A program made the translations under genes and the position numbers. Shown here one piece after another: positions 1 to 64,000 of a stretch of DNA of 64,000 nt. A model generated the notes under the pieces. That model did not search any database, was not told the origin of the DNA, and was given only the letters and a program-made list of their open reading frames with translations. The stretch comes from Massalongia carnosa (lineage: Eukaryota), in the NCBI GenBank assembly GCA_965645245.1, contig OZ287071.1:1364001-1428000 (forward strand), read 5' to 3'. Within the stretch, counting starts at the first letter, position 1, and the number at the start of each line of letters is the position of its first letter.

Positions 1-3000
1 TATGATACAGCCAAAACGGTGGGACTGCTTTACCTCTTTTGTCGCGAATGTCCAGATTTGGTCACATGCTGGGCAAGTGCTCATCTCTTTAGGCCGTTGA
101 GAGATTTCCTAAGCAACAGGGCGTCAGGCCTTGTCTTGAGCAAGAACAAAAACATAGGTGCAAGAAGGACAAACCCTGGAGACGGCCTCCTCTCGTTCCA
201 GCGTGAAATTCTCTCGAAGCCTTAAACGTTGCTGCAAGCCTTCAGTCTCCGCGATTGTAAGCACGCGGGGGTATAGGGTAGGAAAGTCAGGACCTCCTCG
301 CATTTCTGGCTCCAAACATGGGCCCCATCGAGGCAGTTTGATACTTCCTCCTGGATTGCGGTAGACAGATTCCTGTTCTGTACGGGCAGCTTGGCGCTGC
401 CGCTCAGCCTCTATTCCCGGGAGGGAAAGCGGACCAAAGCTATCATCTGAGCGCTTGGGCTTTGCCTGTCGGTCCAATTCAAGTTGCCTTCTCGTTTCAT
501 TTACTCCTTGGTAGAGCCCTTGCTCACTTCTTGCCAGAATCTCCTGGGATTCCACCATGTCTCTAAAACTTTTCTTGAAATCAAACGTTGCTCGAATTCT
601 GTCTCTCTACGTAATCTCGTTAGCTTCAGCAAGTTTAAACAACTTATAGAAGACACACCCAATCACCTGGACATATCTCGATATGCTCATTGTCAATTTT
701 GAGGAAAACCTTCTGTAGAAACTCCCGGCTTGAGGTTACATGATTGAAATAGAGCCATTCTGAATCCGACTTGAATGTAGGTACACGTATCTTGATACCG
801 GGACCTTCCACCCTTGGGTCGAAACCTAGCAAGCTGGATGACAAGAGGGCCAGGTCTTTCATGAGCCCCTCGATATTGAAGGCATTCCGTTCGTAGTGTT
901 TGGAAACCACCCAATCTCCATTTAGTGCAGAGAACCCAGTTCCGTCGTATACGCGTATCTTTTCCTGATTTCAAGTCATTAGTCAGCCTTCTTCTCTGAT
1001 TTCTGAGATGGCTCACTCACAAATGGTTTAATTACGCATATTGGCTCATTCACCGTGATGTTCTTTGCCATGTAGTTGGCCCACACGTTCTGTGTTGCGA
1101 TTACCTCCCATGAGTCCTTCCACAAAGGCTTTTGGGGGCTGACTTCTATCAGTTGGTCACCTCGCTCTTCAAAGGAAGGCTCACGAAAGAGTGGAGAATG
1201 GCGGCCAGCTTCCAGATCCTTTAAGTTAGGTATGAGTATGACCGCAGAAGTGAGATGAGAATAAAGACTGTTTCTAATTGTATCCATCAAGCATTGAAAA
1301 TTAAAGGGCGGGCTGAAGAGGCTGCTGGTTGTTCTGGCTGGACGGGTGATAGTATAGACCAGTGGAGCCCGAGGGGGGTCAAGAAATATATCGGGGCGCT
1401 TGTAGAGTTCTACGTGTGCATGGTTAGATAGTACTTGATCTGTCTCAAGACCTGTGATGCTGCTGAATATTCCTTGAATCGTTTCGTTCAATACTAACGG
1501 GTCGTCCAAGCAAATGACGTGGTCTCCATGACCAGGGATTTCGAGCAGGAGTGTTTGGGCCATAGTTTCACTTTTCTTCGGTTGGGGAAACAAGAAGCGT
1601 ATTGCGCTATCCAAAAACTCAAAGCTGAGGCTTTCGAACTCCTCTTTCCTCTTATCCCAGCGTAAAGAAGTAACAAAGTGGCCGATCTCGGGGGCTCTCA
1701 CTTCGAGAAAGTTGGTTTTGATAGGCTCAGGGATAAATCGGAGATCTTCTTTGGTCCTGGCAACCCGAATTCTAGCTTTTGGGTTCCCTATTTCAAGCAA
1801 AATGTCGGAGAAATTTTCTGGCTCTGAGGAGCCGACCTCTATGTTGTATTCATTAGCACCAGGAGTTTCAACGGCAAAAGAGAATTCCTTAAGCGTCACG
1901 GGTGCGCTATCCCAAGCTGCAACTTTATAAGCCGCGTTGTAGAAACTCTCATACGACCAGTTATCCACGTATAAACAGCATGTTTTACCCAAAATATGGT
2001 ATGCAGAAATAGTTCCTTCCTCCAATTCATAGTCTTCGAATTCAAAGAAATCATTCCGAAGGCCTGGCCCGAAATTAATTGGCTCAAGTTCTTTAGTAGC
2101 TCCATCAGAATAAATATTGCCAACCCCTGGGAACCACAGATTACGTGGGGGAGATAGCTGATGGATATATTCCTCGGGAATTGGCTTGCGTCCTATGAAT
2201 TTTCAGAGGACGTCCTCGGTGTGAACTTCTGAAACTAATACTTACTGCGTAATATTGGCTCACCATAGCTTTCCTTGTTATAGAAATCGAGAAATTCAAG
2301 CTCATCTTCTTCATGTTTGATAATCTCGTAAACATCATCAATTCCTACGGCCTGGTCACCTTGCAAGTCCCAGCCTCCTGGATTTTGCCCACGAACCAGT
2401 GGTTCCTGAAAATTGATAGGACTAACAGGCCGCCCAAAGTGCTGCTGGGTGAGCTTGAAAGCCACCGTTGGTATAGAGGTCTTGAGTTCATCATTGAACT
2501 TCTGAGCATACTCGTCGTCGCCCCGTGCAAGCCGAACAATGGATGAGGTAGTCCCGTATCGAAGTTCACTGAACTTCCTTGAAGTCTGTTCCGAAAGTGC
2601 TTTTAGAATATCTGCGAATCCATACTTTTCAAGTTTCTGCTCCCAACTAGCCTCAACCAGTTCCCATTCCGCATCTCCAGGCCGTGGACCAAACTGGCCA
2701 GACCTTTCTCGGTGGGGTTGACCGTTGCTACTGTACGGTATTCCTAGCAATTTACGTTGTGACTTCCAATGAGGTCCTATTGTAGCTTTGACAGGGTTCC
2801 AGAAGCGCAACTCAGAATCTCTTTTCAGATTGCTCCCCCGATAATGCTGTCCATCACCAAACTCCGTCCAGGCATTCTGTGCAATGGATTTTGACTCAAG
2901 CTCCTCCTTGGGGCGTACCTCAATGTCGGCTCTTTCGCGCTCAAACTCGGCCAGAGCAGCAGCTTCCTCGGGCAGAAGCTTCGTGTTGCGAAAAGTCTCG

Positions 3001-3518
3001 GCATAATTAACGAGCCGTTGACCAATCATGGGATCAGGATCGTTCTTGGTCTTCCAAAAACGGTACGACGGCAGCTCATCTTGCTCCACCGATAGATAAT
3101 AAAGATTATCGTTTGTCCGTAGCTCTTCCGTCATTTGCTCTTCTTCTTCTGAAAGATAGTCCGTTTCCATTGTGATATTATCTATGAGGTTGGTTTTTGC
3201 AGTTTTTGGGTTGATCGTAAGTTGTAAATAAGAGGCTTTAATGGCGTTGCCATTTTGAAGGAATTTCGTCAAGATACCATGACGGGCACTTTGAATCATG
3301 TTGGGCGTTGGCCGAAGGGGATATCTTTGTCTTGGGATTCTTCGCGTTCCAAGCTTGGTGGAGAATCGAAATAGGGTTATATTTGAAACACCATCTTGGG
3401 AACCCTTCCGAGGAGGCTTCAAGTCGGCTCTCGGATGCTGATGGAACTTATCTGTGTTCTGAAAAACAGATCTTAGTGGTGGCTCAACGGTTCCACCAGA
3501 ATTGGTGTTAAGGCCCAT
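1..3518 (-). CDS. Large uncharacterised multi-exon protein (>1000 aa), 3' end beyond the window start; CPAC motif near the edge
   Basis: ORFs 2235-3518, 979-2025, 644-910 and 124-558 join in frame through GT-AG introns at 2245-2193, 1020-965, 658-607 and 174-109. The next exon (108-34) reads EISQRPKEMSTCPACDQIWTFATKE and another intron starts at 33. Confidence 0.7.
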
Positions 3519-4641
3519 GGCTTCGCAGGAAACACTTGAGGCTATGGATCTCTGAAGACGAAAGCTGTTGCGCTCCCTAGCAGACCAATTGGCTTATCTT
3601 AAGTTCTCGTCCGATCTTGGTTTGACCAACACAGCCTTCTTGGTCAAATTTACTCCTACCTAAATCGAAGAAAGAGAGATAGGAGAAACTGGAAACATAG
3701 AGTCATTAGAACCTAGTGCAACAAAGGGAAATTTAGACAGCAAATTGGCCGCTTTTGGAAAATCGGTTTCGTCAAAGGTGGAGAAAATAATATCAAAGAT
3801 TATCGTCATCTTACCACACCGCTTGCGGTTTTGGAATGTGGTCTGTTTGACTTCACTCAAAAAATGAGTTCATATGTAAACTTCATCGCTTCTCAGTTAG
3901 TAACACAGAAAGTATAGAAATGCGAACGAGGCGTAGATAAGATAATAAAGAGATAATCCATAGGTAATCTTTGGAGCACTCTCCGTGGCTTCCCACATGG
4001 ATATAATTATGAATCGTATAAATAGTAAGATTGGAATATATTAAGCTTAAGAATAACAGACGGAGTGAAGATGCGTCTGAGTCTTGTCTAGACGCATCGC
4101 CGCTCTTCCAATGCAGAATTTAGGTAAAAGTGAGGATGGATCAAGCACTAAACAAAGAAGCATCCAAACTTTAGATAGGCACAAACCACATAAATGCAGT
4201 TGATGCGCACTTACTAGCCACCTTTTGTACTTCGTACATGGCGAGTTAACTTGATGTTCACGCTTCGTAGAGTATTCGTATTCTTATTCCAAGCTCTTTC
4301 CCCCCTATTTTCCAGGCAGGAAACGGTCAATAACACCTTCAGCGGTTGCGAAAACGTTTTTAACATGCCAATCCTAATGCAACGTTAGTGAGCCTATTTG
4401 TAGAAATAGAATTCCTGAGTATATAATAGACCATTAACAGTGAGGGAGATTACTCCTGAATAAGAATGAGAAGGGTTCGCAAGAATGTTTTATTAATTTC
4501 CAGAGCTGGGATTTGCACGAAGAGGTGATGGCTACTTGATAACCTGTGACTCAATCTTCCAAATTTGAGGGTCAGCGTCCCCTTTTGCTTGCTGGAATGG
4601 CGGATTTCAGCGATAGTCATACTCCTATCAAGCCGTCAATT

Positions 4642-5456
4642 TTAAAATCGTCTTCTGTCGCCCCTCCCAAAACCCATCAACTGCCCCATTTCAGTAACCC
4701 AATCCATTATTCCATCAATAGCCGCTTTCACTAATCCTTTCGCCTTCCTGCGTCTCTGATCTCCCCCTCCTCCAAGACTGCCATTCATAGCAGCTGCCCT
4801 ATTGCCATCTCCAGTGGCATATTCACTGCCCATGCTAGGCAATACATTCTCCCCAGCGCTCAGTGAGACGAACAACGCAAATGGGATAAGCCAAACGAAA
4901 ATCCCAAAGTAGGAGGCGATTTCGGCAAAGGAGGGTATGTCGGGGCGATCATATCGGCTAGAGTTGGGGTATCTTGAAGCGGGTAGCGAAAGAGGAGTGG
5001 AAAAGTGATGGAACCAGAGAAAGTGGTTCAAGACTACCAAGACTATATTATTTATTAGCAACCTTTCGTTTCTTAAGCGAAGAAGATACATACCACAAGA
5101 TAAAATGAGAATTGGATCTGATAAGCGGACTGTGGGGAAGTGACGAAGGTTGCGCGCATACACAACATGGCTGACGATGCTAAGCAGAGAAAGGACGAGG
5201 GGAAAGTTATCTATAATAACAAGGAGGCCTTGCGCAGAGATAATAGCATAGATTAGACGCGTTAGAAGCTTCTTGGTGAAAACCGTATGTTCCTCCACCA
5301 GCTCAGAAAGATAGTATAGTCCTGAAGCTACCAAGACAATCAGTTCGCATAACGGTAGGTGCCTGTGGAGGGATCCCCATGCTCACCGATGGCAAGCGTC
5401 AGGAAACCAAAGCCTAAGAGTACACCTGCATAGCCAACAAGGGGGAGAATCCACAT
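4642..5456 (-). CDS. SVP26: Svp26/TEX261 (Erv26 family) ER-Golgi cargo adaptor
   Basis: Exon 1 MWILPLVGYAGVLLGFGFLTLAI, then ASGLYYLSELVEEHTV and WLIPFALFVSLSAGENVLP motifs; two introns. Confidence 0.9.
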
Positions 5457-5727
5457 ATTTCTAAAACCAGGTGATTTTAACGTTTAGATGGCGCCATGAA
5501 GCTGGATAGGTAGACGCTATTCCGCAGAAAGGATCCAGAGCCCATTTCACCGCTTTCGGCAGAAAAAGTTTCCCCACCGTGCCCACCGTGCCCACCACCT
5601 AGGCTCTTTTCTCTTCATCCAACATCTTTCTTATTTTAAAATACATAACCTTGGAACATGCCTTAAATGATCCCAGACAGCAGAAGCCAGATCGCTACAC
5701 AGAATCATAGACTATATCCCTGTCACT

Positions 5728-6631
5728 ATGTCTCGCCCAGAGGACAGCCTGTGAGCAACCCATTGTCCCGCCCTGAGCCTTCCGTACATTAAGCCAATTA
5801 ACAAAAAGCTACGCCAACAGCCCCCCTGATCTTTACTACAACGACAATGAATCTCGAAAATACACCACGTCCTCACGCATCCAAAAAATTCAATCCGAAA
5901 TGACCCATCGAGCCCTCGAGCTCCTCGCCCTCTCCTCGCCCTCCCTGGTCCTCGACATAGGCTGCGGCTCCGGCCTCTCTGGAGAAATCTTATCCTCCGT
6001 CGATACCGCAGATGGTGGGCCCCATATATGGGTTGGGATGGACATCTCGGCCTCGATGCTTGACATAGCGCTCCAGCGCGACGTCCAGGGTGACCTCATG
6101 CTCGCGGATATAGGACAGGGCGTGCCATTTCGCCCGGGCAGCTTGGACGCGGCGATTAGTATTAGTGCAATACAATGGCTCTGTAATGCGGAGAGTAGCA
6201 ATGTAAGTCCGCAGGGAAGGCTAACGCGGTTCTTCAACGGACTGTATTCGAGTTTGAGAAGGGGAGGGAGGGCCGTGTGTCAATTTTATCCGAAAAATGA
6301 AGCACAAAGGAGTATGATAAGCGGAGCGGCCATCAAGGCGGGCTTTGGGGCGGGAATATTGGAAGATGACCCAGGGACGAAGAATAGTAAATTATACTTA
6401 GTGTTGACGGTGGGTGGAGGAGATTTGCAGGGCGACATTACGAGTGTGGTGAAGGGGATGGACGTAGATGTTGTAGATGGAAGGAGGAAGAGTAAAGAGA
6501 CGAAAAGGAAAGAGGACCGGAAAGGGAGCAAGGTTTGGATAATCAAGAAAAAAGAGCAGATGGAAAGGAAAGGGAAAATAGTCAAGGCGTCATCAAAATA
6601 TACGGGTCGCAAACGAGGCCCAATCTTCTAA
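5728..6631 (+). CDS. BUD23: 18S rRNA m7G methyltransferase Bud23/WBSCR22
   Basis: MSRPEDSL|PPDLYYND...KYT N-terminus, LDIGCGSGLSG SAM motif, ISISAIQWLCNA, C-terminal SKYTGRKR. Confidence 0.95.
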
Positions 6632-6848
6632 GGAGGCTTCCTGCTGGGACTGGCTACTCTTGGTGTATTTTAGCATGGTGCTTAAGGAGTTCGAAGGGGA
6701 GAAATTCTCATGGGAATAGTAGACTAGTACTGTACAGAAGTAAAATCCTGTACCAGACCACCCAGATCCTGCTGATCATACCAATCGTTGTCCCTGGATC
6801 CTTTATGCATATCCCATTGTATGTACAACCTCTTAGCTCCCTTACTAA

Positions 6849-8298
6849 TCACCCGGCAAGCTCCATCTTGTCTAGCACTGCTCTGGTAAAGTGGTGGGTT
6901 GAATGGTTCCCCCCCATGTCCCGCGTCCTTGACTTTCTGTTGTTCACGTAAGCGAGTATCTAGATAGAACACAAACGCACCCTCTCACCCTTCACTAATA
7001 ACGTCATAAACAGCTTTCGATATGCGGTTCGCATGCTCATCTAGACCTAGATGCCGCAGGAGCATTGATCCGGAGAGCAGCATCGCTGTTGGATTAGCTT
7101 GGTCCTTTCCCTTGATATCAAGTCCAACATGTCGACAGCCAGGTTCAAACACAGCGACGTCACGACCCATATTACACCCTGGAACAATTCCGGGCCCTCC
7201 CACGAGCGCAGCACCAACATTCGACAGGATGCCACCATAGAGATTTGGCATTACCATTACATCGAATTGTTGTGGCTTAGAGACAGCCTGCATAGAGGCA
7301 TTGTCGACGATCATATCACTAACCTCAACCGTCGGATAATCCTGAGCGACCTTGTGGAAGGTGTCCCTGAAGAGACCGTCGGCTAATTTCATGATGTTAG
7401 CTTTATGAATGCAAGTAACCTTTTTACGGTGATTTGCAAGGGCAAAGCTGAAAGCAAATTTAGCGATGCGTTCAGACTTGGCTCTTGTGATTATTTTGAG
7501 CGATTCAACAACTCCTGGGACTGATTGATGCTCGAGTCCTGAGTATTCGCCTTCGGTGTTCTCGCGAATGATACATAGATCAACATTGTCATGCCGAGTT
7601 TTGTAACCAGGAATGTTCTTGATAAGTACAATGGATGCATATATGTCTAGCTCTTGGCGTAAAGCAACGTTAAAGGACTGATGGCCGGACCGTTCCACTG
7701 GAGTGTGTAGAATACCTTCGTACTTTAGCAGTAACTTAGGATGTATATTGAGCGCTCCATACCCTTAAGACCCAACTTGTTCCGTTTCAATGAAGCAATG
7801 GATTCTCGGAAGAGCTCCTCCGAGTGTTTATCCCCAGACTCTACTCCCGTAACGTCGATTTGCTCCCATTCAATTGGGACGTTATCAGCCTTGAAGACGG
7901 TCTTCACCGACTCAGCTACTTCAGCACCGATGCCATCGCCTAGTCATTCAGCATTAGCACTTAGATTTATCCGGGCTATACGAGTACCTCAGCTACATAC
8001 CAGGGATCAAAGTTGTGGTGTACTTTCCACCATATTTGGTTGGTTTAAAAATATCCGATTGGACCGTAGCCATGGCTAGTGAGAGAGATTAGCATAAGCG
8101 TTGTCTTCTTAGTGTATCAGAGACATACTTCTTTGATAGCGGGGCGATACAAGGCACTGTTGTGACGCCCTAACACCTCGTAAGAGGGACTGGTAGGGCT
8201 GTGAGCAACAAGCTCAACTCTTTCGGTCGTACTTTGGCTGAACGGTTATGTGGAGAGAAACTTACCTGCGGCCCTGGGGTAGACCCTCGAGATAACAT
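6849..8298 (-). CDS. IDH1: Mitochondrial NAD-dependent isocitrate dehydrogenase subunit 1
   Basis: RENTEGEYSGLEH, HKANIMKLADGLF, MIVDNASMQ, MPNLYGGILSNVGAALVGGPG; last exon KSRTRDMGGNHSTHHFTRAVLDKMELAG*; start MLSRG at 8298. Confidence 0.93.
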
Positions 8299-9568
8299 TT
8301 TGAACAAAAGCTAGGAAATGGTTGTCTCTGGTAGAACGGACATAGCACTAGGTATCCCACAACTCCCGGAGACAAACGCGAGTGGAGGAGCCGCCGCTAA
8401 CTTAGACGCGAGAGATCTTGCGCCCCATCATCATTCCTCCCTTGTTCACAGCAGTAGCATGTCCAATTCTTACAACCAAAATGAAATGCCTAGAAACCAT
8501 CGCTCTGCATAAGCGTGCAGTGCTTACTTTCAGCGTAAGCTTACCCCTTAGCTTCATAGAAAGGGAGAAAGAGACGCGCATGTCCTGTTTCTTGTTCCTA
8601 ATAATCGTGATGCACCCATCAGGAGCTACAAGCACAGTTCTTAGATCAACATACAGCAAACGCATGAGGAACTCCATTCCATCTATAATAATGTCTCGTT
8701 TCAGAACTGTACGATTTTGTTTTCCCTGACGTCTGACCCTTTTGTTTTGCTGTACTCATGCGCTGCTGAGAATTGCCGGCCTCGAGGAGTTTCGAGTCGA
8801 TGCTTAATGGGAAGGGCATAAGGCCTCTTTGTTTGTTGTCAATTTTCTCAAAGGTAGGAAGGCATTCGAGCTTTACTGTGAAATTGTTTAATACAATTTG
8901 CTTTGCTACAAAATCAAGGTTTATAGAATAGGGGCGAAGTCTATTGGCAGTTGTAGATCCACGCTGCACCTCAAGAACACCAAGAAACCATAAAACGGAT
9001 CGTATCAAATTTCTCAAGGCTGTGTTCGCCAAGTCTAGATCAGTGAGGTTTTGTGTCCACTTTGTTTGTCAACCTACATACTTGCGCCGCATTATTTCAG
9101 GCAAACTTCACTTTTCGTGTTATTGCTCAGATAGGTTAGCTTGTCCGGGCTCTTCAACCGGAAAGGGGTATCAATAACCCAAAATCCTGGAGACATACGG
9201 CCTCAATAAGAATCAGATTCTTTGGAGATCCTTTGATACAAATAAGAAACTATAGCGTTTTTAGAAGGACATTGGTTATTTCACATTCCTAGTGACATCG
9301 CCCTCCCCGGTCGGTCCATGGGTTCTTCGGGATTTGCGTCCGACGATGCCATCACTTGCGTCTAAGTGTATGGAGCTCTTCCAGATCAGTATCCGGTTGA
9401 TGTGTTCAAAGGTGACACCTGTCGAACTATTGAAAGATCTGGGCGACTTCAAGGTAGCCTCATATCAAAGGCGGGCTTGCAATACTTTTGCTCCCCCTGC
9501 TGCCCTAGCTATGTTATATGATGGAATTCACGATCTTTCTTGTACACTTGAGTCTACTAGGTCTAGAT

Positions 9569-9611
9569 TCTTATTGATATCTTGTTGAGATCTTATTGAG
9601 ATCTTATTGAC
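9569..9611 (+). promoter_or_regulatory. Four tandem TCTT(A/G)TTGA motifs with 11-bp period upstream of the pheromone gene
   Basis: Copies start at 9569, 9580, 9591 and 9602; an inverted copy lies at 9203-9211. Confidence 0.55.
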
Positions 9612-9734
9612 GACGCCTTCGCCCCCCAAGTATGGCCTAGAGTTTCTTTTACCTATCAACTTTCTTTATTAGCCTCCACCGTTGCATTGCAGCTCTGATT
9701 GAAACATTTACTTTAATCCTATGATCACTTCAGC

Positions 9735-9742
9735 TATATAAA
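9735..9742 (+). promoter_or_regulatory. TATA box of the pheromone precursor gene
   Basis: TATATAAA about 140 bp upstream of the ATG, followed by a pyrimidine-rich leader. Confidence 0.55.
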
Positions 9743-9878
9743 GTGCATCATCTCACATTTACTTTATTTTTAATTCCTCACCATACAACATTCTTTCCCG
9801 CTCACTTCATCTTCTAAGTACACTCTCTAAAAACTAGTTTACATAACAAACATTGTTCGATTCTAAACATTAATCAAA

Positions 9879-10570
9879 ATGAAGGTTACGTCCATCATTT
9901 TCGCCACCCTCGTGGCCGTCGCCTCCGTCGAGGCCGCTGCATCCCCTGTTGCTGGTCCCGTCGCTGAGGCAAGGCATCAGCATCATTTCTGTTATCGCCC
10001 CGGCGAGCCTTGCTCCAAGCTCAAGCGGGCTGCTGATGCTGCTGCTGAGGCGCTTGCAGGCCCTCTTCCAGGACCGGACGCTGACCCTCGCCACCATTTT
10101 TGTTACCGCCCGGGTGAGCCCTGCTCCAAGGCCAAGCGTGATGCTCTTGCCCTCGCCGAGGCGGTTGCGGAAGCTGAGGCAGTTGCCGATCCTGAAGCAA
10201 GACACCACTTTTGCTATCGCCCAGGCGAGCCTTGCTCCAAGGCCAAGCGTGATGCGCTGGCAGCCGCCGAGGCCGCGGCGGAGGCTCAACCAGCCCCTGA
10301 AGCTGGTAAATAATCCTTCCCCGCTTTTGGCTTTTCGCTCCTTTCATCTTATACTAATGATTATCCACAGATGCAAGACATCACTTCTGTTACCGCCCTG
10401 GTGAGCCCTGCAGCAAGGTGAAGCGCGCAGCTTTGGCCATTGCCGAAGCCATCGCCGAGCCAAGCCCTGAGCTCGAGGCACGGAGACATCACTTTTGCTA
10501 TCGCCCAGGCGAGCCTTGCAGCAAAGCCAAGCGTGCTCTCGATGAACTAAGCTTCACACTCAAGCTCTAA
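9879..10570 (+). CDS. ppg1: Alpha-factor-type pheromone precursor (Kex2/Ste13-processed repeat protein) with five HHFCYRPGEPC repeats
   Basis: Signal peptide; repeats end in SK(A/L/V)KR; spacers are XA/XP dipeptide runs. Intron 10306-10370 (GTAAAT...ACTAAT...CAG) adds two more repeats and a stop at 10568-10570. Confidence 0.85.
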
Positions 10571-12273
10571 CTGCTTGGTCGATAATATTCTACGGGCCAC
10601 TTCCCCGGCCACATGGACAAATTCTTTAATCATTTCTCTTGTCTATTTCTGACATAACACTCTTTGCTTCTCTTATTTCCTTCGGTGTTCTCCCTTGAAA
10701 AAACCCCATTTCTTTTTTTCGCCCTTACGCTTCCTTGCTCCGAGTCTCGATGATAATAAGGCTGGTCCTCTCTACTTCCCTATATCGCCATTAGGCAAAC
10801 CGACTACATGACGCGGAAAATGGCTTTTATGCATTCCAGCAGCATTAGTACCAACTGTAGCCGACTAACCCGACAAACTATCTATTGCAGGATCTCCAGC
10901 ATTCACTATCATCTAACGAGTCTGCAAAGGGGTACGGGGTGTAACCGAAACAGCGCTTGCAATCGTCTACGACGATAAGACTTTTTCCAATTCACCATTG
11001 CGGACGTACATTCTTTCTTTTGGCGCAAGCGATATACATCACGTCACCCTTGCACATGGATTTTACATAAACCTTACACATTCAAATATTTAGTATCCCT
11101 GTTTCTGCTTTGTAAACTTTAACAATTGCTCCCCCACTTTGCCGCGATTTTTGAAAGCCTTCTTCTTGTGTTCCCCTATTTGCTGTGCTCCTTGGGGTAG
11201 CGGAGAGAATAAATGGAAGTCTTCTTCGGCTATTTTTGGCTTAGGGGGTTTGCTTTCGCCGCGTCCTTGGGGTACCGAGTAGCTGTTTGTTCCTTTAGCA
11301 CATCTATCAATCTTTATAATCGTGAACGGTTGTAATTTTATGGGTGACGAGCGGCTCGAGCGAATCCGAGAATTGAGAACTTTCTTTTTCGTAAAGAGTT
11401 GGTTTGGGGTGGGTAATTATGCAGGTTAAGCTTATGAGTGCCTATCTGACGGGAAAGGGAGCCAGCTTGAAAAGAAACAAGAGCTCTTAAGCCTACATAT
11501 GAGATTCAGCGGTATACCTAGGCCCGGCATTTCTCAGCCTTAGACGAAGTTATCTTTTTTCCAAGCTGCCACTTGTAGGAAGCTTTGCAGTTTCTCACGT
11601 CAAGTTTCATAAGTAGCTACTTGGATATCATGAGAATAATTCTTATTACCACATATAAGTCATAAAATTGGGGTAAAGTAAACTATAGAAGCACAAATTC
11701 AAATATTTCTTAAGACCGCCAAGATAAATGGTGTGAAGTGAATACATGTACAAATGATTGAAGAGGGAATGGTGAGCCTAGTTTCGTCTCTGTTAATTAG
11801 GCTTTGCAAGCGTGATTGATGTATGGAAAAACCCGCTTTCCATGGGTTGCACTTGACTTGGGACTGTGTGATGTGGGAAAACTGAAGCTTTGCAGGAATT
11901 AGCCAGGGGGGCCCTCTCAACGATGATATAAGTCTGTGATGGCTCATGTACTTGTCCTCTGATCTTTGATATAAGTTGCCAATTTATAGGGAGAGTTCGT
12001 GGATCCAAGGCGTCGAACCATGGGTGCATGAGTCTTGAGACTGCCGCGAGCGTCGGAAAGCATCCCAAAACAATTAACGTAGGTTGTGGGAGTTCGCTTT
12101 AACTAATGGCAGGTGTAAATATATGCCTTACCTTTTCAGAGCATAATTTGGTGATCGAAGAAAGTCGTTGAATACTTATCCGAAATTAGGCATATAAGCA
12201 AAAGCGAGTAAGTGAAACAGCTACTAGACTATGGGTAGGGCTTTCAAGACAAGTCTGGGCCATCTACCAGAAC

Positions 12274-13161
12274 TCATAACATCTCTTCATCCTCGGGCTC
12301 GTGTATGTGAACCACATTCTGCGCCTGGGCCTGGAATTGGTTGATCTGTTCGAACATGCCGTATTGGTGTTCCATCGGCTCTAGCATAAACTCATTAGGC
12401 TGCCAGTCCTTGGGTTGGCAAATGGGATCCGTGTCTTGACTATACTGAGTACTGAGAATTAATCCTATAGATGCCGGAATACTTTCAAGTCCCATCTTTT
12501 GCTGCTGATCTAGATAGTCCCGCTGCGCAAGCCGCTCGTAACCAGAAGTCATATAAATCTCGGCTGTGGAATGATTCAATCCACTAATCACGCTACAAGT
12601 AGACTCTTGCTCGTGGGGACCGTTGGCTTGATGATCTGCGAAGAAACGTTGTTGATAGCTCAGTAAAGCTTGGTCCTCTGCTTGTCTTAGCGCCGCATTC
12701 CCATATACCCCAAGCCCTCCAGCAAGCTCCTGACCCCCGTGACTGGCATAATTAGGGGGTGAAATACTCCAAAGTTGTATAAGCCTACGACGCTGGTCGT
12801 TATCCGCCTGTTCGAATAGAGTAAGCTGTGAACGATGAAGTGAAGAAGGCGGGATATTGTGCTGAGTGAGAGTCTGATAGATAGAAAGTCCCGAGGAAGG
12901 AACCGTGTTAGAAGAAGCATCGGTAGGCTGATGCGCTTTGGCAGCTTGTAAAACGTGTGCCGAATGGGTGTAATGCTGCGAGACGCTGTAGTTGATTGGG
13001 GGCACCAAAACCTGTATTTCGGCAGGCACCGTCTCCGTAATTCGGCTACTATTTTCGTAGGTCTGGCCCGAGAGGCTGATCTTCTGATCGAACAGCTCTG
13101 CAAGGTCCTGGCTTGACATGTCTTCGATCTCCTGCTGCTGCTGCTGCTGCTGCTGCATCAT
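12274..13161 (-). CDS. Fungal hypothetical protein with N-terminal polyQ
   Basis: Long single ORF with HNIPPSSLHRSQLTLFEQAD...RRRLIQLWSISPP and MEHQYG segments, ending DEEML; start codon uncertain. Confidence 0.75.
   Translation of the reverse strand: MMQQQQQQQQEIEDMSSQDLAELFDQKISLSGQTYENSSRITETVPAEIQVLVPPINYSVSQHYTHSAHVLQAAKAHQPTDASSNTVPSSGLSIYQTLTQHNIPPSSLHRSQLTLFEQADNDQRRRLIQLWSISPPNYASHGGQELAGGLGVYGNAALRQAEDQALLSYQQRFFADHQANGPHEQESTCSVISGLNHSTAEIYMTSGYERLAQRDYLDQQQKMGLESIPASIGLILSTQYSQDTDPICQPKDWQPNEFMLEPMEHQYGMFEQINQFQAQAQNVVHIHEPEDEEML
13132..13155 (-). repeat. (CAG)8 microsatellite encoding polyQ
   Basis: CTG x8 on the plus strand. Confidence 0.9.
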
Positions 13162-14063
13162 AGTGTGATGCACTCCGCGGCTGCCTAAGATGCTATGCAC
13201 ATGCAATATTAGTGACGAGTTACTCTGAAGGGGAAACGCAAGATACATGCCCACACTTTGGAGCTTGCTCTGTTTTCCTAGCTAGATGTGACAAGGACGA
13301 AATTTTGCACCAAACCAAACTCCTGGGCAGCCGCGAACTTCTAAAAGCTAATGTCGATAAGCTTAACGTTAGAGCTTGCAATACAAAGCACGAAAAGGAT
13401 TCCGAACAGTACTATCACTCAAAGGTGCTTGTTGATTTGCTAAATTTGACTATGCTATGTAATCTGCCTAAGCTGATGGTACGTAGCTAAAGAAAAGACC
13501 AGGAGGTTATGGGATATTCGAGGCTGAACCTAGGACTGGCAAAGGTCGAGTTACGAGGCTTCTCCAAACGGAGGTTACTCGAACTCTATGCTAATAGGAA
13601 GACTCGAGGACTAACTATATGAAAGTGAGTGCTAAAGTTCAGAGACTGAAGGGTTAAAGGACTACTTGAGTTATGACGTGGCTCCAGGATAGAACCTTAC
13701 TAGTCAGACTTAGCAAAAGAGTCACGAATTCAAGAGGCTAGGAATTAATCGCTTAGAAAGTTGATATTTTCGTAGGGTCGACTTGTAGACGCCCGTGTTT
13801 CTTGGTGGTGAAGCAATTATCGTAAGATACGGAGAAGTTATCTGTTGGTGAAAAGCGAAAGATAAGTTCACCACCTGATCTTGAGTAATAACGCTAGAGC
13901 TAATCGAGCTAATTTCTTCTAACTTTGCTAAACTTAAGCAAAACGTGCCAAGGTCTCTCGGCGCGCATACGAAAGACCCCTGCCTGGAAGTTATTAGTGC
14001 TTCTCTTGTCAAGAACTTACTCTTGTCTCCCAAAGCCTTTTTCACTGAATTTTCATTGCTATC

Positions 14064-15138
14064 ATGGTCAGTATCTTGTCTGAGACTCTTATTGCAAGCT
14101 CAAAGCTAAACACGTTTGGATACAAAGACATCCATTGGTACAGGGTACGATCTGTCGAATTCCGTTTTCTCACCGGATGGAAGGAATTTCCAGGCAAGCT
14201 CTTCCCGATGATCTCTAAAAGCTTGGACGTTGAATAGCTAATAGTAGCTTCAAATCCAGGTCGAGTATGCGGTCAAAGCGGTAGAAAACGGAGGCACAGC
14301 AGTGGGCATACGGTGCAAGGATGGCGTGGTCTTGGCTGTGGAGAAGATCATAAGTAGCAAGCTCCTCAAACCGGGGGCGAACAAGAGAATAGCGACTGTG
14401 GATAGAAATATAGGGGTGGTTTCTTCAGGACTTGTACCAGATGGTCGACACTTTGTTTCACGAGCGCGAGATGAGGCTGCCTCATGGCGGTCAACCTACA
14501 AAAGTCCCATTCCCATTGCGGCACTCGCCAGCAGGCTGGGAAGCTATGTTCAAGCTTTCACTCTTTACTCCAGCGTACGGCCATTCGGAGTGACCGCCAT
14601 AGTCGGGGGTTGGGATTCCGAGGCTGAGCATGGAGTCGATGGGCAAGTGGGCAGCGGGCCAAAGGTAGGTGCCGGCGGGAAAGTAAAAGGAACTAAGGCT
14701 GGCGGACCCGGTCTGTACATGATCGAGCCGAGTGGTCTCTACTGGGTACGGGTTACGCCCCCTTCTACGCTTCTGTGCACTTGAGCTAAAAACAGCTACA
14801 AACAGGGCTACTACGGCGCCGCTACCGGTAAAGGTCGACAAGCTGCCAAGGCAGAGTTGGAGAAGCTTGATCTCACATCCGGTACCTTGTCGCTCGAAGC
14901 AGGCGTCAAGGAAGCCGCGCGCATAATCTACGTTGCGCACGAAGACAGCAAGGACAAAGACTTCGAGCTGGAAATGTCGTGGATAAGTTCTCTGGACGGC
15001 CCGACAAAGGGCCGACATGAGGAAGTGCCGAAGCATATCCTGGACGAGGCCGAAAAGGCCGCAAAGAAGTCCATGGAGAGTGAAGAGGAAGACGACACGC
15101 CGACCGGGGAAGCAGAAGGGGAGACGATGGAGGAGTAG
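14064..15138 (+). CDS. PRE10: 20S proteasome subunit alpha7
   Basis: M|TSIGTGYDLSNSVFSPDGRNFQ|VEYAVKAVENGG; YSSVRPFG; GKGRQAAKAELEKL; KDKDFELEMSW; acidic tail. Confidence 0.95.
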
Positions 15139-15539
15139 GGGTTTCTTGTGTCGGAATGCAATGTACTGTATAACTCCTAAACCTTAGGATCAAGCGATTA
15201 AGGGAAACATGGGCTTTCGGTTTATGCACCCATAGAGATAGGGGAGCACAACTCTGCCTCTGAAGGTTGGAAATCAAGCGTGTTGTCCCTCACGACCCCG
15301 GGTATCAACTTGTCCTTACCCACCTAAATTACTTCCGGCAAAGAAATCCTCCGAACGCCCCCCGGGGATCATTATTTTCCATCGGTATTCGCTCGACTAG
15401 ATTATTCGAGCAACGTCTCATCGGTAAAGTTGCAGCCCAGCCTTCGCTCTTCTACTTCAATGAGGCTCCGAAAGTCATAGCTTTGTCTCTACACGTGGCA
15501 TCCGGCTCGAGAACTCCAAACCTTTAGATCTTTCCTCCC

Positions 15540-16414
15540 CTACCCTACCTTCCCCTCCTCCCACGTTCTCCTCTTTACCCCCAGTTCCACAGCCGCACTT
15601 CCCCAATCCTCCCCATGACAATGCCCCCCCATTTCTATCTCATTGGGGAGTCCCGCCCTCCGCCACGCCTGCCCCTCATTCAGCACGGTCAACAGCCCAA
15701 ACACAACGGGTACCCCGCCGTCTAGCTGGACACGCATCAGGCCATGCGAGACAGCGTCGGCGATATACTCAAAGTGCATGGTTTCGCCTTTGATCAGCAC
15801 ACCGATGGCGATGATGGCATCGAAGGGGGTAGCCAGCGGTTGAGGGGGGATGGAGGAGGAGGAGGTTTCCGGCGCGGGGGTTAGAGGGGGCGAGGGTTTT
15901 TGCGGAGGCGGGGAGGTGAGGTCGGAGAGGGAGATGGACGAAAGGAGGTTGGTGGCGGAGGGGGTGGAGGCGGTTGGTTGCGTCGCGGATTGGAGCTGCG
16001 AGGCTGCGTAGATCCTGCAAACACCCTTCTCCCTCTCCAACGGGATATTATTAGATAAAGGAACTAGATGGTATTTCACCGGAGGCCAGGCCGCCGAGAC
16101 AAGTCGAAAGTGATGGTGGGAATGGAGAAGGTAGGGTGTGTACGGACTTTTGCACCGCAAATGGTAATTCCCAACTCCCCGGTACGTCTTCCACAACTAT
16201 GTTATGCTCCTGGACCCCAGCTGCAAGGAGAGATTTGTAGGCTCCGGCCACGAGAGCGGAGACAATGGTGGTGTTCCAGCGTGCATGTACAATGGCGATG
16301 CGGAGCTTTGCTCCTAAGGGGGTGGGGGATTAGCCTAGAGGGAGTTTAGATGGTTGAGAGGACGGGGTTACCGTTATGGGTTTGGGCTTTGCCGGGACCT
16401 TTAAGTGAGGCCAT
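15540..16414 (-). CDS. RIB4: 6,7-dimethyl-8-ribityllumazine synthase
   Basis: MASLKGPG, LRIAIVHARWN, VPGSWELP, IGVLIKGETMHFEYI, HGEDWGSAAVELG. Confidence 0.93.
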
Positions 16415-16965
16415 AAGTTTGTTTTAAATGGAGTAGTTGGATTTGGACTATACAGTTCAGGTGGAAGGTAATGGGGATGGGGGTTCTGTTGAAGGTGTTG
16501 TGGGCACTATCCGTTGCGCATCATGCAGTTCGTTCGGAAGGTGAAATTTGTGATGGTGGATTTAAAAGTGAATATGATTGAATATGAGTTACTTTTCTAC
16601 CACCCGACGAATACTGGAATTATCTGTAATCTAGACACAGTCATGGTTTAACTCCTGAAAGCGATGTTAGATGTATTTCTCTAAGTTCAAAAAAACACAG
16701 TCTTCAGGGCAGGGTTTTGCAAACAGACGTTAATAGATCAGTGAGCCGGCGCAGTCATAATGATACAGGTTTGGATGGATAATCTTTTCTATCAATGTCC
16801 CGTTGTTGGCTCATCGAGCAATCTAACTTTGTCCATAACTCTGGTTCCTGAATTTCGCCATGCCCAATCATTATCCCATCGGGGTGAACAGACGACCAAC
16901 GTAGCCTTCGTTCACTTCCCTTCACGTAACGGCCCACCCAAACAATTTTGTCTTTCCTGCAACCT

Positions 16966-19323
<2,358 letters not shown>

Positions 19324-21499
19324 GTTTGCTCGTAAGGCTCCGCTGCTGGATTGATTAATTGGGCTACAGTGTGAATGAGACTGTAGAGACAAGCTTGATG
19401 AGTTGAGAGGGTATGTCTTAATCAGGTCGAGGTTGGATGGGGTATGGGAGCTGAGAAGGGAAGTGTGAAGTGAGTTTGGGTCAGCTTTTAAGTCGGAGCA
19501 TTTGCAGTGTTGCAGTGTGAAACGGGCATAAGAAAGCCGAGTTTCTGTGGCTGTTCCTAGCTTCACTGGTTTTGCCTGTGCTTTTGGACCCTTGTTCGCC
19601 AAGCTGCCAAGCAGCTGAAGCTGTATTTATGCATCATACGGTTTGGTACCGAGTATTATTCACTAGTTAGTTTGCTCTCCGAGGCATGCACACAGTAGTA
19701 GGTATCTACTTTGTATCCGTACTGTTGTATATAATATCATACACCTTGGCTCCTACCTTCTTTGCCACGTAATAGGAAAGGAAGGCCCGTATCTACACAG
19801 TAAGTAGAAATACTCCCAGACTGGTAAACGATCGGCATTTGTACCTTACAGTAGCGCCGCATCCGGAGTTGTTTGGTTGGGGCAATCCAAACCAACGAGG
19901 TCTCACGCATATGATGATGAATCAGGCACACTACTCTATACCTGTAATCCTTTCAGCTGAAGTTTACACAGCCATGGCCTATAGAAAACCTTGACGAAGT
20001 GTGTGAACACCTTTGTCTCGGCCCCAGCCTTGACGCTTCTGTCCGATTAGCGGGCTGAAAACCCGCATAACGCTACGAGCTCCGGCTACCTGAGCGCTTC
20101 ACTTACAGACTTTCCGATTTTACCATGTTTCTTGCCAATTCAGTAACCCGATGAATTCTGGACCATGGACAGCTGGGTTTATAACGTGGTGTAGAGCCTA
20201 GGCTCTTGACCTGTGAAGACAGATGCGACAGTCTGATCTGAAAGGGAAGAGTTAAGGTTATACCGAAACTGCTTCAGATGAAAGGACTTGCTGGTTTGCT
20301 CTATATGGAGTGATACCAAGCTATCATGAAGAAGGTAGGTCAATCGCTACGCTCTCTTGTGGGCTAGGGAAAGGGAGGACTGCAGGGTGCCTCGGACCAT
20401 ATTTGAACGTAACTGACCCTGAGAAGGAATTGTGTGAGGTACTGCGAACAATACATTATATAAATCGTTGCCTCTTCTACAAAGCGTCAAACTACCCGAC
20501 TATCTACTCGCCACTATCTCAGTCAAATGGCCCATAGCATTGCTCCTTCATGGTTGCTAGCTAGTCTCGTCGAATTCGAGCCTATTGGTTGTGCGATGGC
20601 TGTATTGTTTGAATCCAGAGAAGAAAACAGATGATACGCAACGAAGCGCAACGCGCGGGGCCCAAAGGCTTGCTACAATTCTCGTCAGCATGCCAGTTTC
20701 ATCGGGTATTTTCAGAAGGACAAGACATGAGGCATGGTACTATGGATGAGTTTGAAAGCTATCCTATACAATGTTTTACACTCATATAACAAGCTGGATG
20801 AGACTTTAGTTGACGATTAGAAAAAGCATGGCATCAAAAGACACAAGGAAGTTAACGCTCAGTGTTGTTCAATAGAGGGAGGAATGAATAGATAAATAAC
20901 TATCATTGGCTAGCATGCAGCTTGGCATTGTGACTTGATGAAGGGAATAAATAATAATGGTGATTGTGATGGTGTTTGGCAACCTGACGGCCATGTTCAT
21001 GAATAGAGCACAGAATTACTCCCTACAAAGTACGCGTGCGGCAATGACCGAATAATTTCTCTCCTTATGAATAGGACACTTGGAATGAGGTACCGCATTG
21101 CCCGGAGACCAAAAGTCAACCACCACTTCAACACCCTCAGTCCAGAAAATCACCAAAGCTCACCTTTTCCTTCCACACCTTCAACCTCGAGTTTCCACAT
21201 CGCACACCTTACCATCCTCCAAGTTGATTCCATACTTTTTCATCATCAAAGACGCCCGCCACTCCTGACACTCCCCCCACCACGTCTCGCCAGATCCACA
21301 GCTCACGTACCTGGTTCGCGTTCGGCCAGACCAAAAGCGAAATCCCTCCACCGCGTAAGAAGCAAAGACTTTTACTGCCAACGTTAGGAAGCGGCAGTAT
21401 TTAATATATGCAACGGAATTTGGATATTTCTTCTTGTTTATAGTGGGCGGCTGGGGTGACGAGATGGTGCATTTTAACCGTTTCAGGTAATCTTGCAGC

Positions 21500-24400
21500 A
21501 TGTCGCGCTCTTCCAAGGGCTTCGCCGACTTCTTCCCCACTGCTCCCTCAGTGCTTCAGCAGAAACGCACCAAAGCTGCTCAATTCCGAAGAAGACCCAA
21601 ATCACCCCCGGTTGCTGAATCCAAACCTGCGCATGCACCATCTGTGTCTGCTGGGCCTCTCCATGGCCAGAGCGAGAAGAAAATTCTTACCAACGGTACA
21701 CGTTATGACCACCTTCATTCTGGCTCAGGACCAGCAGCACAGGATGAGAGCGAATGTGCGCAAGGTGACCTGCTGAATGGGGTCGGCTCCGCAAGCTCTA
21801 CCAGTACGGTGTCATCCATCTTTAGTATGAGGCACCCCACCATAAATATAGCGCATGCAAACAATTCTCGCAAGTCTACCAGCGTAACACCTTTGACGAA
21901 CCTGGACTCTTCACCGCCCTCGAATGCCCCAGATTTACATCAAACACGAGCCTCTCGCGATGACATTGAACCTGGGAGGAAGTTGAACAGATCCCCTTTG
22001 CAGTTACATGCTAAGGAAAGACTATCGCTCATAAGTCCATTGCATATACAGCTGGCGCATCCAACTCAAGCAAGGCCCGGTAGGGGGGAGGCCAAAGGGC
22101 TCAAGCTCACCTATGACCCATATCTTGACAAGAAGCTGTCCTCGGAGAAAAGGCACAACAGTCAGGTTCAGTACGAAGCTTTTGGCAACGACGTAAGTCT
22201 CATGGTTACAGTTACTGCCAATGACTCAACCTATGTAGCCGTCACAACATGATATGTACTGACAATGGTACAGGATGATGAACTACCTCCAGCAGATCCA
22301 CGCTTGAGCATCGCCAATTACGCCAAGGGATTTGCCAATAAGCCAAAATTTTACCTTCGCCCATCACCTTATTTGCTGAAACCATATTCCTACGAGGCCG
22401 AAACCTCGATTGGGCCCGGCCCACCAGTCAAGATTGTTGTAACTGGATTCGATCCCCTTGTTCCTGTTAACCAGATTCATCATCTATTCTCTAGTTTTGG
22501 GGAGATCGCAGAAATCGATAACAAGACGGATCCCATAAATGGTAGCTTTCTTGGAATATGTCTTATACGATACCGGGACAGCCGGTCGGTCCGGGGTGGG
22601 CCAGCGACTTCAGCGACTGCAGCTGCCAGACGAGCGCATTCCGAATGCAGAAGAGGCCAACAGAGAGTTGGTCTATGCGCAGTTTTTGCAGATCTTGATC
22701 GTGATGGGAGCGTTGGTCGTCGAGTGGTGGCGAGGGCCATCGAGAGGCTGCGTCCGAAGAAGAAGCCGGAGGAGAGGCCAAAAAAGGTAGAAGCCATCGA
22801 CACATCAGGGCCTCCACCCTCGGCGCCGAAGGGGCCGTCAGGCAAGTCTTGCATGCGACCGGTGCCGCCACCTCCTCCGCTTCCAGAGGGACTCCGAGTA
22901 ATGGTCAAGCCTCAGATGCCAAATCTTATAGAGGAGAAACCAATTTTAGACCAGATAAGACGGGATCCATATATCTTCATCGCTCAATGCTATGTCCCAG
23001 TGTTAAGCGCGACAATTCCACATCTCAAGAAGAGATTAAAAGCATTCAGTTTCAAGGATGTTCGCTGCGATAAAACAGGCTACTATGTTACCTTTGAAGA
23101 CTCGAGAAGAGGCGAGGAAGAGGCGGCAAGATGCTTCAAGTCTTGTTATATGACGCAACTATTCACCTATATAATGAATATGGAGTGTCAGCAATATGGC
23201 AATCCGTCATATGAAAGAAGTCCAAGTCCTGAAAGAGTTAGAGCCGAGTTGCGCGCGAAACTTACTCGTGAGAGGTTACAAAAGGAAGAGGAGCTTGAAA
23301 TTGATGAAGAAAAAAGGCAGAGAGCGGCGAATTTAGATCCGGTTCGTGAAATGATAGACATTCTCAGGAAAGAGCTGAAAGACAAAATTCTGGAAGACGT
23401 GAAATCAAGAATCGTTGCCCCCGCACTTTATGAATTTCTAGATCCCGACAGGCATGTTGAGAAGCGCCGAAGGCTGAACATTTCAGACCCAGAAAACGGA
23501 CGCCGTCCTGGGATTCATGTTGAAAGGGCAGAGGAGACGCCGCCAACCGGAACTCCTGATTCTAGGAACGAGCTCCACCGCCGCCCGTTTTCAACATCAA
23601 CACTACACGTAACGGCGCTACCAAGGATACGCAAAGGGGTAGGTAATAAACGAGAAAATGTTGGATTTGCGGATGAGCGTCGGAAGCAAAGAATGCCGAA
23701 GAAGATGGATATCAGGCCACTTCATCATCGTCTATACCAGTTTCGTGATGACGATGAGGATTCAGAAGACGAGCACCGAACATCGCTTACGAGAGACACG
23801 GAAGACCAAGAGAGCAGGCCGTTAAGTCGAATGAGTATGAGTACCGTGCCTTCCGAGGAGAACATAGCGCCTGGAGACGATAACCAGCGTCCTGATAATT
23901 CACCTTGGAGAGATATAGGCGAAGGAGCAGAAATGGGAGATGATGTGTCAGCCATGACAGAATTTGAGCCGGAAGTTTCTGCGGACGCTATTTTGGATTC
24001 TCTGGAGCAAGATGCAAACAAACTTCCATCAGCTTCAAGAAAGAGGAAGCGGCTCCTGCAAGAACTGGCTGCAAGAAAAAAGCAAAAGGAGGATGACGAA
24101 CTCTTTGGCATCGGCAAAGATGATGAGACTCTGGTTATACCTCCAGCAGTGAAAAATGAGTTTTTTGTCGCTGATATCACATTGGTGCCGGATGACAGCG
24201 GAATCGAGGTTCTGTCAAAGGAAGCCAGCGAGACCCCGGACCAGGACACTGAAACGAAAAAGCCAAAGGCTAAAAGGCAAAAGACAAAGAAGAAAACGAA
24301 GAAGCAGATCTTCGAAGAACGAGAAGCCCTCAAGAAAGCGCAGGCCAAGGTTCAATTGGATGATCTACTAGCCATGGCCCCGAAGGTTGTTGAGGTTATA

Positions 24401-25508
24401 CCAGAAGAAGAGGCTAAAGTAGAGGAGCAATCGAAACCAGAGATCGATTGGGGCGTCTCCAATGATGAACCGAGACGAACGGTGGAGGAAGATCCTGATA
24501 TGGTTCTCGATCTGGACGGCTGGCAGTACCTAATCAAGGATGACGAAGATCTCCATTTTCTAAGGAAAGCCTTGGAGAATCAGCCTGCCGCTCCTCTAGG
24601 CAATCTCTCCGCATGGGCATGGAAACAGAAAGAAGTCAAGGCGCTCAATCGTGCGGGCGAACGTGGCATTGTACGAGAAGAAACTAAAATCGAGGGTTAC
24701 TATGTACCCAACAGCTCCGGTTCAGCTCGGACTGAGGGAACAAAGAAGATTTTGGAGTCGGAAAAATCCAAATATCTACCTCATCGTATCAAAGTCCAGA
24801 AAGCCCGGGAAGAGCGAGAGGCTCAAGCGAAGGAAGACCCGAGCGCCGTTGCAGCCGAAGCCGCGAGGCTAGCTCTGGCCAAGAGTACCTCTAAGTCCTC
24901 ATCCAGGTCCAACCGTGTAAATAATCGCCGGCTCGTTGCCGATATCGCTGCTCAGAAGCAGGTTCTTGCTACATCAAATGGTGAAGGTGATGTACTCCGC
25001 TTCAATCAGCTTAAAAAACGGAAGAAACCCGTCAAGTTCGCCCGTTCTGCCATACATAATTGGGGGCTTTACGCGATGGAGAATATTGCGGCCAACGACA
25101 TGATCATTGAATATGTTGGCGAAAAGGTCCGGCAGCAAGTTGCAGACATGAGAGAACGACAATACCTCAAAAGCGGAATTGGCAGCAGTTATCTTTTCAG
25201 GATCGACGAAAATACCGTCATCGACGCTACGAAAAGGGGTGGTATCGCGCGTTTCATTAACCATAGCTGTACTCCTAATTGCACCGCGAAAATCATCAAG
25301 GTCGAAGGCAGCAAGCGGATCGTTATCTACGCGCTACGGGACATTGGACAAAGTAAGTCCTTTAATCAGACCTGTTGTATATGGCGTATGCTAACCAAGG
25401 ATAGATGAGGAGCTCACTTATGATTACAAGTTCGAGCGCGAGTGGGATAGCGATGATCGCATACCGTGTCTATGCGGATCGACCGGGTGTAAAGGGTTTC
25501 TCAACTAG
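21500..25508 (+). CDS. SET1: Histone H3K4 methyltransferase Set1
   Basis: [13 protein letters not shown]-terminus, RRM, N-SET (GSARTEG), SET domain ([11 protein letters not shown]...[12 protein letters not shown]), post-[16 protein letters not shown]; two introns. Confidence 0.97.
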
Positions 25509-26172
25509 GCCAATGAAGCACCCGCTTTGTACCTTCTTATCTATTGTCGTTCTTCTCCAGCGAGTTTGGGTCGAAAATAGCGTAGCATGGCGTGACCTCT
25601 TTTTTCGGTGCATTGCAGGGGCGTTTTGACACCATCAATGCCGATTTTGTTTTTTCATGTTTTCCAAATCCAAACAAAGAGGACAATACCCGGTTTGTGC
25701 ACATCTGAAGCCAGCATATTTGGGTGCCCGCGGCGCTGGAGCCATGGTGCCCATTGCGCACGTTCTTGTACCATACTAGGCATGCTAGAAAGATGCCGTT
25801 TGGGGGACGATGGGTGGGGCAGGTTGGGAGATATCCGAACCCCCCCCCCCGCCCCCCCTCTCCCCTTTCGTTTGATCATGTTTAAAAGACAATGTTTTGA
25901 GCCCCTGCGATCCTGTAATGGTTCTTCTCCGCTTGATGACTTCAGGCCACTTCGAATACCCCTTGGTATTCCGCTTCTCGCGAATAATCGCTGCTCGGCC
26001 GAAGGCTGCGTCCATGGTGCTTCGCGGTCCTCCAGCCAAATTTACCGGCCCATGCAACTCTATCATTTCTCGATTCAACACCGTAAAACCCCCCTCCTAT
26101 TTTCCTCCCCCCGAAACCATGCATCCTTGTAACCCCCCACCAAAATCCACCCTCAAGCACCATGCTCTCTCT

Positions 26173-26945
26173 TCACACTAAAAAAATCAGCCTTTTTCCA
26201 ATCCACCATCTCCCGAATCCTGCTTCCAAACCCCAGAGCCATAAACCCCCCCTTTAATAAAAAAAAAACCAATGAACCAACCAAAGACAGAAAAGGAACA
26301 GAAAACCCACCAAGATGATTCGGCAGCAGGAAATTCGCAATCCCCTCCTTGATGCGGTACTCGTGCCCGCAGTTTCCACACACGAGCTTGCCCTCGCGCA
26401 CCTCCGTCTCGAGCAGCAGTGTGTGCAGGTCGCGCAGCACCTTGTCGTTGGCTTTGGCGTCGGTGTTGGTGTCGGTGTCGGCGTCGATGTCGGGAGGGGG
26501 AGAAGGCTTGGTGGCGGGGAGAGTAGTGAAGCTAAGCTAGAGATAGTGTTGGTTTTGGTTTTGGGGGGGGGGGAGGGGGATAGATAGATCCCGCAAGGTT
26601 CCAGATGGAAAGAGAGATGAAAAGAAAAGACAAGGAAAGAGCAATTTCGTAGAAATGTATGCAACAGGGAACAGAGAATCCTCCAGAGGCCCTCTTCCCA
26701 AGTTTAAACTCCTAATAAAACTAACCCCCCCGTCAAAATAAATTAAATAAACAACCTACCTCCCCCGCCGTCAGCTTCACCACCTCCCAGTCCAGGCGCG
26801 GCAGGATGTTGGCCAGAAACCGCGGGTTGTACTCGATGTCAGAGCGCTCGAGCTCAGCGTCGCGGAAATGCAGCGGAAAAGCCAGCGGGGAGGTCTTGCA
26901 AGTCTTGATGGCGCAGGTGAGGAAATTGACGGTTAGGAGTTTCAT
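26173..26945 (-). CDS. TRM112: Trm112 methyltransferase activator
   Basis: MKLLTVNFLTCAIKTC...FPL; LHTLLLETEVREGKLVCGNCGHEYRIKEGIANFLLPNHL|V*; introns are homopolymer-rich. Confidence 0.92.
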
Positions 26946-27768
26946 TGTTGGAAGGTTGGGTTTGTGGGAGATTTGAAAGAACCGGAGTGAGAAGTTCCTT
27001 TTAAGGTTTAGGGAAGGGGAAAGGAGCGGGGTTTGGGTTGCTGGGTTGTTGTGTGTGGAATGGGGAGGGAAAGGAAGAGGCGGAGCGGGGTCTTGGGCGG
27101 AAGTGGTGGGGGTTGTATGCAAGGCTGGGAGAGTAAAAGATTTGAATAGCATCATATACTATTGAGCATATGTAATTTACATTCAATCACTCGAGACCGG
27201 GATGAGAAGGTGCGGCCAAGTAAGTTCATCGCATGGGAAAGCAATCAAGCCACCTTGGTGCTTCATTTCTATCTTCTGAGCTACTGGTGGTATGTTGGGT
27301 TACTCATGTTGTTTGATTGATCGATATTCTAGCTCTATGTTCGCTCCAGTCCGTGACGATCCTTGGGTGGCTATCGTCACGGCGAGCAACTGCTCCGATT
27401 GCTCTTGGAGCAGGCTGAGGAAGCCTCATCAAGGGTTTGGATGGTAAACCAGTTTATCTTGAGATATCTCGAGTATGGAGCATTCGTTGGTGGATTGAAT
27501 ACCTGATCTGCGTCGTTGTCGACTCTTTTCACTTGAACAATGGACTGCTCCTACAGGAATACATCGGAAAATGAACATAAGTGATTAATGCTGCATGCTG
27601 CGTGTAAGTAGACACCAGAACTCCTCTGATAACGATACGAACTTGCCCCTAGTTTTATCGTGCTTTCGGGAACACAATAGTTAATCTAATGCCCGCTGTC
27701 TCTTTGACGTAAAACAGTCAAGGGCGCAGGTGAAAGCAGTACTGTAACAGGAGTTCATCATACCTCGG

Positions 27769-29228
27769 TCATTTGACGTAGACATCAATAAAGTCCATAT
27801 CACTAAGTTCGGTTTCTTCAATCCGGGTCTGCGGCTCCAGCCGGTCCCCATCAAAAGAGAGAAACACCTCTCTACTCGGTCCCACCTTCATCTCAGTCCG
27901 GAACGCATTCACAATCTTCGAGACGGGTGTAGACTATGGAATCATTAGTGAATTCATTAGAGCTAAAGCGTGGGTAGCCAATAGGTGAATATTACTGGCT
28001 TCGCAATGAGCTTAAAGTCTTGGAAATCCTTTGCTTTTAGGATGAGCCTCACTTGAGGGCCTCGCTTTTGCTCGGCGGGAGCTTCTTCTTTTGCTTCAGG
28101 CTCATGTTGCTTGTCCTCAGTTATGCCACTCCTCTTGAACTTCTTGTATTCTTCCAAGAGCTCCTCCGTCATGGCTTCCATATGAATCTGCCTGTCCTCC
28201 TCCCCCATGATATCTTTCTGACCCTTCAACAGAATATTTCCATACTCATCCACACCTATACCTAAGCTCTTACAAGTCGTGACATCAAACAGCCGCTTCC
28301 CTTTCCAAGTTAAAAATACAGTTGGGGTTACCTCTGGCGGAAAGTTCTGCCGCTGACACCACACAATCCGCACGTCTTTTAGGCGTTGAGATAGCCTTCG
28401 ACCAACAATGAGAGGCTCAGTGCCAGGAAGTCGAGACGTGATCAAGATTTGAATTACGGCATCTGTTGGTATTGGCGGAGGTGCAGGGTGCGAAATAGAT
28501 TGTGATGGGTGTAGCGGTCCATCGCCAACACCGGTCAATGTAGGATCTGGAGCTTGGGATGCTATATCTGCTTCAAGGCGCTTTCTCCTGGCTTTGTCGC
28601 GTGCTTTTCTTGCTAGCTCAGGGAACTCTTCGTCTGAAGGAGGGAAATCGTCTTCTTCAGGAGGCCTTAAAATTCTTTGAGTTGTAATTGGGTGAGCATC
28701 ACCTTCCTGATGCAAAACTGGCTCCTCATCCTCATCCTCCAAATCGATGACAACGGAGGGTTGATTTCTTCGTTCTTGATATAGTTTTTCCACAGCAATT
28801 GATAGTTCATAGGATTTAGTAAGAGATTCAGTGGCTTTTGGTAATGTAGGGCTAATAGGAGCGGCAGTTGGGATTAAGGGAGATTCAGAACGACCCTCGT
28901 TGGCCTTGCCCTTCGTTTTTGGAGGTACATCCTCATCAGTACTAGAACTGTTACCGTCGTCGTCACTGGCCTCGGAAGTGCGCCTGCGCTTTTCTGCTCT
29001 CCCCTCTAAAGGCTTGACCTGTGTCTGAGTGTTCTGCTTCCTTGCTAACTTTAGTTTGCGCTTCCGCTCTGATTCAGCCACTATATCAACGTAGGTCTGG
29101 TTTGACCTGTGAAAGAAGTCATCAGCATTCCCAATCTGTTTAGGGTTCGACCATGATGGTTTGTTGAATATTGAGCGCTTTAGAAGACCGGGCGGTTTGA
29201 CGGCCTCGGTTGTTGAATCTGTAACCAT
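27769..29228 (-). CDS. Rad60/Esc2-like SUMO-like-domain protein
   Basis: ILITSRLPGTEPLIV, FLTWKGKRLFDVTTCKSLG; last exon FLSFDGDRLEP...DFIDVYVK* (Rad60-SLD-like). Confidence 0.8.
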
Positions 29229-29426
29229 TTTGATGGTGCCAGTGGAAAGATGAGGTGGAAGACATCGCTAGTAGTGTCGAGATCTCTCAATGTATTCGTA
29301 TTCGTATTCGAATACCCTTTTTTGTGCTAGTTAAGTTATATCTCTAAAGCTCTCAACTTTAGCTTTAGAATCAAGGAAACATCAGGTTTACCGAAGTATT
29401 TACATACGGTTTCTGCATCCTTGACG

Positions 29427-29783
29427 ATGGATAATGGCGCAAGTTCAGAAGGCAAGGATCCTTCAGGCTTTCTCAGCGAAATCATTGGTGCACCAGTCAC
29501 CGTCAAGTTGAATTCCGGTGTTGTTTACAAAGGTATGCTTGGAAAGATTTTCTCGTTCGCCAAAAATTTCTAAGTCTATGGTTACGTGAAGGCGAGCTTC
29601 AATCTGTCGACGGTTACATGAATATTGCATTGGAGAAAACAGAAGAATATGTCAATGGTCACTTGAGAAAGAAATATGGGGATGCCTTCATCAGAGGCAA
29701 CAACGGTGAGTTAATCTAGTGTCTAGACCCTAGAGTAGCTGTTGCTAACCGTAGATACAGTCATGTACATATCATCGGATTGA
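29427..29783 (+). CDS. LSM6: U6 snRNA-associated Sm-like protein LSm6
   Basis: Three exons spell MDNGASSEGKDPSGFLSEIIGAPVTVKLNSGVVYKGELQSVDGYMNIALEKTEEYVNGHLRKKYGDAFIRGNNVMYISSD; absent from the ORF track. Confidence 0.92.
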
Positions 29784-29939
29784 GGAAGCACTTGCGTTAA
29801 TCCTTGGAGCTTTCCTTTACCAAAAATTATAAAAGGAGCTCCTCCTTTAAGTTAAATCAGCAATGAAGCTTAGCCCCAATCCATGAGATCGTTTTCTGTT
29901 GGCTAGACTCGGCAAATGAAGCTCCAGGCATGGAATCGC

Positions 29940-31123
29940 TTATCCACCGTTCTTCAGAGGTGCTAGCGGAATCGCACTAGTCCAGCAATTAACTGTTCGC
30001 CCATGCACTTCCAGTTCTCCCTTCTCGTTTCTTTCAACATTCGACTCGTCAATGGCTTTGAGAACCTTTGCCTTTGTGATCTGTTCCTGATTGTCAGTAA
30101 CAAGATGCCTGATCAGGTTTTGCGACGAATCACCGCAAGCTCTTCTCCTTTGAGGACAGCAATCTGACTCAACGTGTGGTATCTTTCCCAGATTGCTTCA
30201 CGACCCAGCCAAATCGTGAAGCCTACAGAGTCCTCTCCTATAGGGAGCGAGAACATCGGGTCAGCAGCCTGGATGGTAAAGGGCGTTGTTGATAGCTGCT
30301 TGTCAAATACTTCACGCCACTGTTCATTCCTGAAGCGAGGGTGATTATCATCGAACAGCCATGTGATTTCTTTTATCTTTGCTTCCCAAGCTGTCGTCGC
30401 CGTCCACGAACGGGGGGCATTATCTTCATGGAGTATATAAGCTTGCTTGCAGTGGATACCACGCCACCAATCAAGGATACAAACAATCTTCAACATTCCA
30501 AATCATGCCAAGCACACCGCCGGGCACCAAGACCCTATGAATCTCTTGAAGTGCTTCATTGTGAGCAAACCTAACCAGAGTCAGCCCGAAGTTGCTACAA
30601 CCCTAAGCACAAAACATCTACCCTTTCCATGATGTAACCTCACCTACCAATGGAAAGCCTATCCAGAACACAAAACTTCCTCGTTAACTATTTTACCCTA
30701 CTACCAATCTTCCGGCCTTAACCAGTAGGTATCCCTATGTATCACTCAAATCACCAACACCCGGAAACCTACCTGCGCAACAATCACCGCATCCACACTC
30801 CCCGTCTCCAGTGGAATGCTCGCCGCATCCCCCGCCAAGACCGTTACGCCCGGCAACTGCTTCCTCTCCAACTCCGCCCTCATCCCCCCATGCGGCTCGA
30901 CGGCCATGATCGCAAATCTTTCGTCCCGCCGCGCTGCCAGGAGCTCCGTAAACTTCCCTGTTCCGGCGGCCAGGTCGAGGATTCGGGCGCCGTGCTGGTT
31001 GTGTAATGCTAGGTGCGTGAAGAGCTGTTCGATGGCTTCCGCCGGGTACGAGGGGCGGTGTCGGTCATAGGATGAGGCGGCGGCGAAACCCTGCAAGGCT
31101 ACGTCCGCGATGGTTCTCGCCAT
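29940..31123 (-). CDS. Class I SAM-dependent methyltransferase (Methyltransf_11-like)
   Basis: YDRHRPSYP, ILDLAAGTGKFT, AVEPH, DAVIVAQ|AFHW; several introns; ends WTSAIPLAPLKNGG*. Confidence 0.85.
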
Positions 31124-31702
31124 TTTTTCTCTTTTTTTTCTCCGGCGAATTAGTAACTATGGGCTCGTAAATCCATCAAGTTTACTTATCACATAACCCC
31201 GATGTAGATGGGTTAAGCGGGATCTAGCGTCGGGATTTTTTTGTTTTGAGGATGATCCAATAGATGCACTTAAGGTTTCAACTCCAAGATTCCCGGGTTG
31301 GTAAGTACATAATCCAGAAACCTTCCTACTTTGGAGCTCAATCATTCATCACCCTTCTCAAAACCCCCTTCCCTATCCAGAACGGTCAATCTAGCATCTT
31401 GCGAAGGACAATTCTGCCTGTATTTTCAAATGAGCCTTTCTCGGATAGCTTGCTGATGCTCCCAAAACCAACAAACAGCTACAATATCCAATGTGCAAGA
31501 CTCATCAAACTAAACCGCCAAAGAGCGTTGTGATCGTCGTATATGAATAAAAGCGGTGGTTTGATGTAGATCCGAATTTGTTCCCATCCGTAACTCCTCC
31601 CATGTTCACAGTACAATACAGTGATCCCTTACATATACAGTAGCATTTGTAGCCTAGAGGATACCCAGCCCTCTCACTCCTTACTCCAAAAATTATCGAA
31701 CT

Positions 31703-33947
31703 CTATGCAATATTGCCGGCCATGCCCATGAAAAGTGCCTGTATCGCAAGCTGCAACGACCACAATCCAACCTTCCTGAAACGCCGTAGCCTTGCCTGAT
31801 CATCCGTAACGTCTTTCGCGAAAGCTTGATATGTCTATGTTCCTGTCAGAATCCGAGTTGCCCTGTCTAAAGGGAATCGAATTACCTCTGCGGACAAATC
31901 ATCCATCAAACCGCTGTCGAAAATAGTCCAACTCCCGTCAAATTCGCTAGCACGCTTTACCACCCGGCAATTAATCGGAATGAAAGTTTTCCGTGAATTT
32001 ATGTACGCCACAATAGGGCGAATCAGAGCGTTGTTTACATAGGAAAGGTCTTTCGTGAAGATCGGTACAGCGGCGCGAACATCGTTGAGATGGACCCGTA
32101 GATCCAGGACTAGGAAGCGGTTGTCATCTTCCAAAGCTTTTCTAGTGATAGTAAAGCTTGCTGTTTCCGGGTCGCTATTGACGTTATCATTATCGATTGT
32201 TGTAGCATCTTTCTCCTTCGAGACATTGCGATTTGTGATAACGGTTGCTTCCACCCGATCATAGAAGTCTGACATGACCTTGGCAATGCTATCGTCACTG
32301 TCGGCTGGGAACATTATATCCGCTACAATATCGACGTTGCCCTCATGTATCCACGAGAATGGTCCCTCAACGCCACGATTTAAATGATCTATACTCAAAC
32401 CGTCAATTCTGAGTCGGCTCTGCTTTTTCCAAGGATTCGAGTCGCCACTGTTTCCAGCGCCGTTGCTAAGGTGCGTCTCAATATGACTATGCATCTGTCG
32501 AGGATGAATCGTAAAGAGAGAATCGTCGAATGACCCAGACATTATGTTTGCAGATAAGAAGTCATAGAATAGCCATTGCCTCCGTAACTGAGGCAGGTCA
32601 CAGGAGAAAATGCTGACAGAAAATGGCCGAAAATCGTTGGGTTGATGTACTGTTACCAAGAGATCTTCCATCTTGAAAGAATTAATCTCAAAGTCCCCTG
32701 GACTATGCTGGTGCTTATAGCTCCTCGGGTCCACATACTGACCCGAAGAATGAACAGAGGTTCTATCAATTACTCCTCGAACGCCTTTAACTTCAACATC
32801 GCGAAGCAAGCCTTTGCTGTTGAACCACTTAGCGAATGAAAGAGTAACATTGACAGTATCGATGGACAAATCAAATTGGGTATAGTTTGTATCCTCTTCA
32901 TCTTCAACAATACGCCCTGACATGACGTCTTCAGAATCCTTAGCACGATCCGCAGCGGCAGCTGCGGCTGCGGCTGTTGATGAAGAGCCTTTGCTTACTT
33001 TTCCGTTACCTTGTCCGGGCCGCCTTGACACGAAGACATTCTTGAATGAAATCACCCCATCGCCCCATTTAGGCACTATGGCAGATTCAAACACAACTTT
33101 GACCCCTGAAGATTTTGTTAAATAGTTGCCTATCCATCGAGCTAGGGTCTCTAAGCGGTCATTAGTCGAGTGTAGTATTTAGGGGAAACCTCATACCCTG
33201 AGCAAAGACTGTATTGACAGCAAATATCGCGAGTGAAAAGAAAGTAGTTGTCCCTAGGACAATCCATAAAACATGTCCCAACAAAAACCACGAGAAAAAA
33301 GCCCCTATCTCATCTGCGTTGAACGGCCGTGCACTTCGGATTGAGAACCATTTAAATCGTACTTTGAGCCGTGACCAGAAACCAGTAGCGGCCGCTAGAA
33401 GTTCTTCCTTACTTGGCCTATGCATATGTGGCATATGTGATAATCGACTGATGATATGCTTGTTTGTAACGAATGGAGAAGCAGCTTCAGGGAGAGAAGG
33501 CGCCTCCTTCCGAATGTGTCCTTCTGCTTTCTCTGGCATAACAGCATGGCTGGACCTGTCGCTACTGCTTTTGTCCTGAAATGTGCTATTGTATCTCCGA
33601 CTTACAGCCTCGCTTTCCCGCCAGAAATTTTTGCTTTGGTGACTTCTGATAGAATAACGGATAGCAAGTGGACTTGAAGCTAGTGTCAAATTGAAAACCC
33701 TAGTTTCCAAGAAGTTTCCAATATCTCCGACATGCTTGTTCCTCTCTAGAATATTTCGTTCTATACTCTGATGTACTATCCGAGTTGACCACGGCTTCAA
33801 GGGCTGGACAACTTGAGTTTCATTCGCAGGTGGAGATTTTTTGAATTGTTTGAGAAGAGGGGAGTATCGAGTGGCTCTGGCCACAGGGAGCAAACATGGC
33901 GTCCGAAGGAAGGCGGTGGCGACCCTATAGGAACCATTGCTGCTCAT
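31703..33947 (-). CDS. MDM31: Mitochondrial distribution and morphology protein Mdm31/32
   Basis: RPSKEELLAAATGFWSRLKVRFKWFSIRSARPFN, FESAIVPKW, NYTQFDL, LSYVNNALIRPIVAYIN; start codon uncertain. Confidence 0.93.
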
Positions 33948-34225
33948 TCTTTTCAAATCCCAATACTGTATAGCTTCCACCTTCTAATCATGACTAGTGT
34001 TGGGTGTTTAGGTACATACCAAGCACACAATCAAAAACACATATTCAAGATCGTCTTGAGCGGGAGCGGAATTTCTCCGCCTTTTAACCCTAACTTAGAG
34101 CCCACAAACAGAAAATTGAACATTCCCTCTTTACATTATGTTGGCCATGGTACGAGCTGCCCTACATCAAGCTAACTGATTGGTCAAATTTTTTCCCTGG
34201 AGAATAATATCACTGTGGATTTGCC

Positions 34226-35106
34226 ATGTCTGCGCCAACAGCCTTACTTCAGCGGCCTGAAGAGCTCACCGAGGTGCCAGCAATAAAACCCCCCCCCGCA
34301 GGTAAGGACTTTTAGACCTAATTGAAATCCCTCTTTAATGGAGCTTGATATGTAGGAAACAAAGAGGATGAGCCTCTCATTGATGCCACTACAATCGTCT
34401 CTTCACAAGTCGTCTCAAACCCTACTGCTATAGATACCGAGATGCAGGTTGACGAAGAAGAGCGCCCAATTTTTCCTCCAGCGCAGAACGTTAAAAGATC
34501 CATGATAGTGGAAACACGGAAAGTTCTTGTTCCTCCTCATCGAGTGACCCCTCTCAAAGTTTCGTGGCCTAAGATATATCCGCCGTTGGTGGAACATCTG
34601 AAGCTTCAAGTACGGATGAACTTGAAGAGCCGAGCGGTAGAGTTACGAACGTCCAAGCATACAACGGACAGTGGTGCCCTCCAGAAGGGCGAGGACTTTG
34701 TGAAAGCTTTTAGCTTAGGATTTGATGTGGATGACGCGATTGCATTGTTAAGGCTTGACGACCTCTATATCGAGACTTTTGAAATTAAAGATGTGAAGAC
34801 TCTGAACGGCGAGCATCTTGGTCGTGCTATCGGGCGTATAGCTGGAAAGGACGGTAAAACCAAATTTGCAATTGAGAACGCAAGTCGAACCCGGGTCGTG
34901 CTGGCAGATCAGAAAATACATATTTTAGGAGGGTTCAAAAATATACATATTGCAAGAGAAGCCATAGTTAGCTTGATTCTAGGAAGCCCTCCCGTTAGTT
35001 AAATCACCCATCGAAAGCTGTCAGATTGCTGATCAATGTTACTCATCAGGGCAAAGTCTACGGGAATCTAAGAACAGTCGCTTCGCGGATGAAGGAACGC
35101 TTTTAG
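34226..35106 (+). CDS. PNO1: Pre-40S KH-domain factor Pno1/Dim2
   Basis: PPHRVTPLKVSWPKIYPPLVEHLKLQVRMN, RAIGRIAGKDGKTKFAIENA, GSPP|GKVYGNLRTVASRMKERF*. Confidence 0.96.
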
Positions 35107-35369
35107 AATGATAATCTGCTTTCAGTCACATGGGTTTAGCGAGGAGTTCAAGGCATATGATTAGAATTGAGGCTGAAGATCTGCATCAAAGAGCTTGTAT
35201 TCCGTCCATGATATTATAAAAACTGTCATCCTTAAGTGAGTAAAGAAGACTAAGATCCAGAAAATGAATACCTAGTGGCTAATGATTTACAGCAAAGCAT
35301 GGTGACTTTGGACTATCATAATGCCTACTTTAGATACCAGGTACCATTACAGTGGTTCAGGTTTGGAGC

Positions 35370-36213
35370 CTAATCCTTCTTCAGCGGATCATATGTCTCC
35401 TGAATGCCTTCCTTCGTTATAACAAGCATCTGCAACCCATCTCCGACCTCTATATGCCTTTCCACAGCGCTAGTGAACGCATCTCTCACAAGTTGCTCAA
35501 CCTCTTTTCTCGGCAACGGCCCCGCCTTGCGCGACTCCAATGCATGGCCTTCACCGCTCCCTGGAACGTACTGATTCTTGAAATTTACCTGATTATCCAG
35601 GAAAGGCATAATCAAGCTGGCAGCAGCTCCGGCGGCTCTGCATTGCTCCCGCTCATATGAACCCACCGGGTCATAGCTGTAGAGCGCTCCTTTCCCCTCT
35701 TCATCCAGACCTCCTAGAATAGCATGTACATAGTATGGGAAAAACCGTCTTTGGTAAAGAATAGTTGACAATCGTTGGGCACACGCTTTAACCGACATTT
35801 GCTTGCCGTGTCGATATCGATACATCTTCACATTCGTATCAAGACGTTCCTTAAGCGCCTGACCATCCGCTGCAAAGCCCACAACTGATAAAATGAGATG
35901 CGCCCCAGCTCCAGTCTCATCATCTCCTCCTATTCTATATACCTTGGGGGCATAGCGGGTGTTGATGCTATACCCGGAGGTGGATCGAGTGTCGCCAGCG
36001 AGGATAGCAAAGTCATTTCCTGTAATTCCCAGAGTCGAGCCTCCATTATCAGTATATCTGCCCAAATTAGCTTCATTTCTGACAGCACAACTATTGGTCT
36101 TACGGATAGAAGCCATGTTGTTTATTTCCTGCTGCCGAAGTACTTAAACTGTTGAGAAAATAGTAGCTTTGGCTAGATGCCGCTGATGGATTACTGCTAA
36201 GTACTGATGCCAT
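35370..36213 (-). CDS. PRE7: 20S proteasome subunit beta6
   Basis: Propeptide ...QHGFYP|YTDNGGSTLGI, LYQRRFFPYY, DPVGSYER, ERHIEVGDGL, LKKD*. Confidence 0.95.
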
Positions 36214-36457
36214 TTACGAGACCTAGTGCTTTCAGATACCTGTTTTAGATTGTAGGGCCTTCGTGGAAAGTGATAAAAAATATGAGAAATTCTTAAATGG
36301 ATACGCAAGCTCATCGCAACCTGGTCATCTAAATTTAACTAGTGCTAGCGCATCTTTCTTTACTAGTTCCGTTCTCCGGCATAGGGCATGGACCAACATC
36401 AACCTAATATTAAGGAGCTCTTTATCTCTAGCAATCGAATGTAGCCGATAAAATATT

Positions 36458-37468
36458 ATGTCTGGCCTAGTTGGCTATGATAATAGTGATGATGATGAAG
36501 AAGATGGCCGCATTCCTGAAGTAGAAGTATTTATTGAGCGCTCTTCAGTCTTGGGATATATCCTTTAGATAAATTGCTGATAGGATAGACTTAGGCTTCA
36601 ACTTCGACTGAGAACACGCAACCGGAATTTCAGCAGTCTTATGGTATGTTAAAGCATGTTATGCATTTGTTAAACCACAGGGGCGTAACACTTTTCAGAT
36701 ATTGCCGTACAAGCCCTTCCGGAGGTTAATACGTATCCTTCAATCAACGGAGAGCTAGACCCATCACCTCTGAATGGATCTTTGCAAGGCCCGTCATTGA
36801 GTGGTTTGCAAGAGAATGGCACTTCTTCCGCTCCTCAATCGCCCTATTCTGCAAACCGCTTTCTAATGCATGATCTTACGCTTGCTATGAATCCGAAATT
36901 TGATATACCACCTTCGCCCCCTGGTTCGCCTCTTGCTGGAATGGACAAGAAGTTTGAGCATTTTCTTGAGCTTAAGAAGCAAGGAATGCATTTCAATGAA
37001 AAACTTGCTGGATCTTCAGCTCTCAAAAATCCAAGTCTACTTCGAAAACTGATGACTTTTGCTGGTATTGATGAATGCGGGCAATATGCAACTACTTTAC
37101 CTAAAGATATTTGGGATCCTGCAGCATTTCCAGCTTGGGCATACAAGGAAGAACTAGCAAAGTCCCAACAGGAAGTACTAAAAATGAAAGAGGAGGAGAG
37201 GTCTCGCCTTCAGCGAGAGAGTATTGAATTTGTTCCGGGCACTAAATCTGGACCAGTGAGTAAAGAAGGGACTTCGCCTTTCAACGCCGGAGCCAATATT
37301 CCAAAAGGTAGCGCTGCGGAAAGAGTTGTGGCTGGGCTAAATCCGTCAACTTTAAGATCCCCTATTATTGCTGTTGATTCTATGCGCGGTGAATTGGAAC
37401 GGCGGGGGGGTAAAAACGAAGGCCTCCAACGTAGATCAAACGTACGAAAACGTTCGCGGTCAAGATGA
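36458..37468 (+). CDS. HCNGP/SAP30BP-like protein
   Basis: MSGLVGYDNSDDDEE start; DIPPSPPGSP, FLELKKQGMHFNEKL, LKNPSLLRKLMTFAGI, FPAWAYKEEL. Confidence 0.82.
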
Positions 37469-37934
37469 GCTGGACGGCGCGGATTTTAGTATTCGAGGCG
37501 CTACTCGGTTGCTGGCTTTTCTTAGCAGAACTGATCACTGTAGCTAAAGGCCATCTGGTGTATGTGTCTCTTCTCATGATGCGGAAGTCCGATATTACCT
37601 GGACAAGAACGCAGTCATAATAGTGACTGGAGTTAGTTACATGATTGCTCGCCCTGAAGTCTCTCTATTATGATTGCACCTAAGGCCACCAGCAATATGA
37701 AAGTTTTGCTAAATTTATAGAGTACAAGAGTTTTAACCCTGAGCTTGGACCTCCATACATATTCCCAGGACTGCATAAAGGCAACCTCATAAGGCTTAGT
37801 TAACTAGTGCTTCGCATAATCAACCGCGTAGACCAAGCTTCTTCTCGTTCATACCTGTACTTGTCAACTCATTCATGCGTGTATTATTTACTTGAAAACC
37901 CACAGAGAGAACCGAACAAGCCTACGTTCTCATC

Positions 37935-38847
37935 ATGAATCATCTACCACAAGCATGGGGTCGCGTAGGTCATCTTGAAGCTTTAGTTTCTCACCTGTAC
38001 TAATGCGACAGCTATATCCTAGCCACGAGATGATGTGTATGGAGCTTATGATCCGTCATATTTGAACGCGAACGGCCCCAAGTCCCACACTCAGTCACCT
38101 ATAGTCACAGGAACCTCTGTCATTGGCGTCAAATTTAAAGAAGGCGTGGTGATTGCGGCGGACAACTTAGGTTTGTGGACTTTTCTTCGTTTGGCCAAAG
38201 TGGAGTATGGGAAGAATTTATAGCTAACACGGAATACCATAGCATCATATGGCTCTTTGGCTCGGTTCACTGACGTGAAACGATTGCAGCCTTTCAATTC
38301 AACGACTGTCATAGGTGTGGGGGGAGATGTCTCGGACATGCAGTATATAGATAGATTATTGAAATCGCTCGACGTCTCAGAGAATTACGGATCCTCTGGT
38401 CATGGCTTGAATGCGAAAAATATGCACACCTATTTATCAAAGATTATGTACAAGCGTCGATCAGATGTCAATCCGCTGTGGAATCAAATATTAGTTGCTG
38501 GGCTTGATGGGGACGGGAGACCATTTCTAAGTTCTGTCGATCTACTGGGCACAACCTTTTCATCACCTACGCTTGCTACCGGATTTGGAGCACACCTGGC
38601 ACAGCCGCTTCTGAGGAAGCTAGTGGAAGATGAGACAGCCGTGGATTCAATAACTCGGGAGCAGGCAGTAGGTGCGGTGAAGGAATGCATGAAAGTGCTC
38701 TTCTACAGGGATGCGAGAAGCTTGGACAAGTACTCTATAGCCGTGGTCACGAGGGAGGGTGTGGATCTGAAAGAAGACGAGGAATTAGAAGGACAAAGTT
38801 GGGCCTTTGCCGAGACGATCAAAGGTTATGGCACTCAGGTAGTATAG
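37935..38847 (+). CDS. PRE4: 20S proteasome subunit beta7
   Basis: [64 protein letters not shown]. Confidence 0.95.
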
Positions 38848-39184
38848 AATTATGTGTCTCTAGTCCGAAATTTTCTATAAAGCCTATTTCATATTCGAAT
38901 TTTGGGCAGCACTTATAAATGTTGATCGTCTGAGAAATCTATACCCTTTGGGTAGTTATGAAAACGGTTAAGGCTTGCAGTATCCTGGGAAGCTCTTAAG
39001 CCGACTTGAGAAGCAGTTATGAAGGCGATCGCAACCACATGAATGTGCGAGTTCTATAGACCAGATCTGGGTTTGCATGACAACTTCTCTTTGATCTTAT
39101 ACAGAAGATGAAAGTTTACTAAAAAATGGTACCGTTGCAGGCTCATCCGATCAGGCCCTTCATCTAGGCAGCTTGGTTCTCGGA

Positions 39185-40329
39185 TCACAATTTCGATCTG
39201 CTTTTGATGTGTTCAACTCTGTTGACGCAAGCACCAACGCCCTCCAAGCCAACCTCCACGATATCACCACCGTTAAGCCATAGCGGCGGCTTTCTTCCTG
39301 CACCAACCCCTTGCGGCCTTATAGCTGGTCAGTAAAGTATTCTCGATATCCCGGAATTGAAGTCACTCTGCTCACGTTCCAGTGAAAATCAAATCGCCCG
39401 GCAAAAGAGTGGTCCCCTGCGAGAGAAACGCAATGGTCTTGGCTACGCCAAAGATCATGTCCTTGGTTGAAGAATCCTGGACGATTTCCCCGTTGACCTT
39501 GGTAAATATCCGCAACGTTTGAGGATCATTGATGATGCTGGGTGAAACTATTCCCGGTCCAAATGGCGCCCATCCGTCAAATCCTTTACCCAATGACCAT
39601 TGCCCTCCACCTCGCTTTAGCTGCCACTCTCTGTGAGACACGTCGTCGCCGACGGCGTAGCCTAGGACATAGCTAAGCGCCTTGGACTCCTGGACATCAT
39701 ATGCTTCTTTGCCAATCACTACAACAAGTTCACACTCATAGTCCAGGCCGGCTACTTCCTGGGCCAGGGCCGGTACGGGAATAGCGTCGAACGGGCCTGT
39801 TAAGGCGGTGACGGGTTTGTAGAACAGAATCGGATAAGTAGGTAGGGGCATGTTTGTCTACAGTCAATTCAGCCTACGGACTCAGAGCTAGAGAAAGCTA
39901 AAGGGCTCAGCAGACCTCTTTGGCATGTTGTTCATAATTGAGCCCTAAGCATCGAACGGTTCTGATATCGTCCCTCGCCAACGGCGCTAACAGCAGTTTC
40001 ACTCCCTATGTTCAGGCTGCCCTGTCAACTGGAGCCGAAAAGGCTTCCGCCTCCCCTCAATAATCAATGAGCGGTGTTTGAAAGTATCTCACAGCAACTT
40101 GATCCGTCACTTCGTACTTGCCAAAGATTTCTCCTTGGATGATCCGGGCTTGAGTAGTCTTGGCAATGTCGCTGACGCCTGCCGGGAGGATGGCATCACC
40201 GTAGTAGATCCGCCCATCTCTAGCCAGGAAGCGAATTAGGCGCTACATATACATTTTGGCAGAACTTCAGCTGTTGTGGACGTGGATGTGACTTAAAGGT
40301 GCAGCACGTACAGAGAACGCCGACATCAT
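39185..40329 (-). CDS. Fumarylacetoacetate-hydrolase-family protein ending in SKL
   Basis: RCLGLNY, PILFYKP, LDYECEL, DVSHREWQ, GKGFDGWAPFGP, PGDLIFTGT|PQGVG...SRSKL*. Confidence 0.88.
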
Positions 40330-40567
40330 CTACTAGGGGTTGCAAGTTTAACATATAATGGTTGACTCTAGTTGAAGCTTATCTTAAAGAGCTAATAAAA
40401 CATAAAATCAACTATATAGTGATCTCTAATATCCAACATTACGTCATTTAATCTTTCAAAGTGCGAAAGTGGAGATGCGGCCCGAGAAACCTTTCAATTT
40501 AGAGCCGTAGTATTTCTACCGACTCATTCTACGGCTGTGGTTATTCCTAGAATTAGGAGGGTCAGAT

Positions 40568-40931
40568 ATGAAAATTTCCGGTTTGCAAAGAGAGGTGCTT
40601 TCACTTTATAGAAGATGCCTAAGAGAGACGCGGAAGAAACCAAGAGTGAGTAGGCAGGCATCACAATTCATGAATGTATAGACGTGATTTTTAATATTTT
40701 GTTGAATAGCAGGTACAAGAAAGCTTTAAGCAGTACTCGAGGTTTGTTTAGATCATTCATGGCTTTGTCTCAATGCACTTATACCACTAATACACGGTTT
40801 GTAGGAATGAATTCAGAAAGAATATCACGCTTGACAAAAAAGACTTCTCAACGATCGAATACCTGTTGCGTAAAGGCCAGAGGCAGTTGGAGACTTATTC
40901 GACGCCAGGCATCAAAAGCATCGTTTATTAG
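40568..40931 (+). CDS. SDH6: LYR-motif succinate dehydrogenase assembly factor 1
   Basis: Three exons: MKISGLQREVLSLYRRCLRETRKKPR|QVQESFKQYSR|NEFRKNITLDKKDFSTIEYLLRKGQRQLETYSTPGIKSIVY*; not resolved by the ORF track. Confidence 0.85.
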
Positions 40932-41051
40932 GCCAATCCATACAGCCTTGTCGAGCCAAGGGCTGGGATGGTGTTGATTCATTGCATGGATATATTGACG
41001 AAACACTACCAAACCCGGCACTACTAATGCTGGGCCAGCATTTCCAAGCAA

Positions 41052-42275
41052 TCAAATCATTAGTCGTGATTCGTCGTAGATTCTGTGATGATTTCTGTAC
41101 CAGTCCGTGGGATCGCCACCTGGAATGCATAGTCCAAGCCTCCAGAAATAATCGCGATGGGCAAAGAACAATTGCCAGATACGATAACGGGCCGGAACAT
41201 TCAAGAACCCCTTATTAGTCTTTAGCAACTGCCTAAGCTTCTCAGTATTCAGAGTCTCTTCGAAATCCTTCGAATCAGGTTCCTTTGTTAGAGCTTCTAC
41301 GCCAGCAATGCAACTGGGGTCTTTGTCGCCTTTACAGGACCGAAGATCTGCAATCATAGGGGGCAATTCTGGCTTCGATATGTATATTTCTCCCGCGTGC
41401 ATTTTATAGCCCCATTCGCTTATGGGTAGTAAGGGAACAGGATCGCCAGCGTGCGTTACCCTTCTATACATGGAGCTAGCATTAACCTGACTTTCAAAGG
41501 CCTTGTCGAAGTATTGGACCAGCGCAAGATTTCCAACTCTTGGTTCTCCAAAGGTAGTGACTTGAGGCTTCCAGCCACGAGAATGAAACTCTAGGGACGC
41601 CAACGCAGCAACAGCCCCTCCTAAAGAATGCCCAACCAGGATAAGTTGATATTCTGGGTATTGGCCAATGAGCTCTTCCAAATGAGGGGTAACATATTCT
41701 TGGGTATTCCTCCACGAGGCCATGAAGCCTGCATGCACGGTACAATGTGGACATTTTGTGCCTTTGCCATTATCACCATCATCTGGATAAGGTACGTATT
41801 CTTGTGGCATGGTAGACAGGTCAAGGATGGTGTTTGTGATTGAGTAGGTTCCTCGAAAGGCAACAATGATCCTAGGAGTTGAAGGAGGATGAGAGATAAC
41901 AATATAGCCACAGCTATCAGAGAAAAAGGGACCCGAGTTCCATGTCTTTCGTAAAGTAGATCAGCATGGTAATCAGATACAGCGCAAGCCGAATATGGAA
42001 CTCACCGTAACGAGCTCAAACCCTTCAAACTCATGACATCTACTTACGCAGGAAAATGGTTTTCGTATGCCTGTGCCCGTCAAGCCTACACAGTATGAGA
42101 TGTCGACAATCCGGGATAATTCCTCGAGATCCGCAAAGAGCTCTGCGGAGATGTCATGATTCAAATCCAGAAGCGGTGCGCCACCGATAGGTTTCTGGAG
42201 GGCAGGAATGCTCTGTGCTAGGATTGCAAAGAAACCCCCAAAAAGTAACACGTAGCACACCTTCTGATAGAGCAT
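41052..42275 (-). CDS. Secreted class 3 lipase
   Basis: Signal peptide, LEELSRIVDISYC, VAFRGT, VHAGF, GHSLGG nucleophile elbow, TFGEPRVGN, THAGDPVP, HRDYF. Confidence 0.92.
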
Positions 42276-43631
42276 TATCTTAGCTTTCGCATTCTTAGTT
42301 ATACGTACAGAGCAGTACCGACAGAAGACTGCGTATAAAGTGGCGTTAAGTAGTTGCGAGTGTACTTATCAAATTTAGCCTAGCTTACTCTGTATGCAGG
42401 GTCCAAATGATCTCGATTGGACTCGTCGATCCATCAAACTATAAGTAATATGGGTTTGATACTCTGTACTCCGTACTATGTACATTATTTCGAGTACTCT
42501 ATGTGAAAAGTGAGGTGGATCCAATCGACAAGTCTCTCGGGACTGTTACTTTTTTCTCCAGCATCTATGGATCCGACAAGTCAAACCATTTCCGGGCTCG
42601 ATGTCTCGGTCTTTCCTGTTCAGCCCTTATTTCTCTGCCTCTGCGGTCCTAGTAGCAACCTGTTATCTACTTTGAGGGGGCTGTTTTGCTGTATCATTCC
42701 TTCTGAGTTTCTGTCGGGATAATCGTATTTTTCCATGATGCTAGCGTCAATGCAATACTGCTATAGCAACTTTACGGTCGGGCATAGCATATCAATGAAT
42801 TTAGCTGTCTTGTGGCCGTTGATCAAGCCAGACTCCAGCAATAGCACGACCATCACATACTGAAATCATGATTTCTGTTTCAAGTATCTCCGCTAAATGC
42901 AATACCAGTCAAATCTAATATTTTTCATGGTCTATTTGTCGGGTTCTCATTTTTAGTGCATCGTTATTTATCCAAAAGTCTCCTCGCTACAAGAACTCGG
43001 TGCAAGAAATTTAGGAATTTCAGATCCTAGACATCGATGTGTTCTAAGACGCCTGGTTTCCCCACAAGGGAAAGGTCTCGGATTACATGGTGAATAATCT
43101 GTAGATTGAAGACCTACATTACAGGTGTTTTGATTTCAACCGAGCGCCCTCCTGAAAAGCGCAGGAAATCCTTTAAAACAGATGTGGAATCATAGGAGTT
43201 ATCTTACGCTTCAATACCCGCAACAAGTAGTAAGCCTACATGGGTGAAGGCCCGCCAGGGAAGTGACACTGAAATGGGCGCGCATGTCCCAGCTTCATCA
43301 TTTGGTTGCTCATTCAACCGTCGATATATACGTTATGGGAAATAAGCTCTTGTCCTTTCCATGGTACAATGTTTCCATTTGTAAATGTGGCTGAATGGCG
43401 TCAAGGTTTGTTGTGTTTTTTACACATCCAGGAAACTATTCTTTAAGCCACTTATCTATATTTATTCTGGGCCAGACCCCCTTTTCCCCATGATTATCTG
43501 TTCAACGTATAGAGTTCTTCAAGTCCATTCTCAAGCTCTCTCAACAACTGCCAACCATCCCTTCTTGTTTCTTTCAAGTATTCATCCCATTGGGCATCGT
43601 TTTCCAAAGCTCTAATTTCGGAGAATACACT

Positions 43632-44191
43632 ATGACTGTTTCAATCACTGGCTTCGTGTTCATCTTGACGGCTCTAGTGGCCAGCTTCGTTGTGTTGATC
43701 AATGCGGACACCCTGATCGAAGAACGGTGTTTTTGCCGGAAACACCTCTTCAGCGGCGACGGCAGCGTCCTCATTGCAAAATACTACAGCGACGCAACAG
43801 ACGACACCGCTCTCGTAAGTTGGAAATGCCACAACCGCCATTGCGTGACGGAAGGCTGTAAGTTTTATTAGCGCTCCAAGTCCAGCCAACAGGGGCCCCC
43901 CGCTAAAGCTGTTTCGTTTCCTTAGACTTCTACGCCGATAAGAAGTGTACTCGGAGCGAGGCAGATGCTTTCACCTTTTGTTTTGAGTCCGGGAAGAATA
44001 GCTCCCACCAGTCCTACTCCGATAAGTACAGCATCGACAACAAGCCGTGGATCATTCTGGACGACTTGGGCACAGGCCAGGGACTGGTCAATACCTGTGA
44101 AGAACTGTGCAAATCGACCTTTGGGCTGCCGGTGTTTGGGGGTGCGAAAGCTGCTACTCATTTTTGGCAGTTCGATGTTCCGGACTGGTGA
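43632..44191 (+). CDS. Small secreted cysteine-rich protein (163 aa, 8 Cys), effector-like
   Basis: Hydrophobic N-terminus; intron 43858-43925 (GTAAGT...CTAAA...TTAG) joins an open second exon ending HFWQFDVPDW*. Confidence 0.72.
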
Positions 44192-44829
44192 ACCTGGGTG
44201 CTGTGGTTGCGCTCCTCCCCTAGATAGGAGAAACGTAAATATTGGAAAAGTCCCGCTAGTGAAGCGGATTTAATGCTCAAGGCTTGGAAACAACAACGAA
44301 TACTGCTGTTAATTAAGCACCAGGGAGCGCTCAATAGCCAGAGTACGGGATGTGTCGAAGGAGAAAAGCATAGTATCAGGCTTCACCAGCAGCTTTATAT
44401 GAAGAAAGAAACTGATGAGTAAGGATAATGTGGTAACCTTGACCAAGAATGTCAACAACAGAAAACACAAAAAAGCATAAAGGAACAGAGCTCATCACTA
44501 TACTATGCAAGAGGCTGGTCTGTTGTGATGGGGTACTAATGCTACCCACTGACCAATCGTAGGACTTACATGTAGAGGAGCCAATACCATACTCACCGAA
44601 GGGCATAAGGGGCTATCTTTGGCACACCATTCGAGGACCGGAAGAAGGGTATCAGTCGAAGAGTGAGAGAGTTATCTAGATAGAAGATTAAACCAATGAC
44701 TATTTTATTTCAGTAATTTATTGCTTGCTTGCATTTTTCCTTTCTTGTTGAGTTGGTCCAGCCGTGAAACGTCTGGGCTGGCCATTGCTACGGGTCATAC
44801 TCCGTACTACACTACCAGATCCGTGTCAT

Positions 44830-45010
44830 ATTACCCAACATTACAGCACGGGTCACCTTGGGTAATGATGTGGGTAATAATTACCCAACTTTAATTTTAA
44901 CGTCCAATATTACACAACGTTACAGCACCGTCGGGTAATGGTTACCCAACTTTAAGTTTAACATCCCATATTACCCAGCACCGTCACCTTGGGTAATGAT
45001 TACCCAACTT
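44830..45010. repeat. Left subterminal repeat array (ATTACCCAAC / GGGTAAT, both orientations)
   Basis: About ten copies of TTACCCA or GGGTAA in 180 bp, with longer duplicated units such as GTCACCTTGGGTAATGAT. Confidence 0.85.
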
Positions 45011-45135
45011 GAGTTCAAGTCGTACCCGAGCCAGCTTATCTCCTCCCTCCTCTCCCTTACGAGAGGTTAGTAAGCAAACATTGACAAGCCAGAACGCGCT
45101 ATTGTTTTGTTTGTTAATTTTCTTTTAATTTCCTA

Positions 45136-47077
45136 ATCGTGCTAGACCACTTTCGGAATGCAGAGAGCACCCCTTAGTGCTTACCGGCTCAAAGACGCTA
45201 CCGGCTCAAAGACGCATTTTCAACATTTTACACCTCAACTTCGACACGTCAACAATCAACAACATAATGGTCAATTCATATTCAGCTATCGAGGATCGAA
45301 TTGACAGTGCAATTGACGCGTTACATGATGGTTTGTATACTAATTGTCGAGCTGCAGCTATAGCTTTTGACGTTGCCCCTCGTACGGTTCAAAAACGATG
45401 GAATGGAGGCAACTCCAAAAGCAGTCGACCTAGTACCAACAAAGCTCTGACGGATGAGCAAGAACAAGCTGTTCGTGACTACATCGAGCGATTGGACAAG
45501 GCCAACATGTGTGCGCGACCCAAATTGATCGTGGGGGCTGCAAATTATCTGATTCGTTTTGAGAATCGTACTCTTGGTCATCAGTGGCTGAAGCGATTTC
45601 TTGATCGAAATCCCGAGCTTCATGTACGAAAACAGAAGCCTCTCGCAGTCGATCGAAAAAATAGTCACGACGTTAACGATATGGTTGAATATTTCAGCAA
45701 ATTAGAAAGGGTGATGAGGGAAAAGGGAATAACGGAGCTGGATGTATGGAATATGGACGAAACAGGCTTTCGAATTGGATGCGGACGAGCTCAAATAGTA
45801 ATCACCTTGGACCCACGAAAGCCTCTTCGTATGACTGATCCGGATAATCGTGACTACATTACTTCTGTAGAGTGTATCAGCTCGGCCGGTGACGTTATTC
45901 CACCATTACTTATTCTTTCGGGTATTCATATTCTTCATAAATGGTGTCAACACAACGATCTCGACGGAGAGACGTTGATTGGGACCAGCGAGACCGGCTA
46001 TTCAAATGACGATTTAGCCATGGATTGGCTTCGTCATTTCATCGAGCATACACGGACTAAAAGACGTGGAGCTTGGCTACTTCTAGTCATCGACGGGTTT
46101 GGGTCTCATTCAACCATTCCGTTTTTGAAGCTGGCCACTGAAAATCAGATCGTTCTATTTCGTCTTCCAGCACATTCTACTCATTTGACTCAGCCGTTAG
46201 ATGTAGGTGTTTTTCAGCCGTACAAACACTATCATGCTGAGGCCATTGATCATGCGATACGAATGGGAGACACGGAATTTGGAAAATTGGAATTTTTAGC
46301 CGCATTCCAGGAATTTCGCAACAAGACATTCAAATCATCTACTATTCGTCATGCATTCAGGACCACCGGCATCGTCCCATTCAATCCGAACATGGTACTC
46401 GACGTCATTCGTCAGAAGCAAGCTGCAGCCTTGGAAATTAGGAATGAACCCCGCACCCCGAGCCCCCTACCTCTTCAATTTCATGAGCGCACCCCTCGAG
46501 GCCCCGAATCAATCAGAAAATTCGGTCACAAATTGCAAAGGGCATTGACCGCGGCCGGGCCGATCGGTGGATGGATGGATAAAAAAACAGTGGACGGTTT
46601 TCAGAAATTTATTAGGGCCTCCATCACCTCCGCCAACACCCTAGATTTGACTACGCGGGACCTTCAGCAAGTGCAAAAAGCCACCACATCGCGTAAAAGT
46701 CGGGCCGCTCTCGGGGGTCAGGTAGCTGCAAAGGGTGGAGTCATAAAAGTCAGTCAATGTAGAGAATTATGTTCAATTCGTCAAAAAAAAGAGGAAGAAA
46801 AGGCTAGACGAAAGGAACAAAGGGAGGCTAATAAGGGGAAAAAGGCCTCATCAACCCAGTTAGACAACGTCCGATTTTTACTAGGGCAGGGCCTGTTAGT
46901 AGAACAGACTGAGCAGTAGATTTTAAACCCGAAATGAAGCTATTTGGACGTCTTTTCATGAAGGTCTGATTTTTTTAATGTTGAGGTGTTGAAAAATGCG
47001 TCTTTGAGCCGGTAGCGTCTTTGAGCCGGTAAGCACTAAGGGGTGCTCTCTGCATTCCGAAAGTGGTCTAGCACGAT
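45136..47077 (+). mobile_element. pogo/Fot1-family (Tc1-mariner) DNA transposon
   Basis: Near-perfect TIRs of about 88 bp containing TACCGGCTCAAAGACGC twice; TA duplication at 45134-45135 and 47078-47079; single DDE ORF inside. Confidence 0.93.
45267..46919 (+). CDS. pogo/Fot1 DDE_1 transposase (550 aa)
   Basis: N-terminal HTH and CENP-B-like HTH (LGHQWLKRFLDR); catalytic WNMDETGF, VIDGFGSH and QPLDVGVF; no internal stops. Confidence 0.95.
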   Translation: MVNSYSAIEDRIDSAIDALHDGLYTNCRAAAIAFDVAPRTVQKRWNGGNSKSSRPSTNKALTDEQEQAVRDYIERLDKANMCARPKLIVGAANYLIRFENRTLGHQWLKRFLDRNPELHVRKQKPLAVDRKNSHDVNDMVEYFSKLERVMREKGITELDVWNMDETGFRIGCGRAQIVITLDPRKPLRMTDPDNRDYITSVECISSAGDVIPPLLILSGIHILHKWCQHNDLDGETLIGTSETGYSNDDLAMDWLRHFIEHTRTKRRGAWLLLVIDGFGSHSTIPFLKLATENQIVLFRLPAHSTHLTQPLDVGVFQPYKHYHAEAIDHAIRMGDTEFGKLEFLAAFQEFRNKTFKSSTIRHAFRTTGIVPFNPNMVLDVIRQKQAAALEIRNEPRTPSPLPLQFHERTPRGPESIRKFGHKLQRALTAAGPIGGWMDKKTVDGFQKFIRASITSANTLDLTTRDLQQVQKATTSRKSRAALGGQVAAKGGVIKVSQCRELCSIRQKKEEEKARRKEQREANKGKKASSTQLDNVRFLLGQGLLVEQTEQ

Positions 47078-47210
47078 TAGATCCTGTCTTGAAGAAAATG
47101 TTCTCCTTGCTTTCTCATCCTTCCATCTCTCGCAACCTCTTCCCTCTTCACAACCTCTTCTATCTTCCATCTCTTTCATCATTTGTTTCTATCTTTACAC
47201 TCAATCAACA

Positions 47211-48878
47211 ATGTCTCCTCCCAATATTCATAAGCGAAAAGCAGTAAGATCTATTCCGACCAGGTCATATCGTAATTGCCTTCCGCATCAAAAACATCTG
47301 GCTCTCACCTGCTTGGTATCTACACTGGCAATTTGCGCCCATGCATGTCCCTGTCTCTTAGTCCGTACAGACTATGCTTCTACGATATGATATAAATAAT
47401 ATTACATGTGGCCGGTGCAGATGCCAAGCAGGTGGTGTTTCTAATGCGGTAGGAAATCATAACATGACCTAACGGTTTGTTCAGCCATTATCATATATTG
47501 ATCTTTGAATATTTAGACTCATGCTGGCTTGAACAATCTAGAGCTTTCAAATACGGCACCTTCAATGCGAAATGGAGACCCTTCGGCTTCTTTGGAGACC
47601 GGTACATCCGCATGGGACCTAGCCCTGGCAAGAATCATTTCCATGTTGATATAATTAATTTACCATTCTAATTAAATTGTTAAAGGCACTTCTCTGGGTA
47701 ATGCGCCATCATCGTCGTCTTCAAATAACCCGCATCCTCGATCAGCAACCGACTCTACGCGATTACCGCTTGCTACGCAAGGTCCTGTATTTACATCAGA
47801 GCAAGCCGCTATCTTTCGATCGATTCAACGGGAAGATCCTTTGGATCACGACCTTGTCGAAACTTTTATCAAGGTATGGCATGAACTTGTTCCCTCTCTT
47901 AATATGTATGTAATCGCACACGTCAATGTCTCATGTTTTATTTAGAACATGCTTTTTAATGATACATATTAGAGTTCCACGGGGTACCAACTAGCATCTA
48001 TATACAAGCTTCAGTTGCAAAATAGGAAGGAGATCACACGGATTAAAAAGGAAGCCAAATCTACAAAATATGCCACAGAGCTACGGGCGGTTTGTGTAAT
48101 CTTTCAGCATAATACTTGTGGCTCATGTTTGCAGATAATCAGACCCATAATACGCCGACGCTTAACTTTGGAACGATACAAAGAAAGCACATGGAGCGAT
48201 CCCAAGCAAGTATTAGTACGTTATCGTTAGGCTCGTTTGGTATTCCATAGCTAATACTATCGTTAAGACCTCATTACGAGGTCATTTTCCTTCCGACCTA
48301 ATACTTCTAGACAATGCTGTCGCTTTAGTGGGGAAAGTCCGCATAGAGGAAAAGGCTAAACTAAAGGAACGACTCCTCAAGTGTCAAGATGTTGTCGATA
48401 AACCTCTTGCGGATTTTGCCGAATGCCTAAGGTCAGAAGTGGACTCGGAGACCAAACATGTGGACAATGATATGTCTTTGTGGGAAGCAGCAGCTTGTTG
48501 GGTAGGCTTCCCTTCATATTTTTGTCTCGCATCTTGTTTATTGCAAAAGCTAATATCAATGAATGATAGAGATATGTTGTTCTTGAGCAGATGGAAAAGA
48601 AAGAAGGAAGTTTCTGGTTCCAGGTTGATAAAATTTTGATGAATATAGACGCAGACTGGTACGTCAAACTGAATAACTCTTATCTTTTCTGTGGTAGAGT
48701 TTCTTCATGAACTAATTTGAACAGGGACTTTTATACTCCTGACGTATTAGAGTATGGTCTTGCGTCTCTAAGTGACGGCTTAACTTTGGCTCAAAATCCC
48801 ACTCTCGATACTGCTTTGGGTTCGAATAATACAACACCGCTGGCAGAGGATGAAGATAACGATAATTCTACTGAATAA
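47211..48878 (+). CDS. Multi-exon accessory protein inside the CACTA-like element; 5' exons unresolved
   Basis: Exons from about 47517 to 48878 join in frame through GT-AG introns: ...DHDLVETFIK|SSTGYQ...ELRA|IIRP...KQVL|TSLRG...WEAAACW|RYVV...FWFQVDKILMNIDADW|DFY...STE*. Confidence 0.62.
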
Positions 48879-49204
48879 GGCGAGTTGAGTTGTTCTAGGC
48901 TAGGAATTGATCCACTGGACGGTTGTTTCTTGATCGGTCGGACCGAGCTCAAAGAAAGGAAGAGGGGAAGGGCCGGGCAGACATAGACTGTACAGGTTTT
49001 ATATATGAAGATAATGTGATCTGGGTATCATTGTCTATACGAGAAAGCCTAATCATTAGATATCCTCGAGACAGATTAAATACAAGTTTTTTCTTCGATT
49101 TTGATTCAGGATGCAGATTTGGCGGCGGCGCCAGTGAGCCTGTAATATTGAGTCGCAAGCTCCAAACTAAGTTTTAATGCATCATGAGTCATCATTTACG
49201 TTAA

Positions 49205-49350
49205 ATGAGGTAATGGTTACCCGATTGTTGGGTAATGGTTACCCAATTATGCTCCTCATCATTATGTAACGTTATCCCCTCATGGTGGTTAGAAAACATT
49301 ACCCAACGTTATATAAGGATACAACCGTAACCATTAGGTAACGTTATGCA
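49205..49350. repeat. Right subterminal repeat array (GGTAATGGTTACCC / ATTACCCAAC / TAACGTTAT)
   Basis: Same motif family as the array at 44830-45010. Confidence 0.8.
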
Positions 49351-49559
49351 GATATGGTAGTGTACGTGCAAGTTCGTGGATTACGTAAAAACATAAAGCA
49401 AGAAGTGTAAATATACCCAAGGAGAAAAGGAGACGAGGGAGGTTGGAACTGACGAGGAGAAGCATCGCTTGAATCATGGAAATCGGAATTAATAGGTATA
49501 TAGGGAAGCAGAAGGACTGTAAAGACCATGGTAACCAACGCCAGGCAAAAATGGCTACA

Positions 49560-50382
49560 TCAAGAACCGACAGCATGCGCAAAAACCTTCGCGGCAAGCT
49601 CACTTAGGAGCCTTGTCTTATCTGCTTGGGGCAACGAGAGGAACACGCTGTAGACGCTCTTTCCTCGGGCATCCCTCACTGCGCCTAGCCTATTTCCAGC
49701 CACGGCGCCGGCCAACGCGCCGGGGAAGTTAGCCATGATGAAGCCCATCGCACCTCCACTCAGCCCTCCGACCAGACTCCAGAACTTGCCGGTGGGCTTG
49801 GCCTCCTGGCCTTCGGCCAATCCCTCTTCTCGCAACATTTCCTCGAAGACCGAGCCAAACTGCTCATTGCTGTACCTTTCGCTATCGGCCGGGGTTTTGG
49901 CGCCGAATCCAAACGATGACCATGGAAACCCCCCTCCACCTGAATTCCCTTGTCGCGGGATCTCCTCCTCGGGATCCGAATCTGCGGCTGCAGAACCCGA
50001 GAAACCATGATAGGAGCGTGCAGAGTCATACTCGCGACGGCGGGAAGGGTCGGAGAGGGTAAAGTAGGCATCATTGATCAGCTGGAATTTTTTGGTTCGG
50101 AGGGAACGCGGTCAGGATGAGATTTTAGTGCTTGTCTTGAATTGATGTTAGTTCATACGTGGAAATGACTACGGTGTGGCCCCACGGACTTCTTGTAGGC
50201 ATCTCGAATTTGCTGCGGCGTTGCGCTAGTCGACACATCGAGAATAGCATCTGGTTCTGTCAGACTGTAGTTATGGGGGATCTCGAACTAATCATACAAT
50301 AATCGGGAGGCTGATCTACAAGTCGAAGGTCAGCAAAGACAAAGGGTACAATCCCTTTAAAAAAGATTTACTTGCTGGACAT
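49560..50382 (-). pseudogene. DnaJ-domain protein gene with a frameshift just after HPD (or a 1-nt sequence error)
   Basis: PDY|YAILDVSTSATPQQIRDAYK|KQALKSHPDRVPSEPKNSS* stops at 50078-50080, while KKFQLINDAYFTLSDPSRRREYD...GNRLGAVRDARGKSVY continues in the -1 frame. Confidence 0.7.
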
Positions 50383-50943
50383 GTTCTTGGAGGACGTTTG
50401 AGATATACTTGAATTGCCAGAGCAGGTTAGATAGAGCACTTGGCCCACTCTCTTTGCAGGCGTGTTGATAATAGCAAGTCTAGAAACAAATAGAGAAGGA
50501 GAAGTACCCCGTCCAAACTGATTTAGGTACTATCTACAGAGCAAGGTTGTGATGGAAAGCGAGAAGCTGGATCACGATCACTTGGTGGATGACGCAAGTT
50601 GTATGGGGATGTGGCTGCGTGGGGTGGCTTCCCCGGTTTCATACCTTGTAGCTACTTAGGTACCTAGTCCTGGCAGGCTGGAGACTAAATTATTAATGGC
50701 CTAGTCAAGCCGGAAAGGGATCGATTTCAGGCGTCCTCCTGCATGAACGTCAAAACATCATGCCTGAGATTTCCAGCCTCTCATTCTTGGCTAGCCATTC
50801 TTGGATCTTGATGCTGAGCTCTCGAAATTTTACCTCGATTCACTAATGGTCCGGGGATGATGACCTTGAAACTCACTTGTCAAGCCAACTTTTGATACCG
50901 AACGACTAAATATAACTCTTTCCGCTCTCCCCGCAAAATTATC

Positions 50944-51327
50944 ATGGCCTGGTTTTCCGGCCCCGGTTCCCCGTCTAGGCACTCTTCTCGGCATTCGTCC
51001 ACCTCGCAATATCGCCGTCGCCCACGAGATGGCTACATCAAGGGCATCATGCATCAGATCAAACGCATCATGCGCGATCTCTACGGCTACGCCCGTCGCC
51101 ATCCGCTCAAAGTCTTCATGCTAGTGGTAATGCCCTTGCTCACGGGTGGGGCGTTGCACAATGTCCTTAAAAAACTCGGCATACGGCTACCCGCCACCAT
51201 GTCTGGAGCGATGAGAAGTTTTGGAGATTCACGAGGCGGGTTTGGAGAGCGCCGCGGGGGTTTGGGGGATCTTGGTGGAGGCGGAGGAATTCAAAGCATC
51301 ATGAAGATTGCTCAGATGTTCATTTAA
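50944..51327 (+). CDS. Small fungal hypothetical protein with one hydrophobic segment and a Gly-rich tail
   Basis: RRRPRDGYI...YARRHPLKVFMLVVMPLLTGGAL...LGIRLP...MKIAQMFI. Confidence 0.75.
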   Translation: MAWFSGPGSPSRHSSRHSSTSQYRRRPRDGYIKGIMHQIKRIMRDLYGYARRHPLKVFMLVVMPLLTGGALHNVLKKLGIRLPATMSGAMRSFGDSRGGFGERRGGLGDLGGGGGIQSIMKIAQMFI

Positions 51328-51849
51328 GTCTGTGGCATATTATGAGAGGAAAATAGGTATGTGAGATGGTGTTTATCTAGGGAAAGTCTACTACTAATTT
51401 CCTATCAGGTTGGGGTCTCAACGAGCTATCGATATATAGAGTAGTCGCTTCAGCGTACGGTTGATTACAACTCACCCGGCTGGTGGTGTACTTCTTTCCA
51501 TCACTTGGGATAATCTTCTTTACGGTTGCATGCATGTTACTCATTCTATTTTATACGGTCATGCGGATTTATTCTTATGATCACTCATGTTGACCAACTG
51601 CCTGTTTCGATAGGCTCTGCTCATTGTATATTTGTAAACTACTTGATGCCTAATGGATGGCGAGTAAGGCTTGCACCCTTACAGCCCACCATCTTCATTT
51701 ATCGCGGAAAAATAATTAGTTGATTATATCGAGCAGCGGCTCTACTTTACATAATGGTAAGAGAGGACGGTTTCGAAAAAATCTAGTCATTCCAGATTGG
51801 TTGTGTGCCAGCCAAAATCTTCCAAAAACCAGCATCTGATCTATACCAT

Positions 51850-53158
51850 TCATGGGCTTCGCCCATTCCGCTTTCCGCGTTTTCGTGGTTGCCCATCTAT
51901 TTCGCGCAATGTATCAGCAACAAAATCTTCATTCTCGCTTCTACTCCCCTCCCCCAGTTCGTTACCCTCGACTTCCATCCTTTTCCCAAGTACACGGCTT
52001 CGTATGATGTCATATATCCATATAGGTAGTCGTACCAATATTGTCTTCCGTATCGTAGGCTTTGATATCTCATCCGGATCCAAAAGATATTCGCATTTCT
52101 CGCCGTTCTCGTCCTCCTCCTCTAAGAAAACGTTTCCGACCGAGTCTACTATCAGTACCTTTCCATTTTCTGCTTGGACTCTTTTCTTTGGTCCCTGAGG
52201 ACCGACATCAAATTCCGGCTCCAGAGTATTGGTGCTACCGCTTTCACGCGCTGCCCTAGGTTTCTTCTTATCCTTCTCCTTCTTGCCCTCCTTCAGTTGA
52301 AGACGTTTCTGCCTGCGGTTAAGCATTGTAGCACCTTCATCTTGCGCGGAAACAGGAGGTACTGCAATACCTGCACCGTCAATTCCTGGGATTCCTTTCA
52401 CCCCTGATTCGTCGCCCCATGCTGCTCGTCTTGCATAACGGATGTACCGCTCCACAAATCCTCTCTGCCTTTTCCAGCTCAAGTACATAGCTCCATAGTG
52501 CACGAGCCCGCCACCGATGACGAATAGCCCTACAAGGACAGAGCCCAGACCAGGACGGTATCGAGCATAATAGTAGCCTGTGCCTTTCCACTTGGGGAAC
52601 CCATTACTCAGGAAGTGATCGTACCGTTCCCTACCTGGGCCTTTCAGAATAGAAGCAATGATGGCTAACCGGGCGTAGCGCTCGCTAGCCTTCTTCACTG
52701 CATCTCGCACCTCATTTTCCGTCGGGCCTTTGCTCACATGCACCCCTGGCTTCTTCTTCTGCCCAAACTTTGACGTGGGGGTTGCCTTTGCTTTCGAAGC
52801 AGCCAAAGACTGCTTCACCTTATCCGGATGAATGGTCCTCGATTTCTTCCTGTACGCCTTGCTAATATCATCTTGCGACGCAGAGGATTTCACGCCCAAA
52901 TAATCTGAGATACTATTAGTATGAATGCTTTACCTTCCATACAGAAAGGCATACCATAAAATGTGACCTCTTCCCCTTCAGCAGCTATTATTTCGTCACG
53001 TAACCTGAAGATTTCATGATCTGGATGAAAATCCGATTATTAGTTTTGAGCCAACGGTGATGTGGACAGCCGTTGACAAGCACACCTTCTTTGCTCCAGC
53101 CAGCTACTAGTACTAGGACCCAAGCCCCTAAAAACAGCGCAGGCAATGACAACTTCAT
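51850..53158 (-). CDS. ER membrane J-domain protein (Erj5-like)
   Basis: Signal peptide then WSKE|DHEIFRL, HPDK, RERYDHFLSNGFPKWKGTGYYYARYRPGLGSVL transmembrane segment. Confidence 0.88.
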
Positions 53159-53797
53159 CGTTCGTGCATATGTGGGCTTAAGTATGATAATAAATTGGGA
53201 TGGCGAAGCAAGATTTCCCCTCGTTAGTGCCCCTTTGGAACGTGGTCCCAATGGCACATCCCTGTAGGAAGGAAAGCGACGCTACAACAACTCTTAACAA
53301 AACTCGATACTTCTGGTATCAGGGCAGACGCCTTGTCAGATCATTTCTGGGTATATTATGTCCAAGGGAAGCCTTGTCTTGCCATGCTTTGGCCTTTGGA
53401 AGTAGAACTTCTCACTCGAAGGGCGGGACAGAAAATGGCCCGAATCGAGTTCTACTCCCTACTCTAAGCCTGATCTGGCCTTCCTTGCGAGCAAAAGACG
53501 TTATATATCTACAAGTCTTCCACTGCCTGCCAACCAATCTGTTCAACCCCGACTAACTGACCCGTTTCTCCTGCTCAAACCTCTTCTCCTATACACTGTG
53601 TACGTAAACCATCAACGCGGCCTCATTTATCGTATCCTCTGCTGCCTATTACGCCCGTTGTTTAAAAGGTCGCCTAAAGTCTCTGAAGCTGACAGATTAC
53701 TCAACTCACTATCGTTTCTCGAAATCACAGTCGTCACATTCTTAAATACTTTCTATAAGGCTTCCTTCCTTTCAAAACCATACTTCACTCCTCAACC

Positions 53798-54328
53798 ATG
53801 GCACGTATTCAGGTTCCTCTTGAGGCCTTGACGTCTCGCCTCAATCTAGGATCTAGGTTTGAGAGCGTGCGTTCACAGTCGATCACTGCTAGATTTGCCA
53901 ACCTTAAGCCAATTTCCGAGTTTCTAGATCTTAAACGTCTTTCGAAGCCTGCCAATTTTGCTGAAGTCCAAAGCCGGGTGAATTACAACCTGGGATACTT
54001 TTCGAGTAATTATGTTGCTGTGGCTATTATGTTGGGGATATACAGCCTACTGACGAATATGGCGCTACTGTTTGACATTTTCTTTGTCGGTGCTGGGCTT
54101 TTTGCAATTAAGAAACTGGACGGCCGTGACCTTGAGCTTGGCTTCGCGCGTGCAACAACCTCACAGCTCTACACTGGGCTGGTTGTTATCGCGGTACCAC
54201 TGTTTATATATGCGTCACCTATCTCAACAGCACTGTGGCTGGTTGGGGCCACTGGAGTGAGCATCTTGGGACATGCGTCGCTTATGGACAAACCAATCGA
54301 TACAGCTTTTTCCGAGGAGGCGGTCTAG
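53798..54328 (+). CDS. YIP3: PRA1-family prenylated Rab acceptor Yip3
   Basis: KPISEFLDLKRLSKPANFAEVQSRVNYNLGYFSSNY, hydrophobic hairpins, GHASLMDKPIDTAFSEEAV*. Confidence 0.93.
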   Translation: MARIQVPLEALTSRLNLGSRFESVRSQSITARFANLKPISEFLDLKRLSKPANFAEVQSRVNYNLGYFSSNYVAVAIMLGIYSLLTNMALLFDIFFVGAGLFAIKKLDGRDLELGFARATTSQLYTGLVVIAVPLFIYASPISTALWLVGATGVSILGHASLMDKPIDTAFSEEAV

Positions 54329-54354
54329 GTGGTCGGCCGCGAACTCCACACGAT

Positions 54355-55614
54355 ATGCCCTTATGGGGAAGACCATCAGGGGCTCGCAAGGGGATGAAGG
54401 AGAAGGGCCGAAATAGGAAAACCAGGCAATGGGAAGAGTCAAGACGTTTTGAAGAGATTGACAGTGATGGTGACGATGAGCAAGGGGTTGTTTTAGACAG
54501 CTCATTTATGGGTGACGAACTATATTTTACCGGTGCTGACTTGGGATCTCGTCCACAAATTCGCCGGTCGCATGGTTATGATGAATTGTTTGGATCTTCG
54601 GAGGAGGAGCAAGGTTTGGATGATGACAGTTCTGGGGGTACAGTGCAGGTGGCATTGAGAGACAAACAAGATTTACTGGTTCAGAAGGCGCTGGAGCGGA
54701 TTCGCCGGGCTCAGCAGCTAGGAAGAACGGATGTTGAGCTTACACAACCTGAAATCGACGCTCTGACACGTAAGAGGCGAAAAGATGAAGCTGCCCGTAA
54801 AGCTGGAGTTCGGAGCTCCGAAGTTGCCAAGCGCCGCCAGAGTAGTGGGCAATTAAAAGAGGCATTAAGAGACCAAAGATCAAGCAACAGGAGAATCAAA
54901 ACCCCAATTTCTCATTTCGGCGGCCCGCCCCCCAGTCCCAAACAGACCACACCACCGGGTATCGTCATTTTAGGACCTGATGGCAATCCATCCTATCAAG
55001 CCTTTGAGCATTATCCAACTATTGCTGTGGAACCTTATAGTAGACCCTCACGCTCTGGATCACAATCAGCTAGCTCACATAGCCAGCTAAAGTCGACTCC
55101 CCCCTTGACGTCAAGCCAGTTTCGACCCCCCAAAGCAAGATACTTTTCGGTCCCAGAGGCCACTCGGCCATCATCAATGTATCCAACGAACCCTCAGTCT
55201 CATCGTCTACCGGATGATCCCAACTGGCACCCTCGTCCTAGATCAGCTTCATCTACTCCATCATATGCAGCCAGAACCGTTCAGGACCAGACTTATTTAC
55301 CTTCCTTACCTTACAAGCACTCCCAGCATGCTCAAGCCAGGAGAAATGTATCTAGGCCACCAGAATCGCAGTATATTCGCTCAAGGAAAAAGAACCCTCA
55401 ACCAATGCACTTTGCAGCAACATCTGAGCCGTCCCTCCATTTGGAGCGCCCTTCTCAGAGGCTACAAGAATACAGCAGAAGCAGCGATGACGCTGACGAC
55501 GACAATGGAGATTACGGTGTGGAGGTTGATGTGGGACCCTACGGTCAAAGCTATGGGGTTAAAATTAGGCCTGAGGAATTTGCAAGTGGCAGAATAAAAA
55601 GGGATGACCAGTAG
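54355..55614 (+). CDS. Low-complexity protein ORF whose frame overlaps the YIP3 3' end (-1 frame)
   Basis: Frame is open from at least 54235; first ATG is 26 nt after the YIP3 stop; motifs LVQKALERIRRAQQLG...VELTQPEIDAL and LPDDPNWHPRPRSASS. Confidence 0.8.
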   Translation: MPLWGRPSGARKGMKEKGRNRKTRQWEESRRFEEIDSDGDDEQGVVLDSSFMGDELYFTGADLGSRPQIRRSHGYDELFGSSEEEQGLDDDSSGGTVQVALRDKQDLLVQKALERIRRAQQLGRTDVELTQPEIDALTRKRRKDEAARKAGVRSSEVAKRRQSSGQLKEALRDQRSSNRRIKTPISHFGGPPPSPKQTTPPGIVILGPDGNPSYQAFEHYPTIAVEPYSRPSRSGSQSASSHSQLKSTPPLTSSQFRPPKARYFSVPEATRPSSMYPTNPQSHRLPDDPNWHPRPRSASSTPSYAARTVQDQTYLPSLPYKHSQHAQARRNVSRPPESQYIRSRKKNPQPMHFAATSEPSLHLERPSQRLQEYSRSSDDADDDNGDYGVEVDVGPYGQSYGVKIRPEEFASGRIKRDDQ

Positions 55615-55923
55615 TTAATGTGAATTCTTAAACAGTTCTGTGTGTTTCATATCTGGTGGTTAGGTATCTCTAAATTGCACATGCCGGTGGCTTCTATTTC
55701 CAAACATCGGTTGTTGGGCCTTATCTACAAAACATAGATTTCATGTATTCATCGGTGAAGCTAAAACCCCCAGTTTAGATGTGTATTTTGACTTAACCCC
55801 CATTCACTTGATAAGCATAATAAGAAATAAGATTCAGATCAGCGTATTGTTAGACGGCCTCCTTGACGAACAAACACAGATGACCTTCGAATGCTTATTG
55901 ACATCTCCATCCATGTACAAAAA

Positions 55924-57043
55924 CTACCTCTCAACCAGGTTCTCTATGATTTTGTCCTGCATTGCCTTGCTCACGCCAATACGAATCAAATAACGTGGAA
56001 CGCTACCGTATGTGTTAACAATGTAATCGTAGATCTCAGCGACAAAGGTTGGAGGGCAGCCAGCAAAATCCTCAGTGAGTCCGAGCTCGCCAATCTCTAA
56101 CATGCGCGACTCCTTTTCAGGCAACAGCTCCCTTTCGCTTGCTAGGTAGTCTGCGGAGATGGCCTGGAGCGGCGCGTTCACGAGGAGCAACAGCAGCATA
56201 ATTGTCAGCCCCGTGCGGTCTTTCCCCTGCGTGCAATGGACAAGAAGCGGGTAATTCCTCGCGTCCGCCAGGAATTCGAATATCTCGCGGATCTCGTCTC
56301 GAGCGTGATCAATGGAGTCTTTCCCCAATCCGATCAGGCCGCGGGGTTGCATGACTTCACGGCCCAGTATGCTAATTGCCTCAGTCCTGTAGCCCATGAC
56401 CATCAATCTGATAAGCTCCCTAACATATGGTAAGAATTTGAGGGAGGGGAAAATAGGGGTTACTGGGGGGTAGAGACGCTAGACTAGCCCATTTCAGTCG
56501 CCATAGCAAGGCCCGTTCGAACGATTTGCCATTTAGGTTAATTTCGCGATATTCTATATCCGGAATCTTGAGAGACGCCGCTGTGGTTTCGTTTGATTGT
56601 AGGACTGCTGCCGAACTTGGAACGCTAGCACCGCGCTTTTGGGCCTGTTTGATATGTTCGGTCCTGAGGACATCTCAGTATATGAAAAGGTTCATCGTCA
56701 GGTCTGCGAAAGGGTACTTGGAGCGAAGATCTATAATGCTGGCAGTCTGATAACTACTCCGTATCTGTTCACGTTCTTCGGCTGATGCATCGTCAGGCTG
56801 ATCCCATTAGTCGAGTTTAGTCGAATGCTGGAAAGAGATCGTGCCCTTGCGCTCCGGAATAGCCGTCCTTCGCGTAAGACGCTTTCACACAGGGCGTTAG
56901 GCTCAATGTTGGCACTTTTGCACAACAACGTGAACTCACACCGATGCCTGAATGCTGTTTATGGTCTGACCCACATCGCGAAAGTTGAGAATTGTCTTGA
57001 AAGGGCTGCTAGGAATGAGATCAACATCACTAGACGATGTCAT
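55924..57043 (-). CDS. Tyrosine/serine phosphatase (Y_phosphatase3-like)
   Basis: ILNFRDVG, LFRSAR, IIDLRS, P-loop HCTQGKDRTG, ISADYLASE. Confidence 0.88.
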
Positions 57044-57568
57044 GGTTTGGGAATTGGGTATGTTTTTGGATGGAGGAAAGATTACAGAATCTGGAAGACC
57101 AGTGGCTGCAGAGAGATATTTGACCAATCACTCTAGATTGTAGTGCCACTGAAAGGGAAAGAACAACACGACTGCATGTAATTGAGAGTTATGCTAGGGA
57201 GATAGCGCTCTGGTTGATGTACTTTTCTATCGTAGTAAAGGGGAAATTCCTAAGAAAAGAAAAGTACAGAGTATTTGCCTATGGCCTTTCGATTCGCCGT
57301 CGATGAAGAGCTGGACTCCTCAAGATACACGGGACGATAGCAAGGGCCGACGAGCCGGTTCGTAACGCCAGCTACGTCATCTTTGGCTTTGTGGACGTTT
57401 ACCATGTTGGGCGTGCAATAACACGACACGTTACGATTGAATAACTACTCTTGGAACCTTTGATTTTCTTCAAGACTGGCTCGGGGTGTCCATATTCTAG
57501 TGTCATAGTTTTACGTGCTTCCAAAACATTGACTAGTTGATAACGAAGCTTAACGGCTAAGTCGTATA

Positions 57569-60500
57569 ATGTCTGCGTCCAGGTCTCCGAAGCTTGGGGA
57601 TCAGGGTAAGCCAGAAGTCTTCTCGTAATACTTGTTGTGTTCCTAAGCTGATGTTTGATAGCCACGACCGCCGCACTGTTTGCGACGAGAGCAGGAAAAG
57701 GTGGTCAATCCCAAAACACGTATCCTCTGGATGATGATAACAAACTGTCTTCCGCAGGTAAGCGCAGTATATTCTGAATGCCTATTCATCCAGGCGCTCA
57801 TAGTCTTGAATCAGGTGCGGCAACATCACTCAAATACGCAAGTCCACGCGATTTGCCATCGTACCCATCCGCTGGCCTCCCTAATTTAGAATCGTCTGCT
57901 GGAGCAGCTGCAAGTTTGGCCAATGCTAATAAAAAGACTTTCGAGCATTGGAAGCCGGATCCTTCGGCTTCGGCGAATAAGGCCGCTAATCTGGCAAAGG
58001 ATTTCAAAGCTCCTCCCTTGTGGCATCCCGATCCTTCGGACTCAGCGAACAAAGCGGCCAATCTAGCGAAAGATTATAAGGCTCCCCCGCTGTGGCATCC
58101 AGACTCGAGCGCGGCGGGGTCCAAAGCTGCCGTCATCGCAGCGAAGGATGGTGGGAACGTTCAGGTATGGCACCCTGTGGCTACGCAGGCCGGTAGCTCA
58201 GCAGCAGGACAAGCCATGCGTGTTAAAGGATTGAAGCCCCAAGGTGATAATGGCCACACCGCAGAAGGTAGCAGGAAAGCATTAATAGCCGCCACAGATG
58301 CAATGTCTAGTGGCAGGAAACGGGCTGGATCTTCTCCTGTGGTGAAGAGCAACTATCCAGACTCTGAAAACTCGGCTGCGAATGCTCTAAGCGCTGCTAA
58401 TTTTGCGAACAAGCCATACGTAAGAGTTGGCCAGGCTAAAACAAATATTCTTGGGGCTTCCACATCTTCGATAGATGCAGCGAGGATACATAACGCGGCC
58501 GTAACAAACTTATCACGCGAAATGTATACTTCAAATCCTCCGGTGGCACCAGAAACAGAGGAGAAGAACAGGCAAGCGGGATTGCGTGCTGCTGCTGTTT
58601 CGATGGCGAAACAGATGTACAGTATACAACAAAAGGCCATTGAACAAGCTACACGCGGCGACAAATCGGACAGCCAATATGCTGCCAATAGTGTTCATCA
58701 TCGTAAGGCATCAATCTCCTCAGCAGAAGATTCTTATCAACAGCCACCTCAATATATGAACCTTCAAGAAGCCGCGCAGAAGTTGGCAGCGGAGCGCCTC
58801 GCTAAGCTTCACGATGAGCACGCAGAATATAGAAGTTATTATGGAGCAACCACTCCCCCCCAATCACGACTTTCGCTACGAGGTCGTCAAAGACGACGTG
58901 CCTCAAGCGATGGGCCAATAAATGAATCTTCAGATAGTCGTTTCAAACAGAGTCGGCCAGAGGCGTCCATTTCAAATAGCCAAGTGGCACAAAATGATAT
59001 TACCAGACGTCAGAAGGATAGAGACTCGCTTATGGCAGCTGCCCAACGCAATGTGAGAGCCAGTATGCATGGTATCGATGAGAAAGTATTTGCCGAGACC
59101 GGAAAGGCGTCACCCGCGATGATGCAGAGTTGGGAAGCCAAGGCTCGCGCTCGCGCAGAGGCGGACAGCAAAGCAAGGATGGTTAATCATGGGATGGTGC
59201 ATATTGGTGCAGGAAAGTACCTTGACCAGTCAGAAATCGACGCCATTGCAGCACAACGAGTGCAGCCCACGTTGAATGAAATATATGCAAATGCAGAGAA
59301 GCAAAGAGCTCGAGATGAGCAGGTACGGCTTGAAGATCAAGAACGACACGAGTTTGCAGCAGCCAAGGTTCAAGATGACAAGGAACGTAGTCTCAAGACT
59401 AAAGAAGAATGGAAACGCTTTAGAGGTATAGATCGACTCTAAAATCTTACGAGTTTTTTGGTGTGCTAACTATATGTAGAAGAAGAGAAACAAGCGGCAA
59501 AAGCAAAGAAGGAGGAGGAAAACGCAAGAAAGATAGAAGACAAGCGTCTAAAGGATGAACAGAAGCGGAAGCCCAAAGAGGTAGTAGGAAGCCTCGGAGC
59601 CCCTATTCAAGCCTCGGATATTCCTGCACTTGGTCCCATTCCCAGCCTTGAGCCAATTTCTGCTGAGGAACATAGATACTCATCGGAGTCTTTACATTCA
59701 AGAGCGTCTCCAGGGAGACTTGCGAACGAACCTACGAGCCATGAATCTATGACTAAAGTATACGAGGAAGTTAGGATGAACGATGCAACGGAACCTGATT
59801 CTCTTGAAAGGCCTTCAAGAGAATCCAGCGAACTTGAGCGTGTACTTGCAGAGGAGGTAGTCCACTTTGGTTCAGACTTTGAAGAACATAACAAGCTGGA
59901 GCTGATATCTTCAGAGGACTCCTTCTCGGCCCAAGCAGTTTCTCCAACAGTAGTCAATCCTGAACCAACCAATGCTGAGGAAATGCAACACACTCCGGCT
60001 AAAGGCCTTGAAAATGCCGAATTGATTGCAGCGCGTGTGCTCTCTTCGCCGGTAGAGCCAGATACGTCAATCACAGAAGAAAATCCTTCAATAGCGCTTC
60101 CCGATAAAACAATGGTCAGCAAGCCCAGTACTGCATCGATGAAGATCGGGAAAGAGCTATCTACCCCGGGGTTACACATCGATTCAATCGGTGTCCGGAG
60201 TGCCCCTACAGCCACTACAGAAACCACAATCAGTGGCCCATCCACGGATCCCAAATCCCCAAAGGGTGAATACAAAGTTTCCTCGTGGCTCAAATCGACG
60301 TTCTTACGTCGTGCAAGCAAACCCGTGAAGCCAGATGACCTCGATCCTTCTGAAAATAACACTTCTGCTATTGCCTCAGGAGCTGGTAATGCTCCTGATG
60401 TGGAGAGCGCCGAGAAGGGGAAGAATGGTATTCGCAACGGGAAAATAACACATGACGACCGAACTGTCGCAGGTGATGATGAGCCAGTTAAGAAGCAGCC

Positions 60501-60723
60501 AAGAGACGCATCCTCTCACAGAAGTTCCCCTTTGGGCACTGAAGGCATTCAAGGACGATCAGAGCTGCGCCAGGACGATACGCCCAGCTCGCAGGGCGAA
60601 GAATTCGAAGAGGCAAGGGACCATTTCGACTCGGAGGAATTGGCCCCGCCAGTAGCATTCAAAAACACCGGACGAGCTTCGGACAGTCCGGTGCGGGATT
60701 CGAGGTTTCAGGAGGATTTGTGA
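57569..60723 (+). CDS. Eisosome protein 1-like protein
   Basis: LSSA|GAATSLKYA, LRAAAVSMAKQMY, NLQEAAQKLAAERLAKL, VHIGAGKYLDQSEIDAIAAQRVQPTLNEI, C-terminal FEEARDHFD...SRFQEDL. Confidence 0.82.
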
Positions 60724-61306
60724 TGGGGCTTCCGCGCACATGGATTAATTTATTGATGAATGTGGTTCTGATATCATTGTTATGAGCACCTTCGAGGTAT
60801 CGGGGATTTGAACATTGATGCTTTTTGGTGTTGGACGTCTTCTGTAACATCGATTTGGTTTAAAGAATACATTTTCCATTATATAAAACCATTCCTTATC
60901 TCCCCAGGGTTTTCACTTCTTGAACATGTTGGCGACGTGTTTAGACCTGGAAGATTGGTCAACTTTACATATTAATTCCTAGCAAGCTAATGTCTTGTAG
61001 AAATTTGCTTTAAATGTTCTTTGACCTTTATATACGTGAGAGCCTCATGTTAAGACCTTCAGGTATAAGGTTTAACAATAATTAACGCTGTTTTCCCAAC
61101 TTAGCCTGTCCCTTCGAAACCTCACTCTATGTATAGCACTCATTAATCTATGTATGTACGCGTTACCAAAGCATTCCCCACATCGGGTGCCCTTCTCAGG
61201 TATACGATGTTTCATCTCCCCAAACCATTTTCACCCTCGGCAGAGTTTCCAACGAAAGCTGGATTCCTTGAAAGCCATTACAATCCCACTACAGTCGGAG
61301 TTTCCA

Positions 61307-62641
61307 TCAAAAGTTTTGCGAGGTAATTGGTTTGGGCGGATGGGTGGCCCTATTGCCGTGATGTCCACCGTTTGGAATTTGCTCCCCTTGTTCAGGATCA
61401 ATGGCTACCTCCGGGTTTAGGCGGCTGGACTCGCCGCGTGCCACGTGCTCTGTGCCATTCATGTTTCCCATTTGAACGTTTTCCAGGTTGCTGGAAAGTT
61501 GCTTGGTTCGCGAAGCTGGTAGTAAATCCATGAAAAACGTCAAGACATAGAATGCGAAGATGAGCGCAATCACCCATTCTGTAAACCGAATCTAAGCATC
61601 TTGCGCGCTAATTCGCTTTTGCTGTGAGATCTTACCGAAAACGGCTGCAATGTTTTTATGCTTGCTGAACGATGTGGCAATGAAGATGGCAGCAAGTGTG
61701 GCTTCGACCACAACAATGGTCAGCTAGACTAGTAAAAATGAAAGGGGAGAGACGAATTCCTACCTTCAACGAGGATGAAAACAAGTTTGAGCCAAAAGGA
61801 CCTTCTGAGCACACGGTGCTGACGAAAATGGATGCCGAGGCGCTGATATTCGGCACAAACGAATATAGCACTTATGATATATCCGGCTCTGTTTTCAATA
61901 ATTAAAAGATCATCCCGCGAACCAGGGCATGGTGAAACGCACAGGAAGATAAGTAGAAAGCCGTCGTGCATGCGCGGATGGTGTAGGGTATCGAATATCG
62001 AAAGACATATCAGCCCTACCGTGCCAGCAACAGCAAAGAATACTAAAAGTTTTAGGAATAAACGGCAGTCGGCAGGCATGAGGAATGACCTACTCGAAAG
62101 GCTTGAGAGCACCTTCTCGGTAACGCCGCTGTTTCTTGCCAAACGACCCTTATGCCGTAACCATCTCTCGGCAGCAAAAGATAGATCGAGGAATACAGTT
62201 GTCACGACGCAGCCGGCGACGAAAAGAGGTTTTAGCCCCTGAGCACCAACGTCTAGGCCTGATTAGCCATAGCCATAGTATCGATGTAAAAGACGTAGAA
62301 CCGGAAATGTAGCTAGGCGTAGTGTCAGCTACGGGTGCATCGATGTAGCGGATTGTAGCTCATTTGCTCGTACGCGATCCGCTGACCGTTCTCCATGGAC
62401 ACATAGTGTGGCCTTTCGAACTGTTAGCATTAACTATCCTATTAACGATTTGACCGAGTTATCGAATCTTACGAGCCTTGAACTTCCCATGCAATAAACA
62501 TAGCCAACAGCATACCTGTGACATTTAGCTTATCTTTTTATTTCATTTTAAGAACCACAGGGTGTCTGGGGACTGACCCAGCCATACGCATGCGCTTATG
62601 AGCGGCAAGATCCAAACAAACAGGTACGTGACAGCAGCCAT
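61307..62641 (-). CDS. Frag1/DRAM/Sfk1-family membrane protein
   Basis: MAAVTYLFVWILPLISACVWLG, DVGAQGLKPLFVAG, ERWLRHKGRL, LSIFDTLHHPRMHDGFL, EYQRLG, EWVIALIFAFYVLTFFMDLLPA. Confidence 0.88.
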
Positions 62642-63338
62642 CTCTGAAAGATTCAACGACTATACAACGGTCGTTCGATGTAGCAGAGAACTTTTCATCC
62701 AACTTGGTGCTAGAAGCTGAGGAAACAAAGGTCGGCAAGCTTGGTGCTATAGTCTTTGACTGGTAAAGTATCGGGCATGGTGTCAAGCGGCTTAACGGAT
62801 ATTCTTGTTTTCAAACGCGAGTATCTTCTACGTCACGATGCTGGACACTCACTTTGAAACTTGATCGCATCTACGAGAGAGCTTATGATACGATCCTTTT
62901 TTCTTTTCATTCTCTTCTTTCGCTTTTTCTCCAGCTAAGTTAAGAAAATAAGTTACAAATCGGATCAATGGTATGCATGGGGCCTAAAACCCAAGTTAGT
63001 CACGGTGTCATTGCTCAAAGTAACCAGCTCCTCTCCACCACTACTCGCAAAGCTATCGACCTACCGCTTCGGGGCTCTCGTGGGCAACATACAGCTATGG
63101 GAAACTAATTTATCCAATCAAGTGGCAGTATCCTTGCTAAAACTGTTATTTTGCTTACTACTCGGGCCGCTGTGGAAAGATGACCAACTAACGGCACAGC
63201 ATGCTGGGGGCTTTAAACATTTCATACATGTTCACTCATCCAGAAGCGCAGAATATTTTTTCAAATCACTGCTTGCTGTAGCTGATTTTCAATAAATCTT
63301 TTGCTACAGCTTCTTCATCGGCACTTCATGAAATCAAC

Positions 63339-64000
63339 ATGGTGGCTGAGATGCCTCCCAGCCGTGAGGCCAATTCACATTATTATGCGAACCACACCCC
63401 CAGGATAATCGGTGCCAACGTTGCTCTGCTGGTCCTCTCGACTACCTTTGTGGTCTTGCGGCTTATATCAAGAAGGCTCTCCAAAGCAGGGTTTTGGGTG
63501 AGTACTCGTCCCACGCACCAAAGCGAGTTTACTACTAACTATAAGTTGACAAGTGGGATGATGGATTGATAGTGTTAGCAATGGGAAGCGCAGCCATTAA
63601 GCACCTTTAACTGGACGCGAATCTAACGGCGGACAGATCTTGTCTTATGGCCTTCCTATCTGCAACTTGATAGGTAGTCCGAGAGTTCGAAAACATATCT
63701 TGTCCCTTCTAATCATGCCTCAGCTTTACAACACGGGCATGGGAGACATGTATATATTCTGAAACCCGGCGTCATCTCGGCTTGGTTCGAAATCTTATAC
63801 ATATTCGAGATTTTCTACATCAGCTCTGTTTCTGTTGTCAAGTTCTCCATGTAAGAAAGTTCATAAACTAGCCTGGGTAACAGCATGTATTGAGTACTTG
63901 GAACAGCCTCGTATTCTACAGACGTATCTTTCCGATCCCACAACTTAGGCTTCCTCTATTACTCACAGGGATGATTGTCGTGGCTTTTATGTTGTCGATC
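63339..64000 (+). CDS. PTH11-like (fungal rhodopsin-domain) integral membrane protein, truncated by the window end
   Basis: TM1 followed by VVLRLISRRLSKAGFW|WDDGLI, HGHGRH, VKFSI and FYRRIFP motifs across several exons. Confidence 0.82.

Follow-up and report, generated by a model that had tools for sequence, protein, structure and literature searches.

In the genome of Massalongia carnosa we found a YIP3/PRA1 orthologue of the Pezizomycotina which, with a probability of about 0.88, uses programmed -1 ribosomal frameshifting in its translation. The gene lies in a window of 64,000 nucleotides (GenBank assembly GCA_965645245.1, contig OZ287071.1, forward strand), the whole stretch of DNA analyzed here, and all positions are counted from its first base. 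The majority of ribosomes would finish ORF1 and stop at UAG 54326, giving a 176-aa Rab-acceptor protein. A minority would shift one base backward on U UUU UCC (54307-54313) and read 434 more codons, giving a 605-aa protein with the PRA1 domain and a long, mostly disordered tail carrying one helical hairpin. The slip would be promoted by a bulged GC-rich stem 2 nt downstream, probably part of a pseudoknot.

The feature is real but already known, having been published in 2013 for PaYIP3 (Pa_1_8470) of Podospora anserina, in which the programmed -1 frameshift was shown by cDNAs, a western blot of a GFP fusion and a yeast reporter (Malagnac et al. 2013, PLoS One 8:e73772; PMC3777964). This was the only relevant report retrieved by our literature search on YIP3 frameshifting. 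It describes the frameshift as conserved across the Pezizomycotina, the filamentous ascomycetes, and calls YIP3 the first cellular, non-retroelement eukaryotic gene to lengthen a protein by -1 frameshifting. Each further YIP3 orthologue confirms how deep the conservation of the signal runs, and the window adds one, from a very probably lichen-forming lineage.

YIP3 and its -1-frame extension

The features of the locus, all on the + strand, are:
53798..54328, +, ORF1, which codes for YIP3/PRA1 (prenylated Rab acceptor), 176 aa and a TAG stop, the zero-frame short product (translation and Pfam)
54307..54313, +, slip site U UUU UCC, a non-canonical heptamer over Phe codon 171 and Ser codon 172 of the zero frame, shared in position by 30/30 sequences
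54310..55614, +, ORF2, the -1-frame extension, 434 codons plus TAG (frame analysis, homologues, negative Pfam search, structure model)
54316..54347, +, stem 1 and its 3-nt bulge: 5' arm 54316-54325, 9-nt loop 54326-54334, 3' arm 54335-54340, bulge GAA 54341-54343 and 54344-54347
54355..54357, +, first in-frame ATG of ORF2, non-conserved (ATG in 12/29 loci, TCG in 8, TTG in 3, GTG in 6)
54356..54359, +, strand UGCC of an alternative short stem 2, pairing with GGUG 54328-54331, covered by the Podospora reporter fragment
54371..54377, +, candidate 3' strand of a pseudoknot stem 2, GACCAUC, with predicted pairing to the loop GGUGGUC 54328-54334

By its domain content, ORF1 encodes a YIP3/PRA1 protein of membrane traffic. 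The Pfam family PRA1 (PF03208) matched it with an E-value of 1.2e-36 and 125.8 bits (cut-off 30.1), and the match covered profile positions 2-142 of 143. The frame begins at ATG 53798 and closes with TAG 54326-54328. Its 3' end, GCT TTT TCC GAG GAG GCG GTC TAG, and its length of 176 aa are found in the sequence exactly as the first-pass annotation had read them.

Codon starts are 2 mod 3 in ORF1 and 1 mod 3 in ORF2, which puts ORF2 in the -1 phase. The open stretch of the -1 frame reaches from 54136 to 55614 and overlaps the end of ORF1, and 434 codons were counted from TTC 54310 through the last sense codon at 55611. A slip at codon 171 (TTT) would join ORF1 codons 1-171 to the extension, with a computed length of 605 aa. 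These coordinates and codon counts agree with the long -1 frame to 55614 and the fusion of roughly 605 aa proposed earlier.

The Pfam search found no domain in ORF2. Homologues of the ORF2 protein numbered 228 at E <= 1e-3, the best-named relatives being lichen-forming Lecanoromycetes, and the host of the window is probably a lichen-forming ascomycete. The homologue alignment showed conserved blocks, for example WGRPSGAR and DELxFTGADLG. The -1-frame peptide SFFRGGGLGGRPRTP was present in 7 of 30 aligned homologues whose gene calls begin upstream. The structure model of ORF2 (P0002) was mostly of low confidence (mean pLDDT 52.3, 266/419 residues below 50), with one confident helical hairpin at about 54640-54825 (helices 96-121 and 131-157, pLDDT 85-95) and a small beta hairpin.

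The slip site and its conservation

The T5 run occupies 54307-54311, as had been noted, and U UUU UCC does not fit the X XXY YYZ pattern, again in agreement with the earlier description of a non-canonical heptamer. In the A site, UCC could re-pair as UUC only through a G-U pair at the middle position. The spacer to the base of stem 1 is 2 nt, compared to the canonical 5-9 nt, and reaches 6 nt only when measured to the upper helix above the bulge.

We retrieved 29 loci through peptide patterns lying solely inside ORF2 (54640-54780). Assigned to classes by looking up ORF1 exactly or in 90% clusters, they covered Lecanoromycetes, Eurotiomycetes (Penicillium, and the Knufia and Exophiala groups) and Lichinomycetes. 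YIP3 was found directly upstream of ORF2 in all 29, with an ORF1 identity of 64-90%. ORF2 spanned 386-476 codons in the 25/29 loci where it was complete; three leave the contig, and one (L010) stops after 334 codons.

The first-pass annotation had named conservation of TTTTTCC, of the -1 phase and of synonymous sites as ways to check the frameshift, and a relative frame varying among orthologues as evidence against it. The phase was -1 in 29/29 loci, and TTTTTCC stood at the same place in 30/30 sequences (the 29 loci and the window). At the junction (54306-54347) 40/42 columns were invariant among 21 distinct sequences, compared to 3/93 third-codon positions upstream in ORF1. From the slip site to the codon at 54355 the -1 frame was open and identical in all 30 sequences. 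Four of the 29 loci have the -1 frame blocked 18 nt ahead of the T run, so the shift must occur within about 40 nt around the heptamer. Next to the anatomy and the orthology, we observed very strong conservation at the RNA level. A motif scan of viral contigs gave 0 matches.

Stem 1

The minimum-free-energy fold of 54307-54400 pairs GGAGGCGGUC (54316-54325) with GGCCGC (54335-54340), followed by the GAA bulge and CUCC (54344-54347). Between the heptamer and the base of stem 1 lie 2 nt, and between the heptamer and the upper, GC-rich 6-bp helix of the stem 6 nt; the 9-nt loop contains the ORF1 stop UAG 54326-54328. The fold thus reproduces the stem-loop that had been drawn from the letters (GGAG-GCGGTC with GGCCGC-gaa-CTCC), with the 6-nt inner spacer and the stop in the loop. 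The fold energy of this 94-nt piece is unremarkable (z = -0.67; 47/200 shuffles fold at least as well), and the case against chance therefore rests on the comparison with other loci.

Among 16 distinct sequences, all 160 cells of the 10 stem 1 pairs were paired, with one one-sided change, U-G to U-A. Two-sided changes were absent in these sequences (0 in the 17 pairs of stem 1 and a 7-bp stem 2), and the structure is supported within the sampled loci by invariance and three one-sided changes. A shuffle control on the pair counts cannot discriminate here, since the 5' strands are invariant throughout and 500/500 shuffles reach the same value as the real alignment. In a comparison by eye, pair 54321:54339 is C-G in the window and U-A in the Podospora reporter oligo, a two-sided compensatory change. 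Of the suggestion that hairpin conservation be sought as covariation, invariant pairing stood and covariation among the sampled loci did not; the one compensatory pair appears against the Podospora oligo.

Comparison with Podospora YIP3

As far as the published description goes, the window appears to carry every sequence feature of the PaYIP3 system. Both are PRA1/YIP3 genes with U UUU UCC at codon about 170, a -1 phase, a 2-nt spacer and a GC-rich stem 1 that is bulged by 3 nt and carries the stop in its loop. The PaYIP3 3' ORF is described as long, without known domain and restricted to Pezizomycotina (PMC3777964), and ORF2 of the window is likewise long, has no known domain and has homologues in other Pezizomycotina. 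Over 54305-54347, 39 of 43 positions are, by eye, identical to the Podospora oligo, and two of the four differences are the compensatory pair. The first-pass annotation had pointed to a frameshift candidate at the Podospora YIP3 orthologue and suspected that the feature might be conserved rather than new. The published report bears this out, and the 29 loci carry the same Pezizomycotina signal.

The two systems differ in host lineage, the best-named relatives of the window being lichen-forming Lecanoromycetes; the main text of PMC3777964 names neither fungal classes nor lichens. The extension of 434 codons and the 605-aa fusion contrast with a Podospora long form of 61.6 kDa, and soon after the stop the window has ATG where the Podospora oligo has TCG. 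The long form alone failed to complement the Podospora deletion (PMC3777964). The frameshift was measured in Podospora, and in M. carnosa it is predicted from the sequence. By analogy, M. carnosa itself would frameshift at this site, and the Podospora experiments together with the shared sequence features support the reading of a 176-aa Yip3 and a fusion of about 605 aa.

Other routes to the extension

ORF2 might be translated independently from ATG 54355, by reinitiation, leaky scanning or an own transcript with a promoter inside YIP3, and no fusion would then be made. We consider this improbable. The ATG lies 26 nt past the ORF1 stop, the gap that had been given before, and its presence in the window and in 12/29 loci would allow some independent initiation; many gene callers place the start of the ORF2 protein there. 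In 17 of the 29 loci, however, it is replaced by TCG, TTG or GTG, which argues against reinitiation, the fallback of the first-pass annotation, as a general mechanism. In 14 of these 17 the next in-frame ATG is 77-135 codons further on, beyond WGRPSGAR and DELxFTGADLG. The open and identical -1 frame between the slip site and codon 54355 in 30/30 sequences also speaks against an independent start, as does the fusion-size GFP-tagged protein detected by anti-GFP western blot from the wild-type Podospora allele (PMC3777964).

Less probable still is a joining of the frames at the RNA level, whether by the splicing of a small intron, by RNA editing or by a polymerase that slips on the T5 run. In 11 of the 120 listed homologue annotations PRA1 and the extension are indeed fused through predicted introns, but in each of the five fused proteins examined the predicted junction differs in position, and these junctions remove conserved residues. 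The annotations are a warning that extension genes can be "repaired" with invented introns. A splice joining the ORFs had been named as evidence against frameshifting. None of the 167 in-phase GT..AG pairs of the window has a GTRNGT donor, so there is no plausible intron joining the frames, and a junction with 40/42 invariant columns is unlike an intron. A run of five T is short for transcriptional slippage. Twelve Podospora cDNAs agree with the genome at the junction, and in Podospora a single unspliced mRNA was shown (PMC3777964).

Comparison with the other loci effectively refutes an artefactual or decayed frame break, i.e., a one-base homopolymer assembly error or a pseudogenised single ORF. 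Assemblies often contain homopolymer indels, with nothing specific to the YIP3 locus in favor of one, but the same T5 run and phase recur in 29/29 loci that were assembled independently and represent at least three fungal classes, and the ORF2 lengths given above also speak against this reading. The contig sets of three sequencing runs (X1-X3), possibly the window's own source, each span 50500-58000 in one piece with 0 differences. A look-up of sequencing runs containing the stretch listed no RNA run, and the contigs of these runs look DNA-like. An AT..AC joint from 54878 to 56672 in a fragmentary, low-depth set (X4) was non-canonical and found on a single contig, and we treated it as a chimeric contig.

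A candidate pseudoknot and a possible larger stimulator

Returning to the programmed frameshift, the best duplex partner of the stem 1 loop was 54371-54377 in 16/16 distinct sequences (-8.0 to -13.1 kcal/mol). The resulting 7-bp stem 2 was paired in all 112 cells of its 7 pairs (100%), with two one-sided changes that both preserve pairing. The chance controls equalled this duplex in 77/2000 shuffles and 20/1702 gene-wide 9-mers. The codons GGA AGA CCA (54367-54375) were identical in 24/24 distinct sequences, and synonymous sites are frozen as far as 54375 or beyond in at least three classes of fungi.

The short stem 2 keeps its four pairs in 16/16 sequences; its fifth pair, 54332:54355, is unpaired in 11/16, and at 4-5 bp (54328-54332 with 54355-54359) 86% of it is paired. 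It and the 7-bp stem 2 are mutually exclusive, and two-sided covariation was absent for either candidate in the 16 distinct sequences. The second hairpin of the minimum-free-energy fold (54357-54366 with 54373-54383) was rejected as drawn (85.6% of cells pair, A57-U70 broken in 6/16); its outer four pairs survive the sequence comparison.

From these patterns it is possible, at somewhat less than even odds, that the functional stimulator is larger than the published element, with the loop 54328-54334 pairing to 54371-54377. The outcome could be an H-type pseudoknot like that of IBV, in which loops 1, 2 and 3 measure 2, 0 and 23 nt, or a contact between this loop and that of a small second hairpin, whose closing pairs would be GCCC/GGGC (54357-54360 with 54380-54383). 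In the main reading of the frameshift, the lower 4 bp of stem 1 would already be melted during decoding of the heptamer, and the barrier would be the upper 6-bp helix, which stacks on stem 2 at a distance of 6 nt from the heptamer. The slip itself would mainly be that of the P-site tRNA-Phe from UUU to UUU, which the discussion of the Podospora paper also favors (PMC3777964). A P-site-only slip would give the junction peptide ...DTAFFRGGGLGGR, and tandem slippage ...DTAFSRGGGLGGR.

The 59-nt fragment of the published Podospora reporter is equivalent to 54305-54363 of the window and is without strand 54371-54377. In yeast, frameshifting with the reporter was ~1%, against 0.3% for the out-of-frame control (PMC3777964). 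RNA-level constraint past the fragment may bear on why the measured efficiency was so low. If the larger stimulator is true, the lacking strand could explain both the 1% and the failure of the element to stimulate the IBV heptamer. Set against the text of the paper and its 59-nt oligo, the constraint to at least 54375 and the predicted loop pairing beyond the reporter fragment are possibly new.

Other -1 frameshift systems

The window resembles IBV and the canonical viral signals in its layout, in which a slip site precedes a GC-rich stem 1 of about 10-11 bp. The possible H-type pseudoknot, with its 2-nt loop 1 and long loop 3, would add to the likeness to IBV, to which the base of the PaYIP3 stem 1 has been compared (PMC3777964). 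Unlike in the canonical viral signals, UCC violates YYZ, the spacer is 2 nt and the gene is cellular rather than viral or part of a retroelement. In yeast, the Podospora element lacked the stimulating effect on the IBV heptamer that the IBV pseudoknot has (PMC3777964).

The mammalian Edr/PEG10 and Ma3 are likewise cellular genes that use -1 frameshifting for protein extension, but they are of domesticated retroelement origin and slip in tandem on a canonical heptamer. For YIP3, the Podospora report states that there is no retroelement signature; it also points out that the Edr pseudoknot likewise has a 3-nt bulge (PMC3777964).

Gene organization at the YIP3 locus

The window carries a YIP3/PRA1 coding sequence (ORF1), whose end is overlapped by a long second reading frame (ORF2). 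The features are:

51853–52929, minus strand: DnaJ-domain protein gene, divergent from YIP3, about 870 nt between starts
53798–54328, plus strand: ORF1, ATG at 53798, TAG at 54326–54328, 176 aa
54307–54311, plus strand: T5 run
54307–54313, plus strand: zero-frame heptamer T TTT TCC, codons 171–172
54355, plus strand: first in-frame ORF2 ATG, 26 nt past the ORF1 stop
55927–56478, minus strand: exon of a Y_phosphatase3-family tyrosine phosphatase, convergent, about 310 nt from the end of ORF2

This arrangement fits a single promoter region 5′ of YIP3. The ORF1 product belongs to the PRA1 family (PF03208; E 1.2e-36; 125.8 bits, cut-off 30.1), in agreement with its earlier naming as YIP3, and the coding sequence ends with the codons GCT TTT TCC GAG GAG GCG GTC TAG. 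ORF2 is open from 54136 to 55614. Its codons start at positions 1 mod 3 and those of ORF1 at 2 mod 3, hence ORF2 is in the −1 phase. From TTC 54310 through the last sense codon ORF2 has 434 codons, so that a slip at codon 171 yields a 605-aa protein. The first-pass annotation had read the ORF1 ending, the T5 run, the −1 ORF to 55614 and the 26-nt gap to the ATG correctly, and its sizes for Yip3 (176 aa) and the fusion (~605 aa) agree with the codon counts. The −1 frame was open already 57 codons 5′ of the slip site (54136–54306), and for 447 nt upstream of it in three related loci (L019–L021).

Relation to the Podospora system

The frameshift candidate mentioned earlier at the Podospora YIP3 orthologue is confirmed by Malagnac et al. 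(2013, PLoS One 8:e73772, PMC3777964), who describe −1 frameshifting in PaYIP3. According to that paper, a single mRNA spans the 5′ YIP3 ORF and a longer, Pezizomycotina-specific 3′ ORF in the −1 frame, and 12 cDNAs matched the genome exactly at this point. Slippage was proposed to occur on U UUU UCC at codon 170, followed 2 nt later by a stem-loop, possibly a pseudoknot, whose stem 1 has a conserved 3-nt bulge. The wild-type allele gave a GFP-tagged protein of fusion size, and a yeast dual reporter gave ~1% frameshifting (out-of-frame control, 0.3%). All Pezizomycotina examined there kept the arrangement, except Ascosphaera apis and Arthrobotrys oligospora, with a +1 arrangement replacing it in Capnodiales and Ophiostomatales. 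By itself, the long form failed to rescue the Podospora deletion, and it went undetected in the fruiting-body centrum; as a possible role for the tail, the authors propose a degradation signal (PMC3777964). The feature in the window is not new: it has been published as conserved for the YIP3 gene in Pezizomycotina.

Conservation in related loci

A search among proteins of similar length gave 228 ORF2 homologues at E ≤ 1e-3. Thirty, picked from the best 120, were aligned, and the alignment was used to scan metagenome contigs with three peptide patterns, all in the ORF2 helical region, far from the junction. At least 596 stretches had a pattern match, and 29 relatives were confirmed among the matches listed. 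All 29 had a YIP3 ORF directly upstream (63.6–89.8% identity to that of the window) and ORF2 in the −1 phase, with no variation in frame. TTTTTCC was at the same position in 30/30 sequences (29 loci plus the window), which represent 17 distinct 136-nt junctions. Conservation of heptamer and phase, both proposed earlier as checks, is therefore borne out. In a set of 21 distinct 375-nt stretches, 40 of 42 columns at 54306–54347 were invariant; of the ORF1 third-codon positions 5′ of the T run, just 3 of 93 were. The two variable columns were a G-to-A change (U-G pair to U-A) and the last bulge base.

Loci were placed by exact or 90% cluster look-up of their ORF1 proteins. An exact match to a P. 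arizonense protein assigned L022 to Penicillium; L024 and L027 clustered with Knufia, L028 with Exophiala and Lithohypha, L012 and L019 with Pleopsidium, and L007 with Pseudevernia. When contigs of prokaryote genomes were scanned with a pattern, one more locus emerged, L030, placed in Lichina confinis. The sample therefore covers Lecanoromycetes, Eurotiomycetes and Lichinomycetes. L030 (1439–2037, minus strand) is a complete fungal YIP3 frameshift locus on a 226-kb contig of a “Cyclobacteriaceae bacterium” MAG record. A protein from a MAG of the lichen fungus L. confinis matches the L030 ORF1 exactly; the contig is probably eukaryotic and mis-binned into a bacterial genome. ORF2 of L010 (1094–2035) ended at 334 codons vs 425 in L008 and L009, with identical junctions in all three; an early stop codon or a mistake in the assembly could account for this.

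Proposed mechanism of ORF2 expression

A −1 frameshift at U UUU UCC, with most ribosomes ending at UAG 54326, is the best-supported interpretation of the sequence. It was also the main interpretation of the first-pass annotation, and is supported by the conserved phase, slip site and stem and by the match to PaYIP3 as published. The fallback, reinitiation at ATG 54355 (or independent initiation of ORF2 there), found no support as the general route: an equivalent ATG was present in 12/29 loci, but TCG (8 loci), TTG (3) or GTG (6) took its place elsewhere. Counted from the T run, the first in-frame ATG of these 17 loci was codon 29 in three and fell at codons 77–135 in the other 14, in the latter past the conserved segments WGRPSGAR and DELxFTGADLG. 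In four of the 29 loci (L007, L012, L018 and L022) a stop closed the −1 frame just 18 nt 5′ of the T run, placing the frame change within about 40 nt including the heptamer. A splice joining the two frames, named earlier as a refuting outcome, found no candidate, with a GTRNGT donor in 0 of 167 right-phase GT..AG pairs (40–400 nt long). An assembly error as the cause of the frame break is contradicted by the identical T5 run in 29 independent assemblies.

A look-up of sequencing runs that contain this stretch gave no RNA run, and the runs compared with it were DNA-like contigs. One low-depth contig of the sequencing run X4 links 54878 to 56672, omitting 1793 nt; the ends read AT..AC and 3 letters are shared. 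Rather than a splice, this non-canonical joint probably reflects a chimeric contig from a related strain.

In the frameshift model, a minority of ribosomes would slip −1 at U UUU UCC and most would terminate at UAG 54326. The discussion in PMC3777964 favours a single slip of P-site tRNA-Phe from UUU to UUU, and mentions, as a further possibility, re-pairing of tRNA-Ser(IGA) with UUC by way of a G-U pair. The two routes would give different junction peptides, AFFRGGG vs AFSRGGG, at 605 aa either way. Since just 2 nt separate heptamer and stem, the lower 4 bp of the stem are probably unwound already during heptamer decoding. The effective barrier would then be the upper GC-rich helix, perhaps stacked on stem 2; its 6-nt distance agrees with that noted initially.

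RNA structure downstream of the slip site

The stem-loop proposed earlier, with the YIP3 stop in its loop, was recovered in the minimum-free-energy fold of 54307–54400. Stem 1 pairs GGAGGCGGUC (54316–54325) with GGCCGC (54335–54340) and, after a GAA bulge, CUCC (54344–54347); its 9-nt loop, UAGGUGGUC, contains the ORF1 stop codon. The fold energy of this 94-nt piece was ordinary (z = −0.67; 47/200 shuffles at least as stable), hence the single-sequence fold proves nothing. A second hairpin of this fold was rejected in the form predicted, its pairs forming in just 85.6% of cells. A further pairing was considered:

54328–54334 with 54371–54377, plus strand: candidate stem 2, loop GGUGGUC with GACCAUC, pairing in 16 distinct sequences

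In this set (16 distinct sequences of 90 nt), all 272 cells of stem 1 and candidate stem 2 were paired. Fourteen of the 17 pairs were invariant and three had one-sided changes that kept pairing (U-G to U-A, G-U to G-C, G-C to G-U). No pair in this sample changed on both sides. With the 5′ strands constant throughout, a shuffle control for these counts is uninformative. The strand 54371–54377 was the best duplex partner of the loop within 49 nt downstream in 16/16 sequences (−8.0 to −13.1 kcal/mol); an equally good partner arose by chance in 77/2000 shuffles and in 20/1702 gene-wide 9-mers of the window. The match is suggestive rather than conclusive. A shorter alternative (54328–54332 with 54355–54359) kept four pairs in all 16 sequences and lost the fifth in 11.

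Codon usage is the strongest point for a constraint at the RNA level. Among columns with one degenerate amino acid common to all 24 distinct sequences, 13 of the 15 across 54313–54375 used a single codon, which answers the earlier question of synonymous-site constraint; in the conserved helix at 54676–54775, 12/12 such columns had 4–6 different codons. Single-codon columns 3′ of stem 1 include CCC 54358, GGA 54367, AGA 54370 and CCA 54373, so that the constraint extends to at least 54375.

The Podospora reporter oligo in the Methods of PMC3777964 was compared by eye with window 54305–54363, to which it corresponds. Over the first 43 nt, to the end of stem 1, there were four differences: one in the spacer, one in the bulge, and a two-sided compensatory change at stem pair 54321:54339 (C-G in the window, U-A in Podospora). 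This published fragment ends before the 54371–54377 strand. An extended pseudoknot, in which the loop would pair with that strand, is a candidate drawn from sequence comparison and the sole testable new angle at the locus.

The ORF2 protein and its annotation

ORF2 matched no Pfam family. Since every named protein in the best 120 of the 228 homologues is from a lichen-forming fungus, the top one with 59% identity, the window source is very probably a lecanoromycete-like ascomycete. Eleven of these 120 also carry PF03208, with lengths of 534–589 aa. In the five fused proteins inspected (P0033, P0052, P0055, P0057 and P0113) the switch point from PRA1 to the extension differed in each, and the −1-frame peptide FFRGGGLGGRPRTP was found in three. 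Judged from their sequences, the fused models are apparent “repairs” via invented introns, not true DNA-level fusions. Public annotations of lichen fungi join PRA1 and the extension by predicted introns at species-specific places, and in those five proteins the introns drop conserved residues or cause some of PRA1 to be read out of frame. This looks like systematic mis-annotation of a recoded gene.

The AlphaFold2 model of ORF2 (30-sequence alignment) was mostly low-confidence (mean pLDDT 52.3; 266/419 residues <50), with a confident helical hairpin (residues 96–121 and 131–157, pLDDT 85–95) and a small beta hairpin (residues 202–216). A nearly invariant motif, RRLPDDPNWxPRPRSASS, lies at about 55219–55242 (residues 289–296 of P0002, the modelled protein) and is also found in homologues; its PRPRSAS part resembles a basophilic kinase site (RxRxxS).
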